Positions 1 to 36,212 are shown, numbered from the stretch's first letter. The stretch: DNA of 36,212 bases from an uncultured Candidatus Saccharibacteria bacterium (GCA_964360975.1 CAYHYY010000004.1:1-36212), one strand, 5' to 3'. Notes: generated by a model not told the origin, from the letters alone. Translations and numbers: made by a program.

Positions 1-48
1 CGGAAATGAGCGGTTTCGGTTCGGGTACCGCGGGTTTCCGGACATGCT

Positions 49-936
49 CTAGCGCGCGTAGCGCGCATAGATACCCGATGGAAGCAGACGGTTCCCACTT
101 GATTCCTCGATGGTCAATTCACCCTGCGAAACACTCCCTTTATGTAATCCAATCAGCGCCTCCAGATTTTGCTTAAATACGAGCGACGAATAGCCTGCCG
201 CGTAGCCATTCAAAAGTACGAAAAGTGGATCATCTATCAAGAGTTTCCCGCAGCTCTCTAAGAGTCCCAGGAAATGTTCCTCGATCTTCCAAAGTTCGTC
301 CTTGGGACCGTGCCCGAATGCAGGCGGATCCATGATAATCGCGTCGTAGCGATTCCCCCGTTTCACTTCGCGCGTCACAAATTTTACCGCGTCGTCAACG
401 ATCCAGCGGACAGGGCTGTTACCGAGCCCCGACCATTCTGCATTCTCGCGCGCCCAATCGACCGCGCTTTTTGAAGCATCGAGATGAACCACCTCCGCAC
501 CAGCTTTTGCCGCTATCAATGTTGCACCACCCGTATACGCGAAAAGATTTAACACTTTTGGAATTCTCTCGGTCGAGGTGCGAGTACTGATTACTTTTTC
601 AATCCACTGCCAGTTCGGCAGTTGTTCAGGGAAAAGACCGACGTGTTTAAACGATGTGGGACGAATGAGAAACGTGAGCCCCCCAAATTGTATCGGCCAC
701 TGGCGCGGCACATCCTTCTTCATGTGCCACGAGCCAGTCGCACCCTTCCGCTCATACCATGCGTCCGCCTTCTCCCAAGCTTCAGGAGCGCGACGCTTCC
801 TCCAGAGCGCCTGTGGGTCGGGGCGAGCTAATACGTATGCACCGAATCTTTCAAGTCTTTCCTCTTCACCAGAATCAATAAGTTCGTACTCCGCGCTTGC
901 CTTTGTAATCTCTGTTTTAAGCTGCATGACTTGCAT
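49..936 (-). CDS. class I SAM-dependent methyltransferase (RlmI/YwbD-like)
   Basis: 295-aa ORF. SAM motif I region VLNLFAYTGGATLIAAKAG and motif IV DAIIMDPPAFG. Alternative start at M4 (927). Confidence 0.75.
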   Translation of the reverse strand: MQVMQLKTEITKASAEYELIDSGEEERLERFGAYVLARPDPQALWRKRRAPEAWEKADAWYERKGATGSWHMKKDVPRQWPIQFGGLTFLIRPTSFKHVGLFPEQLPNWQWIEKVISTRTSTERIPKVLNLFAYTGGATLIAAKAGAEVVHLDASKSAVDWARENAEWSGLGNSPVRWIVDDAVKFVTREVKRGNRYDAIIMDPPAFGHGPKDELWKIEEHFLGLLESCGKLLIDDPLFVLLNGYAAGYSSLVFKQNLEALIGLHKGSVSQGELTIEESSGNRLLPSGIYARYAR

Positions 937-953
937 GGTACCCTAGCAACACG

Positions 954-1724
954 ATGTCCGAAACTCCAGCGCTGGTCGTCGAAAAACTAAAGAAAACATA
1001 TAGATCAGGCTCTGTCGCGCTGAAAGGAGTCTCCTTCACGATCCCCCGTGGTGACTTCTTTGCGCTCCTCGGACCAAACGGAGCGGGAAAAACCACTATC
1101 ATCGGCATCGTGACGGGGCTCGTCACGAAAAGCGAGGGGAGCGCCGCCGTGTTTGGTCACGACATCGATCATGACCATGAGAAAGCGAAAACCTACATAG
1201 GCCTCGTTGGCCAAGAAGTAAATTTTAATCCGTTTGAAAAATGTCTCGACATAGTCGTTAATCAAGGCGGGTATTACGGCATCCCGCGATCAATCGCTAT
1301 TCCGAGAGCGAAAAAACTACTCGCCGATCTTGGCCTCGCTGAGAAAATGAATATGCCCTCTATGTCGTTGTCTGGTGGTATGAAGCGACGCCTCATGATT
1401 GCGCGAGCACTGATTCACGAGCCAAGATTCCTGATCCTCGATGAGCCGACTGCGGGCGTGGATGTAGAACTCAGACGAAACATGTGGGAATATCTGGAAA
1501 AATTGACGGCATCAGGCGTCACGATACTGCTCACCACGCACTACCTCGAGGAAGCAGAGCGCCTCGCAAAACATGTGGCTATCATCTCCAAGGGTGAAAT
1601 AGTCGCAAACGGCACGATGAAGGATATACTCGCGCTCTACGAAACAGACGCGAATGATAAATACGCAACATCAAAACTTGAGCAGGTATTTATGAAACTT
1701 ACTTCAGACACCAAGACTGTATGA
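954..1724 (+). CDS. ABC transporter ATP-binding protein (ABC-2 type exporter)
   Basis: Walker A GPNGAGKTT, ABC signature LSGGMKRR, Walker B FLILDEPT. ATGA overlap with the downstream permease. Confidence 0.9.
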   Translation: MSETPALVVEKLKKTYRSGSVALKGVSFTIPRGDFFALLGPNGAGKTTIIGIVTGLVTKSEGSAAVFGHDIDHDHEKAKTYIGLVGQEVNFNPFEKCLDIVVNQGGYYGIPRSIAIPRAKKLLADLGLAEKMNMPSMSLSGGMKRRLMIARALIHEPRFLILDEPTAGVDVELRRNMWEYLEKLTASGVTILLTTHYLEEAERLAKHVAIISKGEIVANGTMKDILALYETDANDKYATSKLEQVFMKLTSDTKTV

Positions 1725-2497
1725 CACCCTACCAGCAATGGATCAGCTTCTACACCATCGTCCGGAAGGATGTCGTCCGCATGGTGCGCATATGGCCGCA
1801 GACATTCCTTCCGTCCGTTATCACCTCAGTCCTTTACTTTCTCGTATTCGGAGCAGTTATTGGTCCACGCATCGGGGAATTCGAGGGCTTTTCATACATG
1901 CACTTCATCGTCCCTGGCCTCGTCATGCTTGCGGTTATCACCAACGCCTACTCGAACGTGGCGTTTACCTTCTTCACGGGAAAATTCTTCTCGCGAAATA
2001 TCGATGAGATACTCGTCTCTCCTACGCCTGCGTGGCTTTTGATAGCGGGCTACGTCGCGGGAGGCGTCGTCCGAGGCACGGTAATCGGCGTCATGGTCAT
2101 CCTCGTTTCACTTTTCTTTGCCGTACCCCCACTTTTGCACCTCGGCACGCTCATCCTTTTCCTTGTGGTGACGAGCATCATTTTCTCTCTTGCAGGACTC
2201 GTCAACGGTATTTATGCAAAAAACTTCGACGGCATCACGATTGTCCCGACTTTTGTCCTCGCGCCACTCGTCTACCTGGGTGGAGTATTCTACTCGGTCA
2301 ATATCCTTCCGGAATTCTGGCAGAATCTGACGTACCTCAATCCTATCTTCTATCTCATCAACGGTTTTCGCTACGGATTCCTCGGTATCACTGACGTCTC
2401 GATTGCTACAAGCATAGCGGTGCTGCTCTCCCTAACGATGCTTCTCAGCGGCGTAAATTGGTACCTGCTGAAAAACGGCCTCGGCCTCAAGCAGTAG
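1721..2497 (+). CDS. ABC-2 type transporter permease
   Basis: 258-aa polytopic hydrophobic ORF, translationally coupled to the ATPase gene (start overlaps its stop). Confidence 0.8.
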   Translation: MTPYQQWISFYTIVRKDVVRMVRIWPQTFLPSVITSVLYFLVFGAVIGPRIGEFEGFSYMHFIVPGLVMLAVITNAYSNVAFTFFTGKFFSRNIDEILVSPTPAWLLIAGYVAGGVVRGTVIGVMVILVSLFFAVPPLLHLGTLILFLVVTSIIFSLAGLVNGIYAKNFDGITIVPTFVLAPLVYLGGVFYSVNILPEFWQNLTYLNPIFYLINGFRYGFLGITDVSIATSIAVLLSLTMLLSGVNWYLLKNGLGLKQ

Positions 2498-2498
2498 C

Positions 2499-3791
2499 TT
2501 ACATAAGTTGAAGATGCCTTGCGATCGGCGTTCCGCTTATGTACTGCATATAGAGCTGCAAAACTTCGGGAAAGTGAGCCTTGACCCAGTTGGGACGAGT
2601 CAGGTATAACTCTGTGAATTCAGCAAAAAGCTCTGAGTAATTCCAATGTTTCTGTCTGAAAATCTTTTTTTCATGCTCAGCAAGCTTCTTAATGTAACGA
2701 CTCTTCATCCGATCATCATACAATTTAAACCCAATCTCCTTAGGTTCCTTCGGAGGCTCTATCGGTTCAGGAGTGTTGTGGTGGAACCACGAGTCAGATT
2801 TTCCTATCAGTACGGCCCTAACCATGTCGTTCATGAGAAGCGTGTGCGATTCGTGATAATTGCTCAGTCCTCCAGTGCCACCAAAGGCATAGAACTCCAT
2901 CGCGTGGCCTAGCTCGTGAGCACAAGCTCTTCGGCTTCGCCCTCCCATTTCGATATACATACGGAACAGCCCGAATGGAAGATCGATGTAGTTACTCGTG
3001 TTCAGTTCAGGCTTGTTATTTCTGTAGAACTTAATCTTAAATTTATTGAGAACAATATGAATCTTCCCTCTGTGCACCGTACAATGTCCTCCTGTACCTT
3101 CCTCTATCTTGTAGTTAGGGTCACCAGTAATCTTCTTCATCTGATCTGCCGTTTTCAATTCTGCTATCCGGTCGATCACTTTTTTCAACTGCTTCTTTTT
3201 TGCGGATTTTTCTCCAAGAATAAAGTGCGCCCCTTTGTTTTCTCGGCGAGAGTCCTTCGGATAATGTCCTGGGGCAAGCTTTGCATAAAATTCACGACCA
3301 AATCTATGAGGACCGAATCCCTCACGATCCTTCTCGACAAAAATCTTATGCAGCCATCTTCCAGATGCATACCCTGCGGTACCGCTAGCGAGAACCGCAA
3401 GGATGCTTGGCGGGAATAAAAACGTACTGGCGATTCCTCCAATGACAGCGACCGGGAGACCGTACGCGCTCGCTTGAAGCTCATTCCATAGAAACTTTGA
3501 AAATCGTGCTACAGACATACCGTACAGCCGAGCAGTATCGCTCGCGCTGACCTTTAGAGTCGATTTTTCAGGAAGTGGCGGTGCATCGTCAGGTAACAAT
3601 TTTATTCCTGGAGGACGCACGGCATTTTCATTCGCTGCTGCATACCGCACTTCTTGAGAGGGTTTTGAAATTGGAAGATCAAAAAGTGATATTTCTGCAC
3701 TCGAGAATCGTGCGAGAAGTGCTTTTTCCCGCTCTGTATTCTCCGTACTGAAGCGAAGGCGCTCATTCATAAAGGGGTAAACATTGTACAA
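2499..3791 (-). CDS. hypothetical membrane-anchored protein with zinc-metallopeptidase motif (HELGH)
   Basis: 430-aa ORF. One hydrophobic segment (GLPVAVIGGIASTFLFPPSILAVLASG) and a single HExxH motif (AHELGHAMEF). No wider family recognised by eye. Confidence 0.5.
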   Translation of the reverse strand: MYNVYPFMNERLRFSTENTEREKALLARFSSAEISLFDLPISKPSQEVRYAAANENAVRPPGIKLLPDDAPPLPEKSTLKVSASDTARLYGMSVARFSKFLWNELQASAYGLPVAVIGGIASTFLFPPSILAVLASGTAGYASGRWLHKIFVEKDREGFGPHRFGREFYAKLAPGHYPKDSRRENKGAHFILGEKSAKKKQLKKVIDRIAELKTADQMKKITGDPNYKIEEGTGGHCTVHRGKIHIVLNKFKIKFYRNNKPELNTSNYIDLPFGLFRMYIEMGGRSRRACAHELGHAMEFYAFGGTGGLSNYHESHTLLMNDMVRAVLIGKSDSWFHHNTPEPIEPPKEPKEIGFKLYDDRMKSRYIKKLAEHEKKIFRQKHWNYSELFAEFTELYLTRPNWVKAHFPEVLQLYMQYISGTPIARHLQLM

Positions 3792-3870
3792 TTTAATTTT
3801 CTTCTTGTCAATTTCTATCTTTTGACGCTTTTCCCTCCCCTGTGGGGTGCTACTCTAAGTAAACTGCCAT

Positions 3871-4485
3871 ATGCTCTTCTTTGACCTCCCCCAACTCATC
3901 CAGACCGTTGGCTACATCGGCATCGGCGCAATTGTCTTCGCTGAGTCGGGACTCTTCTTCGGTTTCTTCCTTCCCGGCGATACGCTCCTCTTTACAGCGG
4001 GATTTCTTGCCGCACAAGACTTACTCAATATTTGGATACTCGTGCCACTTATTGTGGTCGCCGCAATATTGGGCGATTCCATTGGGTATTGGACGGGAAA
4101 CAAAACTGGACCGCTCATATTCACGCGCGCAGAATCGTTCTGGTTTAGCAAAAAGAGACTCGAGCAAGCTCAAGATTTTTTTGAGCGACACGGGGGTAAA
4201 AGCATCGTACTCGCCCGATTCGTTCCATTCGTTCGAACATTCACCCCCATCGTGGCGGGTGCCGCGAACATGCAGTACCGGACGTTTCTGATATACAACA
4301 TTAGCGGTGGAGTCTTATGGGGTTCAGGCCTCACGCTTGCTGGGTACATCCTCGGAGAAACCGCGCCTCAGGTAGAGAAATATCTAATACCTGCGGTCAT
4401 TGCCGGTTTTATCGCGTTCACCGTCGGCACCTCAATAATTCCACTCATCAAACGCTACATCGAACGCAAATCGAGTCTTCAATAG
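3871..4485 (+). CDS. DedA family membrane protein
   Basis: 204-aa multi-pass membrane ORF with the DedA/SNARE-associated region ARFVPFVRTFTPIVAGAANM. A TGcTACTCT -10-like box lies 14 nt upstream. Confidence 0.8.
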   Translation: MLFFDLPQLIQTVGYIGIGAIVFAESGLFFGFFLPGDTLLFTAGFLAAQDLLNIWILVPLIVVAAILGDSIGYWTGNKTGPLIFTRAESFWFSKKRLEQAQDFFERHGGKSIVLARFVPFVRTFTPIVAGAANMQYRTFLIYNISGGVLWGSGLTLAGYILGETAPQVEKYLIPAVIAGFIAFTVGTSIIPLIKRYIERKSSLQ

Positions 4486-4502
4486 CGGCATGGAACATTT
4501 TC

Positions 4503-6215
4503 CTATTTGACCCCGAACGCCTGCAGGCCCTGCTCATAGGTCAAGACCGATACCCCTGATTGCGCAACCGCATTCATCATTTGCCCGAACGTAATCGATG
4601 GCGTGTAGTACGCATCGTCTCCGGTATTCGCTATCGTATGGAAGACAATCACTTCCCATTTATTGCTCGACTGCCCTTCTGCAATCCATGAAGCGATATC
4701 CGCGACAGTCGTCGTATTCTTTACCTGCCTAACTTTTATGTCGTACGGGAACGCGCCTTGCGGATTGTCGCCAACCTCAAACGTTCGTGCGGACGTGTAA
4801 CCTGAACTTTGCGCATTCCCAATTAATGCCGCGTTGTATGCGCCGAACGGCCACGAGATGCTCTTTATGGTGAGTCCGAGTGCCTCAAGCAATGTCTTCG
4901 AGTTTGCTATCTGCTCAGCTGCTTGCGCCGGGGACAGCGCTACGAGATTCGTATCGTTGTTCATGGCGTGAGAGACTATTTCCCAGCCGCTCGCTTGAAG
5001 CGCTTGCACTTCGGCACTCGTCATGACTCCCGGTTGACCGAGGTCACCGACAGGGATTGATGCCGACCCCTTAAAGCCGTGGACGTCCATGAATGGTTTT
5101 GCGAGCGAGTACACACTGCTTTCTCCATCATCAAACATGATAGTAACCGCTGACCGCACTGTCGGCTCTATGGGGGTCACCGAAACATCATCAAAGTATG
5201 CCGTTCCGGAAGCGCTACCAAGCATTGGAATCACAAAGATGTAATCGATCGGTTTTTGCGTCGCAAGCGTGCCCGTATTGAACCCGATCCAACGCCAGTC
5301 AAAAGTGCCGTGGTTTGGAACAGTGTTCCAGTACCCCACCGTGCCGTCAGTGTAATAAATCTCCGCGTAGAGAGACGCGCCAAACCACGATCCTGATGCC
5401 ATCACTATGCTTTGTCCTTTCACGTACGCTCCAAGAAATACTGGCTTGACCGATGTTTGATGCAGGTCAAACCGTTGATATGCACCTGCAAACTGATTCG
5501 TAGCCGTATTCTGAAGACGAATACCCCATTGGCCAGTGTGCGGCATCGGATAGCGTGCGTACCCGCGCTGAAACGCTTGCCAGTCATAGGCGATTTCCGA
5601 GCCTCCAGATTCAATTTCGAATCCGCCATTATTGAGTACATCAGCGACTACAGGGAGCGTTACCTCACACGTTCCTTGCCCACCATCGCCATTAACTGTT
5701 GCCGTGTACAGCGTCGTTACTGATGGCGAGACTGCTACCGAACCTGCTGAAACTGGGAAGACACCCCCTAAACCGTTATTAAGTGAGACCGACGTTGCAT
5801 TGGTGCTCGTCCATGACAACGCCGAAGATCCCCCAAGGACTATTGCTGTTGGGTTGAGAGAAAGCGTGCATGATGGAGGTACCGAGGATGGTGGAGGTGG
5901 AGGAGGTGGCGGCGGTATGAGAACACACACCCCATTTGATAGCTCGTAGCCGCTCGGCACCGTGATTTGTCGACCGTCTAAATTTGGGCACACGTCGACT
6001 CGAGGAGGCCTGCGAGTACTGCAACGCGTCGGTGTCACTGCAACATCTGATTCCGATTCAAATTGCGAGCGTACGTTACAAACGTACGATACGGCTGCAT
6101 ACGCATTCAGCGAATCACCGTTCGTCACAACCGAGTGTCCGAAATCAATTGAAAACCATGCAACAAATGCAAACGCAACGAGAAAGAACGTGGAACCTAA
6201 TTTGTTTGACATCAT
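4503..6215 (-). CDS. secreted/anchored multidomain polysaccharide deacetylase (NodB domain)
   Basis: 570-aa ORF. In order: N-terminal anchor, poly-Pro linker, Ig-like segment, NGGFE-type carbohydrate-binding-like module, then a C-terminal NodB homology domain (VTIMFDDGESS, IVSHAMNND). Confidence 0.75.
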   Translation of the reverse strand: MMSNKLGSTFFLVAFAFVAWFSIDFGHSVVTNGDSLNAYAAVSYVCNVRSQFESESDVAVTPTRCSTRRPPRVDVCPNLDGRQITVPSGYELSNGVCVLIPPPPPPPPPSSVPPSCTLSLNPTAIVLGGSSALSWTSTNATSVSLNNGLGGVFPVSAGSVAVSPSVTTLYTATVNGDGGQGTCEVTLPVVADVLNNGGFEIESGGSEIAYDWQAFQRGYARYPMPHTGQWGIRLQNTATNQFAGAYQRFDLHQTSVKPVFLGAYVKGQSIVMASGSWFGASLYAEIYYTDGTVGYWNTVPNHGTFDWRWIGFNTGTLATQKPIDYIFVIPMLGSASGTAYFDDVSVTPIEPTVRSAVTIMFDDGESSVYSLAKPFMDVHGFKGSASIPVGDLGQPGVMTSAEVQALQASGWEIVSHAMNNDTNLVALSPAQAAEQIANSKTLLEALGLTIKSISWPFGAYNAALIGNAQSSGYTSARTFEVGDNPQGAFPYDIKVRQVKNTTTVADIASWIAEGQSSNKWEVIVFHTIANTGDDAYYTPSITFGQMMNAVAQSGVSVLTYEQGLQAFGVK

Positions 6216-6361
6216 AATATTATTGTGGAAAAAGTGCGTTTGTCCCGTAAGTAGGTTCCCACTACCCCGTCAGCCTACCATAGTGACCTCCGGGGTCATA
6301 GTTGATAAATTCTTGGCGCATTGTATAAACTAACTCGAGTGCTATGGTATAGAAAATCATC

Positions 6362-7426
6362 GTGAAAAAAGTTTACTTGCTGGTAGGAATCGGCATGGCG
6401 CTCTTTTTAATCAGCTTCTTCGTCGTGCGCACGGCGGCACTCACCGAGGAGATTGCTACACCTATAGAAACCGCTGAAGTAAAGCGTCTTGATAGGGAGA
6501 TCTCTCTAAATCAAAATAGTGCTCCAGCATCCGGGGTGGCCTCCCCTGTCGATGAGGCGCAAATCGCGCGACGCACATTTGGCATGAAACTCGTCAATGA
6601 GGATGTGACTGATGAAGACCTCGATTCCCTGAGCGACCTTGGCATCACTATTATTGAAGGCGAGTGGGGCATGGAAGATGCCACCCCGCAGCAAGTACTG
6701 GTTCTCCTCGATCGCGTGCGCGCGCGCGATATGAAGCTCATTATGAATTTCACTGACGAATCAGCGTGGGGGTATGGAGAAGAAAAAAAGAATACCACGA
6801 AGCCCGTTTGGCAAAGCGAGGCGGTGCAATCGTATGTGCGCGCGCTCAAGAATCATCCAGCGCTCTATGGGTACGATATTTCAAATGAAGCGGGAGAAAA
6901 TCTTCCGCATGGTGACTCAGTGCGCATTACCGCTGAACAGATGTTGGCCGCCGCAAACGACGTTCGGACAATTGATGCGACACATCCTATTCTTATGCGC
7001 ATGCATTACTGGGACAGATTTGATGGAGACTTTACTGCTGCAAACCCCTTTGCGGCGGGCATAGCCGACATCGTCATGTTGAATCTGTACTCAAATTGGA
7101 CTCGTGATGGGATGAAGCCGGAGACCCCCAACATGCTTTTCCTGTCAGGACAGTCGCTCGTCGATACGGTAAAGGCGGTTGATCCTCACGCGCGCGTTTG
7201 GATTGCGCTCGCCGCATTTCGTGAGCAGCCATACTTTCTTAAACCCAGCGCAGCAGATCTACAGCGCGACATCGACGCAACCCTCTCTATTAAAGGTATC
7301 GAAAATATTTCATTCTTCGGTTTCGGACCTGAGCGCTACCCCAATGAGGGGTCAGGTTGGGATCTCACGCGCGATGGCAAAGATCTGCTCGAGGTGATGC
7401 GAAATGCAATTGCGCGGAGTAGGTAA
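6362..7426 (+). CDS. putative secreted glycoside hydrolase (TIM-barrel, clan GH-A-like)
   Basis: 354-aa ORF with GTG start and N-terminal signal/anchor. YGYDISNEAG resembles the NE acid/base motif of GH5-like enzymes. Family assignment is tentative. Confidence 0.5.
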   Translation: MKKVYLLVGIGMALFLISFFVVRTAALTEEIATPIETAEVKRLDREISLNQNSAPASGVASPVDEAQIARRTFGMKLVNEDVTDEDLDSLSDLGITIIEGEWGMEDATPQQVLVLLDRVRARDMKLIMNFTDESAWGYGEEKKNTTKPVWQSEAVQSYVRALKNHPALYGYDISNEAGENLPHGDSVRITAEQMLAAANDVRTIDATHPILMRMHYWDRFDGDFTAANPFAAGIADIVMLNLYSNWTRDGMKPETPNMLFLSGQSLVDTVKAVDPHARVWIALAAFREQPYFLKPSAADLQRDIDATLSIKGIENISFFGFGPERYPNEGSGWDLTRDGKDLLEVMRNAIARSR

Positions 7427-7428
7427 CC

Positions 7429-9120
7429 TTACCGTTTCGGGCTTATCCATCGGCCATCTGATTTCGTAAAAAACGCTAAGGGGAGCGCATAGAGAAACAC
7501 AAGCGCGTCAATGTATCTAAATACTATGAACGCAAACCCATTGAGTAAGAGAACGGGTTTTTTCTCGTAGAGTGCTACGACGACGGTCATGAGATAGTCA
7601 GTGATGACAAAGAGCGCTGCTGCAAAATACGCGACTTCGAAAATTGAGAATGATGAAACATACGGGACATGAAGAAAGGCGGTGGGTGCCAAAAATTGGA
7701 GAAGAAAAAAGAGCGGAGCGATCACTATAAAGACGCTGGCGATCATTGATTCTGTGAGAAAGAGGAAAAGAGATACGCTAAAAAAGCTTGGCCAAAACCC
7801 ATGACGGCGCACTGTCTGCCACAACCCCAAATTCCATCGCTGCACCTGTTTCACATAATCTCTGAACGTGAGCGGATCTTTTGATACGCCATGAACGCGC
7901 GAACTATAGGCAACGATGCCGAGCTTTTTGTGATAAATCTCGAAGGTCATATTGAAATCCTCAATAACCAAACCAGGTGCATTGACCGCAATATGCCTGA
8001 GCGCACTCGATCGATACATACTCGCAAAGCCAGGAACTATCGGTGAGGAATTTGTGTACTTCCATGTCTGTCCATAGCGAAATGTCGCCTGAAGCATTCG
8101 ATAAAACCGGACTCGGTACGATCGAATAAGACCGGCGACTGAAAGCGTATCTTCATCAGACCAATGCGAGAGGGCATGCACGGCGACCGCAGCGACATCA
8201 GGATCATCAAAAATGGGGAGCGCGTTCTCAAAATAGTCTCCTCCTACTTCAGAGTCAGCATCAACGATCATCACCAGCGTAAATCGTTCAGTAAGTCGGT
8301 GTTCTTCAATGAGTAATGCGAGGACATTCGCCTTCCCTCGATTGGGCTGTATGTCGAGAACGGTCGCCCCCAAAGATCTCGCAACTTCGACGGTGTTATC
8401 AGTTGAGGCATCACTCCCCACAAATATATTTTCGACCGGCATGAACACGCTCAATGATTCTATGGCCTTTACGATGGTCTTTTCTTCATTGTGCGCCGCA
8501 ATGATTGCTGCTACCTCAGGAGGCTGAATGCGTCGCAGGTTGACGGTACTCATGAACGCCCGGCGTTGCCTATCATCATTATTTAATTCCGATCCCATAC
8601 TGGCTCCAAGAAAAGCAAAAAATGCAGAATGGGCTAAGAGTAATTCGTGCACGATCATGGTCCCAGGGAGATTGGTCGACCAAATGCTCGGATTAAAAAT
8701 TATGACCGAAAGAAAGTAATAGAGCCAAAACAGCGCGCCAGTGAGAATGCCGCTCGCGATCGGTGTCTCTGTTTCAATTCTTGCCGCAATATATCCTGAG
8801 AGCGCGACAAAAAATGTCCATGCCGCGATTGATGAGTAAGCCGGCGCGAGAGAGCCAAGCGACGTCACCTCAGGCGCTATCCCCGTCACTAACACAAATA
8901 AAACAAAACCCCCATAGGAAATTAAAAAACCAACTCCAACACCGACTATGCCAAAAAGCCCATCGAAGAGACGCGTATGCCGTTTTACAAAACGCTTCAG
9001 GTATTCAATCCCCGGTTGTAACCCGAGTGCAATGTAGGCATTTTCGGAGAGGTAACGAAGTAACCCGATCGCCACCCAGAAGAGGAAACTGAAGCCCACG
9101 AATGGATAGAACCCGCCCAT
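7429..9120 (-). CDS. processive family-2 glycosyltransferase (membrane-embedded polysaccharide synthase)
   Basis: ORF 7429-9195 trimmed to ATG 9120, 1 nt after the upstream stop. Polytopic N- and C-terminal membrane regions flank a GT-A domain (DASTDNT, VDADS) carrying the processive-synthase motif QVQRW (QxxRW). Confidence 0.8.
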   Translation of the reverse strand: MGGFYPFVGFSFLFWVAIGLLRYLSENAYIALGLQPGIEYLKRFVKRHTRLFDGLFGIVGVGVGFLISYGGFVLFVLVTGIAPEVTSLGSLAPAYSSIAAWTFFVALSGYIAARIETETPIASGILTGALFWLYYFLSVIIFNPSIWSTNLPGTMIVHELLLAHSAFFAFLGASMGSELNNDDRQRRAFMSTVNLRRIQPPEVAAIIAAHNEEKTIVKAIESLSVFMPVENIFVGSDASTDNTVEVARSLGATVLDIQPNRGKANVLALLIEEHRLTERFTLVMIVDADSEVGGDYFENALPIFDDPDVAAVAVHALSHWSDEDTLSVAGLIRSYRVRFYRMLQATFRYGQTWKYTNSSPIVPGFASMYRSSALRHIAVNAPGLVIEDFNMTFEIYHKKLGIVAYSSRVHGVSKDPLTFRDYVKQVQRWNLGLWQTVRRHGFWPSFFSVSLFLFLTESMIASVFIVIAPLFFLLQFLAPTAFLHVPYVSSFSIFEVAYFAAALFVITDYLMTVVVALYEKKPVLLLNGFAFIVFRYIDALVFLYALPLAFFTKSDGRWISPKR

Positions 9121-9121
9121 A

Positions 9122-10447
9122 TTACCTGCCGATTCCTCGGTAGGTGATGCCTGCAGCTTCAAACGAAGCCTTGTCGATGCAATTTCGCCCGTCAATGACT
9201 ATGTGCACGCCATGTTCTTTAAAGAATTCTGGACTCAACACCTTAAACGCTCTGTGCGCCGTTGCAACGACAACGGCGTCTTTCCCTTGCAAGGTATCGC
9301 TGACTGAACTCTTCGTTGAGAACTTTGGAATGTAGGGATCGAACACGTCAACCGTAGCGCCCTTTGATTTCAAGAGTTTAATAATTTTGTGTGAGGGACT
9401 TTCGCGGTGGTCATCAATATCGCCTTTGTAAGCAACGCCGAGGACTGCGAGGGAGCTTCCTTTCAAAGATTTTTGATTTTCGTTGAGTGCATCAGAAACC
9501 GCCTGCACTAAAAACTCAGGCATCTGATCATTGATGCGGCGCGCAAGGGAGAGAAAGTCATGGTAGAAACCGTTTTTCTTCGCATGCTCGATGAGATAGT
9601 ACGGATCAACGGGGATACAGTGACCGCCAACGCCGCAACCCGGATAGTGCGCCATGAACGCAAACGGTTTCGTCGCCGCACCATCGATAACGCGCACCGT
9701 ATCAATACCAAGAATAGAGAATGATCGAGCGAGCTCATTCACAAATGCTATGTTGATGTCCCGAAAAGAGTTCTCCACGACCTTTACCGCCTCGGCCTCC
9801 TTTAAGGACCCCATTTTCATTACGGTCCCAGCAATCAACGACTCATAGAAGAGAGCCGCACGATCCAGCCCATCTTTATCAGAGGCACCGACAACCCTAT
9901 TGATATTCCCCACGTGCCATTGTGAATCTCCGGGATTAATACGTTCTGGGCAATGCGCGAGATGAAAATCTTTTCCGCATGTGAGACCAGAACCTTCTTC
10001 GAGCAGCGTTAAGACAACTGTTTCAGATACTCCGGGGTTGACAGTGGATTCCAAGATTACTAAATCACCCTTTTTCAGATACGGCGCTATACTGCGCGTG
10101 GCGCCAATAATCGGCTCAAGATTTGGTGTGTAATCTTCGTAGACGGGAGTTGGTACACACACGACAATGATTGAAGCATCTCGTATCTTTGCGAAGTCCT
10201 CTGTAAATTCCGCTTTCGTAATCTTTAATTTATCTGACAATACTTGTTCGCTGAACGGCATTTCTCGTTTTTTAAGGAGTGAAATTTTAGCCGTGTCGAT
10301 ATCAATGCCGACGACCCCATAACCTTTTTCAGACGCCAAGAGTGCCACCGGAAGACCGACGTAGCCCAACCCCACTACCGCAACCGTAACCTTGTCAGTT
10401 GCTGAAGGTGATTTTTGCAATAGCAGATCATTGAGTGCTGGTTTCAT
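9122..10447 (-). CDS. nucleotide-sugar 6-dehydrogenase (WbpA/TviB/WecC-type UDP-N-acetylhexosamine dehydrogenase)
   Basis: ORF 9122-10528 trimmed to ATG 10447 (ATGA overlap with the upstream gene). Rossmann motif VAVVGLGYVGLPVA. Catalytic-Cys motif GVGGHCIPVDPYYL. Confidence 0.85.
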   Translation of the reverse strand: MKPALNDLLLQKSPSATDKVTVAVVGLGYVGLPVALLASEKGYGVVGIDIDTAKISLLKKREMPFSEQVLSDKLKITKAEFTEDFAKIRDASIIVVCVPTPVYEDYTPNLEPIIGATRSIAPYLKKGDLVILESTVNPGVSETVVLTLLEEGSGLTCGKDFHLAHCPERINPGDSQWHVGNINRVVGASDKDGLDRAALFYESLIAGTVMKMGSLKEAEAVKVVENSFRDINIAFVNELARSFSILGIDTVRVIDGAATKPFAFMAHYPGCGVGGHCIPVDPYYLIEHAKKNGFYHDFLSLARRINDQMPEFLVQAVSDALNENQKSLKGSSLAVLGVAYKGDIDDHRESPSHKIIKLLKSKGATVDVFDPYIPKFSTKSSVSDTLQGKDAVVVATAHRAFKVLSPEFFKEHGVHIVIDGRNCIDKASFEAAGITYRGIGR

Positions 10448-11409
10448 AACACGTTCGCGGTCGGCCGATTGAGGTAATGCGCGATCATGCGCGCCAGACC
10501 ATCTTTCATCGAAACGCTCTTCGTCCACCCCAGACTCTTCATTTTTTCCGTCGCGGGCAGTCTGCTCCCGTGATCCTCTATAAAATGCGGTTTAAACTCG
10601 ATACCGACCGTACTCCCGCTCATTTCGAGCAGCAATGTTGCCAACTCCTTGATACTCGTGGGCGCGTCGCCACCGACGTTGTAGGCTTCCCCTGACGCCC
10701 CTTTCTCCATCGCTATTTCGAGGCCATTCAATAAATCGTCTATGTATTGATGGGTGCGTGTCTGGCTGCCGTCTCCGTAAATCGTAAGCGGCCTCCCTTC
10801 TTTAATACTTCGAATGAACTGGGGTATGACGCGCGCATCATCGAGAGACATTCCTGGGCCATAGGTATTGAAAATTCGAACAACCGACGCATGCACCTTG
10901 TGCTTTCGTACATACATCGCCGTTACTGCCTCCGCAAATCGTTTCCCTTCCTCGTACGCACTTCGCGGACCAATCGGATTAACATTACCCGTGTAATTTT
11001 CATGCTGAGGAGTTACCTCAGGGTCTCCATATATTTCAGCAGTACTGGCAACAATAGTGCGAGCGTGTAGCTCCTTTGAAAGTTCAAGAACATTAAAAGT
11101 ACCATATGAACAGGTCCGAAGCATTTCCTCTGCGAGTGTCACCAAATTCGGCACTCCCGTTGGACAAGCCAAATGGTAGATGTGATCGAATTTCTTTCCG
11201 CTCATTAGTTTTGGAAAGTCCGCACTCGCCACATCTGCTTCTACAAACGTAAAACGCTCACTCAATAAAAGCGTTTCAACATTTGGACGATGCCCCGTGA
11301 TAAGGTTGTCCACGGCACAAACCGAGTGACCCGCCTCAATGAGTTTCCGAGATAGGTTTGAACCGATGAATCCAGCTCCTCCGGTGACCAATATTGACAG
11401 AGCGTTCAT
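10444..11409 (-). CDS. UDP-glucuronate decarboxylase-like extended SDR (UXS family)
   Basis: 321-aa ORF. VTGGAGFIGSNL and SAYEEGKR (YxxxK) closely resemble UXS-type decarboxylases. First gene of a three-gene overlapping operon. Confidence 0.85.
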   Translation of the reverse strand: MNALSILVTGGAGFIGSNLSRKLIEAGHSVCAVDNLITGHRPNVETLLLSERFTFVEADVASADFPKLMSGKKFDHIYHLACPTGVPNLVTLAEEMLRTCSYGTFNVLELSKELHARTIVASTAEIYGDPEVTPQHENYTGNVNPIGPRSAYEEGKRFAEAVTAMYVRKHKVHASVVRIFNTYGPGMSLDDARVIPQFIRSIKEGRPLTIYGDGSQTRTHQYIDDLLNGLEIAMEKGASGEAYNVGGDAPTSIKELATLLLEMSGSTVGIEFKPHFIEDHGSRLPATEKMKSLGWTKSVSMKDGLARMIAHYLNRPTANVL

Positions 11410-11503
11410 ACCATTTTTTGTTTAGGACAGGTGCGGATAGTATCACAGGGATAGCCCTTGCCAGAACGGCATATCCCGTTGCGTAATGCTTTATGGATGA
11501 AAA

Positions 11504-11531
11504 TTGCCGAATACGCTCTTTGTGCTATACT
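11504..11531 (+). promoter_or_regulatory. sigma70-like promoter of the RRM gene
   Basis: TTGCCG (11504-11509), 16-nt spacer, TGcTATACT (-10 at 11526-11531). Implies a roughly 100-nt 5' leader. Confidence 0.4.
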
Positions 11532-11639
11532 CGCGACACGAGTACGATTGTCTTCAACGTTCCAAAAAAACGCCGACGGAGGGCGTGTCGAAGGGATAGC
11601 TAAGCATCAAGCTCGACATTAGTTCTAAAGAAAAATACA

Positions 11640-11996
11640 GTGGCTAAGAAGTTATATTTCGGTGGGCTGGCATACAGCACTACCGACGACAGTTTACAAG
11701 CGGCTTGTGCCCCATTCGGGACCGTTGCGTCGGCAAAGGTCATCATGGATCGGGAGACTGGTCGTTCACGAGGTTTCGGATTCGTCGAAATGTCGAACGA
11801 TGATGAAGCAAGCGCAGTTGTTAAAGAGCTTGATGGCAAGGAAATTGATGGACGTGTGGTCCGCGTTTCCGAAGCTCGACCGCAGGAAAATGGCGGCGGA
11901 GGCGGAGGCGGTGGAGGCGGACGTGGAGGTTTTGGCGGAGGTCGCCGCGACTACGGTGGTGGTGGCGGAGGAGGCGGAGGCCGACAGTCTTGGTAA
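11640..11996 (+). CDS. RRM-domain RNA-binding protein with Gly/Arg-rich tail
   Basis: 118-aa ORF with GTG start. RNP2 LYFGGL and RNP1 RGFGFVEM. C-terminal tail has two poly-Gly runs separated by RGGFGGGRRDY. Confidence 0.85.
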   Translation: MAKKLYFGGLAYSTTDDSLQAACAPFGTVASAKVIMDRETGRSRGFGFVEMSNDDEASAVVKELDGKEIDGRVVRVSEARPQENGGGGGGGGGGRGGFGGGRRDYGGGGGGGGGRQSW

Positions 11997-12091
11997 CGAT
12001 TTGAGCGTAGCTCAAATCGTTCCTTCCAGCCCTCGTCTCGGAAATTGAGAGCACGCTCTCATTTCGCTCGACTCAGTTGGAAGTAGACACC

Positions 12092-12127
12092 AAAAAAAAC
12101 CCGGGGATTCCGACCTCGGGTTTTTTT
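12092..12127. terminator. bidirectional intrinsic terminator
   Basis: A8, then stem CCCGGGG/CCUCGGG (7 bp including one G.U) with a 7-nt loop, then U7. Confidence 0.7.
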
Positions 12128-12150
12128 ATTAAAAATGCTACTATGTGCGC

Positions 12151-12471
12151 ATGAAATCATTCGGCATACTTGTTGCAGTTTTCGTGCTTCTCGCGTTGGG
12201 CTGGCTGCTTAACGATTACGTGAATGGCACATTGAACGTGGAGCAATACAAAAGCTACTTTGGCACTACGTCGACGATGACGAAAAGCGAGGAGGACGAT
12301 ATCGGTGTCGGCGATAGTGTCATGTGCGCGCAAGTCATCACACCAGCCATCGACCCAACGACCAAGGAAATTAAAGAATTCCCGACGCCGTGCGATGTAC
12401 CGGAAGGCTGGGAAATCATCGTGAACGATGTGCCTTCGCTGGAACTCGGTGTAGAGCTAGAAGTTCAATAG
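12151..12471 (+). CDS. small secreted/anchored hypothetical protein
   Basis: ORF track starts at GTG 12145. ATG 12151 is preferred because it lies 6 nt after a TGcTACTAT -10 box. N-terminal hydrophobic helix and two Cys. Confidence 0.55.
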   Translation: MKSFGILVAVFVLLALGWLLNDYVNGTLNVEQYKSYFGTTSTMTKSEEDDIGVGDSVMCAQVITPAIDPTTKEIKEFPTPCDVPEGWEIIVNDVPSLELGVELEVQ

Positions 12472-12475
12472 GCTT

Positions 12476-13231
12476 TTGAACGATCGCCATCGGCTTTTGC
12501 ATGAAAAATATGGAGGCGTTCTGTCTCCGGCGTTTCTCGTTGATGCACGTCGATTGGAACAGGGTGAACCGCTGGCATACGTCATAGGGTGGATACCATT
12601 TTTGGACTGCAAAATCTTTCTTGATTCTCGTCCGCTCATTCCACGCCCAGAGACAGAATATTGGGTAGAGAAAGCAATCGAGACGATTCGATCAAAAAAC
12701 CCTGCGAGAGAATTGCATGTCCTCGATCTGTTCGCAGGTTCTGGATGCATCGGTGTCGCGGTCCTCAAACACCTTCCGAACGCGATGGTTGATTTCGGAG
12801 AAATTGATCCACTGCACTTCCCGACCATTGAACAAAACATCCGCGAAAACGTGCATCGCGCAGAATCACGCACTCTATTCCCGTATGGGAAAATAGTGCG
12901 TACGGATGTCTATTCGAACATTGAAAAAAAATATGACGTCATTCTCGCCAACCCGCCGTACATCTCTGAAACGCGTGTGGACAGGGTGGAAGGCTCAGTC
13001 ATCAAAAACGAACCGCGCCAGGCGCTCTTCGCCGATGAAGAAGGTTTTGCGCTCATTAGAAAAACAATTGAGGGTCTCCCGACGCATTTGAAGCCGGGCG
13101 GTTTCGCCATCGTTGAGCACGAGCCAGAGCATGCAGAGGCTCTCCAGAAACTTGCGGAAGGTATCGGCGTCACTGCTCATACCGAGCATGATCAGTTTGG
13201 GATTCTCCGCTACAGCGTCTGTACTCTGTGA
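12476..13231 (+). CDS. prmC: peptide chain release factor N5-glutamine methyltransferase
   Basis: 251-aa ORF with TTG start. SAM motif VLDLFAGSGCIG and catalytic NPPY (ILANPPYISE). Confidence 0.85.
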   Translation: MNDRHRLLHEKYGGVLSPAFLVDARRLEQGEPLAYVIGWIPFLDCKIFLDSRPLIPRPETEYWVEKAIETIRSKNPARELHVLDLFAGSGCIGVAVLKHLPNAMVDFGEIDPLHFPTIEQNIRENVHRAESRTLFPYGKIVRTDVYSNIEKKYDVILANPPYISETRVDRVEGSVIKNEPRQALFADEEGFALIRKTIEGLPTHLKPGGFAIVEHEPEHAEALQKLAEGIGVTAHTEHDQFGILRYSVCTL

Positions 13232-13264
13232 ATCACGGACTACAGCTTGTGGCATAATACCCCT

Positions 13265-13456
13265 ATGCCTGGAGGAATTCTTGCCGTCTTCTTTGTCTTT
13301 GCGCTTGTTTTTACTGCGGCATACGCCATAGGACTTTTCTATCATTGGTTACGATTCGGTTGGATGTATCCATGGGTGTATGTCGCATTACCGATATATG
13401 CAGCGGGTACGCTCCTTCTCCTCGTTACCATGCTCGGCGCTATGACCGTGTCATAA
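13265..13456 (+). CDS. tiny two-helix membrane protein
   Basis: ORF track starts at TTG 13247. ATG 13265 is preferred because it lies 6 nt after CATAAT (13253-13258). Two hydrophobic helices. Confidence 0.45.
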   Translation: MPGGILAVFFVFALVFTAAYAIGLFYHWLRFGWMYPWVYVALPIYAAGTLLLLVTMLGAMTVS

Positions 13457-13462
13457 GCAAAT

Positions 13463-14038
13463 ATGGATCTCACGAAACTCAAACTTCCCGATTTGGAAAA
13501 AGACGAAAGAGTCATCACCATCGTCTGGCATCACTGGTTCGTATTCTTTAAAGAACTCGTCGGACTGGCGCTCCTTTTCGTACTTCCTTTTATACTCATA
13601 CCCTTCGTCGTATCAATGTTTATCGGGCAAAACATCGAAGTTGGAGGCGCTCCAACCAATCTCGTTGTTTTTTTCTCGGCATTCTGGGCACTGGTCATCT
13701 GGAATGTGCTCTTTACCCGTTGGACAGACTTTTACTACGATGTCTGGATCATCACGAATTGGCGCATCATCGACATTGACCAGCAGGGACTCTTTCGGAG
13801 AAATATATCCTCTATCTTGAACTTGGATCATATTCAAGACATTCAGACCACGGTCGTGGGGATTATCAAAACGGTGCTCGACTATGGAAACATCGAGGTA
13901 CAGACTGCGGCAGCGAAACGTGAGTTTATTTTTGAAGATGTCGCGCATCCTCGGCAAGTTGAAAAAATGGTCCGTGACGCGCAAGCAGAATTGCTGCGCC
14001 TGAACAATCCAAAACACCATTACAAAGACGTCGACTGA
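13463..14038 (+). CDS. membrane protein, bacterial PH (YdbT-like) topology
   Basis: 191-aa ORF with two N-terminal TM helices followed by a soluble domain. Family assignment is tentative. Confidence 0.55.
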   Translation: MDLTKLKLPDLEKDERVITIVWHHWFVFFKELVGLALLFVLPFILIPFVVSMFIGQNIEVGGAPTNLVVFFSAFWALVIWNVLFTRWTDFYYDVWIITNWRIIDIDQQGLFRRNISSILNLDHIQDIQTTVVGIIKTVLDYGNIEVQTAAAKREFIFEDVAHPRQVEKMVRDAQAELLRLNNPKHHYKDVD

Positions 14039-14039
14039 C

Positions 14040-15290
14040 ATGAGTATTGATCCGTACAAAGGCGTTAGGGATTTTTATCCAGAGGACCAGCGTGTTCAGA
14101 ATCATATTTTCTCGGCTATGCGCCGTGCGGTTGAAATGTATGGCTACGAAGAAATGAATGCTTCCATTCTTGAGGCAACTGATCTCTACGTTAAAAAATC
14201 AAGCGAGGAAATTGTGAACGAACAGACGTACACCTTTACGGACCGCGGTGACCGCTCGGTCACCCTGCGCCCAGAGATGACACCGACCGTTGCGCGCATG
14301 GTAGCGGCCAAACGACGCGAGCTCGGATTTCCCCTCCGCTGGTACTCTATCCAAAATTTTTTTCGGTATGAGCGACCACAACGAGGACGACTCCGTGAAT
14401 TCTGGCAGTTGAATGCCGATCTCTTTGGCGCGTCAGAGACTGGAGCAGACATCGAGGTGGTGATGCTCGCCTATCGTGTTATGAAAGAGCTCGGAGCATC
14501 CAACACTGACTTCACCATACATATAAGCAACCGTGAATTTTTAACCAGTGCCGCGCAAAAATTCAACGTAGAAAAATCGAAACTTCAGCAGCTCGTCAGG
14601 ATCATAGATAAGAAAGACAAGATGGAAAGACAAGCCTTCATGGAAGCACTATCAGAGATTTTCGACACCCCCGAAGACGCACGCGCGTATGTAGAGACAC
14701 TGGAAGCCGCCGCGATGAACCCGCCCGAGGCAACAGCGCAATTCATTGCATCGCTCCGAGAGCTCGGTATAGAGAATGCCGAATGTAATCCATACCTCGC
14801 CCGGGGTTTTGATTACTACACGGGAATGGTTTTTGAAGTTTTTGACACGAACCCCGAGAACAAACGTGCAATGTTTGGCGGCGGACGGTACGACCATCTC
14901 ATAGAGAGCTATGGCGGTGCGCCAACGCCGGCTGTCGGTTTTGCTATGGGAGATGTCATTGCTCGAGATTTCCTTGAAACCCACAAGCTGCTGCCAGATC
15001 TTCGGCCAACGGCATCGCTATACCTCGCGCCAGTCACTGAAAGCGACACCGCCGAAACCCTCAAGGCGGCTGAAAGATTACGTGCAAGCGGCATCCATGT
15101 CGCCGTTGGCTTTTCGCACAAAAAGCTCGGTGATCACGTAAAAGCAGCGCTCAAACTCGGTATTCCCTTTTTAGCAGCATACGGAGCGACGGAAAAGGAG
15201 TCGGAACTACTGACGATTAAGACGCTTGGAAATGGAGCGGAAGAAAAGGTGACGATTGGCGCAGCAGCAGAGTACCTCACTGGTCAATAA
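14040..15290 (+). CDS. hisS: histidine--tRNA ligase
   Basis: 416-aa ORF. HisRS-type N-terminus KGVRDFYPED, motif 2 region FRYERPQRGRLREFWQ, GGGRYD region. Confidence 0.9.
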   Translation: MSIDPYKGVRDFYPEDQRVQNHIFSAMRRAVEMYGYEEMNASILEATDLYVKKSSEEIVNEQTYTFTDRGDRSVTLRPEMTPTVARMVAAKRRELGFPLRWYSIQNFFRYERPQRGRLREFWQLNADLFGASETGADIEVVMLAYRVMKELGASNTDFTIHISNREFLTSAAQKFNVEKSKLQQLVRIIDKKDKMERQAFMEALSEIFDTPEDARAYVETLEAAAMNPPEATAQFIASLRELGIENAECNPYLARGFDYYTGMVFEVFDTNPENKRAMFGGGRYDHLIESYGGAPTPAVGFAMGDVIARDFLETHKLLPDLRPTASLYLAPVTESDTAETLKAAERLRASGIHVAVGFSHKKLGDHVKAALKLGIPFLAAYGATEKESELLTIKTLGNGAEEKVTIGAAAEYLTGQ

Positions 15291-15297
15291 ATATGCT

Positions 15298-15864
15298 ATG
15301 AGACGCATAACACTCGACATCGAGACGACTTCGGCTGGAAGCATTTTCGATCCACGCACCATGGAGCTGTCTGTTATCTGCATTCACGACACTGAAGATG
15401 ATTCGTATAGGTCATATACCGTACCTGAACTGCCGAAGCTATGGCCCATACTCGAACGTGCTGACCTCCTCGTGGGGTTTAACTCTGATCATTTTGATAT
15501 CCCTATTCTCAACAAATACTACTCGGGAGATTTAACGCAAATTCGCTCTTTAGACCTGCTGACTGAAATCAAAACCGCGCTCGGCCATAGACTTAAACTC
15601 GACGCCATAGCGCAAGGCACACTCGGACGTGGAAAAAGCGGAAGTGGCTTGGACGCCGTAAAGTGGTGGGCTGAGGGGAAAATCGATAAAGTCATCAAGT
15701 ACTGCATTGAAGACGTAAAAATAACAAAAGAAATTTACGAGTACGCCCTGAAGCATGGCAAGCTCAAGTATTCCGACTTCGGTGCCAAGAAGGAAATCCC
15801 CCTCGATACGTCAAGATGGGAACTTGATGAAAAAGCTGCCTTGACGCATACGCTACCCTTCTGA
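15298..15864 (+). CDS. DEDDy 3'-5' exonuclease (RNase H-like fold, PolB-exo related)
   Basis: ORF from 15256 trimmed to ATG 15298, after the hisS stop. ExoI LDIETT, ExoII GFNSDHFDIPIL, ExoIII YCIEDV. Confidence 0.7.
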   Translation: MRRITLDIETTSAGSIFDPRTMELSVICIHDTEDDSYRSYTVPELPKLWPILERADLLVGFNSDHFDIPILNKYYSGDLTQIRSLDLLTEIKTALGHRLKLDAIAQGTLGRGKSGSGLDAVKWWAEGKIDKVIKYCIEDVKITKEIYEYALKHGKLKYSDFGAKKEIPLDTSRWELDEKAALTHTLPF

Positions 15865-15900
15865 TAAACACACTGCTCAAGATCTAGAGGTAGAGAGATA

Positions 15901-15946
15901 GAGGTATAGAGGCCTCGCCTCTATACCTCTAGAGGCGAGGCCTCTA
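15901..15946. terminator. interlocking inverted repeats between convergent genes (putative U-tract-less terminator)
   Basis: Hairpin A pairs 15901-15913 with 15917-15929 (13 bp). Hairpin B pairs 15911-15923 with 15930-15942 (13 bp). The two are mutually exclusive. A third small hairpin pairs 15930-15936 with 15940-15946. Confidence 0.4.
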
Positions 15947-15995
15947 TAATATGTGACAGGTGCTGAAACAAACCGCGTGTATCTGGCTGGTGATT

Positions 15996-16805
15996 CTAGA
16001 GGAGAAATAATATCAGTGCAGCCAAAGCAACTCTGTACGCAATAAAGACATAGAGTGGGTGGGTGCGCACAAAGAGCAGCAGCACGTGAATGGCGGCGAG
16101 CCCCGAAACAAACGCAGCAAGGCTTCCAAACAGTAGCTCGGGGCCTATTGAAGTCAGCGTTCCGTCAAGCCCTAATTCAAATAATTTCTTCATCCCCGAG
16201 CCGAGAATAATGGGTATCGCGAGCAGAAATCCAAATCGCGCTGCGGCCTCTCTTGAAAGCCCAAGAAAGAGCCCGCCTGAGATGGTCATCCCCGAGCGCG
16301 ACATACCGGGAATAAGTGCGAGCGCTTGGAAAAACCCAACCACGAGACCAGCCCATACGGTTACGCTCCCCGTCGCAGTCGCGCGATACTTCTTAGACAC
16401 ATACTCGGCAAGGAGCATGACGACCGAACCTGCGATGAGCGCGTAGGCAACGAGTTCCGCGCTGCGGAAAATGGTCTCCATGGTTTCTTCAAGAAAGAGA
16501 CCTGCTGTAACTGCGGGGACTGTACCGACCACTATGGAAAAAATAAGCAGGAGGTCCTCACGAGGCACATTATGACCAGCGATTCGCCGAAAAGCCGTAT
16601 AGACGAGTCTCTTGAGATCACGAGAAAAATAGACGACGACCGCGAGTGCGGTGGCAAGCTGAAGGACAGCGTCTACCGCGAGACCTCTTTCGGCTGATAT
16701 ATTAAAAAACTCCCTGACAAGAATCAGATGACCGGACGATGAGACCGGTAGGAACTCGGCCATACCCTGAATCAGGCCCAATATGAGAAATGAAAGGTAG
16801 TCCAT
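15996..16805 (-). CDS. uppP: undecaprenyl-diphosphate phosphatase
   Basis: 269-aa polytopic ORF. BacA/UppP signatures GLIQGMAEFLPVSSSGHL and PGMSRSG. Confidence 0.9.
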   Translation of the reverse strand: MDYLSFLILGLIQGMAEFLPVSSSGHLILVREFFNISAERGLAVDAVLQLATALAVVVYFSRDLKRLVYTAFRRIAGHNVPREDLLLIFSIVVGTVPAVTAGLFLEETMETIFRSAELVAYALIAGSVVMLLAEYVSKKYRATATGSVTVWAGLVVGFFQALALIPGMSRSGMTISGGLFLGLSREAAARFGFLLAIPIILGSGMKKLFELGLDGTLTSIGPELLFGSLAAFVSGLAAIHVLLLFVRTHPLYVFIAYRVALAALILFLL

Positions 16806-16861
16806 AGCAGGCGGCTGACCCGTATGGTACCATTCTGGAAACTTACCGATAATAAATTTGC

Positions 16862-17557
16862 ATGCCTCAACAGCAAAACCTATCGATTCCTTTAGCTATC
16901 GTGATTGCCGGCGCGTTCATCGCTGGCGCGCTCTATTTTTCATCAAACGGCCTTCCCTCGTTCTCGGGTGGAGATGCTGCAACAAACGAGCCGAGCCCAA
17001 GTAATGTCGCCCCCGTTACCGCCGACGACCATATTAAGGGGAGCAAAGATGCTAAGGTCATTATCGTCGAATACACCGATCTCGAATGCCCATTCTGCAA
17101 GGCTTTCCACATCACCATGAACCAGATAATGGCAGAGTATGGCGCAGGCGGGCAGGTCGCCTGGGTCATCAGAAACTTTCCGCTTCAACAATTACACCCA
17201 AATGCGCCGAAGCTCGCCGAAGCCGCCGAATGTGTAGCGGAACTTGGCGGCAACGAGGCGTACTTTGATTTTCTCGATGCCGTGTTTGAGAGAGCACCCA
17301 TAAACACGTTCTTCGATTTTTCCGAGATGGATGCGACCGTCGCTGAAGTTGGAGTCAACACAGCATCATTCAACGAATGTCTGAATTCGGGAAGATACCA
17401 GGAAAAAATAGGCAAAGAATTTCAGAACGCTGTCGATTCTGGCGGACAAGGGACACCACACAATATCGTCATCAAGAAGAACGGCGACACTGAACTTATC
17501 CCGGGTGCGCAGCCGTATGAAACCGTTAAATCTGCTATTGAGTCCGCGTTGAAATAG
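16862..17557 (+). CDS. DsbA-family thiol:disulfide oxidoreductase, membrane-anchored
   Basis: 231-aa ORF with N-terminal anchor and thioredoxin-fold active site CPFC (DLECPFCKAFH). A GATAAT box lies 8 nt upstream of the ATG. Confidence 0.8.
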   Translation: MPQQQNLSIPLAIVIAGAFIAGALYFSSNGLPSFSGGDAATNEPSPSNVAPVTADDHIKGSKDAKVIIVEYTDLECPFCKAFHITMNQIMAEYGAGGQVAWVIRNFPLQQLHPNAPKLAEAAECVAELGGNEAYFDFLDAVFERAPINTFFDFSEMDATVAEVGVNTASFNECLNSGRYQEKIGKEFQNAVDSGGQGTPHNIVIKKNGDTELIPGAQPYETVKSAIESALK

Positions 17558-17615
17558 CCTCACCGCTCGAAAGAGTAATTTGACACACTGAATCGCTGTG
17601 TGGAATTATATATGT

Positions 17616-17747
17616 ATGAATGAACTCGTGCCAAAGCCTGAACGAGAACTACAAGCGGTATTCGTTCTTACTTGTCCAGACTGTGGTAAGCGCTTTGGAC
17701 CGATGTTGTTTTCTATCCATGTCTGGCTCGGATGGTGCAAGAAATGA
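17616..17747 (+). CDS. possible 43-aa zinc-ribbon-like mini-protein
   Basis: Hand-translated: MNELVPKPERELQAVFVLTCPDCGKRFGPMLFSIHVWLGWCKK (CxxC...H...C). Below the ORF-track cutoff, and no promoter was found. It fills the gap before the convergent nuclease gene. Confidence 0.2.
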   Translation: MNELVPKPERELQAVFVLTCPDCGKRFGPMLFSIHVWLGWCKK

Positions 17748-17751
17748 TTCT

Positions 17752-18624
17752 CTATAGCTCGAGTCGATAAATATCAAAGGAGTTTTTCCCCTCAAACATG
17801 TCTGAAGGGTTGGGCAGGTAGGTGCGTCTTTCCTGTATTTCCTTCGATGCGTCCTTAAGAAGCCGATGGAAGAGCTTGAACTCATCGTCGCACTCGTCGA
17901 AATTGATGACGTAGCGTCGCATCTGTGACCGCCCATCTTTATTTCTTCGCTTCTTACACTCCTGAAGAATAAAGCGCCTCACCGGCCGCTTAAACTCTGA
18001 GAGCACCGTATAGTAATTAAAAATTGCCTGCAAAATGTAGAGTGGTTTCTCTGCACCAAGCGCGCTGAAAAACTCTACAAATTTATGGTCGACGATGTCG
18101 ACGCCGTTCCGGTCAACGGGTGACTCAACCACAAGATCAGAAACCGCTTTAATCGGCAGTGGTAAACCCTCAACCTTAGCAACTGCAACAGTCTCTATCC
18201 CGAGCACTTTGTAGCGAGGAGCTCGCGCTAGGTAGAATCCGATCGCCTGCATATACTCCATTTCCATGGCGAGACGTTTCTCCCTTTTGGCACGTTCGCT
18301 CGTTGCCTTCCCAAAATCAATTTCAAAGTCTGACACCCGCTGCAAATACTCGAGTCCCAATGAAATGGCAGCGCCCTTCCCTAGTCCTCCATAGAAATGC
18401 TGAAGCGCTACGTGCCCCGCGCGCCCGATAAAGGAGGACGCACCCTGCGGCGTATCGTAGACCCCTTCAACATACCGCTTGTGCCACGCGAGTGGATTCC
18501 GTAAATATGACATCAATGAGGAGTAGCTCCAGTGCTTGATTGGGTACAGTCGGGTATGACTTGCCATGCACTCATCATACCGGTTACTCGTCGCAAGGAT
18601 TCCGTTAGCGACATCGTATGTCAC
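17752..18624 (-). CDS. PD-(D/E)XK nuclease family protein (RecB/Cas4-like, PDDEXK_1-type)
   Basis: 290-aa ORF with GTG 18624; an alternative ATG at 18567 lies 6 nt after a TATGAT box. N-terminal WSYSSLMSYLRNPLAW. Nuclease core AVSDLVV, GVDIVDHKF (D-x-K), LQAIFNYY. No Cas4-type 4-Cys cluster. Confidence 0.65.
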   Translation of the reverse strand: MTYDVANGILATSNRYDECMASHTRLYPIKHWSYSSLMSYLRNPLAWHKRYVEGVYDTPQGASSFIGRAGHVALQHFYGGLGKGAAISLGLEYLQRVSDFEIDFGKATSERAKREKRLAMEMEYMQAIGFYLARAPRYKVLGIETVAVAKVEGLPLPIKAVSDLVVESPVDRNGVDIVDHKFVEFFSALGAEKPLYILQAIFNYYTVLSEFKRPVRRFILQECKKRRNKDGRSQMRRYVINFDECDDEFKLFHRLLKDASKEIQERRTYLPNPSDMFEGKNSFDIYRLEL

Positions 18625-18663
18625 TCATACGAAGCAATGAGGGGGTATTCACTGCTTCCCAAA

Positions 18664-18853
18664 AATCCCTCCATATGTGGAGGGATTAAGCTTTGCTTCC
18701 CCGCCGCCGACACTACCATATATGGTAGTGTCGGGATTTACTGGCGGATGCCAGAATGCCCCGTCCCCTTTGGGGCGGGGTGTTCGATAGTCCGGGGGAC
18801 TGTCGAACGGGCGGCATGTTTTACTATCCATTAGCTATAGCTAACAGATAGTA
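18664..18853 (+). repeat. structured mosaic repeat, copy 1 (candidate ncRNA or MITE-like element)
   Basis: Chain of hairpins. 18664-18687 is a 10-bp stem; 18707-18734 is a perfect 14-bp-arm palindrome with a CCATATATGG centre; 18741-18754 is CTGGC-GGAT-GCCAG. P1 is 18759-18780, P2 is 18782-18808, followed by GGGCGGC at 18809-18815 and a terminal imperfect palindrome at 18822-18853. Near-identical sequence occurs inverted at 35998-36123. Confidence 0.65.
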
Positions 18854-18864
18854 TTTCCGCTACA

Positions 18865-18892
18865 TTGTATTTATTGAATCTCGTGCTAAAAT
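18865..18892 (+). promoter_or_regulatory. sigma70-like promoter, leaderless geometry
   Basis: TTGTAT (18865-18870), 16-nt spacer, TGcTAAAAT (-10 at 18887-18892), then 6 nt to ATG 18899. Confidence 0.5.
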
Positions 18893-18898
18893 ATTTCT

Positions 18899-19111
18899 AT
18901 GGTCAGAGAAGGGGATCCTGCAAAGTACGCTACTAGACGCGGTTCACGTGCTGGCAGAGCAGAGGGTAGAACTGAAGATAGGGCCGCGGATAGCAGGTGG
19001 CTTGAACAATATAATAGATTAAAAAATCTCGGTTTTTCTCGCAAAGTGGCAGCGTTCGGTGCTACTGCCGCGGTGTTTGGTTTCGACATCGCCAGAAAAC
19101 TGGACGCATGA
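18899..19111 (+). CDS. 70-aa hypothetical protein (Arg-rich N-half, hydrophobic C-half)
   Basis: Promoter immediately upstream and a hairpin plus U7 downstream. Sequence MVREGDPAKYATRRGSRAGRAEGR...VAAFGATAAVFGFDIARKLDA. No family recognised. Confidence 0.45.
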   Translation: MVREGDPAKYATRRGSRAGRAEGRTEDRAADSRWLEQYNRLKNLGFSRKVAAFGATAAVFGFDIARKLDA

Positions 19112-19141
19112 CGAAAGAACGCCTGCGTCGGGAGACATGAG

Positions 19142-19173
19142 ATTGAGAAGTTAATAGCTTCTCAATTTTTTTG
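19142..19173 (+). terminator. intrinsic terminator overlapping the rpoD stop codon
   Basis: ATTGAGAAG, 7-nt loop, CTTCTCAAT (9-bp stem), followed by U7. The rpoD stop (19151-19153) lies in the loop. Confidence 0.5.
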
Positions 19174-20425
19174 CTTTATTGTGCGTGCGGATTTTGTCGA
19201 GCGCCTTTGCCTCAATCTGACGAATGCGCTCGCGCGTCACGCCGAATTCCTGCCCCACTTCTTCGAGGGTGTGGTAGATACCATCCTCGAGACCGTGTCG
19301 CATCGCGAGAATTTTTCTCTCCTTTGGCGTCAGGTCATTTAATATTTCATGCAGTTGTTCAACCAATATTCGGTGCGCTGTATCCTGGTCCGGAGTCGGA
19401 AGGGATGAATCAGCTACGAAATCGCCACGCGCTGACGCGTCATCGTCGTCCGAAGCGCTAATGGGCGCCTCGAGTGAAAGGGTCTCCTGGTTTATCTGCT
19501 CGATCTGATAGATTTTTTCTACATCGACACCCATTTCTGACGCGATCTCCTCTGGCATCGGATCTCGGCCGAGGTCTTGCTCCAATCTGCGAACGACTTG
19601 TTTGTACTTCGCGATGGTCTCGACCATGTGGACCGGAATACGGATGGTGCGCGACTGGTCGGCGAGTGCACGCGTTATGGCTTGCCGTATCCACCAGGTG
19701 GCATACGTTGAAAACTTAAACCCTTTCAGGTGATCAAATTTATCGACTGCCTTGAAGAGCCCAAGATTCCCCTCCTGAATTAAGTCCAAGAGTGACAGAT
19801 CAGACGAGCGCGAAGCGTATTTTTTTGCAATTGAAACAACGAGACGTAAATTCGCGCGTGCCAATAGGTTCTTTGCTTCGTCATCACCTTCAAGAATGCG
19901 CTTCGCGAGGTCGCGCTCTTCCTGAGCGGTCAAAAGTGGATACTGCCCAATCTCACGCAAATACATTTGAATTGAGTCGTGCGCCGATCCCTCACCGCGG
20001 TATCCACCACGAAGCACAACCTCGTCAGGCACCTCCTCGAGCATGCCGCCAGATTCCAAAACGTCAACCCCCGATGACGACAGACGTTCATAGAGTTCTT
20101 CAAGGAAAAAAACATTTTCCTCGATGGTGGGAAATTCTTTCAATATTTCATTGTAGGTGACATACCCACGCTCCTTCCCTTTGAGAATGAGTCTACCTGC
20201 TTTCGCTTCAAGTTGCGCAAGCTTTTTTTTAGGAACCTTTGCGGGCGGCTTCGGAGGTTTGGCGTGTGCCACCTTCTTCACCTTCTTTGGTTTCTCTGAT
20301 GCTTTTGTCGCGGGTTTCTTGCCCTGTGTTGGCCCCTTTTTCTTGAGGTTCTTTTTAGGTTTTCGAACAGAACGCTTTGCTTTAGCGCCAACCGGCTTCC
20401 TCTTTTTCTTCTTTATTTTAGCCAT
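19151..20425 (-). CDS. rpoD: RNA polymerase primary sigma factor
   Basis: 424-aa ORF. Region 2 [13 protein letters not shown] and region 4.2 [24 protein letters not shown]. Lys-rich N-terminus. Confidence 0.95.
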
Positions 20426-20450
20426 GAATTACCAAAGTGGTACTGTACCG

Positions 20451-22202
20451 TTACTTTAAGCGTGGCGCAAGGCGGCTCAATTGCTGCATCAAGGAATCAG
20501 TGGCATCGACATCATGAGCGCCTTCAGCGTTTCGTAATGCACGGAGGGTCTCTCGGTATTGTTCATGGTACGACTCCTTCTGGAGTTCCGCATAGACCTC
20601 CTCGAGAGACTGTGCCAGCACGTCTGCATCGGCGCTTCGTTCAAGAAAAAAATCTGCCTCAAACTCTGCAGCGCGCATAATGTCAGGCGGGCTCTCAAGT
20701 AATACTTTAAATCGCTCCTCGCCAACTGCATTGAGGAGCGTGGTGCGCGCTCGTAAAGCAGCCTCGCTATCTCCTGACTCGTCGAAGGCACGCATGAGCC
20801 CCAAGACCAGTCGTTCAAGTGCGTCCCCACGAGATAAAAAGGGCTCAGCTTTAGTAGTGTCATAGCGAGCAGCCTCTGGAGTGCTCGTCGCCATTTTCTT
20901 CACTTCCGCTAATACCGCCTCTTCGTTAATGCCAAGCTTTTCAGATACTCGCTTCACGAAATGAGCCTGGTCAATCTTGTTTGGTATCATCGCTATGTAC
21001 GGGATCACCACACGAGAAACTTCGAGGCGATATCGCCGGGCGTCATATTTTGCGTCTTCAATATGCGCAATATAGAAATCGATAATGTGGAGCGCATTCT
21101 TTATAGACTCCTTAAATTGGCTCGCGTCCTTCAAGATGAGATCAGCCGGATCATCGCCCGGCGCAAATTTAGAAATTTTTACGTTCATTCCCAAAGGGAT
21201 TGCCAGTGTTGCAGCGCGTCCTGCCGCGGCTATCCCCGCGCGGTCGCCATCGTACGCAATCAGTAAATTATCAGAATAGTGCTTGAGCGCCTCGGCGTGT
21301 TCAACCGTAAACGCCGTACCGGACGTCGCAATAGCATTGCGATATCCTATTTGGTGGCTCATAATAAGGTCCATTTGCCCCTCAACGAGTATCGCTGCAT
21401 TCAGACTTCTAATGGAATCGCGCGCTCTTTCAACGCCATACAGCGCTCGCGATTTCACAAAAATTTCACTTTCGGGAGAATTTATGTACTTCGCTTGGGG
21501 GTGTGCGGCATCATCTTCAAAGATTCTTCCTGAAAACGCGATGGTTCTTCCGGAGACGTCACGAATCGGAAACATAATTCGCCCACGAAACCGATCGTAG
21601 AAGCGCGCGCGGAGCGCTTTATCTGAAGTTTCTTGCGCCGGCTGCCCGGGTACTTCATCTTTTTCGGCGCGCTTTATTAATCCTGCGCGCGCAAGTTCAT
21701 CTTCTGTATATCCCTCCGCGGTCAAGTGATTCCGCAGTTCCTGCCATGCGCGTGGCGCATAACCAAGATTCCACTGAGCAACTGACTCTTTAGTGACGCC
21801 GCGATCAGCGAGGTATTGCTGCACCTCATTCCTCTTTTTAAGCTCATCACTGTAGTATGCGCACGCTGCATCGAGTACGGCATACAGACGCTCACGCTGA
21901 TCCCTTGCTCCTGGTTTCTCTGCGATGAGCGGTACCCCAGCGCGCTCGGCGAGAATTTTTAGCGCCCCGCGAAAATCAACGCCCTCCATTTCCTCAACAA
22001 AGGTAAACATGTCCCCCCCCTTTCCTGAGGAGAAGCAATGATACAGCCCTCGATCTGGTGACACGTAAAATGAAGGGGTCTTTTCTTTGTTGAACGGCGA
22101 AAGTCCTTTCCAGTACTTCCCCGCTTTCGTGAGTTTGACGTATGACTGTACGACCTCGACAATCGATAACTTCTCCTTGATACGCTCTACAGTTTCACTC
22201 AT
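20451..22202 (-). CDS. dnaG: DNA primase
   Basis: 583-aa ORF. N-terminal EKTPSF box. TOPRIM motifs ILVEGQMDLI and AYDGDRAG. Confidence 0.95.
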   Translation of the reverse strand: MSETVERIKEKLSIVEVVQSYVKLTKAGKYWKGLSPFNKEKTPSFYVSPDRGLYHCFSSGKGGDMFTFVEEMEGVDFRGALKILAERAGVPLIAEKPGARDQRERLYAVLDAACAYYSDELKKRNEVQQYLADRGVTKESVAQWNLGYAPRAWQELRNHLTAEGYTEDELARAGLIKRAEKDEVPGQPAQETSDKALRARFYDRFRGRIMFPIRDVSGRTIAFSGRIFEDDAAHPQAKYINSPESEIFVKSRALYGVERARDSIRSLNAAILVEGQMDLIMSHQIGYRNAIATSGTAFTVEHAEALKHYSDNLLIAYDGDRAGIAAAGRAATLAIPLGMNVKISKFAPGDDPADLILKDASQFKESIKNALHIIDFYIAHIEDAKYDARRYRLEVSRVVIPYIAMIPNKIDQAHFVKRVSEKLGINEEAVLAEVKKMATSTPEAARYDTTKAEPFLSRGDALERLVLGLMRAFDESGDSEAALRARTTLLNAVGEERFKVLLESPPDIMRAAEFEADFFLERSADADVLAQSLEEVYAELQKESYHEQYRETLRALRNAEGAHDVDATDSLMQQLSRLAPRLK

Positions 22203-22293
22203 AGAGAATTTACAGAATACAGTGTACAGCGTGCATACTCACCATACGTGCCGAGAGGAATCTATAGACGAGCTACCAAGAGCCCTGTGCTTC

Positions 22294-25200
22294 CTACGAG
22301 ATATCAGCAATTTTTTCCCGAATTTCTTCGGAGGTCTCAAGCTCCCTCGCGAGCCGCTTTGCTCGTTCTTCCTGGAAAGTCTTGATGCGCTGATGCTTCA
22401 CCGAGCCGGCGAAACCGGTTCCCGCTGGAATGAGTCGACCAATGATAACGTTTTCCTTAAGACCACTTAAGACATCGACCGTGCCACGCAACGCCGCAGA
22501 AATAAGTATGCGCGTGGTGTGCTGGAATGAAGCCGCAGAAAGGAAGCTCTTCCTATTCAGGGACACGTCAGTAATGCCGAGAATCATCGGGTCGTACTTG
22601 ACCACCTCCTTACCTTCAGATTCAAGCGTACGGTTCTCTTGAAGGATTGAGCCCAAACCGACCATTTCGCCGGGAACGAGTTTAGAGTCTCCTGGGTCCT
22701 TCACGCGAACACGCGAGAACATTTGCCTGATGATCACTTCCATATGCTTGTGGGCGACTGGTGCTCCCTGCAAGTCATAAATCTTTGAGACTTCATCAAT
22801 CATGTACTCTTGCAGCTTCGTTGCGCCAGCAAGATCGAACAACTCTTCGAGATTTATAGACCCGTCAGTCACTGGATCACCTTTCATTATTTTTGAGCCA
22901 GCCTTGACGATAGCAACGCGTCTGAATGGTACCTCGTACTCAATCTTTTCTCTCGCCTTCGAGCCATGCTCTGGATCCGGAAGTATGTGAATGGTCTTCT
23001 TACCCATGTCGTCTTTCACCTCAAGAACTTCGCCCGTTACCTCTGAGAGCACTGCAGCAGCTTTTGGCGGGCGCTTATCGAAAAGTTCCTCAACGCGTGG
23101 CAAGCCGTGCGTAATATCACCGCCAATGGTCGCGATGCCTCCGGTATGGAATGTACGCATGGTGAGCTGTGTACCCGGTTCCCCAATGGCCTGTGCCGCA
23201 ATCGTACCGACCGCTTCGCCCACATCAACCATTTCTCGTGTCGTCAAATCAGCGCCATAACACTTCTGGCAGAGCCCCTGATCCGAAGCGCAGGACATAG
23301 GTGTGCGCACGACCGCTTCACGTAAGCCAAGATCGGCAATGTGCCTTGCATCTTCATCGGTAAGGAGCGTACCTTTCTTCCAGGTCTTTCCTTTCGACTC
23401 GATGTCCTTGGCGAGCACTCGGCCGCTAATTAACTTTGCAAGATCTGCTTCAATGCCGCTGGAGCGTTGACGCTTCACGACAATACCAACTTTTGAACCG
23501 CAATCTGTTTCAGTAACCACAATATCTTGAGCGACATCGAAAAGTCGTCGCGTCAGGTACCCAGCGTGCGCAGTTTTGAGCGCGGTATCGGTGAGACCCT
23601 TACGAGAGCCGTGCGTCGTCGTAAAGTACTCGGTCGGCGTGAGTCCTTCTTTCATTGAGGAGACGACCGGGAACTCGATGACCTCACCATTCGTGTTTGT
23701 CACCAGTCCCTTCATACCAGCCATCTGTGAAAGCTGTCTTGCGGAACCACGAGCACCAGAGACCACCATAGTGTAGACAGAGGAATTCTTGTCGAGTGCG
23801 GGGAGAATTTCTTTTTCGATATCTCCACTGGCTTTCTGCCACAATTCTATGGTGAGACGCAATTTCTCTTCTTGCGTCAGCAGTCCTTGCTCATACTGCT
23901 CAGTGAATGCTTGCGCTTCCTTACGTGCAGCGTCGACAATTTCTTTTTTCTTAGCGGGAATTTCGAGATCGCCGAAGCTAAATGACACGCCCGATTTTGT
24001 CGCAAACTGAAAACCGAAGTTTTTGAGCTTGTCCAGAATCGCCGGCGTATCCTTGAGGCCATAAATTCTGATAACATCCTCAACCAAGCGACCGAGTTCC
24101 TTTTTCTTTATTTCATGATTCACGTACGGATAATCTTTCGGAAGAATGGAATTGAAGAGCAGTCTCCCCACGGTCGTCTCAAATCGTTCTCCGTTAAACG
24201 CTACGTACTTCGGACTCCCTTCCGACGGCAACACCGTAACCTTTGCGTGAATGCCGACGATGTCAAAATCGTACGCGAGAATCGCCGCGTTCGGTGACGG
24301 GAAATAACGGCCGTCTCCTTTTTCGCCATCGACGTCGCGCGTCATCCAGTAGACACCGAGCGCAATATCGAGCGGCTTCTCAAATATGACTGGTTGTCCT
24401 GATCCTGGTTTCAAGATGTTCCGCGCCGCGGACATAATGGTTGCAGCCTCTATCTGCGCTTCGTCCGAAAGTGGTACGTGCACGGCCATCTGGTCGCCGT
24501 CAAAGTCTGCGTTAAAGGCAGGGCAAACGAGTGGATGCAACTGAATAGCGTTACCTTCGATCAGTCGAGGGCGGAATGCTTGGATACCCTGTCTATGGAG
24601 CGTCGGAGCACGGTTCAAGAGAACATGCTTCCCTCGAATAACCTCTTCAAGAATTGCCCATACTTCGGGAATGCCTTCTTCTATGAGCCTCCCTGCCCCG
24701 CGGATATTGTGCGCCAATTCGCGTCCCAAGAGCTCCGCAATGACGAACGGGCGGAATAATTCCAGCGCCATTCTCTTTGGAAGCCCGCACTCGTCAAGTC
24801 CAAGATTTGGGCCAACGACAATCACTGATCTTCCTGAATAGTCGACGCGCTTACCGAGGAGGTTGAAACGGAAGTAACCCTGTTTCGATTTCAAGTAATC
24901 GGCGAGTGACTTGAGCGGCCGTCGCTGCGCCTGGCTCGTCGCTGAAAACGCTGCGCCGCCACGACGAATCGTGTTGTCGAGAAGTGCGTCTACTGCCTCC
25001 TGCAAGATTCGTTTCTCATTCCTTAAAATCACTTCTGGCGCCATGATGTCCCGCAACTTCACCAGACGATTATTTCGATTGATGACGCGACGATACAAAT
25101 CATTTACATCCGATGTTGCGTGACGGCCTGACTCTAGTGCAACCATCGGTCGAAGTGCTGGAGGTGTAATAGGAATCCGGGTAAGGAACAGCCACTCTGG

Positions 25201-26010
25201 TCGGACTCCGGACTTTACCATCGAACGAATGAGCGCGAGGCGCTTATTTAACTTTTCGCGTTCTGCCGCGCCCGCTGTTTCAAGAGACTTTTCCAGTTCG
25301 ACTGCAAGCTTTTCGAGATTGAGATTCTTGAAGATGGAATGGATAGCTTCAGCGCCGATACCAGCTTCGAAGAAGGTACCGTACTTCACCGTGAAGCGGT
25401 GGTACTCAATCTCGTCGAGGACGACGCCGGGGCGAATTTTTTCAATATCTGCTTTCGCATTCTGCATCAACGACTTCAGTTCTTCTTTAGCCTTATCATT
25501 CGTTACGGACTTAAATTTCGTCTTGTATTCATTTTCGAGCTCTTTGATGAGACGGCTACGCTCATCTTCATTGACCTTCGTCACAATGTACCCTGCAAAA
25601 TAAACAACCTTTTCTGCATCTATTGCTGAAACACCGAGAATGAGCGCAATGCGAGACGGCACAGAGCGGAGGAACCAAATGTGCGCCACCGGACTCGCCA
25701 GTTCTATGTGACCCATGCGTTCGCGTCTCACAATAGCGCGTGTCACCTCAACGCCACACTTTTCACAGATGATGCCGCGAAAACGAGGTCCCTTAAATTT
25801 ACCGCAGTAACATTCAAAATCGCGCTCGGGTCCGAAAATGCGTTCATCGAACAATCCATCCTTTTCAGATCGCTGTGTACGGTAGTTTATGGTCTCCGGC
25901 TTTCTGACTTCCCCCCATGACCACTCAAGAATCTTTTCAGGACTGGCGACTTTAAGCCCGATCCAGTCGAAGTTTGCAGTGTCAATGACTTTCCCTCTTT
26001 TTTGATCCAT
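22294..26010 (-). CDS. rpoC: DNA-directed RNA polymerase subunit beta'
   Basis: 1238-aa ORF. Zinc motif [23 protein letters not shown] and catalytic [12 protein letters not shown]. Confidence 0.97.
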
Positions 26011-26022
26011 GGTGGTTTTGGG

Positions 26023-29000
26023 TTAGCGCTTGCGCGAGCTCGTAAAATCGTCACCGCCCTCTTTTCCGAGAATCACGTCGAGACACAACCCCCGCAAATG
26101 ATTGACGAGCACATTAAATGCGGCAGGCGTATGAGCGTTTTCAATGTGTCTTTTTTTCACAATGGCATCGAATGCAGCCGAACGGCCTTGAATATCGTCT
26201 GATTTTATAGTCAGCATCTCGCGAAGCGTATACGCGGCGCCGTAGCCCAAGAGCGCCCATACCTCCATCTCTCCAAATCGTTGACCGCCGTTTTGTGCCT
26301 TTCCGCCAAGCGGCTGCTGCGTAATCAGAGAGTACGGACCGATAGAGCGCATGTGAATTTTGTCTTCAACCATGTGGTGCAATTTCAAGATGTACATGTA
26401 GCCAACCGCAATATCTTGCTCAAATTTTTCTCCCGTTCTGCCATCGAACAAGGTCATGGTGCCGCGCTCTGAGAAACCCGCTTCTTTAAGCTCGCCGCGA
26501 ATTTCTGCTTCCGTTGCTCCCGCGAATGGCGGCACAATTGCCTGGTAGCCAAGTTCGTTTGCGGCTAACCCGAGGTGCATTTCAAGAATCTGCCCCAAGT
26601 TCATACGTGATGGAACACCAAGCGGCGTCAAAATGACATCAATCGGTTCGCCATCTTCGGTGTACGGCATATCTTCCGCAGGAAGAACGCGAGAAATGAC
26701 GCCCTTGTTACCGTGTCGTCCAGCCAACTTATCTCCCACCGAAACGTTACGGAGCTGCGCTACCGTGATGTAAATCTTCTTTATGGTTCCCGATTCAAGC
26801 GTATCGCCGCGTTCACGAGAAAATACTTTAACGCCAATGACGCGACCGCGCTTCCCTCCTTCCATGCGCAAGGAAGTATCTTTCACATCCTTAGCCTTGT
26901 CCCCGAAAATCGAGCGGAGGAGACGCTCTTCAGGAGAAAGTTGCGTCTCCCCCTTTGGCGTTACTTTCCCGACGAGAATGTCACCCGGGCGAACCTCTGC
27001 ACCAATTCTCACGACACCTTCTTCATCAAGGTTGCGCAACTTTGTTTCTGAAACATTTGGAATGTCTGGAGTCGTTACTTCTGGTCCTAGTTTTGTATCA
27101 CGCACAGAAACATCGAATTCTTCAATGTGAATGGTCGAGAATTTATTCTGCTGCACGAGACGCTCAGAGAGAATAATGGCGTCTTCGTAGTTTGCCCCTG
27201 ACCAGCTCATGAAGGCGACGCGTACGTTCTGTCCGAGGGCCAACTGGCCACGTGCCGTTGAAGACGTGTCCGCCAAGAGGTCTCCGCGCTTCACCTTTTG
27301 GTTCAAAGAAACCGATGGGCGGTGGTTGAAACACGAAAATTCGTTTGTCATGGTAAACGGTTGCAAGGTGTATTCATGCGACTTCCCTTTGTCGTCCTTC
27401 ACCGTTATTGAACGCGCGTCTACTTTCGTGACCACACCTGCCTCCTTCGCGTACAAGAGCCGCCCGGTGTCGCGTGCTGCCATTTCTTCAATACCGGTTG
27501 CCACGATTGGCACTTCGGGAATCACGCACGGCGTTGCCTGCTTTTGCATGTTCGAACCCATGAGCGCGCGGTTTGCGTCGTCATTTTCCACGAAGGGGAT
27601 CATTGACGTCGCAATCGAGAACATCTGATTCGTCGCAATGTCGATATACGCCACATCGTCTCGGGCAGCGAGAACGGGTTCACCCTTGAGCCTTGCTTCA
27701 ATATAGTCACCGATCAATTCTCCATTTTCTTTCATCGCAACCGCCGCGTGCGCTATCGGACTCTGTTCCTCTTCGAACGCATTCAGGTAGACCACATCCT
27801 TCGTTACTTTTCCTTTCAATACTTTTGCATAGGGCGTTTCTATAAGACCAAATTCATTGATGCGCGCGTAGGTCGCGAGGCGAAGAATGAGGCCGATGTT
27901 CTGACCTTCTGGCGTCTGAATTGGACACAGCCTTCCGTAGTGCGACGTGTGCACGTCACGGACCTCAAATCCAGCGCGCTCTCGCGTCAAACCTCCAGGA
28001 CCAAGTGCTGAAACGGTCCGGAGGTTTTCGAGCTCATCCAAAATATTCTGTTGCGCGGCAAGCTGCGACAGCTGGTTCGCGGTAAAGAACTCCTTGATTG
28101 CCGCAGCCAGTGGACGCGGATTTACCAGCTGGGTAGGGAGCGTGGTTTCGACGTCGATAGTCGACATCTTGTCTTGAATGTTTCGCTTCATTCGCGAGAG
28201 ACCAACGCGAACGCGCGCCTCGAGAAGTTCTCCCACCTGTCGAACTCGTCGAAAACCTAAATGGTCGATATCGTCCCCCTCTGCGTCTGGCATACCATTC
28301 AGTTCAATAATGTGCGAGACGATGAGCACAATGTCATCCATATTCAGAACGCGGCGTTCAAGTTCGGTCTTGTCCATCGAGCGCTTAAACCTTTGGTTAA
28401 ATCGATGTCGTCCCGGGTACGAAAGGTCGTATCGATCTGGTGAAAAGATACCCTTCACATATTCACGCGCGGTGTCAGGTGTGGCGAGGTCACCGTCACG
28501 CAGACGTCGGTATATCTCTATGTATGCCTGCTCGACTGTCTTTGCGGAGTCTTTGTCCAATGTCGCCTGTAGAGCAGCCTTTCCACCGGGAACGCGCTCA
28601 AACAAGGTCAGTAGATCACGATCAAATGTCGCCCCGAGGATACGGAGGAGTGTGGTTGCTGGAAATTTTCTTTTACGATCAATTTTTACAAAAATAGCGC
28701 CGTCAGGCTCTGATTCAATTTCTATCCACGCGCCGCGCGAAGGAATAATCTTCGCGCCGAATACGCGCTTGCCGCGCACCTCGCCCGTAGAAAAGAAAAC
28801 CCCAAAACTTCGTGCGAGCTGGGGTACGATGACGCGTTCAACACCGTTAATAATAAAGGTGCCGGTGTCAGTCATAATAGGAAAATCCGCAAGGAAAATT
28901 GACTGCTCCTTTTTGGTTCCCATCGCCTTGTTGACGAGTCGGACTTGCGCCTTCAACGGCGCATCGTATGTCTGCTTGTTTTCTTTCGCGCCATATTCGT

Positions 29001-29214
29001 CTATTTTTGGCTCACCGACTTCAAACGAAACAAACTCGAGCTCAAATTTTTTCTTTGAGTAATCAATAATTGGAGAAAACTCTTTGAAGAGGCTCGTGAG
29101 CCCATCGGAGATAAAAGTGCGGAAACTGGCAACCTGCGGCGCCACCAAATCTGGCATCGGCACATGTGCCTCGCGGAATTTCTTGAAGCTTTTTTTCGTG
29201 GGTTGATGGGGCAT
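26023..29214 (-). CDS. rpoB: DNA-directed RNA polymerase subunit beta
   Basis: 1063-aa ORF. Beta-subunit hallmarks include LAGRHGNKGVISR and GGQRFGEMEVWAL. Ends 12 nt upstream of rpoC. Confidence 0.97.
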   Translation of the reverse strand: MPHQPTKKSFKKFREAHVPMPDLVAPQVASFRTFISDGLTSLFKEFSPIIDYSKKKFELEFVSFEVGEPKIDEYGAKENKQTYDAPLKAQVRLVNKAMGTKKEQSIFLADFPIMTDTGTFIINGVERVIVPQLARSFGVFFSTGEVRGKRVFGAKIIPSRGAWIEIESEPDGAIFVKIDRKRKFPATTLLRILGATFDRDLLTLFERVPGGKAALQATLDKDSAKTVEQAYIEIYRRLRDGDLATPDTAREYVKGIFSPDRYDLSYPGRHRFNQRFKRSMDKTELERRVLNMDDIVLIVSHIIELNGMPDAEGDDIDHLGFRRVRQVGELLEARVRVGLSRMKRNIQDKMSTIDVETTLPTQLVNPRPLAAAIKEFFTANQLSQLAAQQNILDELENLRTVSALGPGGLTRERAGFEVRDVHTSHYGRLCPIQTPEGQNIGLILRLATYARINEFGLIETPYAKVLKGKVTKDVVYLNAFEEEQSPIAHAAVAMKENGELIGDYIEARLKGEPVLAARDDVAYIDIATNQMFSIATSMIPFVENDDANRALMGSNMQKQATPCVIPEVPIVATGIEEMAARDTGRLLYAKEAGVVTKVDARSITVKDDKGKSHEYTLQPFTMTNEFSCFNHRPSVSLNQKVKRGDLLADTSSTARGQLALGQNVRVAFMSWSGANYEDAIILSERLVQQNKFSTIHIEEFDVSVRDTKLGPEVTTPDIPNVSETKLRNLDEEGVVRIGAEVRPGDILVGKVTPKGETQLSPEERLLRSIFGDKAKDVKDTSLRMEGGKRGRVIGVKVFSRERGDTLESGTIKKIYITVAQLRNVSVGDKLAGRHGNKGVISRVLPAEDMPYTEDGEPIDVILTPLGVPSRMNLGQILEMHLGLAANELGYQAIVPPFAGATEAEIRGELKEAGFSERGTMTLFDGRTGEKFEQDIAVGYMYILKLHHMVEDKIHMRSIGPYSLITQQPLGGKAQNGGQRFGEMEVWALLGYGAAYTLREMLTIKSDDIQGRSAAFDAIVKKRHIENAHTPAAFNVLVNHLRGLCLDVILGKEGGDDFTSSRKR

Positions 29215-29331
29215 TTTAAATAGCGATATGCAGAGACACGCACAAAAGCGCGCTCCGCCCTTCTAAGAGGCTATTAAATTTTAGTATCAAATCCCACCAG
29301 GTCAAAACTCAATCTATAAAGTGGTACCGAA

Positions 29332-29360
29332 AGTATAGCCCCTCAGGTTACAGGCGTCAA
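29332..29360 (-). promoter_or_regulatory. sigma70 consensus-like promoter of rpoBC
   Basis: Minus strand: TTGACG (29360-29355), 17-nt spacer, TATACT (29337-29332). Leaves a leader of about 115 nt before the rpoB ATG. Confidence 0.55.
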
Positions 29361-29409
29361 GGCATTATCCCCTGCCCCTGAACAGGAGCCCATAGTTGAA
29401 CCTGACAGT

Positions 29410-29430
29410 CCTCAAGGCGACGCCTTGAGG
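29410..29430. other. perfect 10-bp hairpin downstream of trmD
   Basis: CCTCAAGGCG-a-CGCCTTGAGG with no U-tract. Possible terminator or processing site between trmD and the rpoB promoter. Confidence 0.35.
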
Positions 29431-29474
29431 AGATACTCGCTTGCCCTCACTACAGAATTGGTTCCTAAGCCGCC

Positions 29475-30125
29475 CTATCTACCCCCGTGCTTCCATTTTT
29501 TCCAATCCTCAATCTTCTGGTGATGACCGGATAAGAGCACTTTAGGAACTCGATACTTCTTCCCCTTCCATTTCAAAATTTCTGGACGCGTATAAACCTC
29601 TGAGGATGAGACGCGCTCCTCTTCGATTGAATCAAATCTGCCGAGAACGCCGGGAATCTGTCGAGAAACAGCGTCAATAACTATCATCGCTGGAAGTTCT
29701 CCGCCAGTCAGTGTATAAGGTCCGACTGAAATCTTCTTTGCCTTCAGAATTTTCTGGACACGTGCATCAATGCCTTCGTAGTGGCCGCAGATGAAAACTA
29801 TGTCTTTCGCTTTTTTGGCAAGTTGTCTTGCGTCAGTGTTCGTAAATTGCTTACCAGAGCGATCAAAAAAATAGATCTCTGCCTTTTTCTTGCCGACTGC
29901 TTTTTGGACTGCCTTCAGTATCGCTGCCGCTTCTAAAACCATGCCGGGTCCGCCCCCATAGGGGCGCTGATCGACCCGCTGCCACTTATTTTTCGTGAAA
30001 TGGCGCGGATTATAGAATTTGACCCATATTTTCTTGTCACGAATTGCCCGTCCGATGATGGACGAATGTATAGGCGACTGAAAAGACTCGGGGAAAAGTG
30101 TAATGACGTGGTACGTGATGTTCAT
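29475..30125 (-). CDS. trmD: tRNA (guanine37-N1)-methyltransferase
   Basis: 216-aa ORF. TrmD hallmark RPYGGGPGMVL plus a SPOUT-type C-terminal region. A TATAAT box (30158-30153) and GGAAGGA lie upstream. Confidence 0.95.
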   Translation of the reverse strand: MNITYHVITLFPESFQSPIHSSIIGRAIRDKKIWVKFYNPRHFTKNKWQRVDQRPYGGGPGMVLEAAAILKAVQKAVGKKKAEIYFFDRSGKQFTNTDARQLAKKAKDIVFICGHYEGIDARVQKILKAKKISVGPYTLTGGELPAMIVIDAVSRQIPGVLGRFDSIEEERVSSSEVYTRPEILKWKGKKYRVPKVLLSGHHQKIEDWKKWKHGGR

Positions 30126-30207
30126 ATGTTTGTTCTCTATCCTTCCTCGCGCATTATAAACGCGATCAGTGATGATTATTTTCTCATCGCGGGTCTATAC
30201 AAATAAA

Positions 30208-30528
30208 TCAAATGACTGCAATAGCAACGCCAATTCCTACAGCAGTAAGTGCGAACATGATTCCTCTCCAACTCTTTCGAACTAACTTTAATAAAGAACC
30301 CCTTGTTGCCAATGTCTCGTCGGCAGCAACAAGCATGCGTATTTTGGTTTCTGTCAGTCGTCTGCCAGAGGTGTAAACGGTCCGGGGTCGTATCTGAAAT
30401 GATGAAGGATTCCATTCTTCTGCGCTCAGTGTCTCAATACGGCCGGATCCTAAATCTGCCATGGACTTTGCAAACGGCTCTCTCACGCGAAATCGCATCA
30501 TTCCGGATTCTTTTCCATTTTCACTCAT
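30208..30528 (-). CDS. 106-aa hypothetical tail-anchored membrane protein
   Basis: Has a consensus promoter immediately upstream. Single C-terminal TM helix (IMFALTAVGIGVAIAVI). Occupies the position where rimM normally sits. Confidence 0.5.
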   Translation of the reverse strand: MSENGKESGMMRFRVREPFAKSMADLGSGRIETLSAEEWNPSSFQIRPRTVYTSGRRLTETKIRMLVAADETLATRGSLLKLVRKSWRGIMFALTAVGIGVAIAVI

Positions 30529-30536
30529 CAGTTAAC

Positions 30537-30564
30537 ATTATACCTTTCTATTTTCCTATGTCAA
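30537..30564 (-). promoter_or_regulatory. consensus sigma70 promoter, near-leaderless
   Basis: Minus strand: TTGACA (30564-30559), 16-nt spacer, TATAAT (30542-30537), then 8 nt to ATG 30528. Confidence 0.6.
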
Positions 30565-30580
30565 CGTAATCCAATGGCCA

Positions 30581-30624
30581 TTAACGACCTCCGATGTCGT
30601 TATAACGACATCGGAGGTCGTTAA
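30581..30624. repeat. 44-nt perfect palindrome
   Basis: TTAACGACCTCCGATGTCGTTA | TAACGACATCGGAGGTCGTTAA, with 22-nt arms and no spacer. Lies 16 nt upstream of the -35 box at 30564. Confidence 0.9.
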
Positions 30625-30641
30625 TTTATTGATTGGTTGAG

Positions 30642-30730
30642 CGCAGGATGATGCGGACGCCAGAACTCCCCGCCCCTCTCTGGGGCGGGGAGTTCGATAG
30701 TCCGGGGGACTGTCGAACGGGCGACGTTTT
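30642..30730 (+). repeat. structured mosaic repeat, copy 2 (Y core only)
   Basis: CGCA-GGATGA-TGCG at 30642-30655. P1 at 30668-30690 is CCCCGCCCC-tctct-GGGGCGGGG. P2 at 30692-30718 is identical to copy 1. GGGCGAC at 30719-30725. Sense strand is opposite to the surrounding genes. Confidence 0.6.
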
Positions 30731-30736
30731 TACACT

Positions 30737-30764
30737 AAAAGCCCCCGCAATAGCGGGGGCTTTT
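30737..30764. terminator. bidirectional intrinsic terminator downstream of the KH-domain gene
   Basis: AAAA, then GCCCCCGC-AATA-GCGGGGGC (8-bp GC stem), then TTTT. Confidence 0.75.
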
Positions 30765-30782
30765 AGCTCATCTAACTTTAAT

Positions 30783-31157
30783 TTAGAGCTTCAGATCCTC
30801 AAGTGCTTCGTCAACGCTTCTCGATGCGGCTCCTTGCTGTGGCTCATACCGCTCTTCGCGCGGCGCGCTTGATGTCATTCCCATTGAACCTCCCATCGGA
30901 CGCGTACTTCCTGCTGGTTCATTGATCTTCAAATTGACGCGAGCATTGTTCTTCATGCCAACGACGCGAAGGAGGATGCGGATGGCCTTTGCAGTGTTTC
31001 CTGAGCGCCCGATGACCTTGCCCATGTCAGCCGGATTTACATCGAGGGTAAGGAGCACGCCCATCTCATCTACCTGTCTGTTAACTTTAACGTCTGACGG
31101 GTTGTCTACCAACATCTTGACTACATACTCGAGAAATTCCTGGTCAGTATTCTGCAT
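30783..31157 (-). CDS. KH-domain RNA-binding protein (KhpA/YlqC-like) with extended C-terminus
   Basis: 124-aa ORF. KH GxxG loop GKVIGRSGNTAKAIR. Conserved position downstream of rpsP. Confidence 0.85.
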   Translation of the reverse strand: MQNTDQEFLEYVVKMLVDNPSDVKVNRQVDEMGVLLTLDVNPADMGKVIGRSGNTAKAIRILLRVVGMKNNARVNLKINEPAGSTRPMGGSMGMTSSAPREERYEPQQGAASRSVDEALEDLKL

Positions 31158-31348
31158 AACGGGATATTAAATTATAAGGCTTCGCCTTTCTGGCTTCCTC
31201 GGCTCGGGAAAGCAATTTAGGAAACTTGCATTCCTCTCGCTCCACGTCGCCAGCAGCGACAGCCGTCACAAATGTACCAAAAAATGAGCCGTCTTGCAAC
31301 GGGGTCATGCTGCCTTTGAGTCCTCTGCCGCTGAGGCCCCCCTGCCTT

Positions 31349-31714
31349 TTATACGGGAACTTCTTCCTGAGATGCACCAGCTTTCGCCTCAGCTGCTACA
31401 GGTGGCACCCCATCTTTTTTTGCTTCTTCTTCCTTCGCTGGAGGATGCTTCTTGCCGAGTACGTTTACCTTCTTTCCTTCTATGACGCCTTTCGTAATAA
31501 GAAGATTGTTGACTGTCCCCGAAATTTCAGCGCCCTTAGAAATCCAATGCTTTACAGAATCTGCATCGATAACCGTATGCTTGGTCTTTGGATTATACGA
31601 GCCAAGAACCTGGAGTGGATTCCCCGCCTTCGGGCTTCGCGCTTTCTCAAGGACAACGATGCGAAATGCCGGGTCGTTCTTACGTCCAGTGCGCTGAAAA
31701 CGAATAGTGAGCAT
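31349..31714 (-). CDS. rpsP: 30S ribosomal protein S16 with charged C-terminal extension
   Basis: ORF 31349-31978 trimmed to M89 (ATG 31714). MLTIRFQRTGRKNDPAFRIVV is the canonical S16 N-terminus; the sequence upstream of it is translated repeat DNA. Confidence 0.9.
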   Translation of the reverse strand: MLTIRFQRTGRKNDPAFRIVVLEKARSPKAGNPLQVLGSYNPKTKHTVIDADSVKHWISKGAEISGTVNNLLITKGVIEGKKVNVLGKKHPPAKEEEAKKDGVPPVAAEAKAGASQEEVPV

Positions 31715-31721
31715 GCGGCAA

Positions 31722-31750
31722 AGACTAACAGGAAAGCCACGAAACGTAAA
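31722..31750 (-). promoter_or_regulatory. putative rpsP promoter, leaderless geometry
   Basis: Minus strand: TTTACG (31750-31745), 17-nt spacer, TGtTAGTCT (-10 at 31727-31722), then 7 nt to ATG 31714. Confidence 0.45.
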
Positions 31751-31786
31751 GGGGGCGCTCATTTTCATTTGCTCAAAGCGTAACCC

Positions 31787-31953
31787 ATAGTAAAACAAGC
31801 CGCCCGTTCGACAGTCCCCCGGACTATCGAACACCCCGCCCCAAAGGGGACGGGGTGTTGAGCGGGCGGCACCGGGGTGTTTTTCTAGGCAGAGAATCGG
31901 CCTCCGCCGATACTGGTTTACCCTCAATCCCCGCGGCATAGCCGCGGGGCATT
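31787..31953 (-). repeat. structured mosaic repeat, copy 3 (X module + Y core)
   Basis: Read on the minus strand. The X module has hairpins at 31949-31929 (9 bp) and 31911-31896. The Y core has P1 at 31855-31834 and P2 at 31832-31806, enclosed by a 7-bp closing stem GCCGCCC/GGGCGGC (31870-31864 with 31805-31799). Confidence 0.6.
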
Positions 31954-31999
31954 GAAACCTAGTAATGCGGCGCATCACTTGACGAGGTATAGTATTCTC

Positions 32000-33925
32000 G
32001 TGAAAAGATCCCCTCCTTCCCCAAGCGCACCATCAAAGCCCGGCCGAAAAACCGGGGTGCTTGATGTGACGCGGTCAGGCCGTGGATTCCTTCTCGACCC
32101 CGAGGGAGACATTCCTATTCCGCGAGAAGCACTCGGAGGCGCGCTTGCGGGAGACATTGTTGAAATAGCCCTTCGACAAGGAAGAGCTGAGACTATTGGA
32201 CGTGTAGTAAATATTCTCGAAAGAAAGACGGGGGCATTTGTAGGCACCCTCGTCAAGTCACCGATTGGCGTCGTTCTCAAGGCCGATAACCCGCGTGTCT
32301 ATTTTAATTTCTTGGTAGTCGGTTCCCCTGGTGCACCGGTCGGGCACAAAGCGGTCGTCGATGTTGTTGATTGGGACGGGAAGCCACCAAAGGTAAAAAT
32401 CCGAGAAGTGTTCGGACCAGCTGGCGATCACCATACCGAAATGAAGGCCATCGTGGCCGGCAAGGGTTTTGAAACGGAATTCCCCCATACAGTGATAGAA
32501 GAGGCAAAAAAACTCTACTCCTCTGGATTGACGACTGTAGAGATCGTGAATCGGAGAGATTTTAGAAGCACATTGACGCTCACCATTGACCCCGAGACGG
32601 CAAAAGATTTTGATGACGCAATTTCTTATAAGAAGCTCCCGGACGGCGCACTCGAGATAGGCGTTCACATTGCCGATGTGACCCACTTTGTGAGGCCGAG
32701 CTCTGCCCTCGACCAAGAAGCATTCAAGCGCGCCACCTCCATCTATCTCGTCGACCGAACCATCCCCATGCTCCCGCCACAGCTTTCTGAAGACCTTTGT
32801 TCCCTAAAGCCTGATGAAGATCGACTCGCCTTTTCCGCGGTATTTATCGTAATAAATGGAAAAGTCTCCGATAGCTGGTTTGGCAAATCTATCATCCGCT
32901 CCCAGAAGCGATTTACCTATGAAGACGCCGATGAGACCATAAAAAACCATACACTCCCCCTTCACCGTGAGCTTGCAGAGATTTGGAAATTCGCATCACA
33001 CCTTCGAAAAGAGCGCTTCAAATCCGGCGCCATAATGTTCGGCACTGACGAAGTAAAGCCGATCGTTGACGAAAAGGGCAACGTGACTGGTTTCAAGCGT
33101 ACTGAATACACCGAGTCCCACCAGCTCATTGAGGAATTAATGCTCCTCGCCAATCGCGAGGTCGCGGGCATGGTTTCAAAGCGTCTTGGGCGAAAGAGCC
33201 GCTTGTTTATCTATCGCATCCACGATGTGCCAAATGCCGAAAAAATTGATGAGCTTGCCATATTCTTGCGCGCGATTGGCTACCAACTGTCACTCTCGAA
33301 AAAAGGAGCTTCACAACAGGAGCTCAACAAAATTCTTTCTGAAGCGAAAGGGAAGCCCGAGGAAAAACTTATTACGACGGCGACTATTCGCTCAATGACG
33401 AAAGCGGTGTACACAACTAAAAACATCGGGCACTACGGACTCGCCTTCCAAGACTACGCGCACTTCACCTCCCCCATTCGGCGCTACCCCGACATCATGG
33501 TCCATCGAGCGCTCGCGGCGATACTTTCCGGCCAAAAAATTACTGAGAAACCTGAAGACTTAGAAAAAAAAGCTCTGCACGCTTCAGAGCGTGAGGTTGC
33601 AGCAGCAGAAGCAGAACGAGCCTCAATCAAGCTGAAACAGGTAGAGTTTTTCTCCAGGAAAATTGGTGAAGTCCGCAAAGGCATTATTTCAGGAGTAACC
33701 GAATGGGGACTTTACATTGAGGACAAAGAAACTGCTGCGGACGGTATGGTCCGCCTTACCTCTTTGACGGATGACACCTACGAGTACATTCCTAAAAAAT
33801 ACGCAGCGGTGGGTACCCGTACCAAAAATCAGTACCGCATGGGCGACCCCGTCACCTACCGCGTCGAAGCGGCGGATATTGAAGCGCGCACGCTCGATTT
33901 CTCGCTCATTCAGGGTCCCGCCTAA
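32000..33925 (+). CDS. rnr: ribonuclease R / exoribonuclease II family (RNB + S1 domains)
   Basis: ORF from TTG 31952 trimmed to GTG 32000, which lies 6 nt after TATAGT; the earlier start would overlap repeat copy 3. RNB motif DPETAKDFDDAIS. C-terminal S1-like RKGIISGVTEWGLYIE. Confidence 0.9.
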   Translation: MKRSPPSPSAPSKPGRKTGVLDVTRSGRGFLLDPEGDIPIPREALGGALAGDIVEIALRQGRAETIGRVVNILERKTGAFVGTLVKSPIGVVLKADNPRVYFNFLVVGSPGAPVGHKAVVDVVDWDGKPPKVKIREVFGPAGDHHTEMKAIVAGKGFETEFPHTVIEEAKKLYSSGLTTVEIVNRRDFRSTLTLTIDPETAKDFDDAISYKKLPDGALEIGVHIADVTHFVRPSSALDQEAFKRATSIYLVDRTIPMLPPQLSEDLCSLKPDEDRLAFSAVFIVINGKVSDSWFGKSIIRSQKRFTYEDADETIKNHTLPLHRELAEIWKFASHLRKERFKSGAIMFGTDEVKPIVDEKGNVTGFKRTEYTESHQLIEELMLLANREVAGMVSKRLGRKSRLFIYRIHDVPNAEKIDELAIFLRAIGYQLSLSKKGASQQELNKILSEAKGKPEEKLITTATIRSMTKAVYTTKNIGHYGLAFQDYAHFTSPIRRYPDIMVHRALAAILSGQKITEKPEDLEKKALHASEREVAAAEAERASIKLKQVEFFSRKIGEVRKGIISGVTEWGLYIEDKETAADGMVRLTSLTDDTYEYIPKKYAAVGTRTKNQYRMGDPVTYRVEAADIEARTLDFSLIQGPA

Positions 33926-34739
33926 CGGCAGGTCTGGTGAGAAACATCACTTCTTCGTTTAAGAACAGCGGTTTCATGCGGGAAGCAAAGAGCGCACAGC
34001 AGTCCTCAGAAACAGCAATATCAGGACCATTTCCTTGAGCAATCACAGTCCCCTTTACAATAAATTCATGATCTTCGAAGAGGCGGGTCAGAGAATAGGA
34101 TTCATCGGGAAACCGTACCGAGTCAAATACTTCATACTCTTCATACACTTGACTATCAAGATCAGGGTCCACGGCAAACATTCCGAGGTTCCCCAGTACA
34201 GCCTTGACGGTCGCTACTGCAGTTCGGAATGTTTCTGGATTCTCGTGAGAACCGGCCTCGATACCAACTCGTATGGCATCATTTTTACGCCTGCCGTACA
34301 AATGTGAAACTGGCTTTCCAATCTGGACCCTATCGATGTTAGTGATGACATTTTGTATCGGAATCCCGTTCACTATCGCTGACGGAAATTCGGTACCGAG
34401 TACAATAATCATGGGTTCTGACTCCTGTGCTGTGCTGTGTATATCGATACCAACATCAAATTGCTCATAGATATCTTCGAGTTCTTTTACTCGTACGACT
34501 TCATACGTAACACTCGATGCTTCTTCGAGCGCAGCTCGGGCGAGACGATTCATATTTGTATTTACAAAGCGCGTTTGCCTTGCTTCTTCTTCCGATTCTG
34601 CACCGAAGTATCGTTCTGCCGCTCGCGCATTGTTTAAGACAAGAAAGATGGAGCCCCGCAGAAGGCGTTTGTTGGGTAGAATGTGCTCAATAACATATTC
34701 GACTGCCGCAAGCCCAGCAGGTTCATCGCCGTGTGTCAT
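33906..34739 (-). CDS. succinylglutamate desuccinylase/aspartoacylase (AstE/AspA) family zinc hydrolase, N-terminus apparently frameshifted
   Basis: HGDEPAG zinc-ligand motif lies at the very start of the ORF. The same frame stays open upstream to 34928 (…GEPGPTLGITV-MTHGDE) but has no ATG/GTG/TTG. A plausible ATG at 34956 is in another frame. Confidence 0.75.
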   Translation of the reverse strand: MTHGDEPAGLAAVEYVIEHILPNKRLLRGSIFLVLNNARAAERYFGAESEEEARQTRFVNTNMNRLARAALEEASSVTYEVVRVKELEDIYEQFDVGIDIHSTAQESEPMIIVLGTEFPSAIVNGIPIQNVITNIDRVQIGKPVSHLYGRRKNDAIRVGIEAGSHENPETFRTAVATVKAVLGNLGMFAVDPDLDSQVYEEYEVFDSVRFPDESYSLTRLFEDHEFIVKGTVIAQGNGPDIAVSEDCCALFASRMKPLFLNEEVMFLTRPAVRRDPE

Positions 34740-35093
34740 GACGGTGATACCTAACGTGGGACCGGGCTCGCCACCTTCGACTTTAAGAACGCCAGATACT
34801 CCGTTATAGATCGACTCTGATATGCCTTTGAAGGTTGCGCGAAGTTTTTCGAACCGTTCACTCCTTCGAAATGATTCAAAGGAGTTACTTGCCTCGCCAA
34901 AGATACCCCAGTCGCGGGGCTGCGTCGTTCATCAAAGATATTGATTCAAATGACATAGTTAATTAATTACATAGTAAATGCAAAAAAACAGTATTGAAAA
35001 GGGCCTACGCCCATAGATAGCGTGAATTAAAAATGAACGTCGTAGTCTTCTTGCGATACTCAGAAGTACTATGAAAGATGGGGATTGCTAATT

Positions 35094-35240
35094 TCATTTT
35101 TTTGTACCGAGACATTTTCCTACAAGGCATGAATGACATGCATCTTTGCCCATCTGCGTTACGACGCCGGGGCACCATTTGCACTTCGTGCAGTGGCACG
35201 CGTAGTCACCCGAAAATTCCATTCGGTGCAGGATCTCCAT
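35094..35240 (-). CDS. possible 48-aa Cys-rich zinc-ribbon-like mini-protein
   Basis: Hand-translated: MEILHRMEFSGDYACHCTKCKWCPGVVTQMGKDACHSCLVGKCLGTKK. Contains CxxC-x11-CxxC plus 3 more Cys. The ATG lies 2 nt after the upstream ORF's stop. Confidence 0.35.
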   Translation of the reverse strand: MEILHRMEFSGDYACHCTKCKWCPGVVTQMGKDACHSCLVGKCLGTKK

Positions 35241-35242
35241 TG

Positions 35243-35413
35243 CTACTTGCCAGGGGGTGGAGGTGGAGGCGGAGGCTCAGGTCTTGGAGTCACAGGGTCT
35301 CCGAAACCACCGTCACCAGGCTTGTTTGGATTTGGAGGTCTACGATCGAAGGCGAGAATGTCTCGATGAGAAGACGAATACGCATTACGTAGATTTTCAA
35401 TACTTCGCGACAT
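35243..35413 (-). CDS. possible 56-aa Pro-rich mini-protein
   Basis: Hand-translated: MSRSIENLRNAYSSSHRDILAFDRRPPNPNKPGDGGFGDPVTPRPEPPPPPPPPGK. A GATAAT box (35427-35422) lies 8 nt upstream of the ATG, the same geometry seen at other genes here. Confidence 0.35.
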   Translation of the reverse strand: MSRSIENLRNAYSSSHRDILAFDRRPPNPNKPGDGGFGDPVTPRPEPPPPPPPPGK

Positions 35414-35807
35414 AACAAAAAATTATCGGGATGGTAATGGAGCTATTACGGTTATGTGAAAATCGGACGAGTATTACCTCGTCCAATAGAAGAAAGAGAA
35501 AAGCGACGCGGATGCGCTTTGTGCAAACTGTAATGTCTGCGTCGCTGACATAAAGATAATAATAGCAAATGACGCACGTCCGTCAAGCTACCCGGCATGT
35601 GTGCACACGTCAGTACACATATCAGAGCAACACGCTGACATTTTGGTAATGCGGACTGTTCAAGATGTTAGTGAGATATTAAGGCGGCCGTACGCACGGT
35701 ATCTGTTAGTGGCCAGATACTTCGCATGGGTTATCAAGGTCCCGCTCCCTCCTTCCATTGACGTACCGACAAGCGCATTGTGGTTCAAAATTCATTTTTT
35801 ATACCGA

Positions 35808-36123
35808 TACTATCCATGAGCTATAGCTAATGGATAGTAAACTACCCCGCAGCAGAGCTGCGAGGCATTAAGAAAGCAGCTCTGCTGCGGGGACCGGGGT
35901 AGTTTTCTGGATATGGATGCGGCCTCCGCCGCTCTTTTTATCTGTCCATTCATCCCCAGAGCAGAGCTCTGGGGCATTCTGGACGGCCAGTAAAAACGCC
36001 GCCCGTTCGACAGTCCCCCGGACTGTCGAACTCCCCGCCCCAAAGGAGACGAGGCATTCTGGCATCCGCCAGTAAATCACGACACTACCATATATGGTAG
36101 TGCTGGCGTGGTAAGCAAAGCTT
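35808..36123 (-). repeat. structured mosaic repeat, copy 4 (Y + X + long hairpin + terminal palindrome)
   Basis: Read on the minus strand. The Y module spans 36123-35998 (palindrome 36106-36080, CTGGC-GGAT-GCCAG 36072-36059, P1 36054-36033, P2 36031-36005). It is followed by the X module (35978-35893), a 17-bp hairpin (35892-35845) and the terminal palindrome (35839-35808). Confidence 0.7.
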
Positions 36124-36180
36124 CCCCCACCAGCACTCGGAAAGAATGAACATGAGGTATATTCATTCTCTTCCTCGTTT

Positions 36181-36212
36181 GGCGTGGTAGTTTTCTGGAT
36201 ATGGATGCGGCC
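36181..36212 (-). repeat. partial further X module (copy 5), truncated by the window edge
   Basis: GGCGTGGTAGTTTTCTGGATATGGATGCGGCC closely matches 35895-35926, so the array continues beyond the window. Confidence 0.6.

What the first reader, a model, noticed from the sequence alone, without database searches (positions are those of the whole stretch)
18664..18853. Repeated hairpin element that keeps base-pairing on one strand only (candidate novel structured RNA or single-strand mobile element)
A core of about 65 nt occurs four times: 18751-18815 (+), 30660-30725 (+), 31799-31870 (-) and 35998-36062 (-). The consensus is CCAGAAUGCCCC GUCCCC UUU GGGGCGGGG U GUUCGAUAGUCC GGG GGACUGUCGAAC GGGCGGC. 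It folds into two adjacent GC-rich hairpins, P1 and P2. The differences between copies preserve pairing only in this sense. P2 has a U.G pair in copies 1-3 and C-G in copy 4. In copy 4, the P1 5' arm is CCUCGUCUCC, which gives two G.U pairs; the complementary strand would have A-C mismatches. Copy 2 loses the bulged U and changes the loop from UUU to UCUCU. The in-frame ATG is absent in 2 of 4 copies and the substitutions are non-synonymous, so a coding explanation is weak. Flanking modules add further hairpins, including palindromes centred on CCATAT(A/G)TGG. I could not match the element to tRNA, RNase P, SRP, tmRNA, CRISPR or any riboswitch I know. This density of structured repeats is unusual for such a compact genome.
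Basis: seen in the sequence. Interest (0 to 1): 0.7.

Follow-up and report, generated by a model that had tools for sequence, protein, structure and literature searches.

The report
Mosaic hairpin repeats between Patescibacteria genes
A double-hairpin DNA repeat of about 65-100 bases, with several companion palindromes, has been copied into the untranscribed gaps between promoters and terminators of one groundwater Patescibacteria genome; it looks like a REP/MITE-type repeat family, not a demonstrated RNA gene.

Summary
The repeat is real. The core (P1 hairpin, P2 hairpin, GGGCGRC-N-TTTTAC tail) occurs four times in the window at the stated coordinates (chance expectation 0). A fifth copy lies on another contig of the same Hainich groundwater population. 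The host is a Kaiserbacteria-like Patescibacteria (CPR) bacterium. The core travels with at least eight other palindromic modules, which recombine into different mosaics in four intergenic spacers. Assemblies break at these modules, and both ends of the window contig are repeats.

All three resolvable core copies lie outside the neighbouring transcription units: one between a terminator and the next promoter, two between divergent leaderless promoters. Relatives with conserved synteny have short, empty spacers at those sites.

The "pairs on one strand only" pattern holds for P1/P2 (four C/U sites, all opposite G). But it rests on three independent lineages (p=0.125) with no compensatory double changes. 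There is no Rfam, plasmid or phage match, no tandem periodicity, and no transposase in the window.

Best reading: a lineage-specific family of non-autonomous foldback repeats, REPIN/BIME- or MITE-like. A structured-RNA role is not excluded but is unsupported. Modest interest.

The parts
18744..18827 (+). Core copy 1: small hairpin GGCGGATGCC, P1 (18759-18780), P2 (18782-18808), tail GGGCGGCATGTTTTAC
   Evidence: 109.7 bits
30653..30737 (+). Core copy 2: P1 with C-G in place of U.G and loop UCUCU. It lies between the KH-gene terminator and the promoter of the 106-aa gene
   Evidence: 94.7 bits
31787..31870 (-). Core copy 3. Its core is identical to copies 1 and 5, and it is the inner part of the foldback 31788-31887
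   Evidence: 103.3 bits
35986..36069 (-). Core copy 4: two extra C-to-U changes in the P1 5' arm, and C-G in P2
   Evidence: 97.1 bits
31788..31887 (.). Foldback of about 100 nt (c3 version). TIR-like ends TAGTAAAACAAGCCGCCCG / CGGGCGGCACCGGGGTGTTTTTCTA close a three-way junction holding extended P1 and P2. The same composite (147 nt, 96% identical) is at L002 519-665
18664..18688 (.). Module A: hairpin ATCCCTCCATATGTGGAGGGAT (single copy seen)
18708..18733 (.). Module B: palindrome CGACACTACCATATATGGTAGTGTCG. Also at 36080-36102, L002 127-145 and L002 667-685
   Evidence: (D11)
36080..36102 (.). Module B, second window copy
   Evidence: (D11)
18822..18853 (.). Module D: palindrome TACTATCCATTAGCTATAGCTAACAGATAGTA. 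Two C.A mismatches on the + strand become G.U on the - strand. Also at 35808-35839 and L002 340-371
   Evidence: (D8)
35808..35839 (.). Module D, second window copy (one mismatch that breaks pairing on both strands)
   Evidence: (D8)
30580..30625 (.). Module H: perfect 46-nt loop-less palindrome immediately upstream of the -35 box of the 106-aa gene (single copy seen)
   Evidence: (I7)
31868..31909 (.). Module F (CGGGGTRKTTTTCT...GGCCTCCGCCG). Also at 35890-35931, 36183-36212 (cut by the contig end) and in L002
   Evidence: (D5, D6)
35890..35931 (.). Module F, second copy
   Evidence: D5, D6
36183..36212 (.). Module F, third copy, at the right end of the contig
   Evidence: (D5)
31906..31963 (.). 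Module G2: foldback GATACTGGTTTACCCTCAAT-CCCCGCGGCATAGCCGCGGGG-CATTGAAACC. The same module is at L002 726-784, also just upstream of a gene
35954..35974 (.). Module G1: hairpin CCCCAGAGCAGAGCTCTGGGG, preceded (on the core-sense strand) by the same TTTACTGGC..CCAGAATG leader as P1
35845..35892 (.). Module E: 17-bp GC-rich hairpin with a 14-nt loop. A diverged copy is at about L002 286-334
36102..36134 (.). Module K: imperfect hairpin GCTGGTGGGGGAAGC-TTT-GCTTACCACGCCAGC (- strand). A copy is in L002 at about 252-283, and its right half is at 18688-18698
1..52 (.). Module Z at the left end of the contig. It recurs at 96% identity at L021 1338-1389, downstream of the ComEC-like gene
30739..30767 (-). 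Context, not a repeat: intrinsic terminator of the KH gene (AAAAGCCCCCGCTATTGCGGGGGCTTTT)
30537..30564 (-). Context, not a repeat: perfect sigma-70 promoter TTGACA-16-TATAAT, 8 nt before the ATG at 30528

Best explanation
The core is one module of a lineage-specific family of short, GC-rich foldback (palindromic) DNA repeats. These repeats have been copied into intergenic 'safe' gaps of a Kaiserbacteria-like Patescibacteria genome, where they pile up next to and inside one another as mosaics. In kind they are a REPIN/BIME-like or MITE-like non-autonomous repeat family.

Shown here: at least five core copies and at least eight companion modules, in shuffled order and in both orientations; near-identical recent copies at unrelated loci; placement outside the neighbouring transcription units; empty orthologous sites in relatives.

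Inferred: copies are made at the DNA level through a hairpin intermediate, by an enzyme encoded elsewhere in the genome (for example a Y1/HUH transposase of the IS200/IS605-RAYT type). Recombination between shared modules then reshuffles the arrays. The imperfect U.G/T.G positions would then mark the recognised strand. Any effect on the host, such as insulating or terminating stray transcription, would be secondary.
For: Real repeats: 4 hits against 0 expected. A fifth copy lies in a second locus of the same population.

Recent copying: copies c1, c3 and c5 are 98.5-100% identical over 66 nt although they sit at unrelated loci, while c2 and c4 are 85-89% identical to the others.

Modularity: the same modules appear in different orders. 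IG1 has A-K'-B-core-D. IG4 has K-B-core-G1-F-E-D. L002 has X-X-B-F-K-E-D...core-F-B-G2.

Foldback anatomy: the c3/c5 version has TIR-like ends and both DNA strands fold equally (-57.9 and -56.4 kcal/mol).

Assembly breaks: independent Hainich assemblies of the same strain end inside the modules. Both ends of the window contig are repeats.

Placement: copy 2 sits between the KH terminator and a 12/12 consensus promoter. Copy 3's mosaic sits between the retained divergent rpsP and RNase R promoters. Copy 1's mosaic fills the divergent spacer, leaving 39 and 45 nt to the two start codons.

Empty sites: relatives with the same gene order have 53-81 nt in the RNase R-rpsP spacer against 285 nt here. 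They have no core copy and no comparable repeats in 11-20 kb. The closest sister lineage has only a terminator and a promoter after the KH gene.

Stems vary less than non-stem positions: 4/42 against 9/25 columns. This is expected if the hairpin is what gets recognised.

No match to Rfam, plasmids or phages.
Against: No transposase or RAYT is encoded in the window, and the rest of the genome could not be examined.

No clean target-site duplication was found. Junctions show only short direct repeats (TTTACT; TACCNCG; a 20-nt GATACTGRTTTACYCTCAAT). These fit recombination between paralogous arrays as well as they fit insertion.

Only five core copies could be recovered, so the genome-wide copy number is unknown.

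No filled-versus-empty polymorphism was seen within the population: all sibling contigs are 99.9-100% identical.

The 4/4 one-strand wobble pattern and the low stem variability would also fit a functional RNA.
Confidence: 0.6

Rival explanations
1. The core is a strand-specific structured RNA: a multi-copy small RNA gene, or an RNA element transcribed on its own, whose P1/P2 fold is maintained by selection on the reader's 'sense' strand.
For: All four variable stem positions are C/U opposite G, so the sense strand keeps 100% pairing against 90.5% for the antisense strand. The sense RNA fold is 6-10 kcal/mol better. Stems vary less than loops and tails. The 3' end is constant, GGGCGRC-N-UUUUAC, a weak terminator-like tail. 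Copy 2 is followed on the same strand by a canonical hairpin plus U-run.
Against: No pair has a change on both sides. Only three lineages are independent and p=0.125. Any transition in a palindrome leaves a wobble on exactly one strand, so the pattern is expected without selection. Neighbouring modules show the opposite bias: D in IG1, and E and G2 in L002. No consensus promoter lies upstream of any copy. Orientation relative to neighbouring genes is inconsistent. With DNA parameters the two strands are nearly equal. The core is absent from relatives, so there is no phylogenetic conservation. No Rfam family matches.
Confidence: 0.15
2. The modules are host-serving DNA or RNA signals, with copy number a by-product. 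They could be insulators or bidirectional terminators that stop stray transcription between closely packed, leaderless transcription units. They could also be binding sites for a nucleoid or regulatory protein, as proposed for E. coli BIMEs.
For: Every resolvable copy lies exactly between transcription signals. Several modules are GC-rich stems followed by U-rich tails on one or both strands, for example GGGG-UAGUUUUCU and GGGCGGC-AUGUUUUAC. P1 resembles the genuine KH-gene terminator of a relative, CCCCGCCCTCT-TAG-AGAGGGCGGGG in L014. Modules B, D and H are loop-less, two-fold symmetric palindromes of the kind bound by dimeric proteins.
Against: Relatives manage with 53-96-nt spacers and no such elements. 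Terminators between divergent promoters have no obvious use. The module order is not conserved between loci. The U-tracts are short and interrupted. None of this was tested functionally.
Confidence: 0.15
3. There is no dedicated mobility. The copies arose by segmental duplication and gene conversion of promoter-proximal spacer DNA, with later microhomology-mediated rearrangement.
For: Long composites are shared between loci: 138 nt between IG1 and IG4, and 147+60 nt between IG3 and L002. The IG3/L002 composite has the same orientation relative to the downstream gene at both loci. Junctions carry short direct repeats rather than uniform target-site duplications.
Against: The shared blocks are small (25-150 nt), never include coding DNA, occur in both orientations, and are inserted between intact, conserved promoter and terminator signals. 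That precision is more typical of small mobile elements than of segmental duplication.
Confidence: 0.08
4. The hairpin repeats are a guide-RNA array of the CRISPR or TIGR-Tas type. TIGR arrays have been described in Patescibacteria.
For: TIGR-Tas systems occur in parasitic bacteria and their arrays lack strong sequence conservation (abstracts of PMC12045711 and bioRxiv 10.64898/2026.09.09.750476). L002 begins with two tandem 55-nt units.
Against: No periodic tandem array was found in the window or in L002. The copies are dispersed over 17 kb in both orientations. No Cas-like or Nop-domain (Tas-like) gene appears among the window ORFs scanned.
Confidence: 0.01

Closest known systems
REPINs / REP sequences mobilised by RAYTs (Pseudomonas, Enterobacteria)
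   Same: Extragenic. Built from short imperfect palindromes. [quoted passage not shown] Flanking A/T runs suggest a terminator-like side effect. Near-identical copies sit at unrelated loci.
   Different: No RAYT gene was found (window only). Copy number is unknown. The arms are not two copies of one REP: one arm carries P2 as a branch. Clusters mix many different palindromes rather than one REP in alternating orientation. No conserved GTAG-type tetranucleotide lies next to P1 or P2. The host phylum is Patescibacteria. My two literature searches turned up no description of such elements there, but they did not look for RAYTs or REPINs by name.
BIMEs (bacterial interspersed mosaic elements) of E. 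coli
   Same: Mosaic clusters of palindromic units and other short motifs in intergenic DNA, in variable combinations (established knowledge: Gilson et al.).
   Different: BIMEs are built from a few REP types (Y, Z1, Z2) in a regular alternating order with defined linker motifs. Here at least nine unrelated palindromes occur without a fixed grammar. No data on IHF, gyrase or Pol I binding.
Bacterial MITEs (Correia/NEMIS, ERIC, RUP, BOX, cyanobacterial Nezha and small dispersed repeats)
   Same: Length of 60-150 nt, foldback potential, TIR-like ends in the c3/c5 form, intergenic location near promoters and terminators, and nested, modular arrangement (BOX elements are also modular; cyanobacterial small repeats insert into one another; established knowledge).
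   Different: No uniform terminal inverted repeats across all copies. No target-site duplication. No related IS known. The 5' boundary of the core varies between copies while the 3' boundary is fixed.
IS200/IS605-family ends and PATEs (palindrome-associated transposable elements)
   Same: Subterminal imperfect hairpins whose mismatch makes one DNA strand distinct. A conserved short motif lies a fixed distance from the hairpin at the element boundary: here the core always ends in TTTTAC, 11-14 nt after P2. IS608 inserts 3' of TTAC (established knowledge; a lead from memory, not a test).
   Different: No TnpA or TnpB nearby. Left and right ends cannot be assigned. The TTAC resemblance may be coincidental, because TTTAC(G/T) is also the local -35-like hexamer.
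Rho-independent terminators of the same clade
   Same: P1 (CCCCGYCCC...GGGGCGGGG) and modules E and G are GC-rich stems like the genuine KH-gene terminators in the window, L014, L015 and L023. Several are followed by U-rich tails.
   Different: The core copies are not at the 3' ends of genes, their U-tracts are short and interrupted, and two copies sit between divergent promoters.

Membership tests
REPIN / REP-RAYT system | Short imperfect palindromes located outside genes | tested here: met
   All five cores and all companion modules are intergenic. P1 and P2 each carry one T.G position in most copies.
REPIN / REP-RAYT system | [quoted passage not shown] | tested here: inconclusive
   The c3/c5 form folds as a foldback of about 100 nt with inverted arms. 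One arm carries P2 as an extra branch, and the c1/c2/c4 forms have a different, non-inverted 5' flank.
REPIN / REP-RAYT system | A cognate RAYT (Y1/HUH transposase) gene in the genome, typically flanked by the repeats | not testable with these tools
   None among the window ORFs.
REPIN / REP-RAYT system | Tens to hundreds of copies per genome | not testable with these tools
   Five cores in about 38 kb, and assemblies that break at the modules, suggest many copies. No genome-wide count was possible.
MITE | Terminal inverted repeats shared by all copies | tested here: not met
   TIR-like ends are present only in c3/c5. The 5' boundaries of c1, c2 and c4 differ (18688, 18744, 18759), while the 3' boundary is constant.
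MITE | Target-site duplication of fixed length | tested here: not met
   No uniform duplication. Only heterogeneous short direct repeats occur at some junctions.
MITE | Empty sites in related genomes | tested here: met
   Orthologous spacers in L012-L015 and L023 lack the modules and are much shorter. These relatives are only 80-84% identical in TrmD, so exact insertion points cannot be read.
Any Rfam RNA family | Score at or above the family's gathering threshold | tested here: not met
   0 hits at gathering score for the whole window. The best sub-threshold hits are generic hairpins: mir-616 31.3/100 bits, sbcD 30.4/40, DsrA 19.4/60.
Conserved structured RNA (generic) | Compensatory base-pair covariation | tested here: not met
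   0 of 21 pairs change on both sides. Four pairs vary on one side only. Too few independent copies for a fair test.
CRISPR / TIGR arrays | Regular tandem repeat-spacer periodicity with an adjacent effector gene | tested here: not met
   No periodic array and no effector-like domains in the window ORFs.
IS200/IS605 ends / PATE | Subterminal imperfect hairpins plus conserved cleavage tetranucleotides at both ends; TnpA in the genome | not testable with these tools
   A constant TTTTAC lies 11-14 nt 3' of P2. This is suggestive only: ends cannot be assigned and the genome is unavailable.
Intrinsic terminator | GC-rich hairpin immediately followed by a U-tract, at the 3' end of a transcription unit | tested here: inconclusive
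   The simple scan flags the core tail only through a minor 5-bp stem. The copies are not at gene 3' ends, except c2, which lies beyond a genuine terminator.

The most novel reading that the evidence does not exclude
The core is copied through a single-stranded intermediate that reads one strand only. That could be ssDNA handled by a RAYT/IS200-like Y1 enzyme, which would make this the first REPIN-like system in the streamlined Patescibacteria. It could instead be an RNA that is reverse-transcribed; diversity-generating retroelements (DGRs), which supply a reverse transcriptase, have been surveyed in candidate phyla radiation genomes. Three observations would fit: the 4/4 one-strand wobble pattern; the fixed U-rich 3' end with variable 5' ends, which resembles 5'-truncated copies; and the T.G positions retained in most copies.
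Probability: 0.2. Interest if true: 0.55.

Novelty: new member of a known kind. Interest (0 to 1): 0.35.

Why it matters
Patescibacteria genomes are small and tightly packed, so a proliferating family of foldback repeats is unexpected housekeeping baggage. It would show that REP/MITE-like selfish DNA can persist even in these reduced genomes.

Practically, these modules fragment metagenome assemblies of this population: every sibling contig ends in one. They also cause spurious gene calls, such as the 87-residue extension of rpsP. Knowing about them helps binning, scaffolding and annotation.

If a cognate single-strand transposase exists, the system would offer a compact model of how hairpin elements and their host coexist. 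As it stands this is a lineage-restricted curiosity, not a new class of element.

Tried and rejected
1. Rfam at gathering score over the whole window, and permissive scans of all four repeat regions: nothing credible.
2. tRNA/tmRNA search: none.
3. Scans of public collections with the P2 pattern. Genome contigs gave only an isolated P2 look-alike in a Firmicutes MAG. Metagenome contigs gave one true relative (L002) and one isolated look-alike. Four viral-contig scans with P2, P1+P2, module B and module D gave 0 hits.
4. Protein search with a concatenated six-frame translation of the core, meant to catch ORFs miscalled over other copies: it found only the window's own rpsP call.
5. Fetching sibling assemblies: all are the same strain, with no filled/empty polymorphism.
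6. Fetching syntenic loci of six relatives through TrmD homologues, then searching with blastn, nhmmer and the covariance model: no core copy.
7. Extending L002 through its ComEC-like gene. This gave only short contigs, although they revealed module Z. The 11.6-kb contig listed for that protein (which NCBI also holds) was not returned.
8. Hammerhead-type three-way-junction ribozyme, considered for c3/c5. The junction strands (CUCA / U / AA) do not match the CUGANGA / GAA / H core, and no Rfam ribozyme hit was found. Rejected by inspection.
9. Coding explanation.
10. A consistent orientation rule relative to genes or to replication. Rejected after correcting the gene calls: rpsP is on the - strand, the 185-aa + ORF is spurious, and ORF70 is probably real.
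11. blastn against annotated plasmids and phages: no match.

Full report
WHAT IS IN THE SEQUENCE

The interval 18664-18853 is a block of five adjacent hairpins in a 274-nt spacer. The repeat finder recovers it as families D2-D4 and I1-I4. A 42-nt core pattern allowing 3 mismatches gives 4 hits against 0.00 expected in shuffles. A covariance model built from the copies scores them at 94.7-109.7 bits and finds no other full copy in the window.

The core consists of:
- P1 (CCCCGUCCC / GGGGCGGGG);
- one unpaired base;
- P2 (GUUCGAUAGUCC-GGG-GGACUGUCGAAC);
- a constant tail, GGGCGRC-N1-3-UUUUAC, where similarity between copies stops.

The 5' boundary differs between copies.

HOST AND SOURCE

The window encodes rpoB, rpoC, dnaG, rpoD, trmD, rpsP, a KH protein, RNase R and hisS. 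The best named TrmD relatives are Patescibacteria / Candidatus Kaiserbacteria, at no more than 84% identity. Identical proteins occur only on contigs from Hainich groundwater wells H51 and H52, mostly from the 0.1-um filter fraction. The window is an entire 36,212-bp contig.

MORE COPIES

A scan of metagenome contigs with the P2 pattern found L002 (Hainich H51). L002 carries a fifth core (518-601, -; 103.7 bits) inside about 800 nt made of the same companion modules, upstream of a ComEC-like MBL gene.

Two other hits, L001 (a Firmicutes MAG) and L003, contain only the 25-nt P2 palindrome in unrelated contexts and match no RNA family.

Other searches found nothing more. These were four viral-contig scans, a six-frame 'miscalled ORF' protein search, plasmid and phage blastn, and covariance-model searches of all fetched loci.

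Five copies therefore had to suffice. Three of them (c1, c3, c5) are identical over the core, so there are only three independent lineages.

THE ONE-STRAND CLAIM

On the antisense strand the same four sites are C.A, and 90.5% of cells pair. The sense RNA fold is 6-10 kcal/mol better. With DNA parameters the strands differ by only 0.9-2.2 kcal/mol.

Its weight is small, for four reasons:
- Any transition in a palindrome leaves a wobble on exactly one strand. The only question is whether all four fall on the same strand, and the two-sided probability of that is 0.125.
- No pair shows a compensatory double change.
- The neighbouring modules disagree. In L002, modules E and G2 favour the strand opposite to copy 5. 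Modules B and K in IG4 favour the same strand as copy 4.
- The complete 18640-18860 block folds equally well on both strands (z -9.9 and -10.0).

Stems are less variable than non-stem positions (4/42 against 9/25 columns, Fisher p=0.012). Three of the nine non-stem columns come from a single indel shift, so that p-value is optimistic. This points to some constraint on the hairpins. It does not say whether the constraint acts on RNA, on single-stranded DNA or on duplex DNA.

A MOSAIC OF MODULES

All-against-all comparison of the window and L002 shows that repeats are confined to four spacers (IG1 18664-18853, IG2 30580-30737, IG3 31788-31963, IG4 35795-36212) plus L002. They are built from recurrent units:
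- A;
- B (CACTACCATATATGGTAGTG);
- the core;
- D (TACTATCCATTAGCTATAGCTAATGGATAGTA);
- E;
- F;
- G1 and G2;
- K;
- H, a perfect 46-nt palindrome.

The order differs between loci. IG4 differs from IG1 by about 155 nt inserted between the core and D, and from L002 by about 200 nt inserted between K and E. The junctions carry short direct repeats (TTTACT; TACCNCG), and L002 has a 20-nt direct repeat flanking a 77-nt insert. These are not uniform target-site duplications.

The c3/c5 version of the core is a foldback of about 100 nt. Its TIR-like ends close a three-way junction, and the two DNA strands are equally stable. There is no tandem periodicity.

The window's left end (1-52) is another dispersed module; it recurs at L021 1338-1389. 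Sibling assemblies of the same strain are 99.9-100% identical and end inside the modules. This is the behaviour of multi-copy repeats.

WHERE THE COPIES SIT

After correcting the gene calls, the context is clear. rpsP starts at about 31714 on the - strand. The database call P0001 has an 87-residue spurious extension across copy 3.

- Copy 2. Reading the - strand, the order is: KH stop (30783), canonical terminator (30767-30739), core, palindrome H, a 12/12 consensus promoter TTGACA-16-TATAAT (30564-30537), 8 nt, then the ATG at 30528.
- Copy 3. Relatives have the RNase R and rpsP promoters back-to-back in 53-81 nt, each with its -10 box 6-8 nt from the start codon (leaderless). The window keeps both promoter regions: TATAGT at 31988-31993 before the GTG at 32000, and TTTACG-17-TAGTCT before rpsP. 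The 176-nt mosaic lies between them, upstream of rpsP's -35 box.
- Copy 1. Its mosaic fills the divergent spacer between the PD-(D/E)XK nuclease gene and a small ORF (18899-19111) that has its own terminator-like hairpin. It leaves 39 and 45 nt to the two start codons.

The copies are therefore not in the neighbouring genes' transcripts. That argues against a leader or riboswitch role, and it is what purifying selection would leave for neutral insertions.

RELATIVES

Six syntenic loci from relatives (TrmD 80-84% identical) contain no core, and the four long ones (11-20 kb) have no comparable dispersed repeats. The expansion is specific to this lineage. The genuine KH-gene terminators of relatives (for example CCCCGCCCTCT-TAG-AGAGGGCGGGG in L014) resemble P1. 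The modules may therefore descend from clade-typical terminator hairpins.

INTERPRETATION

The most economical reading is a family of non-autonomous foldback repeats of the REP/REPIN-BIME or MITE kind. They are copied at the DNA level into intergenic gaps and reshuffled by recombination.

REPINs are the closest structural analogue. [quoted passage not shown]

Membership cannot be claimed. No RAYT is in the window, the copy number is unknown, the arms are not simple REP doublets, and there are no uniform TIRs or target-site duplications.

The mechanism (a hairpin recognised on one strand by a Y1-type enzyme) is inference. The constant TTTTAC end recalls the TTAC target of IS608, but TTTAC(G/T) is also the local -35-like hexamer, so I give that resemblance little weight.

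Rivals, in order of credibility:
- an independently transcribed structured RNA (0.15);
- host-serving insulator, terminator or protein-binding sites (0.15);
- plain duplication and gene conversion without mobility (0.08);
- a CRISPR/TIGR-like array (about 0.01, contradicted by the anatomy).

VERDICT

The repeat is real and unannotated, and it is unusual for a streamlined Patescibacteria genome. It belongs to a well-known kind of bacterial repeat. The feature that made it look special, pairing kept on one strand only, is not statistically supported and is contradicted within the same interval. Interest 0.35; novelty: new member of a known kind.

Noticed in passing
window 35440-35520 (+); L012 about 3072-3186, L014 about 3220-3294, L015 about 3675-3708: An intergenic segment conserved across relatives. 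It has a nearly invariant AGCTATTACGGTTATGTGAAAA motif followed by a hairpin whose stem changes in a compensatory way (GGACGAG/CTCGTCC here, CTGGGC/GCCCAG in relatives), then AAATAGAAGAAAGA. It could be a conserved small RNA or a promoter plus leader. No Rfam hit. It is unrelated to the repeat family.
   Followed up: partly
window 30528-30564, 31714-31755, 31988-32002, 18865-18901; L012 6287-6339, L013 7311-7391: Promoter -10 boxes sit 6-8 nt from the start codons of rpsP, RNase R, the 106-aa gene and probably ORF70, here and in relatives. This implies leaderless mRNAs and back-to-back divergent promoters in spacers as short as 53 nt.
   Followed up: partly
window 1-52; L021 1338-1389: The left end of the contig (CGGAAATGAGCGGTTTCGGTTCGGGTACCGCGGGTTTCCGGAC...) is itself a dispersed repeat, 96% identical to DNA downstream of the ComEC-like gene. 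Three independent assemblies stop within about 50 nt of it.
   Followed up: partly
window 31349-31978 (-), protein P0001; window 31226-31783 (+): The database gene call for ribosomal protein S16 carries a spurious 87-residue N-terminal extension translated from repeat copy 3. The true start is MLTIRFQRTGRK at about 31714. The 185-aa + strand ORF antisense to rpsP is spurious.
   Followed up: yes
L001 306-389 (-); L003 2605-2629: The exact 25-nt P2 palindrome (TTCGACAGTCCGGGGGACTGTCGAA) occurs in an Acutalibacteraceae MAG, downstream of tRNA-Pro and directly after another hairpin (36 bits against the core model). It also occurs in an unrelated metagenome contig. This is probably convergence of terminator-like hairpins, but the exact identity is unexplained.
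   Followed up: partly
L002 1-55 and 67-121; L014 12116-12160: A 55-nt unit (GACCACACTTGGATTCTCTAGGACGGAGTACCGTCAAGAGAATCTCGGCGG) is tandemly duplicated at the end of L002. A copy 84% identical lies just upstream of rpoB in the 831-kb genome GCA_019752595.1. It is the only module shared with a relative.
   Followed up: no
L014 8697-8742; window 30668-30690: The KH-gene terminator of relative L014 (AAAAACCCCGCCCTCTTAGAGAGGGCGGGGTTTTTT) resembles P1 of copy 2 (CCCCGCCCCTCTCTGGGGCGGGG). This hints that the repeat hairpins derive from ordinary terminators of this clade.
   Followed up: partly
window 30580-30625: A perfect 46-nt palindrome without a loop (ATTAACGACCTCCGATGTCGTTA|TAACGACATCGGAGGTCGTTAAT) lies 15 nt upstream of a consensus -35 box. 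Only a single copy was seen. It could be an operator-like site or another foldback module.
   Followed up: no
window 5886-5921, 11891-11992, 35252-35296: GGN-rich (glycine-codon-like) low-complexity repeats in three ORFs or putative ORFs. They are unrelated to the hairpin family.
   Followed up: no

What the first reader, a model, noticed from the sequence alone, without database searches (positions are those of the whole stretch)
35808..36212. Tandem mosaic array with a 147-nt module nested between TTTACT direct repeats, running off the window edge
Read on the minus strand, copy 4 is collinear with copy 1 from AAGCTTTGCTT to GGGCGGC-N-TTTTTACT and again from ATCCATTAGCTATAGCT onward. Between these, copy 4 carries about 147 extra nt: the X module plus a 17-bp hairpin. 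The junctions are flanked by the same hexamer TTTACT (plus-strand AGTAAA at 35989-35994 and 35836-35841). This pattern fits either a target-site duplication from a nested insertion or recombination at microhomology. X and Y both begin with the box CCAGAAUGCCCC followed by a hairpin, which suggests related units. Another X module starts at 36181, so the array extends beyond the window. The sequence around the 17-bp hairpin allows alternative pairings: AAACUACCCC can pair with GGGGUAGUUU, or CCCCG with CGGGG.
Basis: seen in the sequence. Interest (0 to 1): 0.65.

Follow-up and report, generated by a model that had tools for sequence, protein, structure and literature searches.

The report
Mobile hairpin-repeat mosaic, groundwater CPR bacterium
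The end of this contig is a pile-up of small non-coding hairpin modules from a multi-copy repeat family in an ultra-small groundwater (Patescibacteria/CPR) bacterium, and the 147-nt "extra" block is a discrete mobile unit that also sits alone at another locus, always next to the short motif TTAC(T).

Summary
Window 35808-36212 is a mosaic of GC-rich hairpin modules that also occur at 18584-18854, 30653-30735 and 31788-31959. Copy 4 equals copy 1 plus 147 nt lying between two TTTACT hexamers.

The block with its 3' hexamer (153 nt) is a discrete unit. A 100% identical copy lies alone between two unrelated genes on another Hainich-aquifer contig (L009), again as TTTACT|unit...TTTACT|. Assembly-graph contigs end exactly at both hexamers, with several unrelated flanks.

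Four module types start right after TTAC(T), and four kinds of right end finish in TTTAC(T). There are no terminal inverted repeats. A conserved AATG sits at the 5' foot of CCCC...GGGG hairpins whose stems covary. Under the published IS608 guide/cleavage rule, AATG predicts TTnC.

The best reading is a REP/BIME- or IS200/IS605-end-like family of non-autonomous elements, moved by a single-strand HUH (Y1) transposase that inserts 3' of TTAC. Each insertion recreates the target, which builds head-to-tail arrays, and recombination then shuffles them. Mobility is shown. The enzyme is inferred, because no transposase was found in the DNA available.

The family is absent from relatives at 71-76% RNase R identity. 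I rate it a new member of a known kind, of moderate interest.

The parts
35808..35839 (-). Module P: 32-nt near-perfect palindrome TACTATCCATNAGCTATAGCTNATGGATAGTA. It closes the array next to unique DNA and overlaps the junction hexamer.
   Evidence: (D10, I5). Also present at 18822-18853 and L002 340-371.
35836..35841 (-). Junction hexamer TTTACT (AGTAAA on the plus strand). It is the 3' end of the nested unit and of the mini-unit.
   Evidence: Loose ends of Logan contigs diverge exactly here with many unrelated flanks.
35836..35988 (-). The nested 153-nt mobile unit: X left part, inverted/direct mini-unit doublet, and its own 3' TTTACT. On the minus strand it starts GGCCGTCCAGAATG and ends GGGGTAGTTTACT.
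   Evidence: 100% identical to L009 474-627, where it is a solitary insertion. A 159-nt Logan contig spans exactly 35836-35994 at depth 31.5. The block is absent from copy 1.
35838..35869 (-). Mini-unit 'm' (REP-like, right-end-like): AATG + CCTCGCAGC/TCT/GCTGCGGGG + TAGTTTA(CT). It is the most abundant piece of the family.
   Evidence: Depth 44-225 against 2-8 for unique flank. Flanks on both sides are unrelated. It was flagged as terminator-like.
35845..35892 (.). 17-bp perfect hairpin, formed by the mini-unit stem and an inverted partial copy of it. It is flanked by imperfect inverted repeats AGWAAACTACCCCG.
   Evidence: (I24).
35954..35982 (-). X left-end box and hairpin: CCAGAATG + CCCCAGAGC/TCT/GCTCTGGGG.
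35989..35994 (-). Junction hexamer TTTACT. It is the 3' end of module Y and the insertion point of the nested unit.
   Evidence: Loose ends at 35993-35995 show at least six different flanks, all keeping TTACT.
35989..36070 (-). Module Y: GGCGGATGCCAGAATG + hairpin Y1 (36033-36054) + hairpin Y2 (36005-36031) + GGGCGGCGTTTTTACT.
   Evidence: (I1, I3, D2). Paralogues lie at 18743-18825, 30653-30735 and 31788-31855.
36071..36106 (-). Module W: palindrome CACTACCATATATGGTAGTG (36083-36102) followed by TCGTGATTTACT. Its TTTACT lies at 36071-36076.
   Evidence: (D13). Also at 18708-18742.
36105..36189 (-). Module V: 76-nt unit with hairpin GAATGAATATACCTCATGTTCATTC, bounded by 9-nt direct repeats GGCGTGGTA (36105-36113 and 36181-36189).
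   Evidence: The same unit is inserted at a different place in L002, bounded by TACCACG. Joints 35897->36110 appear in Logan contigs.
36183..36212 (-). Second copy of the 3' part of an X-type module (GGCCGCATCCATATCCAGAAAACTACC), cut by the window edge.
   Evidence: (D5, 97%).
18584..18854 (+). Array copy 1: modules T, a V-like module, W, Y and P, with TTTACT at 18737 and 18820 and no nested unit.
   Evidence: The independent assembly L011 is identical.
30653..30735 (+). Array copy 2: a solitary, more diverged Y module (88%) ending GTTTTTAC, with no TTACT on its left.
   Evidence: Identical in L013, L014 and L018.
31788..31959 (-). Array copy 3 (172 nt): module Z (TTACTA|GGTTTCAATG + CCCCGCGGC hairpin), linker modules, then Y hairpins ending GTTTTACTA. 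It lies between the divergent genes rpsP (31349-31714, -) and rnr (start 32000, +).
   Evidence: In relative L006 this intergenic region is only 54 nt and has no array.

Best explanation
The region is one array of a lineage-specific, multi-copy family of small non-coding hairpin modules in a groundwater Patescibacteria (CPR) genome.

The basic building block is a REP-like unit: a conserved AATG, then a 9-bp CCYC...GGGG hairpin, then, in the commonest form, TAGT-TTAC-T. Larger units combine a left part (TTAC|T, 14-16 nt, AATG, hairpin) with such a right part.

These units are non-autonomous mobile elements. The 153-nt block in the finding is one of them. It inserted immediately 3' of the TTTACT that ends module Y.

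Because each unit carries its own TTTACT at its 3' end, every insertion recreates the target. Further units can land there, which gives co-oriented head-to-tail arrays with TTTACT at each joint. Homologous or illegitimate recombination between shared sub-modules then shuffles the arrays into mosaics.

The most likely engine is a single-strand HUH/Y1 enzyme (IS200/IS605-TnpA-like or RAYT-like) encoded elsewhere in the genome. It would recognise the hairpins and find TTAC through the AATG 'guide'.

Shown: the family, its boundaries, its copy number, its mobility (identical copies at unrelated loci) and the TTAC(T) junction rule. Inferred: the enzyme class, the single-strand mechanism, and the absence of a true target duplication.
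For: 1. Discrete unit. L009 468-627 is 100% identical to window 35836-35995 and is a solitary insertion between a DUF1573 gene and a 141-aa gene: GGATTTTACT|GGCCG...GTAGTTTACT|CATCATG. A Logan contig of exactly 159 nt covers 35836-35994 at depth 31.5.
2. Junction rule. Contigs diverge into unrelated sequence exactly outside TTACT at the left edge of X (at least 6 flanks), Z (at least 7 contigs at 31965), Y (18738) and T (18584). Right ends of Y, W, m and U all finish in TTTAC(T).
3. The right TTTACT belongs to the element. Solitary mini-units keep it but have no TTACT on their left. Copy 2 is the same.
4. There are no terminal inverted repeats on X or Y. Hairpins are subterminal at both ends. 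Spacing (cleavage site to hairpin foot) is 15-17 nt on the left and 8 nt on the right, against 19 and 10 nt in IS608.
5. The IS608 pairing rule is C-4:G2, C-3:G1, C-1:G4. Applied to the conserved box AATG, it predicts TTnC, and TTAC is observed. A random 4-mer box would fit about 1 time in 64.
6. All six TTTACT sites inside the arrays are co-oriented with the modules.
7. Hairpin stems covary between module types: 97.5% of cells paired, 4 of 9 pairs compensatory, 0 of 500 shuffles as good.
8. Copy number. The mini-unit has depth 44-225 against 2-8 for unique flank; the 159-nt unit is about 3-5 times the unique depth.
9. The family is absent from about 56 kb of syntenic or nearby DNA in relatives at 71-76% RNase R identity.
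10. Published IS200/IS605 features match: no inverted repeats, no target duplication, insertion 3' of a tetra- or pentanucleotide, and hairpin-only derivatives (PATEs) moved in trans. REPs are defined as a tetranucleotide guide 5' of a GC-footed hairpin.
Against: - No Y1/HUH gene, or any transposase, was found in the window or any fetched locus. Only about 36 kb plus small contigs of this genome were reachable.
- The guide rule fails for the right ends of W and Y. The four bases 5' of their hairpins predict GCnC/GGnC and CCnA/T, not TTAC.
- The most abundant piece (mini-unit) lacks a left TTAC, so it is not a complete left-plus-right element.
- Several blocks are bounded by 9-30 nt repeats, which recombination explains more simply.
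- Arrays lie on both strands (two on +, two on -) in a window whose GC skew never changes sign. That gives no sign of the lagging-strand bias typical of IS608/ISDra2.
- No empty or filled polymorphism was seen in eight sequencing runs or six other assemblies.
- A 6-bp duplication at a very strongly preferred target cannot be formally excluded for the 153-nt unit.
Confidence: 0.55

Rival explanations
1. These are classical MITEs moved by a DDE transposase that strongly prefers TTTACT and duplicates it, giving a 6-bp target-site duplication.
For: The 153-nt unit has TTTACT on both sides at both fully sequenced loci. The hairpin doublet has imperfect inverted ends AGWAAACTACCCCG, and nesting is common for MITEs.
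Against: - X and Y have no terminal inverted repeats.
- The hexamer is the same at every junction and for four different left-end types.
- The right-hand TTTACT is retained by solitary mini-units and by copy 2 with no matching left copy.
- In L002, Z has TTCACTG on its left while the array ends in TTTTACTA on its right.
- All units in an array share one orientation.
Confidence: 0.15
2. There is no transposition. The mosaics arise only by recombination, slippage or gene conversion between pre-existing repeats, and TTTACT is merely microhomology.
For: Several blocks are bounded by longer direct repeats: GGCGTGGTA at 36105/36181, 27-30 nt at 35895/36183, and a 23-nt ATTGAGRGTAAAYCAGTATCGGC repeat in L002. 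Hybrid hairpins appear among the loose ends.
Against: This cannot place an identical 153-nt unit alone between unrelated genes (L009). It also cannot explain why repeat-to-unique boundaries at many loci fall exactly at TTACT. Recombination is a secondary shuffling process, not the origin.
Confidence: 0.07
3. The modules are primarily functional RNA or DNA signals (intrinsic terminators, mRNA-stabilising hairpins or protein-binding sites, as proposed for REP/BIME). Selection maintains them, and mobility is incidental. This can be true alongside the best explanation.
For: The hairpins are GC-rich and followed by T-rich tails. Seven terminator-like hits were found where 1.4 are expected. The 3' flanks of mini-units are T-rich. 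Stems covary. Copies 1-3 are fixed across five samples.
Against: Positions do not fit terminators. Arrays 1, 2 and 3 and the L002 array start next to the 5' end of a divergent gene and read away from it, and copy 3 lies upstream of rpsP. No Rfam family matches. No RNA run was available. Covariation between paralogous families is also expected for transposase-recognised hairpins.
Confidence: 0.2
4. Each module is a cassette exchanged by a site-specific (tyrosine or serine) recombinase that acts on a TTTACT core, in the manner of integrons or dif modules.
For: The same short core sits at each joint, and the units are co-oriented.
Against: There are no inverted recombinase-binding arms around the core. 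No recombinase gene lies nearby. Insertions occur at many unrelated loci rather than at one attachment site.
Confidence: 0.03

Closest known systems
IS200/IS605-family ends and their hairpin-only derivatives (PATEs); reference element IS608 of Helicobacter pylori
   Same: - No terminal inverted repeats, and subterminal hairpins at both ends.
- Insertion immediately 3' of a short specific sequence, and literally the same tetranucleotide, TTAC.
- The right end carries its own cleavage sequence a few nt 3' of its hairpin.
- A 4-nt box at the 5' foot of the hairpin fits the published guide/cleavage pairing rule.
   Different: - No tnpA or tnpB was found.
- The right-end cleavage sequence equals the target (TTAC). 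In IS608 it is TCAA, so here each insertion regenerates a target and arrays build up.
- Spacing is shorter: 15-17 and 8 nt against 19 and 10 nt.
- Units are only 34-160 nt long.
- The W and Y right ends do not obey the guide rule.
- No strand bias is visible.
REP / BIME / REPIN sequences with RAYT (TnpA-REP) of Proteobacteria
   Same: - High-copy intergenic GC-footed hairpins with a conserved tetranucleotide at the 5' foot.
- Compensatory stem variation.
- Clustering into mosaic arrays with variable linkers.
- An inverted doublet (the 17-bp hairpin) resembling a REPIN.
- Cleavage at a C|T step is compatible with TTAC|T.
- In vitro, RAYT strand transfer assembles variable tandem BIMEs.
   Different: - The box is AATG, not GTAG. 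GTAG occurs here on the 3' side of the hairpin.
- Most units are co-oriented rather than alternating.
- There is a precise TTAC(T) junction rule, whereas RAYT has loose CT specificity.
- The host is a CPR bacterium.
- The defining RAYT gene flanked by REPs was not found.
MITEs such as Correia/NEMIS (Neisseria), and the nested small dispersed repeats of cyanobacteria (from my own knowledge)
   Same: Short non-coding elements in multiple copies, inserted in intergenic DNA, sometimes nested inside one another and close to gene starts.
   Different: Those elements have terminal inverted repeats and a true target duplication (TA for Correia). Here X and Y have no inverted ends, and the repeated hexamer is carried by the element.
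BOX elements of Streptococcus pneumoniae (from my own knowledge)
   Same: Modular intergenic repeats (boxA, a variable number of boxB, boxC) that form stable hairpins, with no known transposase.
   Different: BOX has a fixed A-B-C grammar and no sequence-specific junction motif. Here there are many module types, joined at TTAC(T).

Membership tests
IS200/IS605-derived non-autonomous element (PATE) | No terminal inverted repeats | tested here: met
   The ends of X (GGCCGTCCAG... / ...GGGGTAGTTTACT) and of Y are not inverted copies of each other. Only the internal hairpin doublet has inverted arms.
IS200/IS605-derived non-autonomous element (PATE) | Subterminal imperfect hairpins at the left and right ends | tested here: met
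   The X hairpin starts 14 nt from the left edge. The mini-unit hairpin ends 9 nt before the right edge (8 nt before the putative cut after TTAC). Y has hairpins Y1 and Y2.
IS200/IS605-derived non-autonomous element (PATE) | Insertion 3' of a specific tetra- or pentanucleotide without target duplication | tested here: inconclusive
   TTAC(T) precedes the left end in every independent flank of X, Y, Z and T. The right TTTACT is carried by the element. No empty site was obtained, so absence of duplication is argued, not shown.
IS200/IS605-derived non-autonomous element (PATE) | Guide tetranucleotide 5' of the hairpin foot pairs with the cleavage site (IS608 rule) | tested here: inconclusive
   AATG predicts TTnC, matching TTAC, for the X, Y1 and Z left ends and the mini-unit right end. 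The rule is not met for the W and Y2 right ends.
IS200/IS605-derived non-autonomous element (PATE) | A cognate Y1 (HUH) TnpA, or a full-length parent IS, in the same genome | not testable with these tools
   Only the 36-kb window and a few short contigs of this organism were reachable, and none encodes a transposase.
IS200/IS605-derived non-autonomous element (PATE) | Orientation bias relative to replication (top strand on the lagging-strand template) | tested here: not met
   Two arrays lie on the plus strand and two on the minus strand, in a window whose GC skew does not change sign. With n = 4 this is weak evidence.
REP / BIME with RAYT | High-copy intergenic hairpin with a conserved tetranucleotide 5' of a GC-rich foot | tested here: met
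   AATG plus CCYC...GGGG stems. Depth is 13-45 times the unique flank. All copies are intergenic.
REP / BIME with RAYT | REPs in alternating orientation within BIMEs | tested here: not met
   Modules are mostly co-oriented. Only the 17-bp hairpin is an inverted doublet.
REP / BIME with RAYT | A single-copy RAYT gene flanked by the REPs (REPtron) | not testable with these tools
   The rest of the genome is unavailable. The array runs off the contig.
DDE-type MITE | Terminal inverted repeats plus a target-site duplication whose sequence follows the target | tested here: not met
   X and Y have no inverted ends. The hexamer is invariant and is present on the right without a left partner in solitary units.
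Known RNA families (Rfam 15) | Match to a curated covariance model | tested here: not met
   No hit at gathering score in the whole window. In 34600-36212 only chance-level hits, with E of 0.09 or more.

The most novel reading that the evidence does not exclude
A self-propagating single-strand (HUH/Y1) transposition system in a CPR bacterium. Minimal units of roughly 34-160 nt carry both the guide (AATG) and a copy of their own target (TTAC), so each insertion makes the next landing site and head-to-tail arrays grow. This would be the first REP/RAYT- or IS200/IS605-type repeat system described in Patescibacteria. It may be domesticated, because arrays sit at gene starts and are fixed in the population.
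Probability: 0.3. Interest if true: 0.6.

Novelty: new member of a known kind. Interest (0 to 1): 0.42.

Why it matters
From my own knowledge, CPR/Patescibacteria have very small, streamlined genomes and are generally thought to be poor in repeats and mobile DNA. Here a repeat family reaches tens of copies in the metagenome and occupies a noticeable share of the scarce intergenic space. It sits within a few bases of start codons (4 nt in L009). It has moved recently, because copies at unrelated loci are 100% identical.

There is also a practical consequence. Independent assemblies of this population break inside the arrays, so this family fragments the MAGs.

If the HUH/Y1 reading is right, the family offers very small natural substrates in which guide, hairpin and target sit within about 34 nt. 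That would be useful for studying target choice in single-strand transposition and for comparison with how REPs spread.

My two full-text searches found no paper describing REP- or MITE-type repeats in Patescibacteria/CPR.

Tried and rejected
- **Periodic or known-RNA readings.** TRF finds no periodic array, so this is not CRISPR- or TIGR-like. Rfam finds nothing, and there are no tRNAs in the window.
- **Collection scans with the Y2 hairpin.** These gave one Firmicutes MAG (L001) and one unrelated metagenome contig (L003) sharing only the 25-nt hairpin. I treat these as coincidental hairpins: a 10-bp arm plus loop has about 15 free positions. The other metagenome hit was L002.
- **Viral contigs.** Three scans with different module patterns gave zero hits.
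- **Spurious ORFs as handles on more copies.** The 77-aa ORF found one cluster, which led to L009. A 1416-aa chimeric six-frame query found nothing.
- **Empty-site alignment of the rpsP-rnr spacer against relative L006.** It is reliable only for the last ~45 nt before rpsP. My first impression of a TACTA empty site was wrong and is withdrawn.
- **Presence/absence variants.** There are no joints that skip the unit in eight runs. Contigs from five other samples are collinear and 99.7-100% identical at copies 1-3.
- **Other checks.** The exact-match look-up for S16 found nothing. No RNA runs were available.
- **Relatives.** L006, L007, L008 and L010 have no member of the family. This gives no information on ancestral states at the junctions.

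Full report
**1. What the window is**

The 36-kb window is a housekeeping segment of roughly 50% GC. It carries an ABC transporter, cell-envelope sugar enzymes, hisS, bacA, dnaG, rpoD, rpoC, rpoB, trmD, khpA, rpsP and rnr.

The same genes occur with about 100% identity on contigs from 0.1-0.2 um filter fractions of Hainich aquifer wells H51 and H52. The best named relatives of its RNase R are 'Patescibacteria group bacterium' (71%) and Candidatus Kaiserbacteria (65%). The organism is therefore an ultra-small CPR bacterium.

No transposase, recombinase or reverse transcriptase is encoded in the window.

**2.

Read on the minus strand, 36123->35989 is collinear with 18688-18825 (90.6%), and 35841->35807 is collinear with 18820-18854 (91%). 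In between, copy 4 has exactly 147 extra nt (35842-35988), bracketed by TTTACT at 35989-35994 and 35836-35841.

The 17-bp hairpin, the CCAGAATGCC boxes and the repeat of 35895-35924 at 36183-36212 are all present. The stretch is a dense chain of hairpins, with z = -9.9 and -11.95 against shuffles.

It is not a periodic tandem repeat. It is a head-to-tail mosaic of different modules. On the minus strand the order is:
- part of an X-type module
- V (76 nt, bounded by GGCGTGGTA)
- W (palindrome, then GATTTACT)
- Y (two hairpins, then GTTTTTACT)
- the nested unit (X left part, hairpin doublet, then GTAGTTTACT)
- palindrome P
- unique DNA

Related arrays lie at 18584-18854 (+), 30653-30735 (+) and 31788-31959 (-). 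All are intergenic.

**3. The extra block is a discrete, recently mobile unit**

A spurious 77-aa ORF over the block led, through its protein cluster, to contig L009 from well H51. L009 468-627 is 100% identical to window 35836-35995.

In L009 the unit stands alone in the spacer between a DUF1573-domain gene and a 141-aa gene, with the sequence ...GTGGATTTTACT|GGCCGTCC...GGGGTAGTTTACT|CATCATG. It ends 4 nt before the next start codon.

In the Logan assemblies of eight groundwater runs, contigs carrying the unit diverge into unrelated sequence just outside both hexamers:
- At least six different flanks on the X side keep TTACT.
- Many different flanks on the other side begin after TTTACT.
- One contig is exactly the 159 nt from hexamer to hexamer, at depth 31.5, where unique flanks are about 5-7.

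The nested-insertion reading is therefore supported.

**4. A junction rule for the whole family**

The same behaviour is seen for other modules.
- Z is preceded by TTACT in the window and in at least seven other contigs whose sequence differs beyond it. L002 has TTCACT instead.
- Y is preceded by TTTACT twice in the window and by a different flank plus TTACT in another contig.
- Module T (from 18584) starts after TTACT with three different flanks.

On the right side, the Y, W, mini-unit and 'U' ends all finish in TTTAC(T), whether the next sequence is another module or unique DNA.

Six of the 19 TTTACT/AGTAAA sites in the window lie in the roughly 0.95 kb of arrays, all in module orientation.

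**5. The smallest and commonest piece**

Depth peaks at 35838-35869: 44-225, against 2-8 for the adjacent unique DNA. These are metagenome depths, so other carriers may contribute.

This mini-unit reads AATG-CCTCGCAGC-TCT-GCTGCGGGG-TAGTTTA(CT). Its 5' flanks are unrelated to each other and lack TTACT. Its 3' flanks are T-rich.

That makes it a REPIN-like doublet flanked by AGWAAACTACCCCG.

The X, Y1 and Z hairpins are paralogues of the same design (AATG, CCCC stem, GGGG). Across nine units, 97.5% of stem positions pair, four of nine pairs show compensatory changes, and no shuffle out of 500 does as well (I trimmed three loops and one 3-nt insert before aligning).

A scan for strict units finds five in the window, two or three in L002, two in L009, and none in about 56 kb from relatives.

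**6. Mechanism**

The anatomy has these features:
- no terminal inverted repeats
- subterminal hairpins
- a sequence-specific site immediately 5' of the left end
- a copy of that site a few nt 3' of the right-end hairpin
- strict co-orientation within arrays

This is the anatomy of IS200/IS605-type single-strand transposition and of its hairpin-only derivatives. It is also close to REP/BIME.

In IS608 the target is TTAC. It lies 19 nt 5' of the left hairpin. The right cleavage site lies 10 nt 3' of the right hairpin. Both are read by a 4-nt guide at the 5' foot of the hairpin, with pairs C-4:G2, C-3:G1 and C-1:G4.

Here the box at the 5' foot is AATG, which by that rule specifies TTnC, and the junction is TTAC|T. 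The distances are 15-17 nt on the left and 8 nt on the right. This agreement was not built in, but it constrains only three bases (about 1 in 64 by chance).

Because the right end carries the same TTAC as the target, each insertion regenerates a landing site. That explains the head-to-tail arrays.

The right-hand TTTACT is not a duplication of the target. Solitary mini-units and copy 2 have it without a left partner.

Recombination clearly acts as well. V is bounded by 9-nt repeats and sits at a different place in L002. A 27-30-nt repeat brackets the V-W-Y-X block. Hybrid hairpins are seen in other contigs.

**7. Weaknesses**

- The enzyme is not in hand.
- The guide rule fails for the W and Y right ends.
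- The mini-unit is only 'half' an element.
- The four arrays lie on both strands of a segment with uniform GC skew.
- No empty site or polymorphism was found. Copies 1-3 are identical in five other samples, and no joint that skips the unit appears in eight runs.
- My attempt to read an empty site from relative L006 was unreliable and is withdrawn. L006 shows only that the rpsP-rnr spacer is 54 nt there, against 285 nt here.
- A DDE transposase with an extreme target preference remains possible. Recombination alone, or a site-specific recombinase, is unlikely.
- A cellular role (terminator, RNA stability or protein binding) is compatible with the hairpin-plus-T-tail shape, but it fits the positions poorly. 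Four arrays start beside the 5' end of a divergent gene and read away from it.

**8. Comparison and novelty**

The family works most like IS200/IS605 ends/PATEs and REP/BIME. I do not file it as a member of either, because the defining protein could not be tested and some features are not met (orientation bias; alternating REPs; the GTAG box).

The family is lineage-specific. The Y2 hairpin pattern hit only one unrelated genome among 185,579 species representatives, and one related contig (L002) in the metagenome collection. Relatives at 71-76% RNase R identity lack it.

My two literature searches found no paper describing REP- or MITE-type repeats in Patescibacteria/CPR.

**Verdict.** This is a real feature and a new member of a known kind (small hairpin-based non-autonomous repeats). 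Interest is moderate, and would be higher if the self-regenerating-target Y1 mechanism is confirmed.

Noticed in passing
window 30580-30625: A perfect 46-nt palindrome (ATTAACGACCTCCGATGTCGTTA | TAACGACATCGGAGGTCGTTAAT) lies upstream of the 106-aa gene 30208-30528 (-). It looks like an operator. It is conserved in the other assemblies of the population.
   Followed up: no
window 34740-35807: About 1.07 kb has no convincing gene, in an otherwise compact contig. Only small Pro- or Gly-rich ORFs are present (35243-35413 on the minus strand, 35133-35369 on the plus strand), and they have no Pfam match. A promoter-like site lies at 35586-35559 (-).
   Followed up: partly
L001 326-350 and L003 2605-2629: The 25-nt Y2 hairpin TTCGACAGTCCGGGGGACTGTCGAA is identical in an Acutalibacteraceae MAG, where it sits beside a tRNA gene and a duplicated tRNA 3' end, and in an unrelated metagenome contig. 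I judged this a coincidence between hairpins, but did not test it.
   Followed up: partly
L002 1-130 and L007 5064-5108: L002 holds two tandem 66-nt modules with the hairpin GAGATTCTCTTGACGGTACTCCGTCCTAGAGAATC. An 84% similar hairpin sits upstream of rpoB in the relative GCA_019752595.1. It is the only module-like match found in any relative.
   Followed up: no
window 31226-31783 (+), 31349-31978 (-), 18532-18834 (+), 35810-36043 (-): These mechanical ORFs are spurious or over-extended because they run through the arrays. The real rpsP is 31349-31714 (-), and rnr starts at GTG 32000. The PD-(D/E)XK nuclease ORF start at 18624 overlaps repeat module T. In L011 the gene is called shorter, at 253 aa.
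   Followed up: partly
window 18624, 30528 and 32000; L002 823: All four arrays with known neighbours have their 5' side within about 30-125 nt of the start of a divergently oriented gene and read away from it. In L009 the unit ends 4 nt before a start codon. This may reflect target exposure or an effect on promoters.
   Followed up: no
window 15905-15948: A 19-nt perfect inverted repeat (TATAGAGGCCTCGCCTCTA / TAGAGGCGAGGCCTCTATA) lies between the exonuclease-like gene and bacA. It is probably a bidirectional terminator.
   Followed up: no
window 5886-5921, 11891-11992 and 35252-35296: GGNGGN (glycine-rich) repeats are shared between two ORFs and the non-coding region near the array (D1).
   Followed up: no
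window 18899-19111 (+): An unannotated 70-aa ORF, followed by a hairpin and T-run at about 19140-19175, is called as a gene in independent assemblies (L011, L012). It has no Pfam match.
   Followed up: partly
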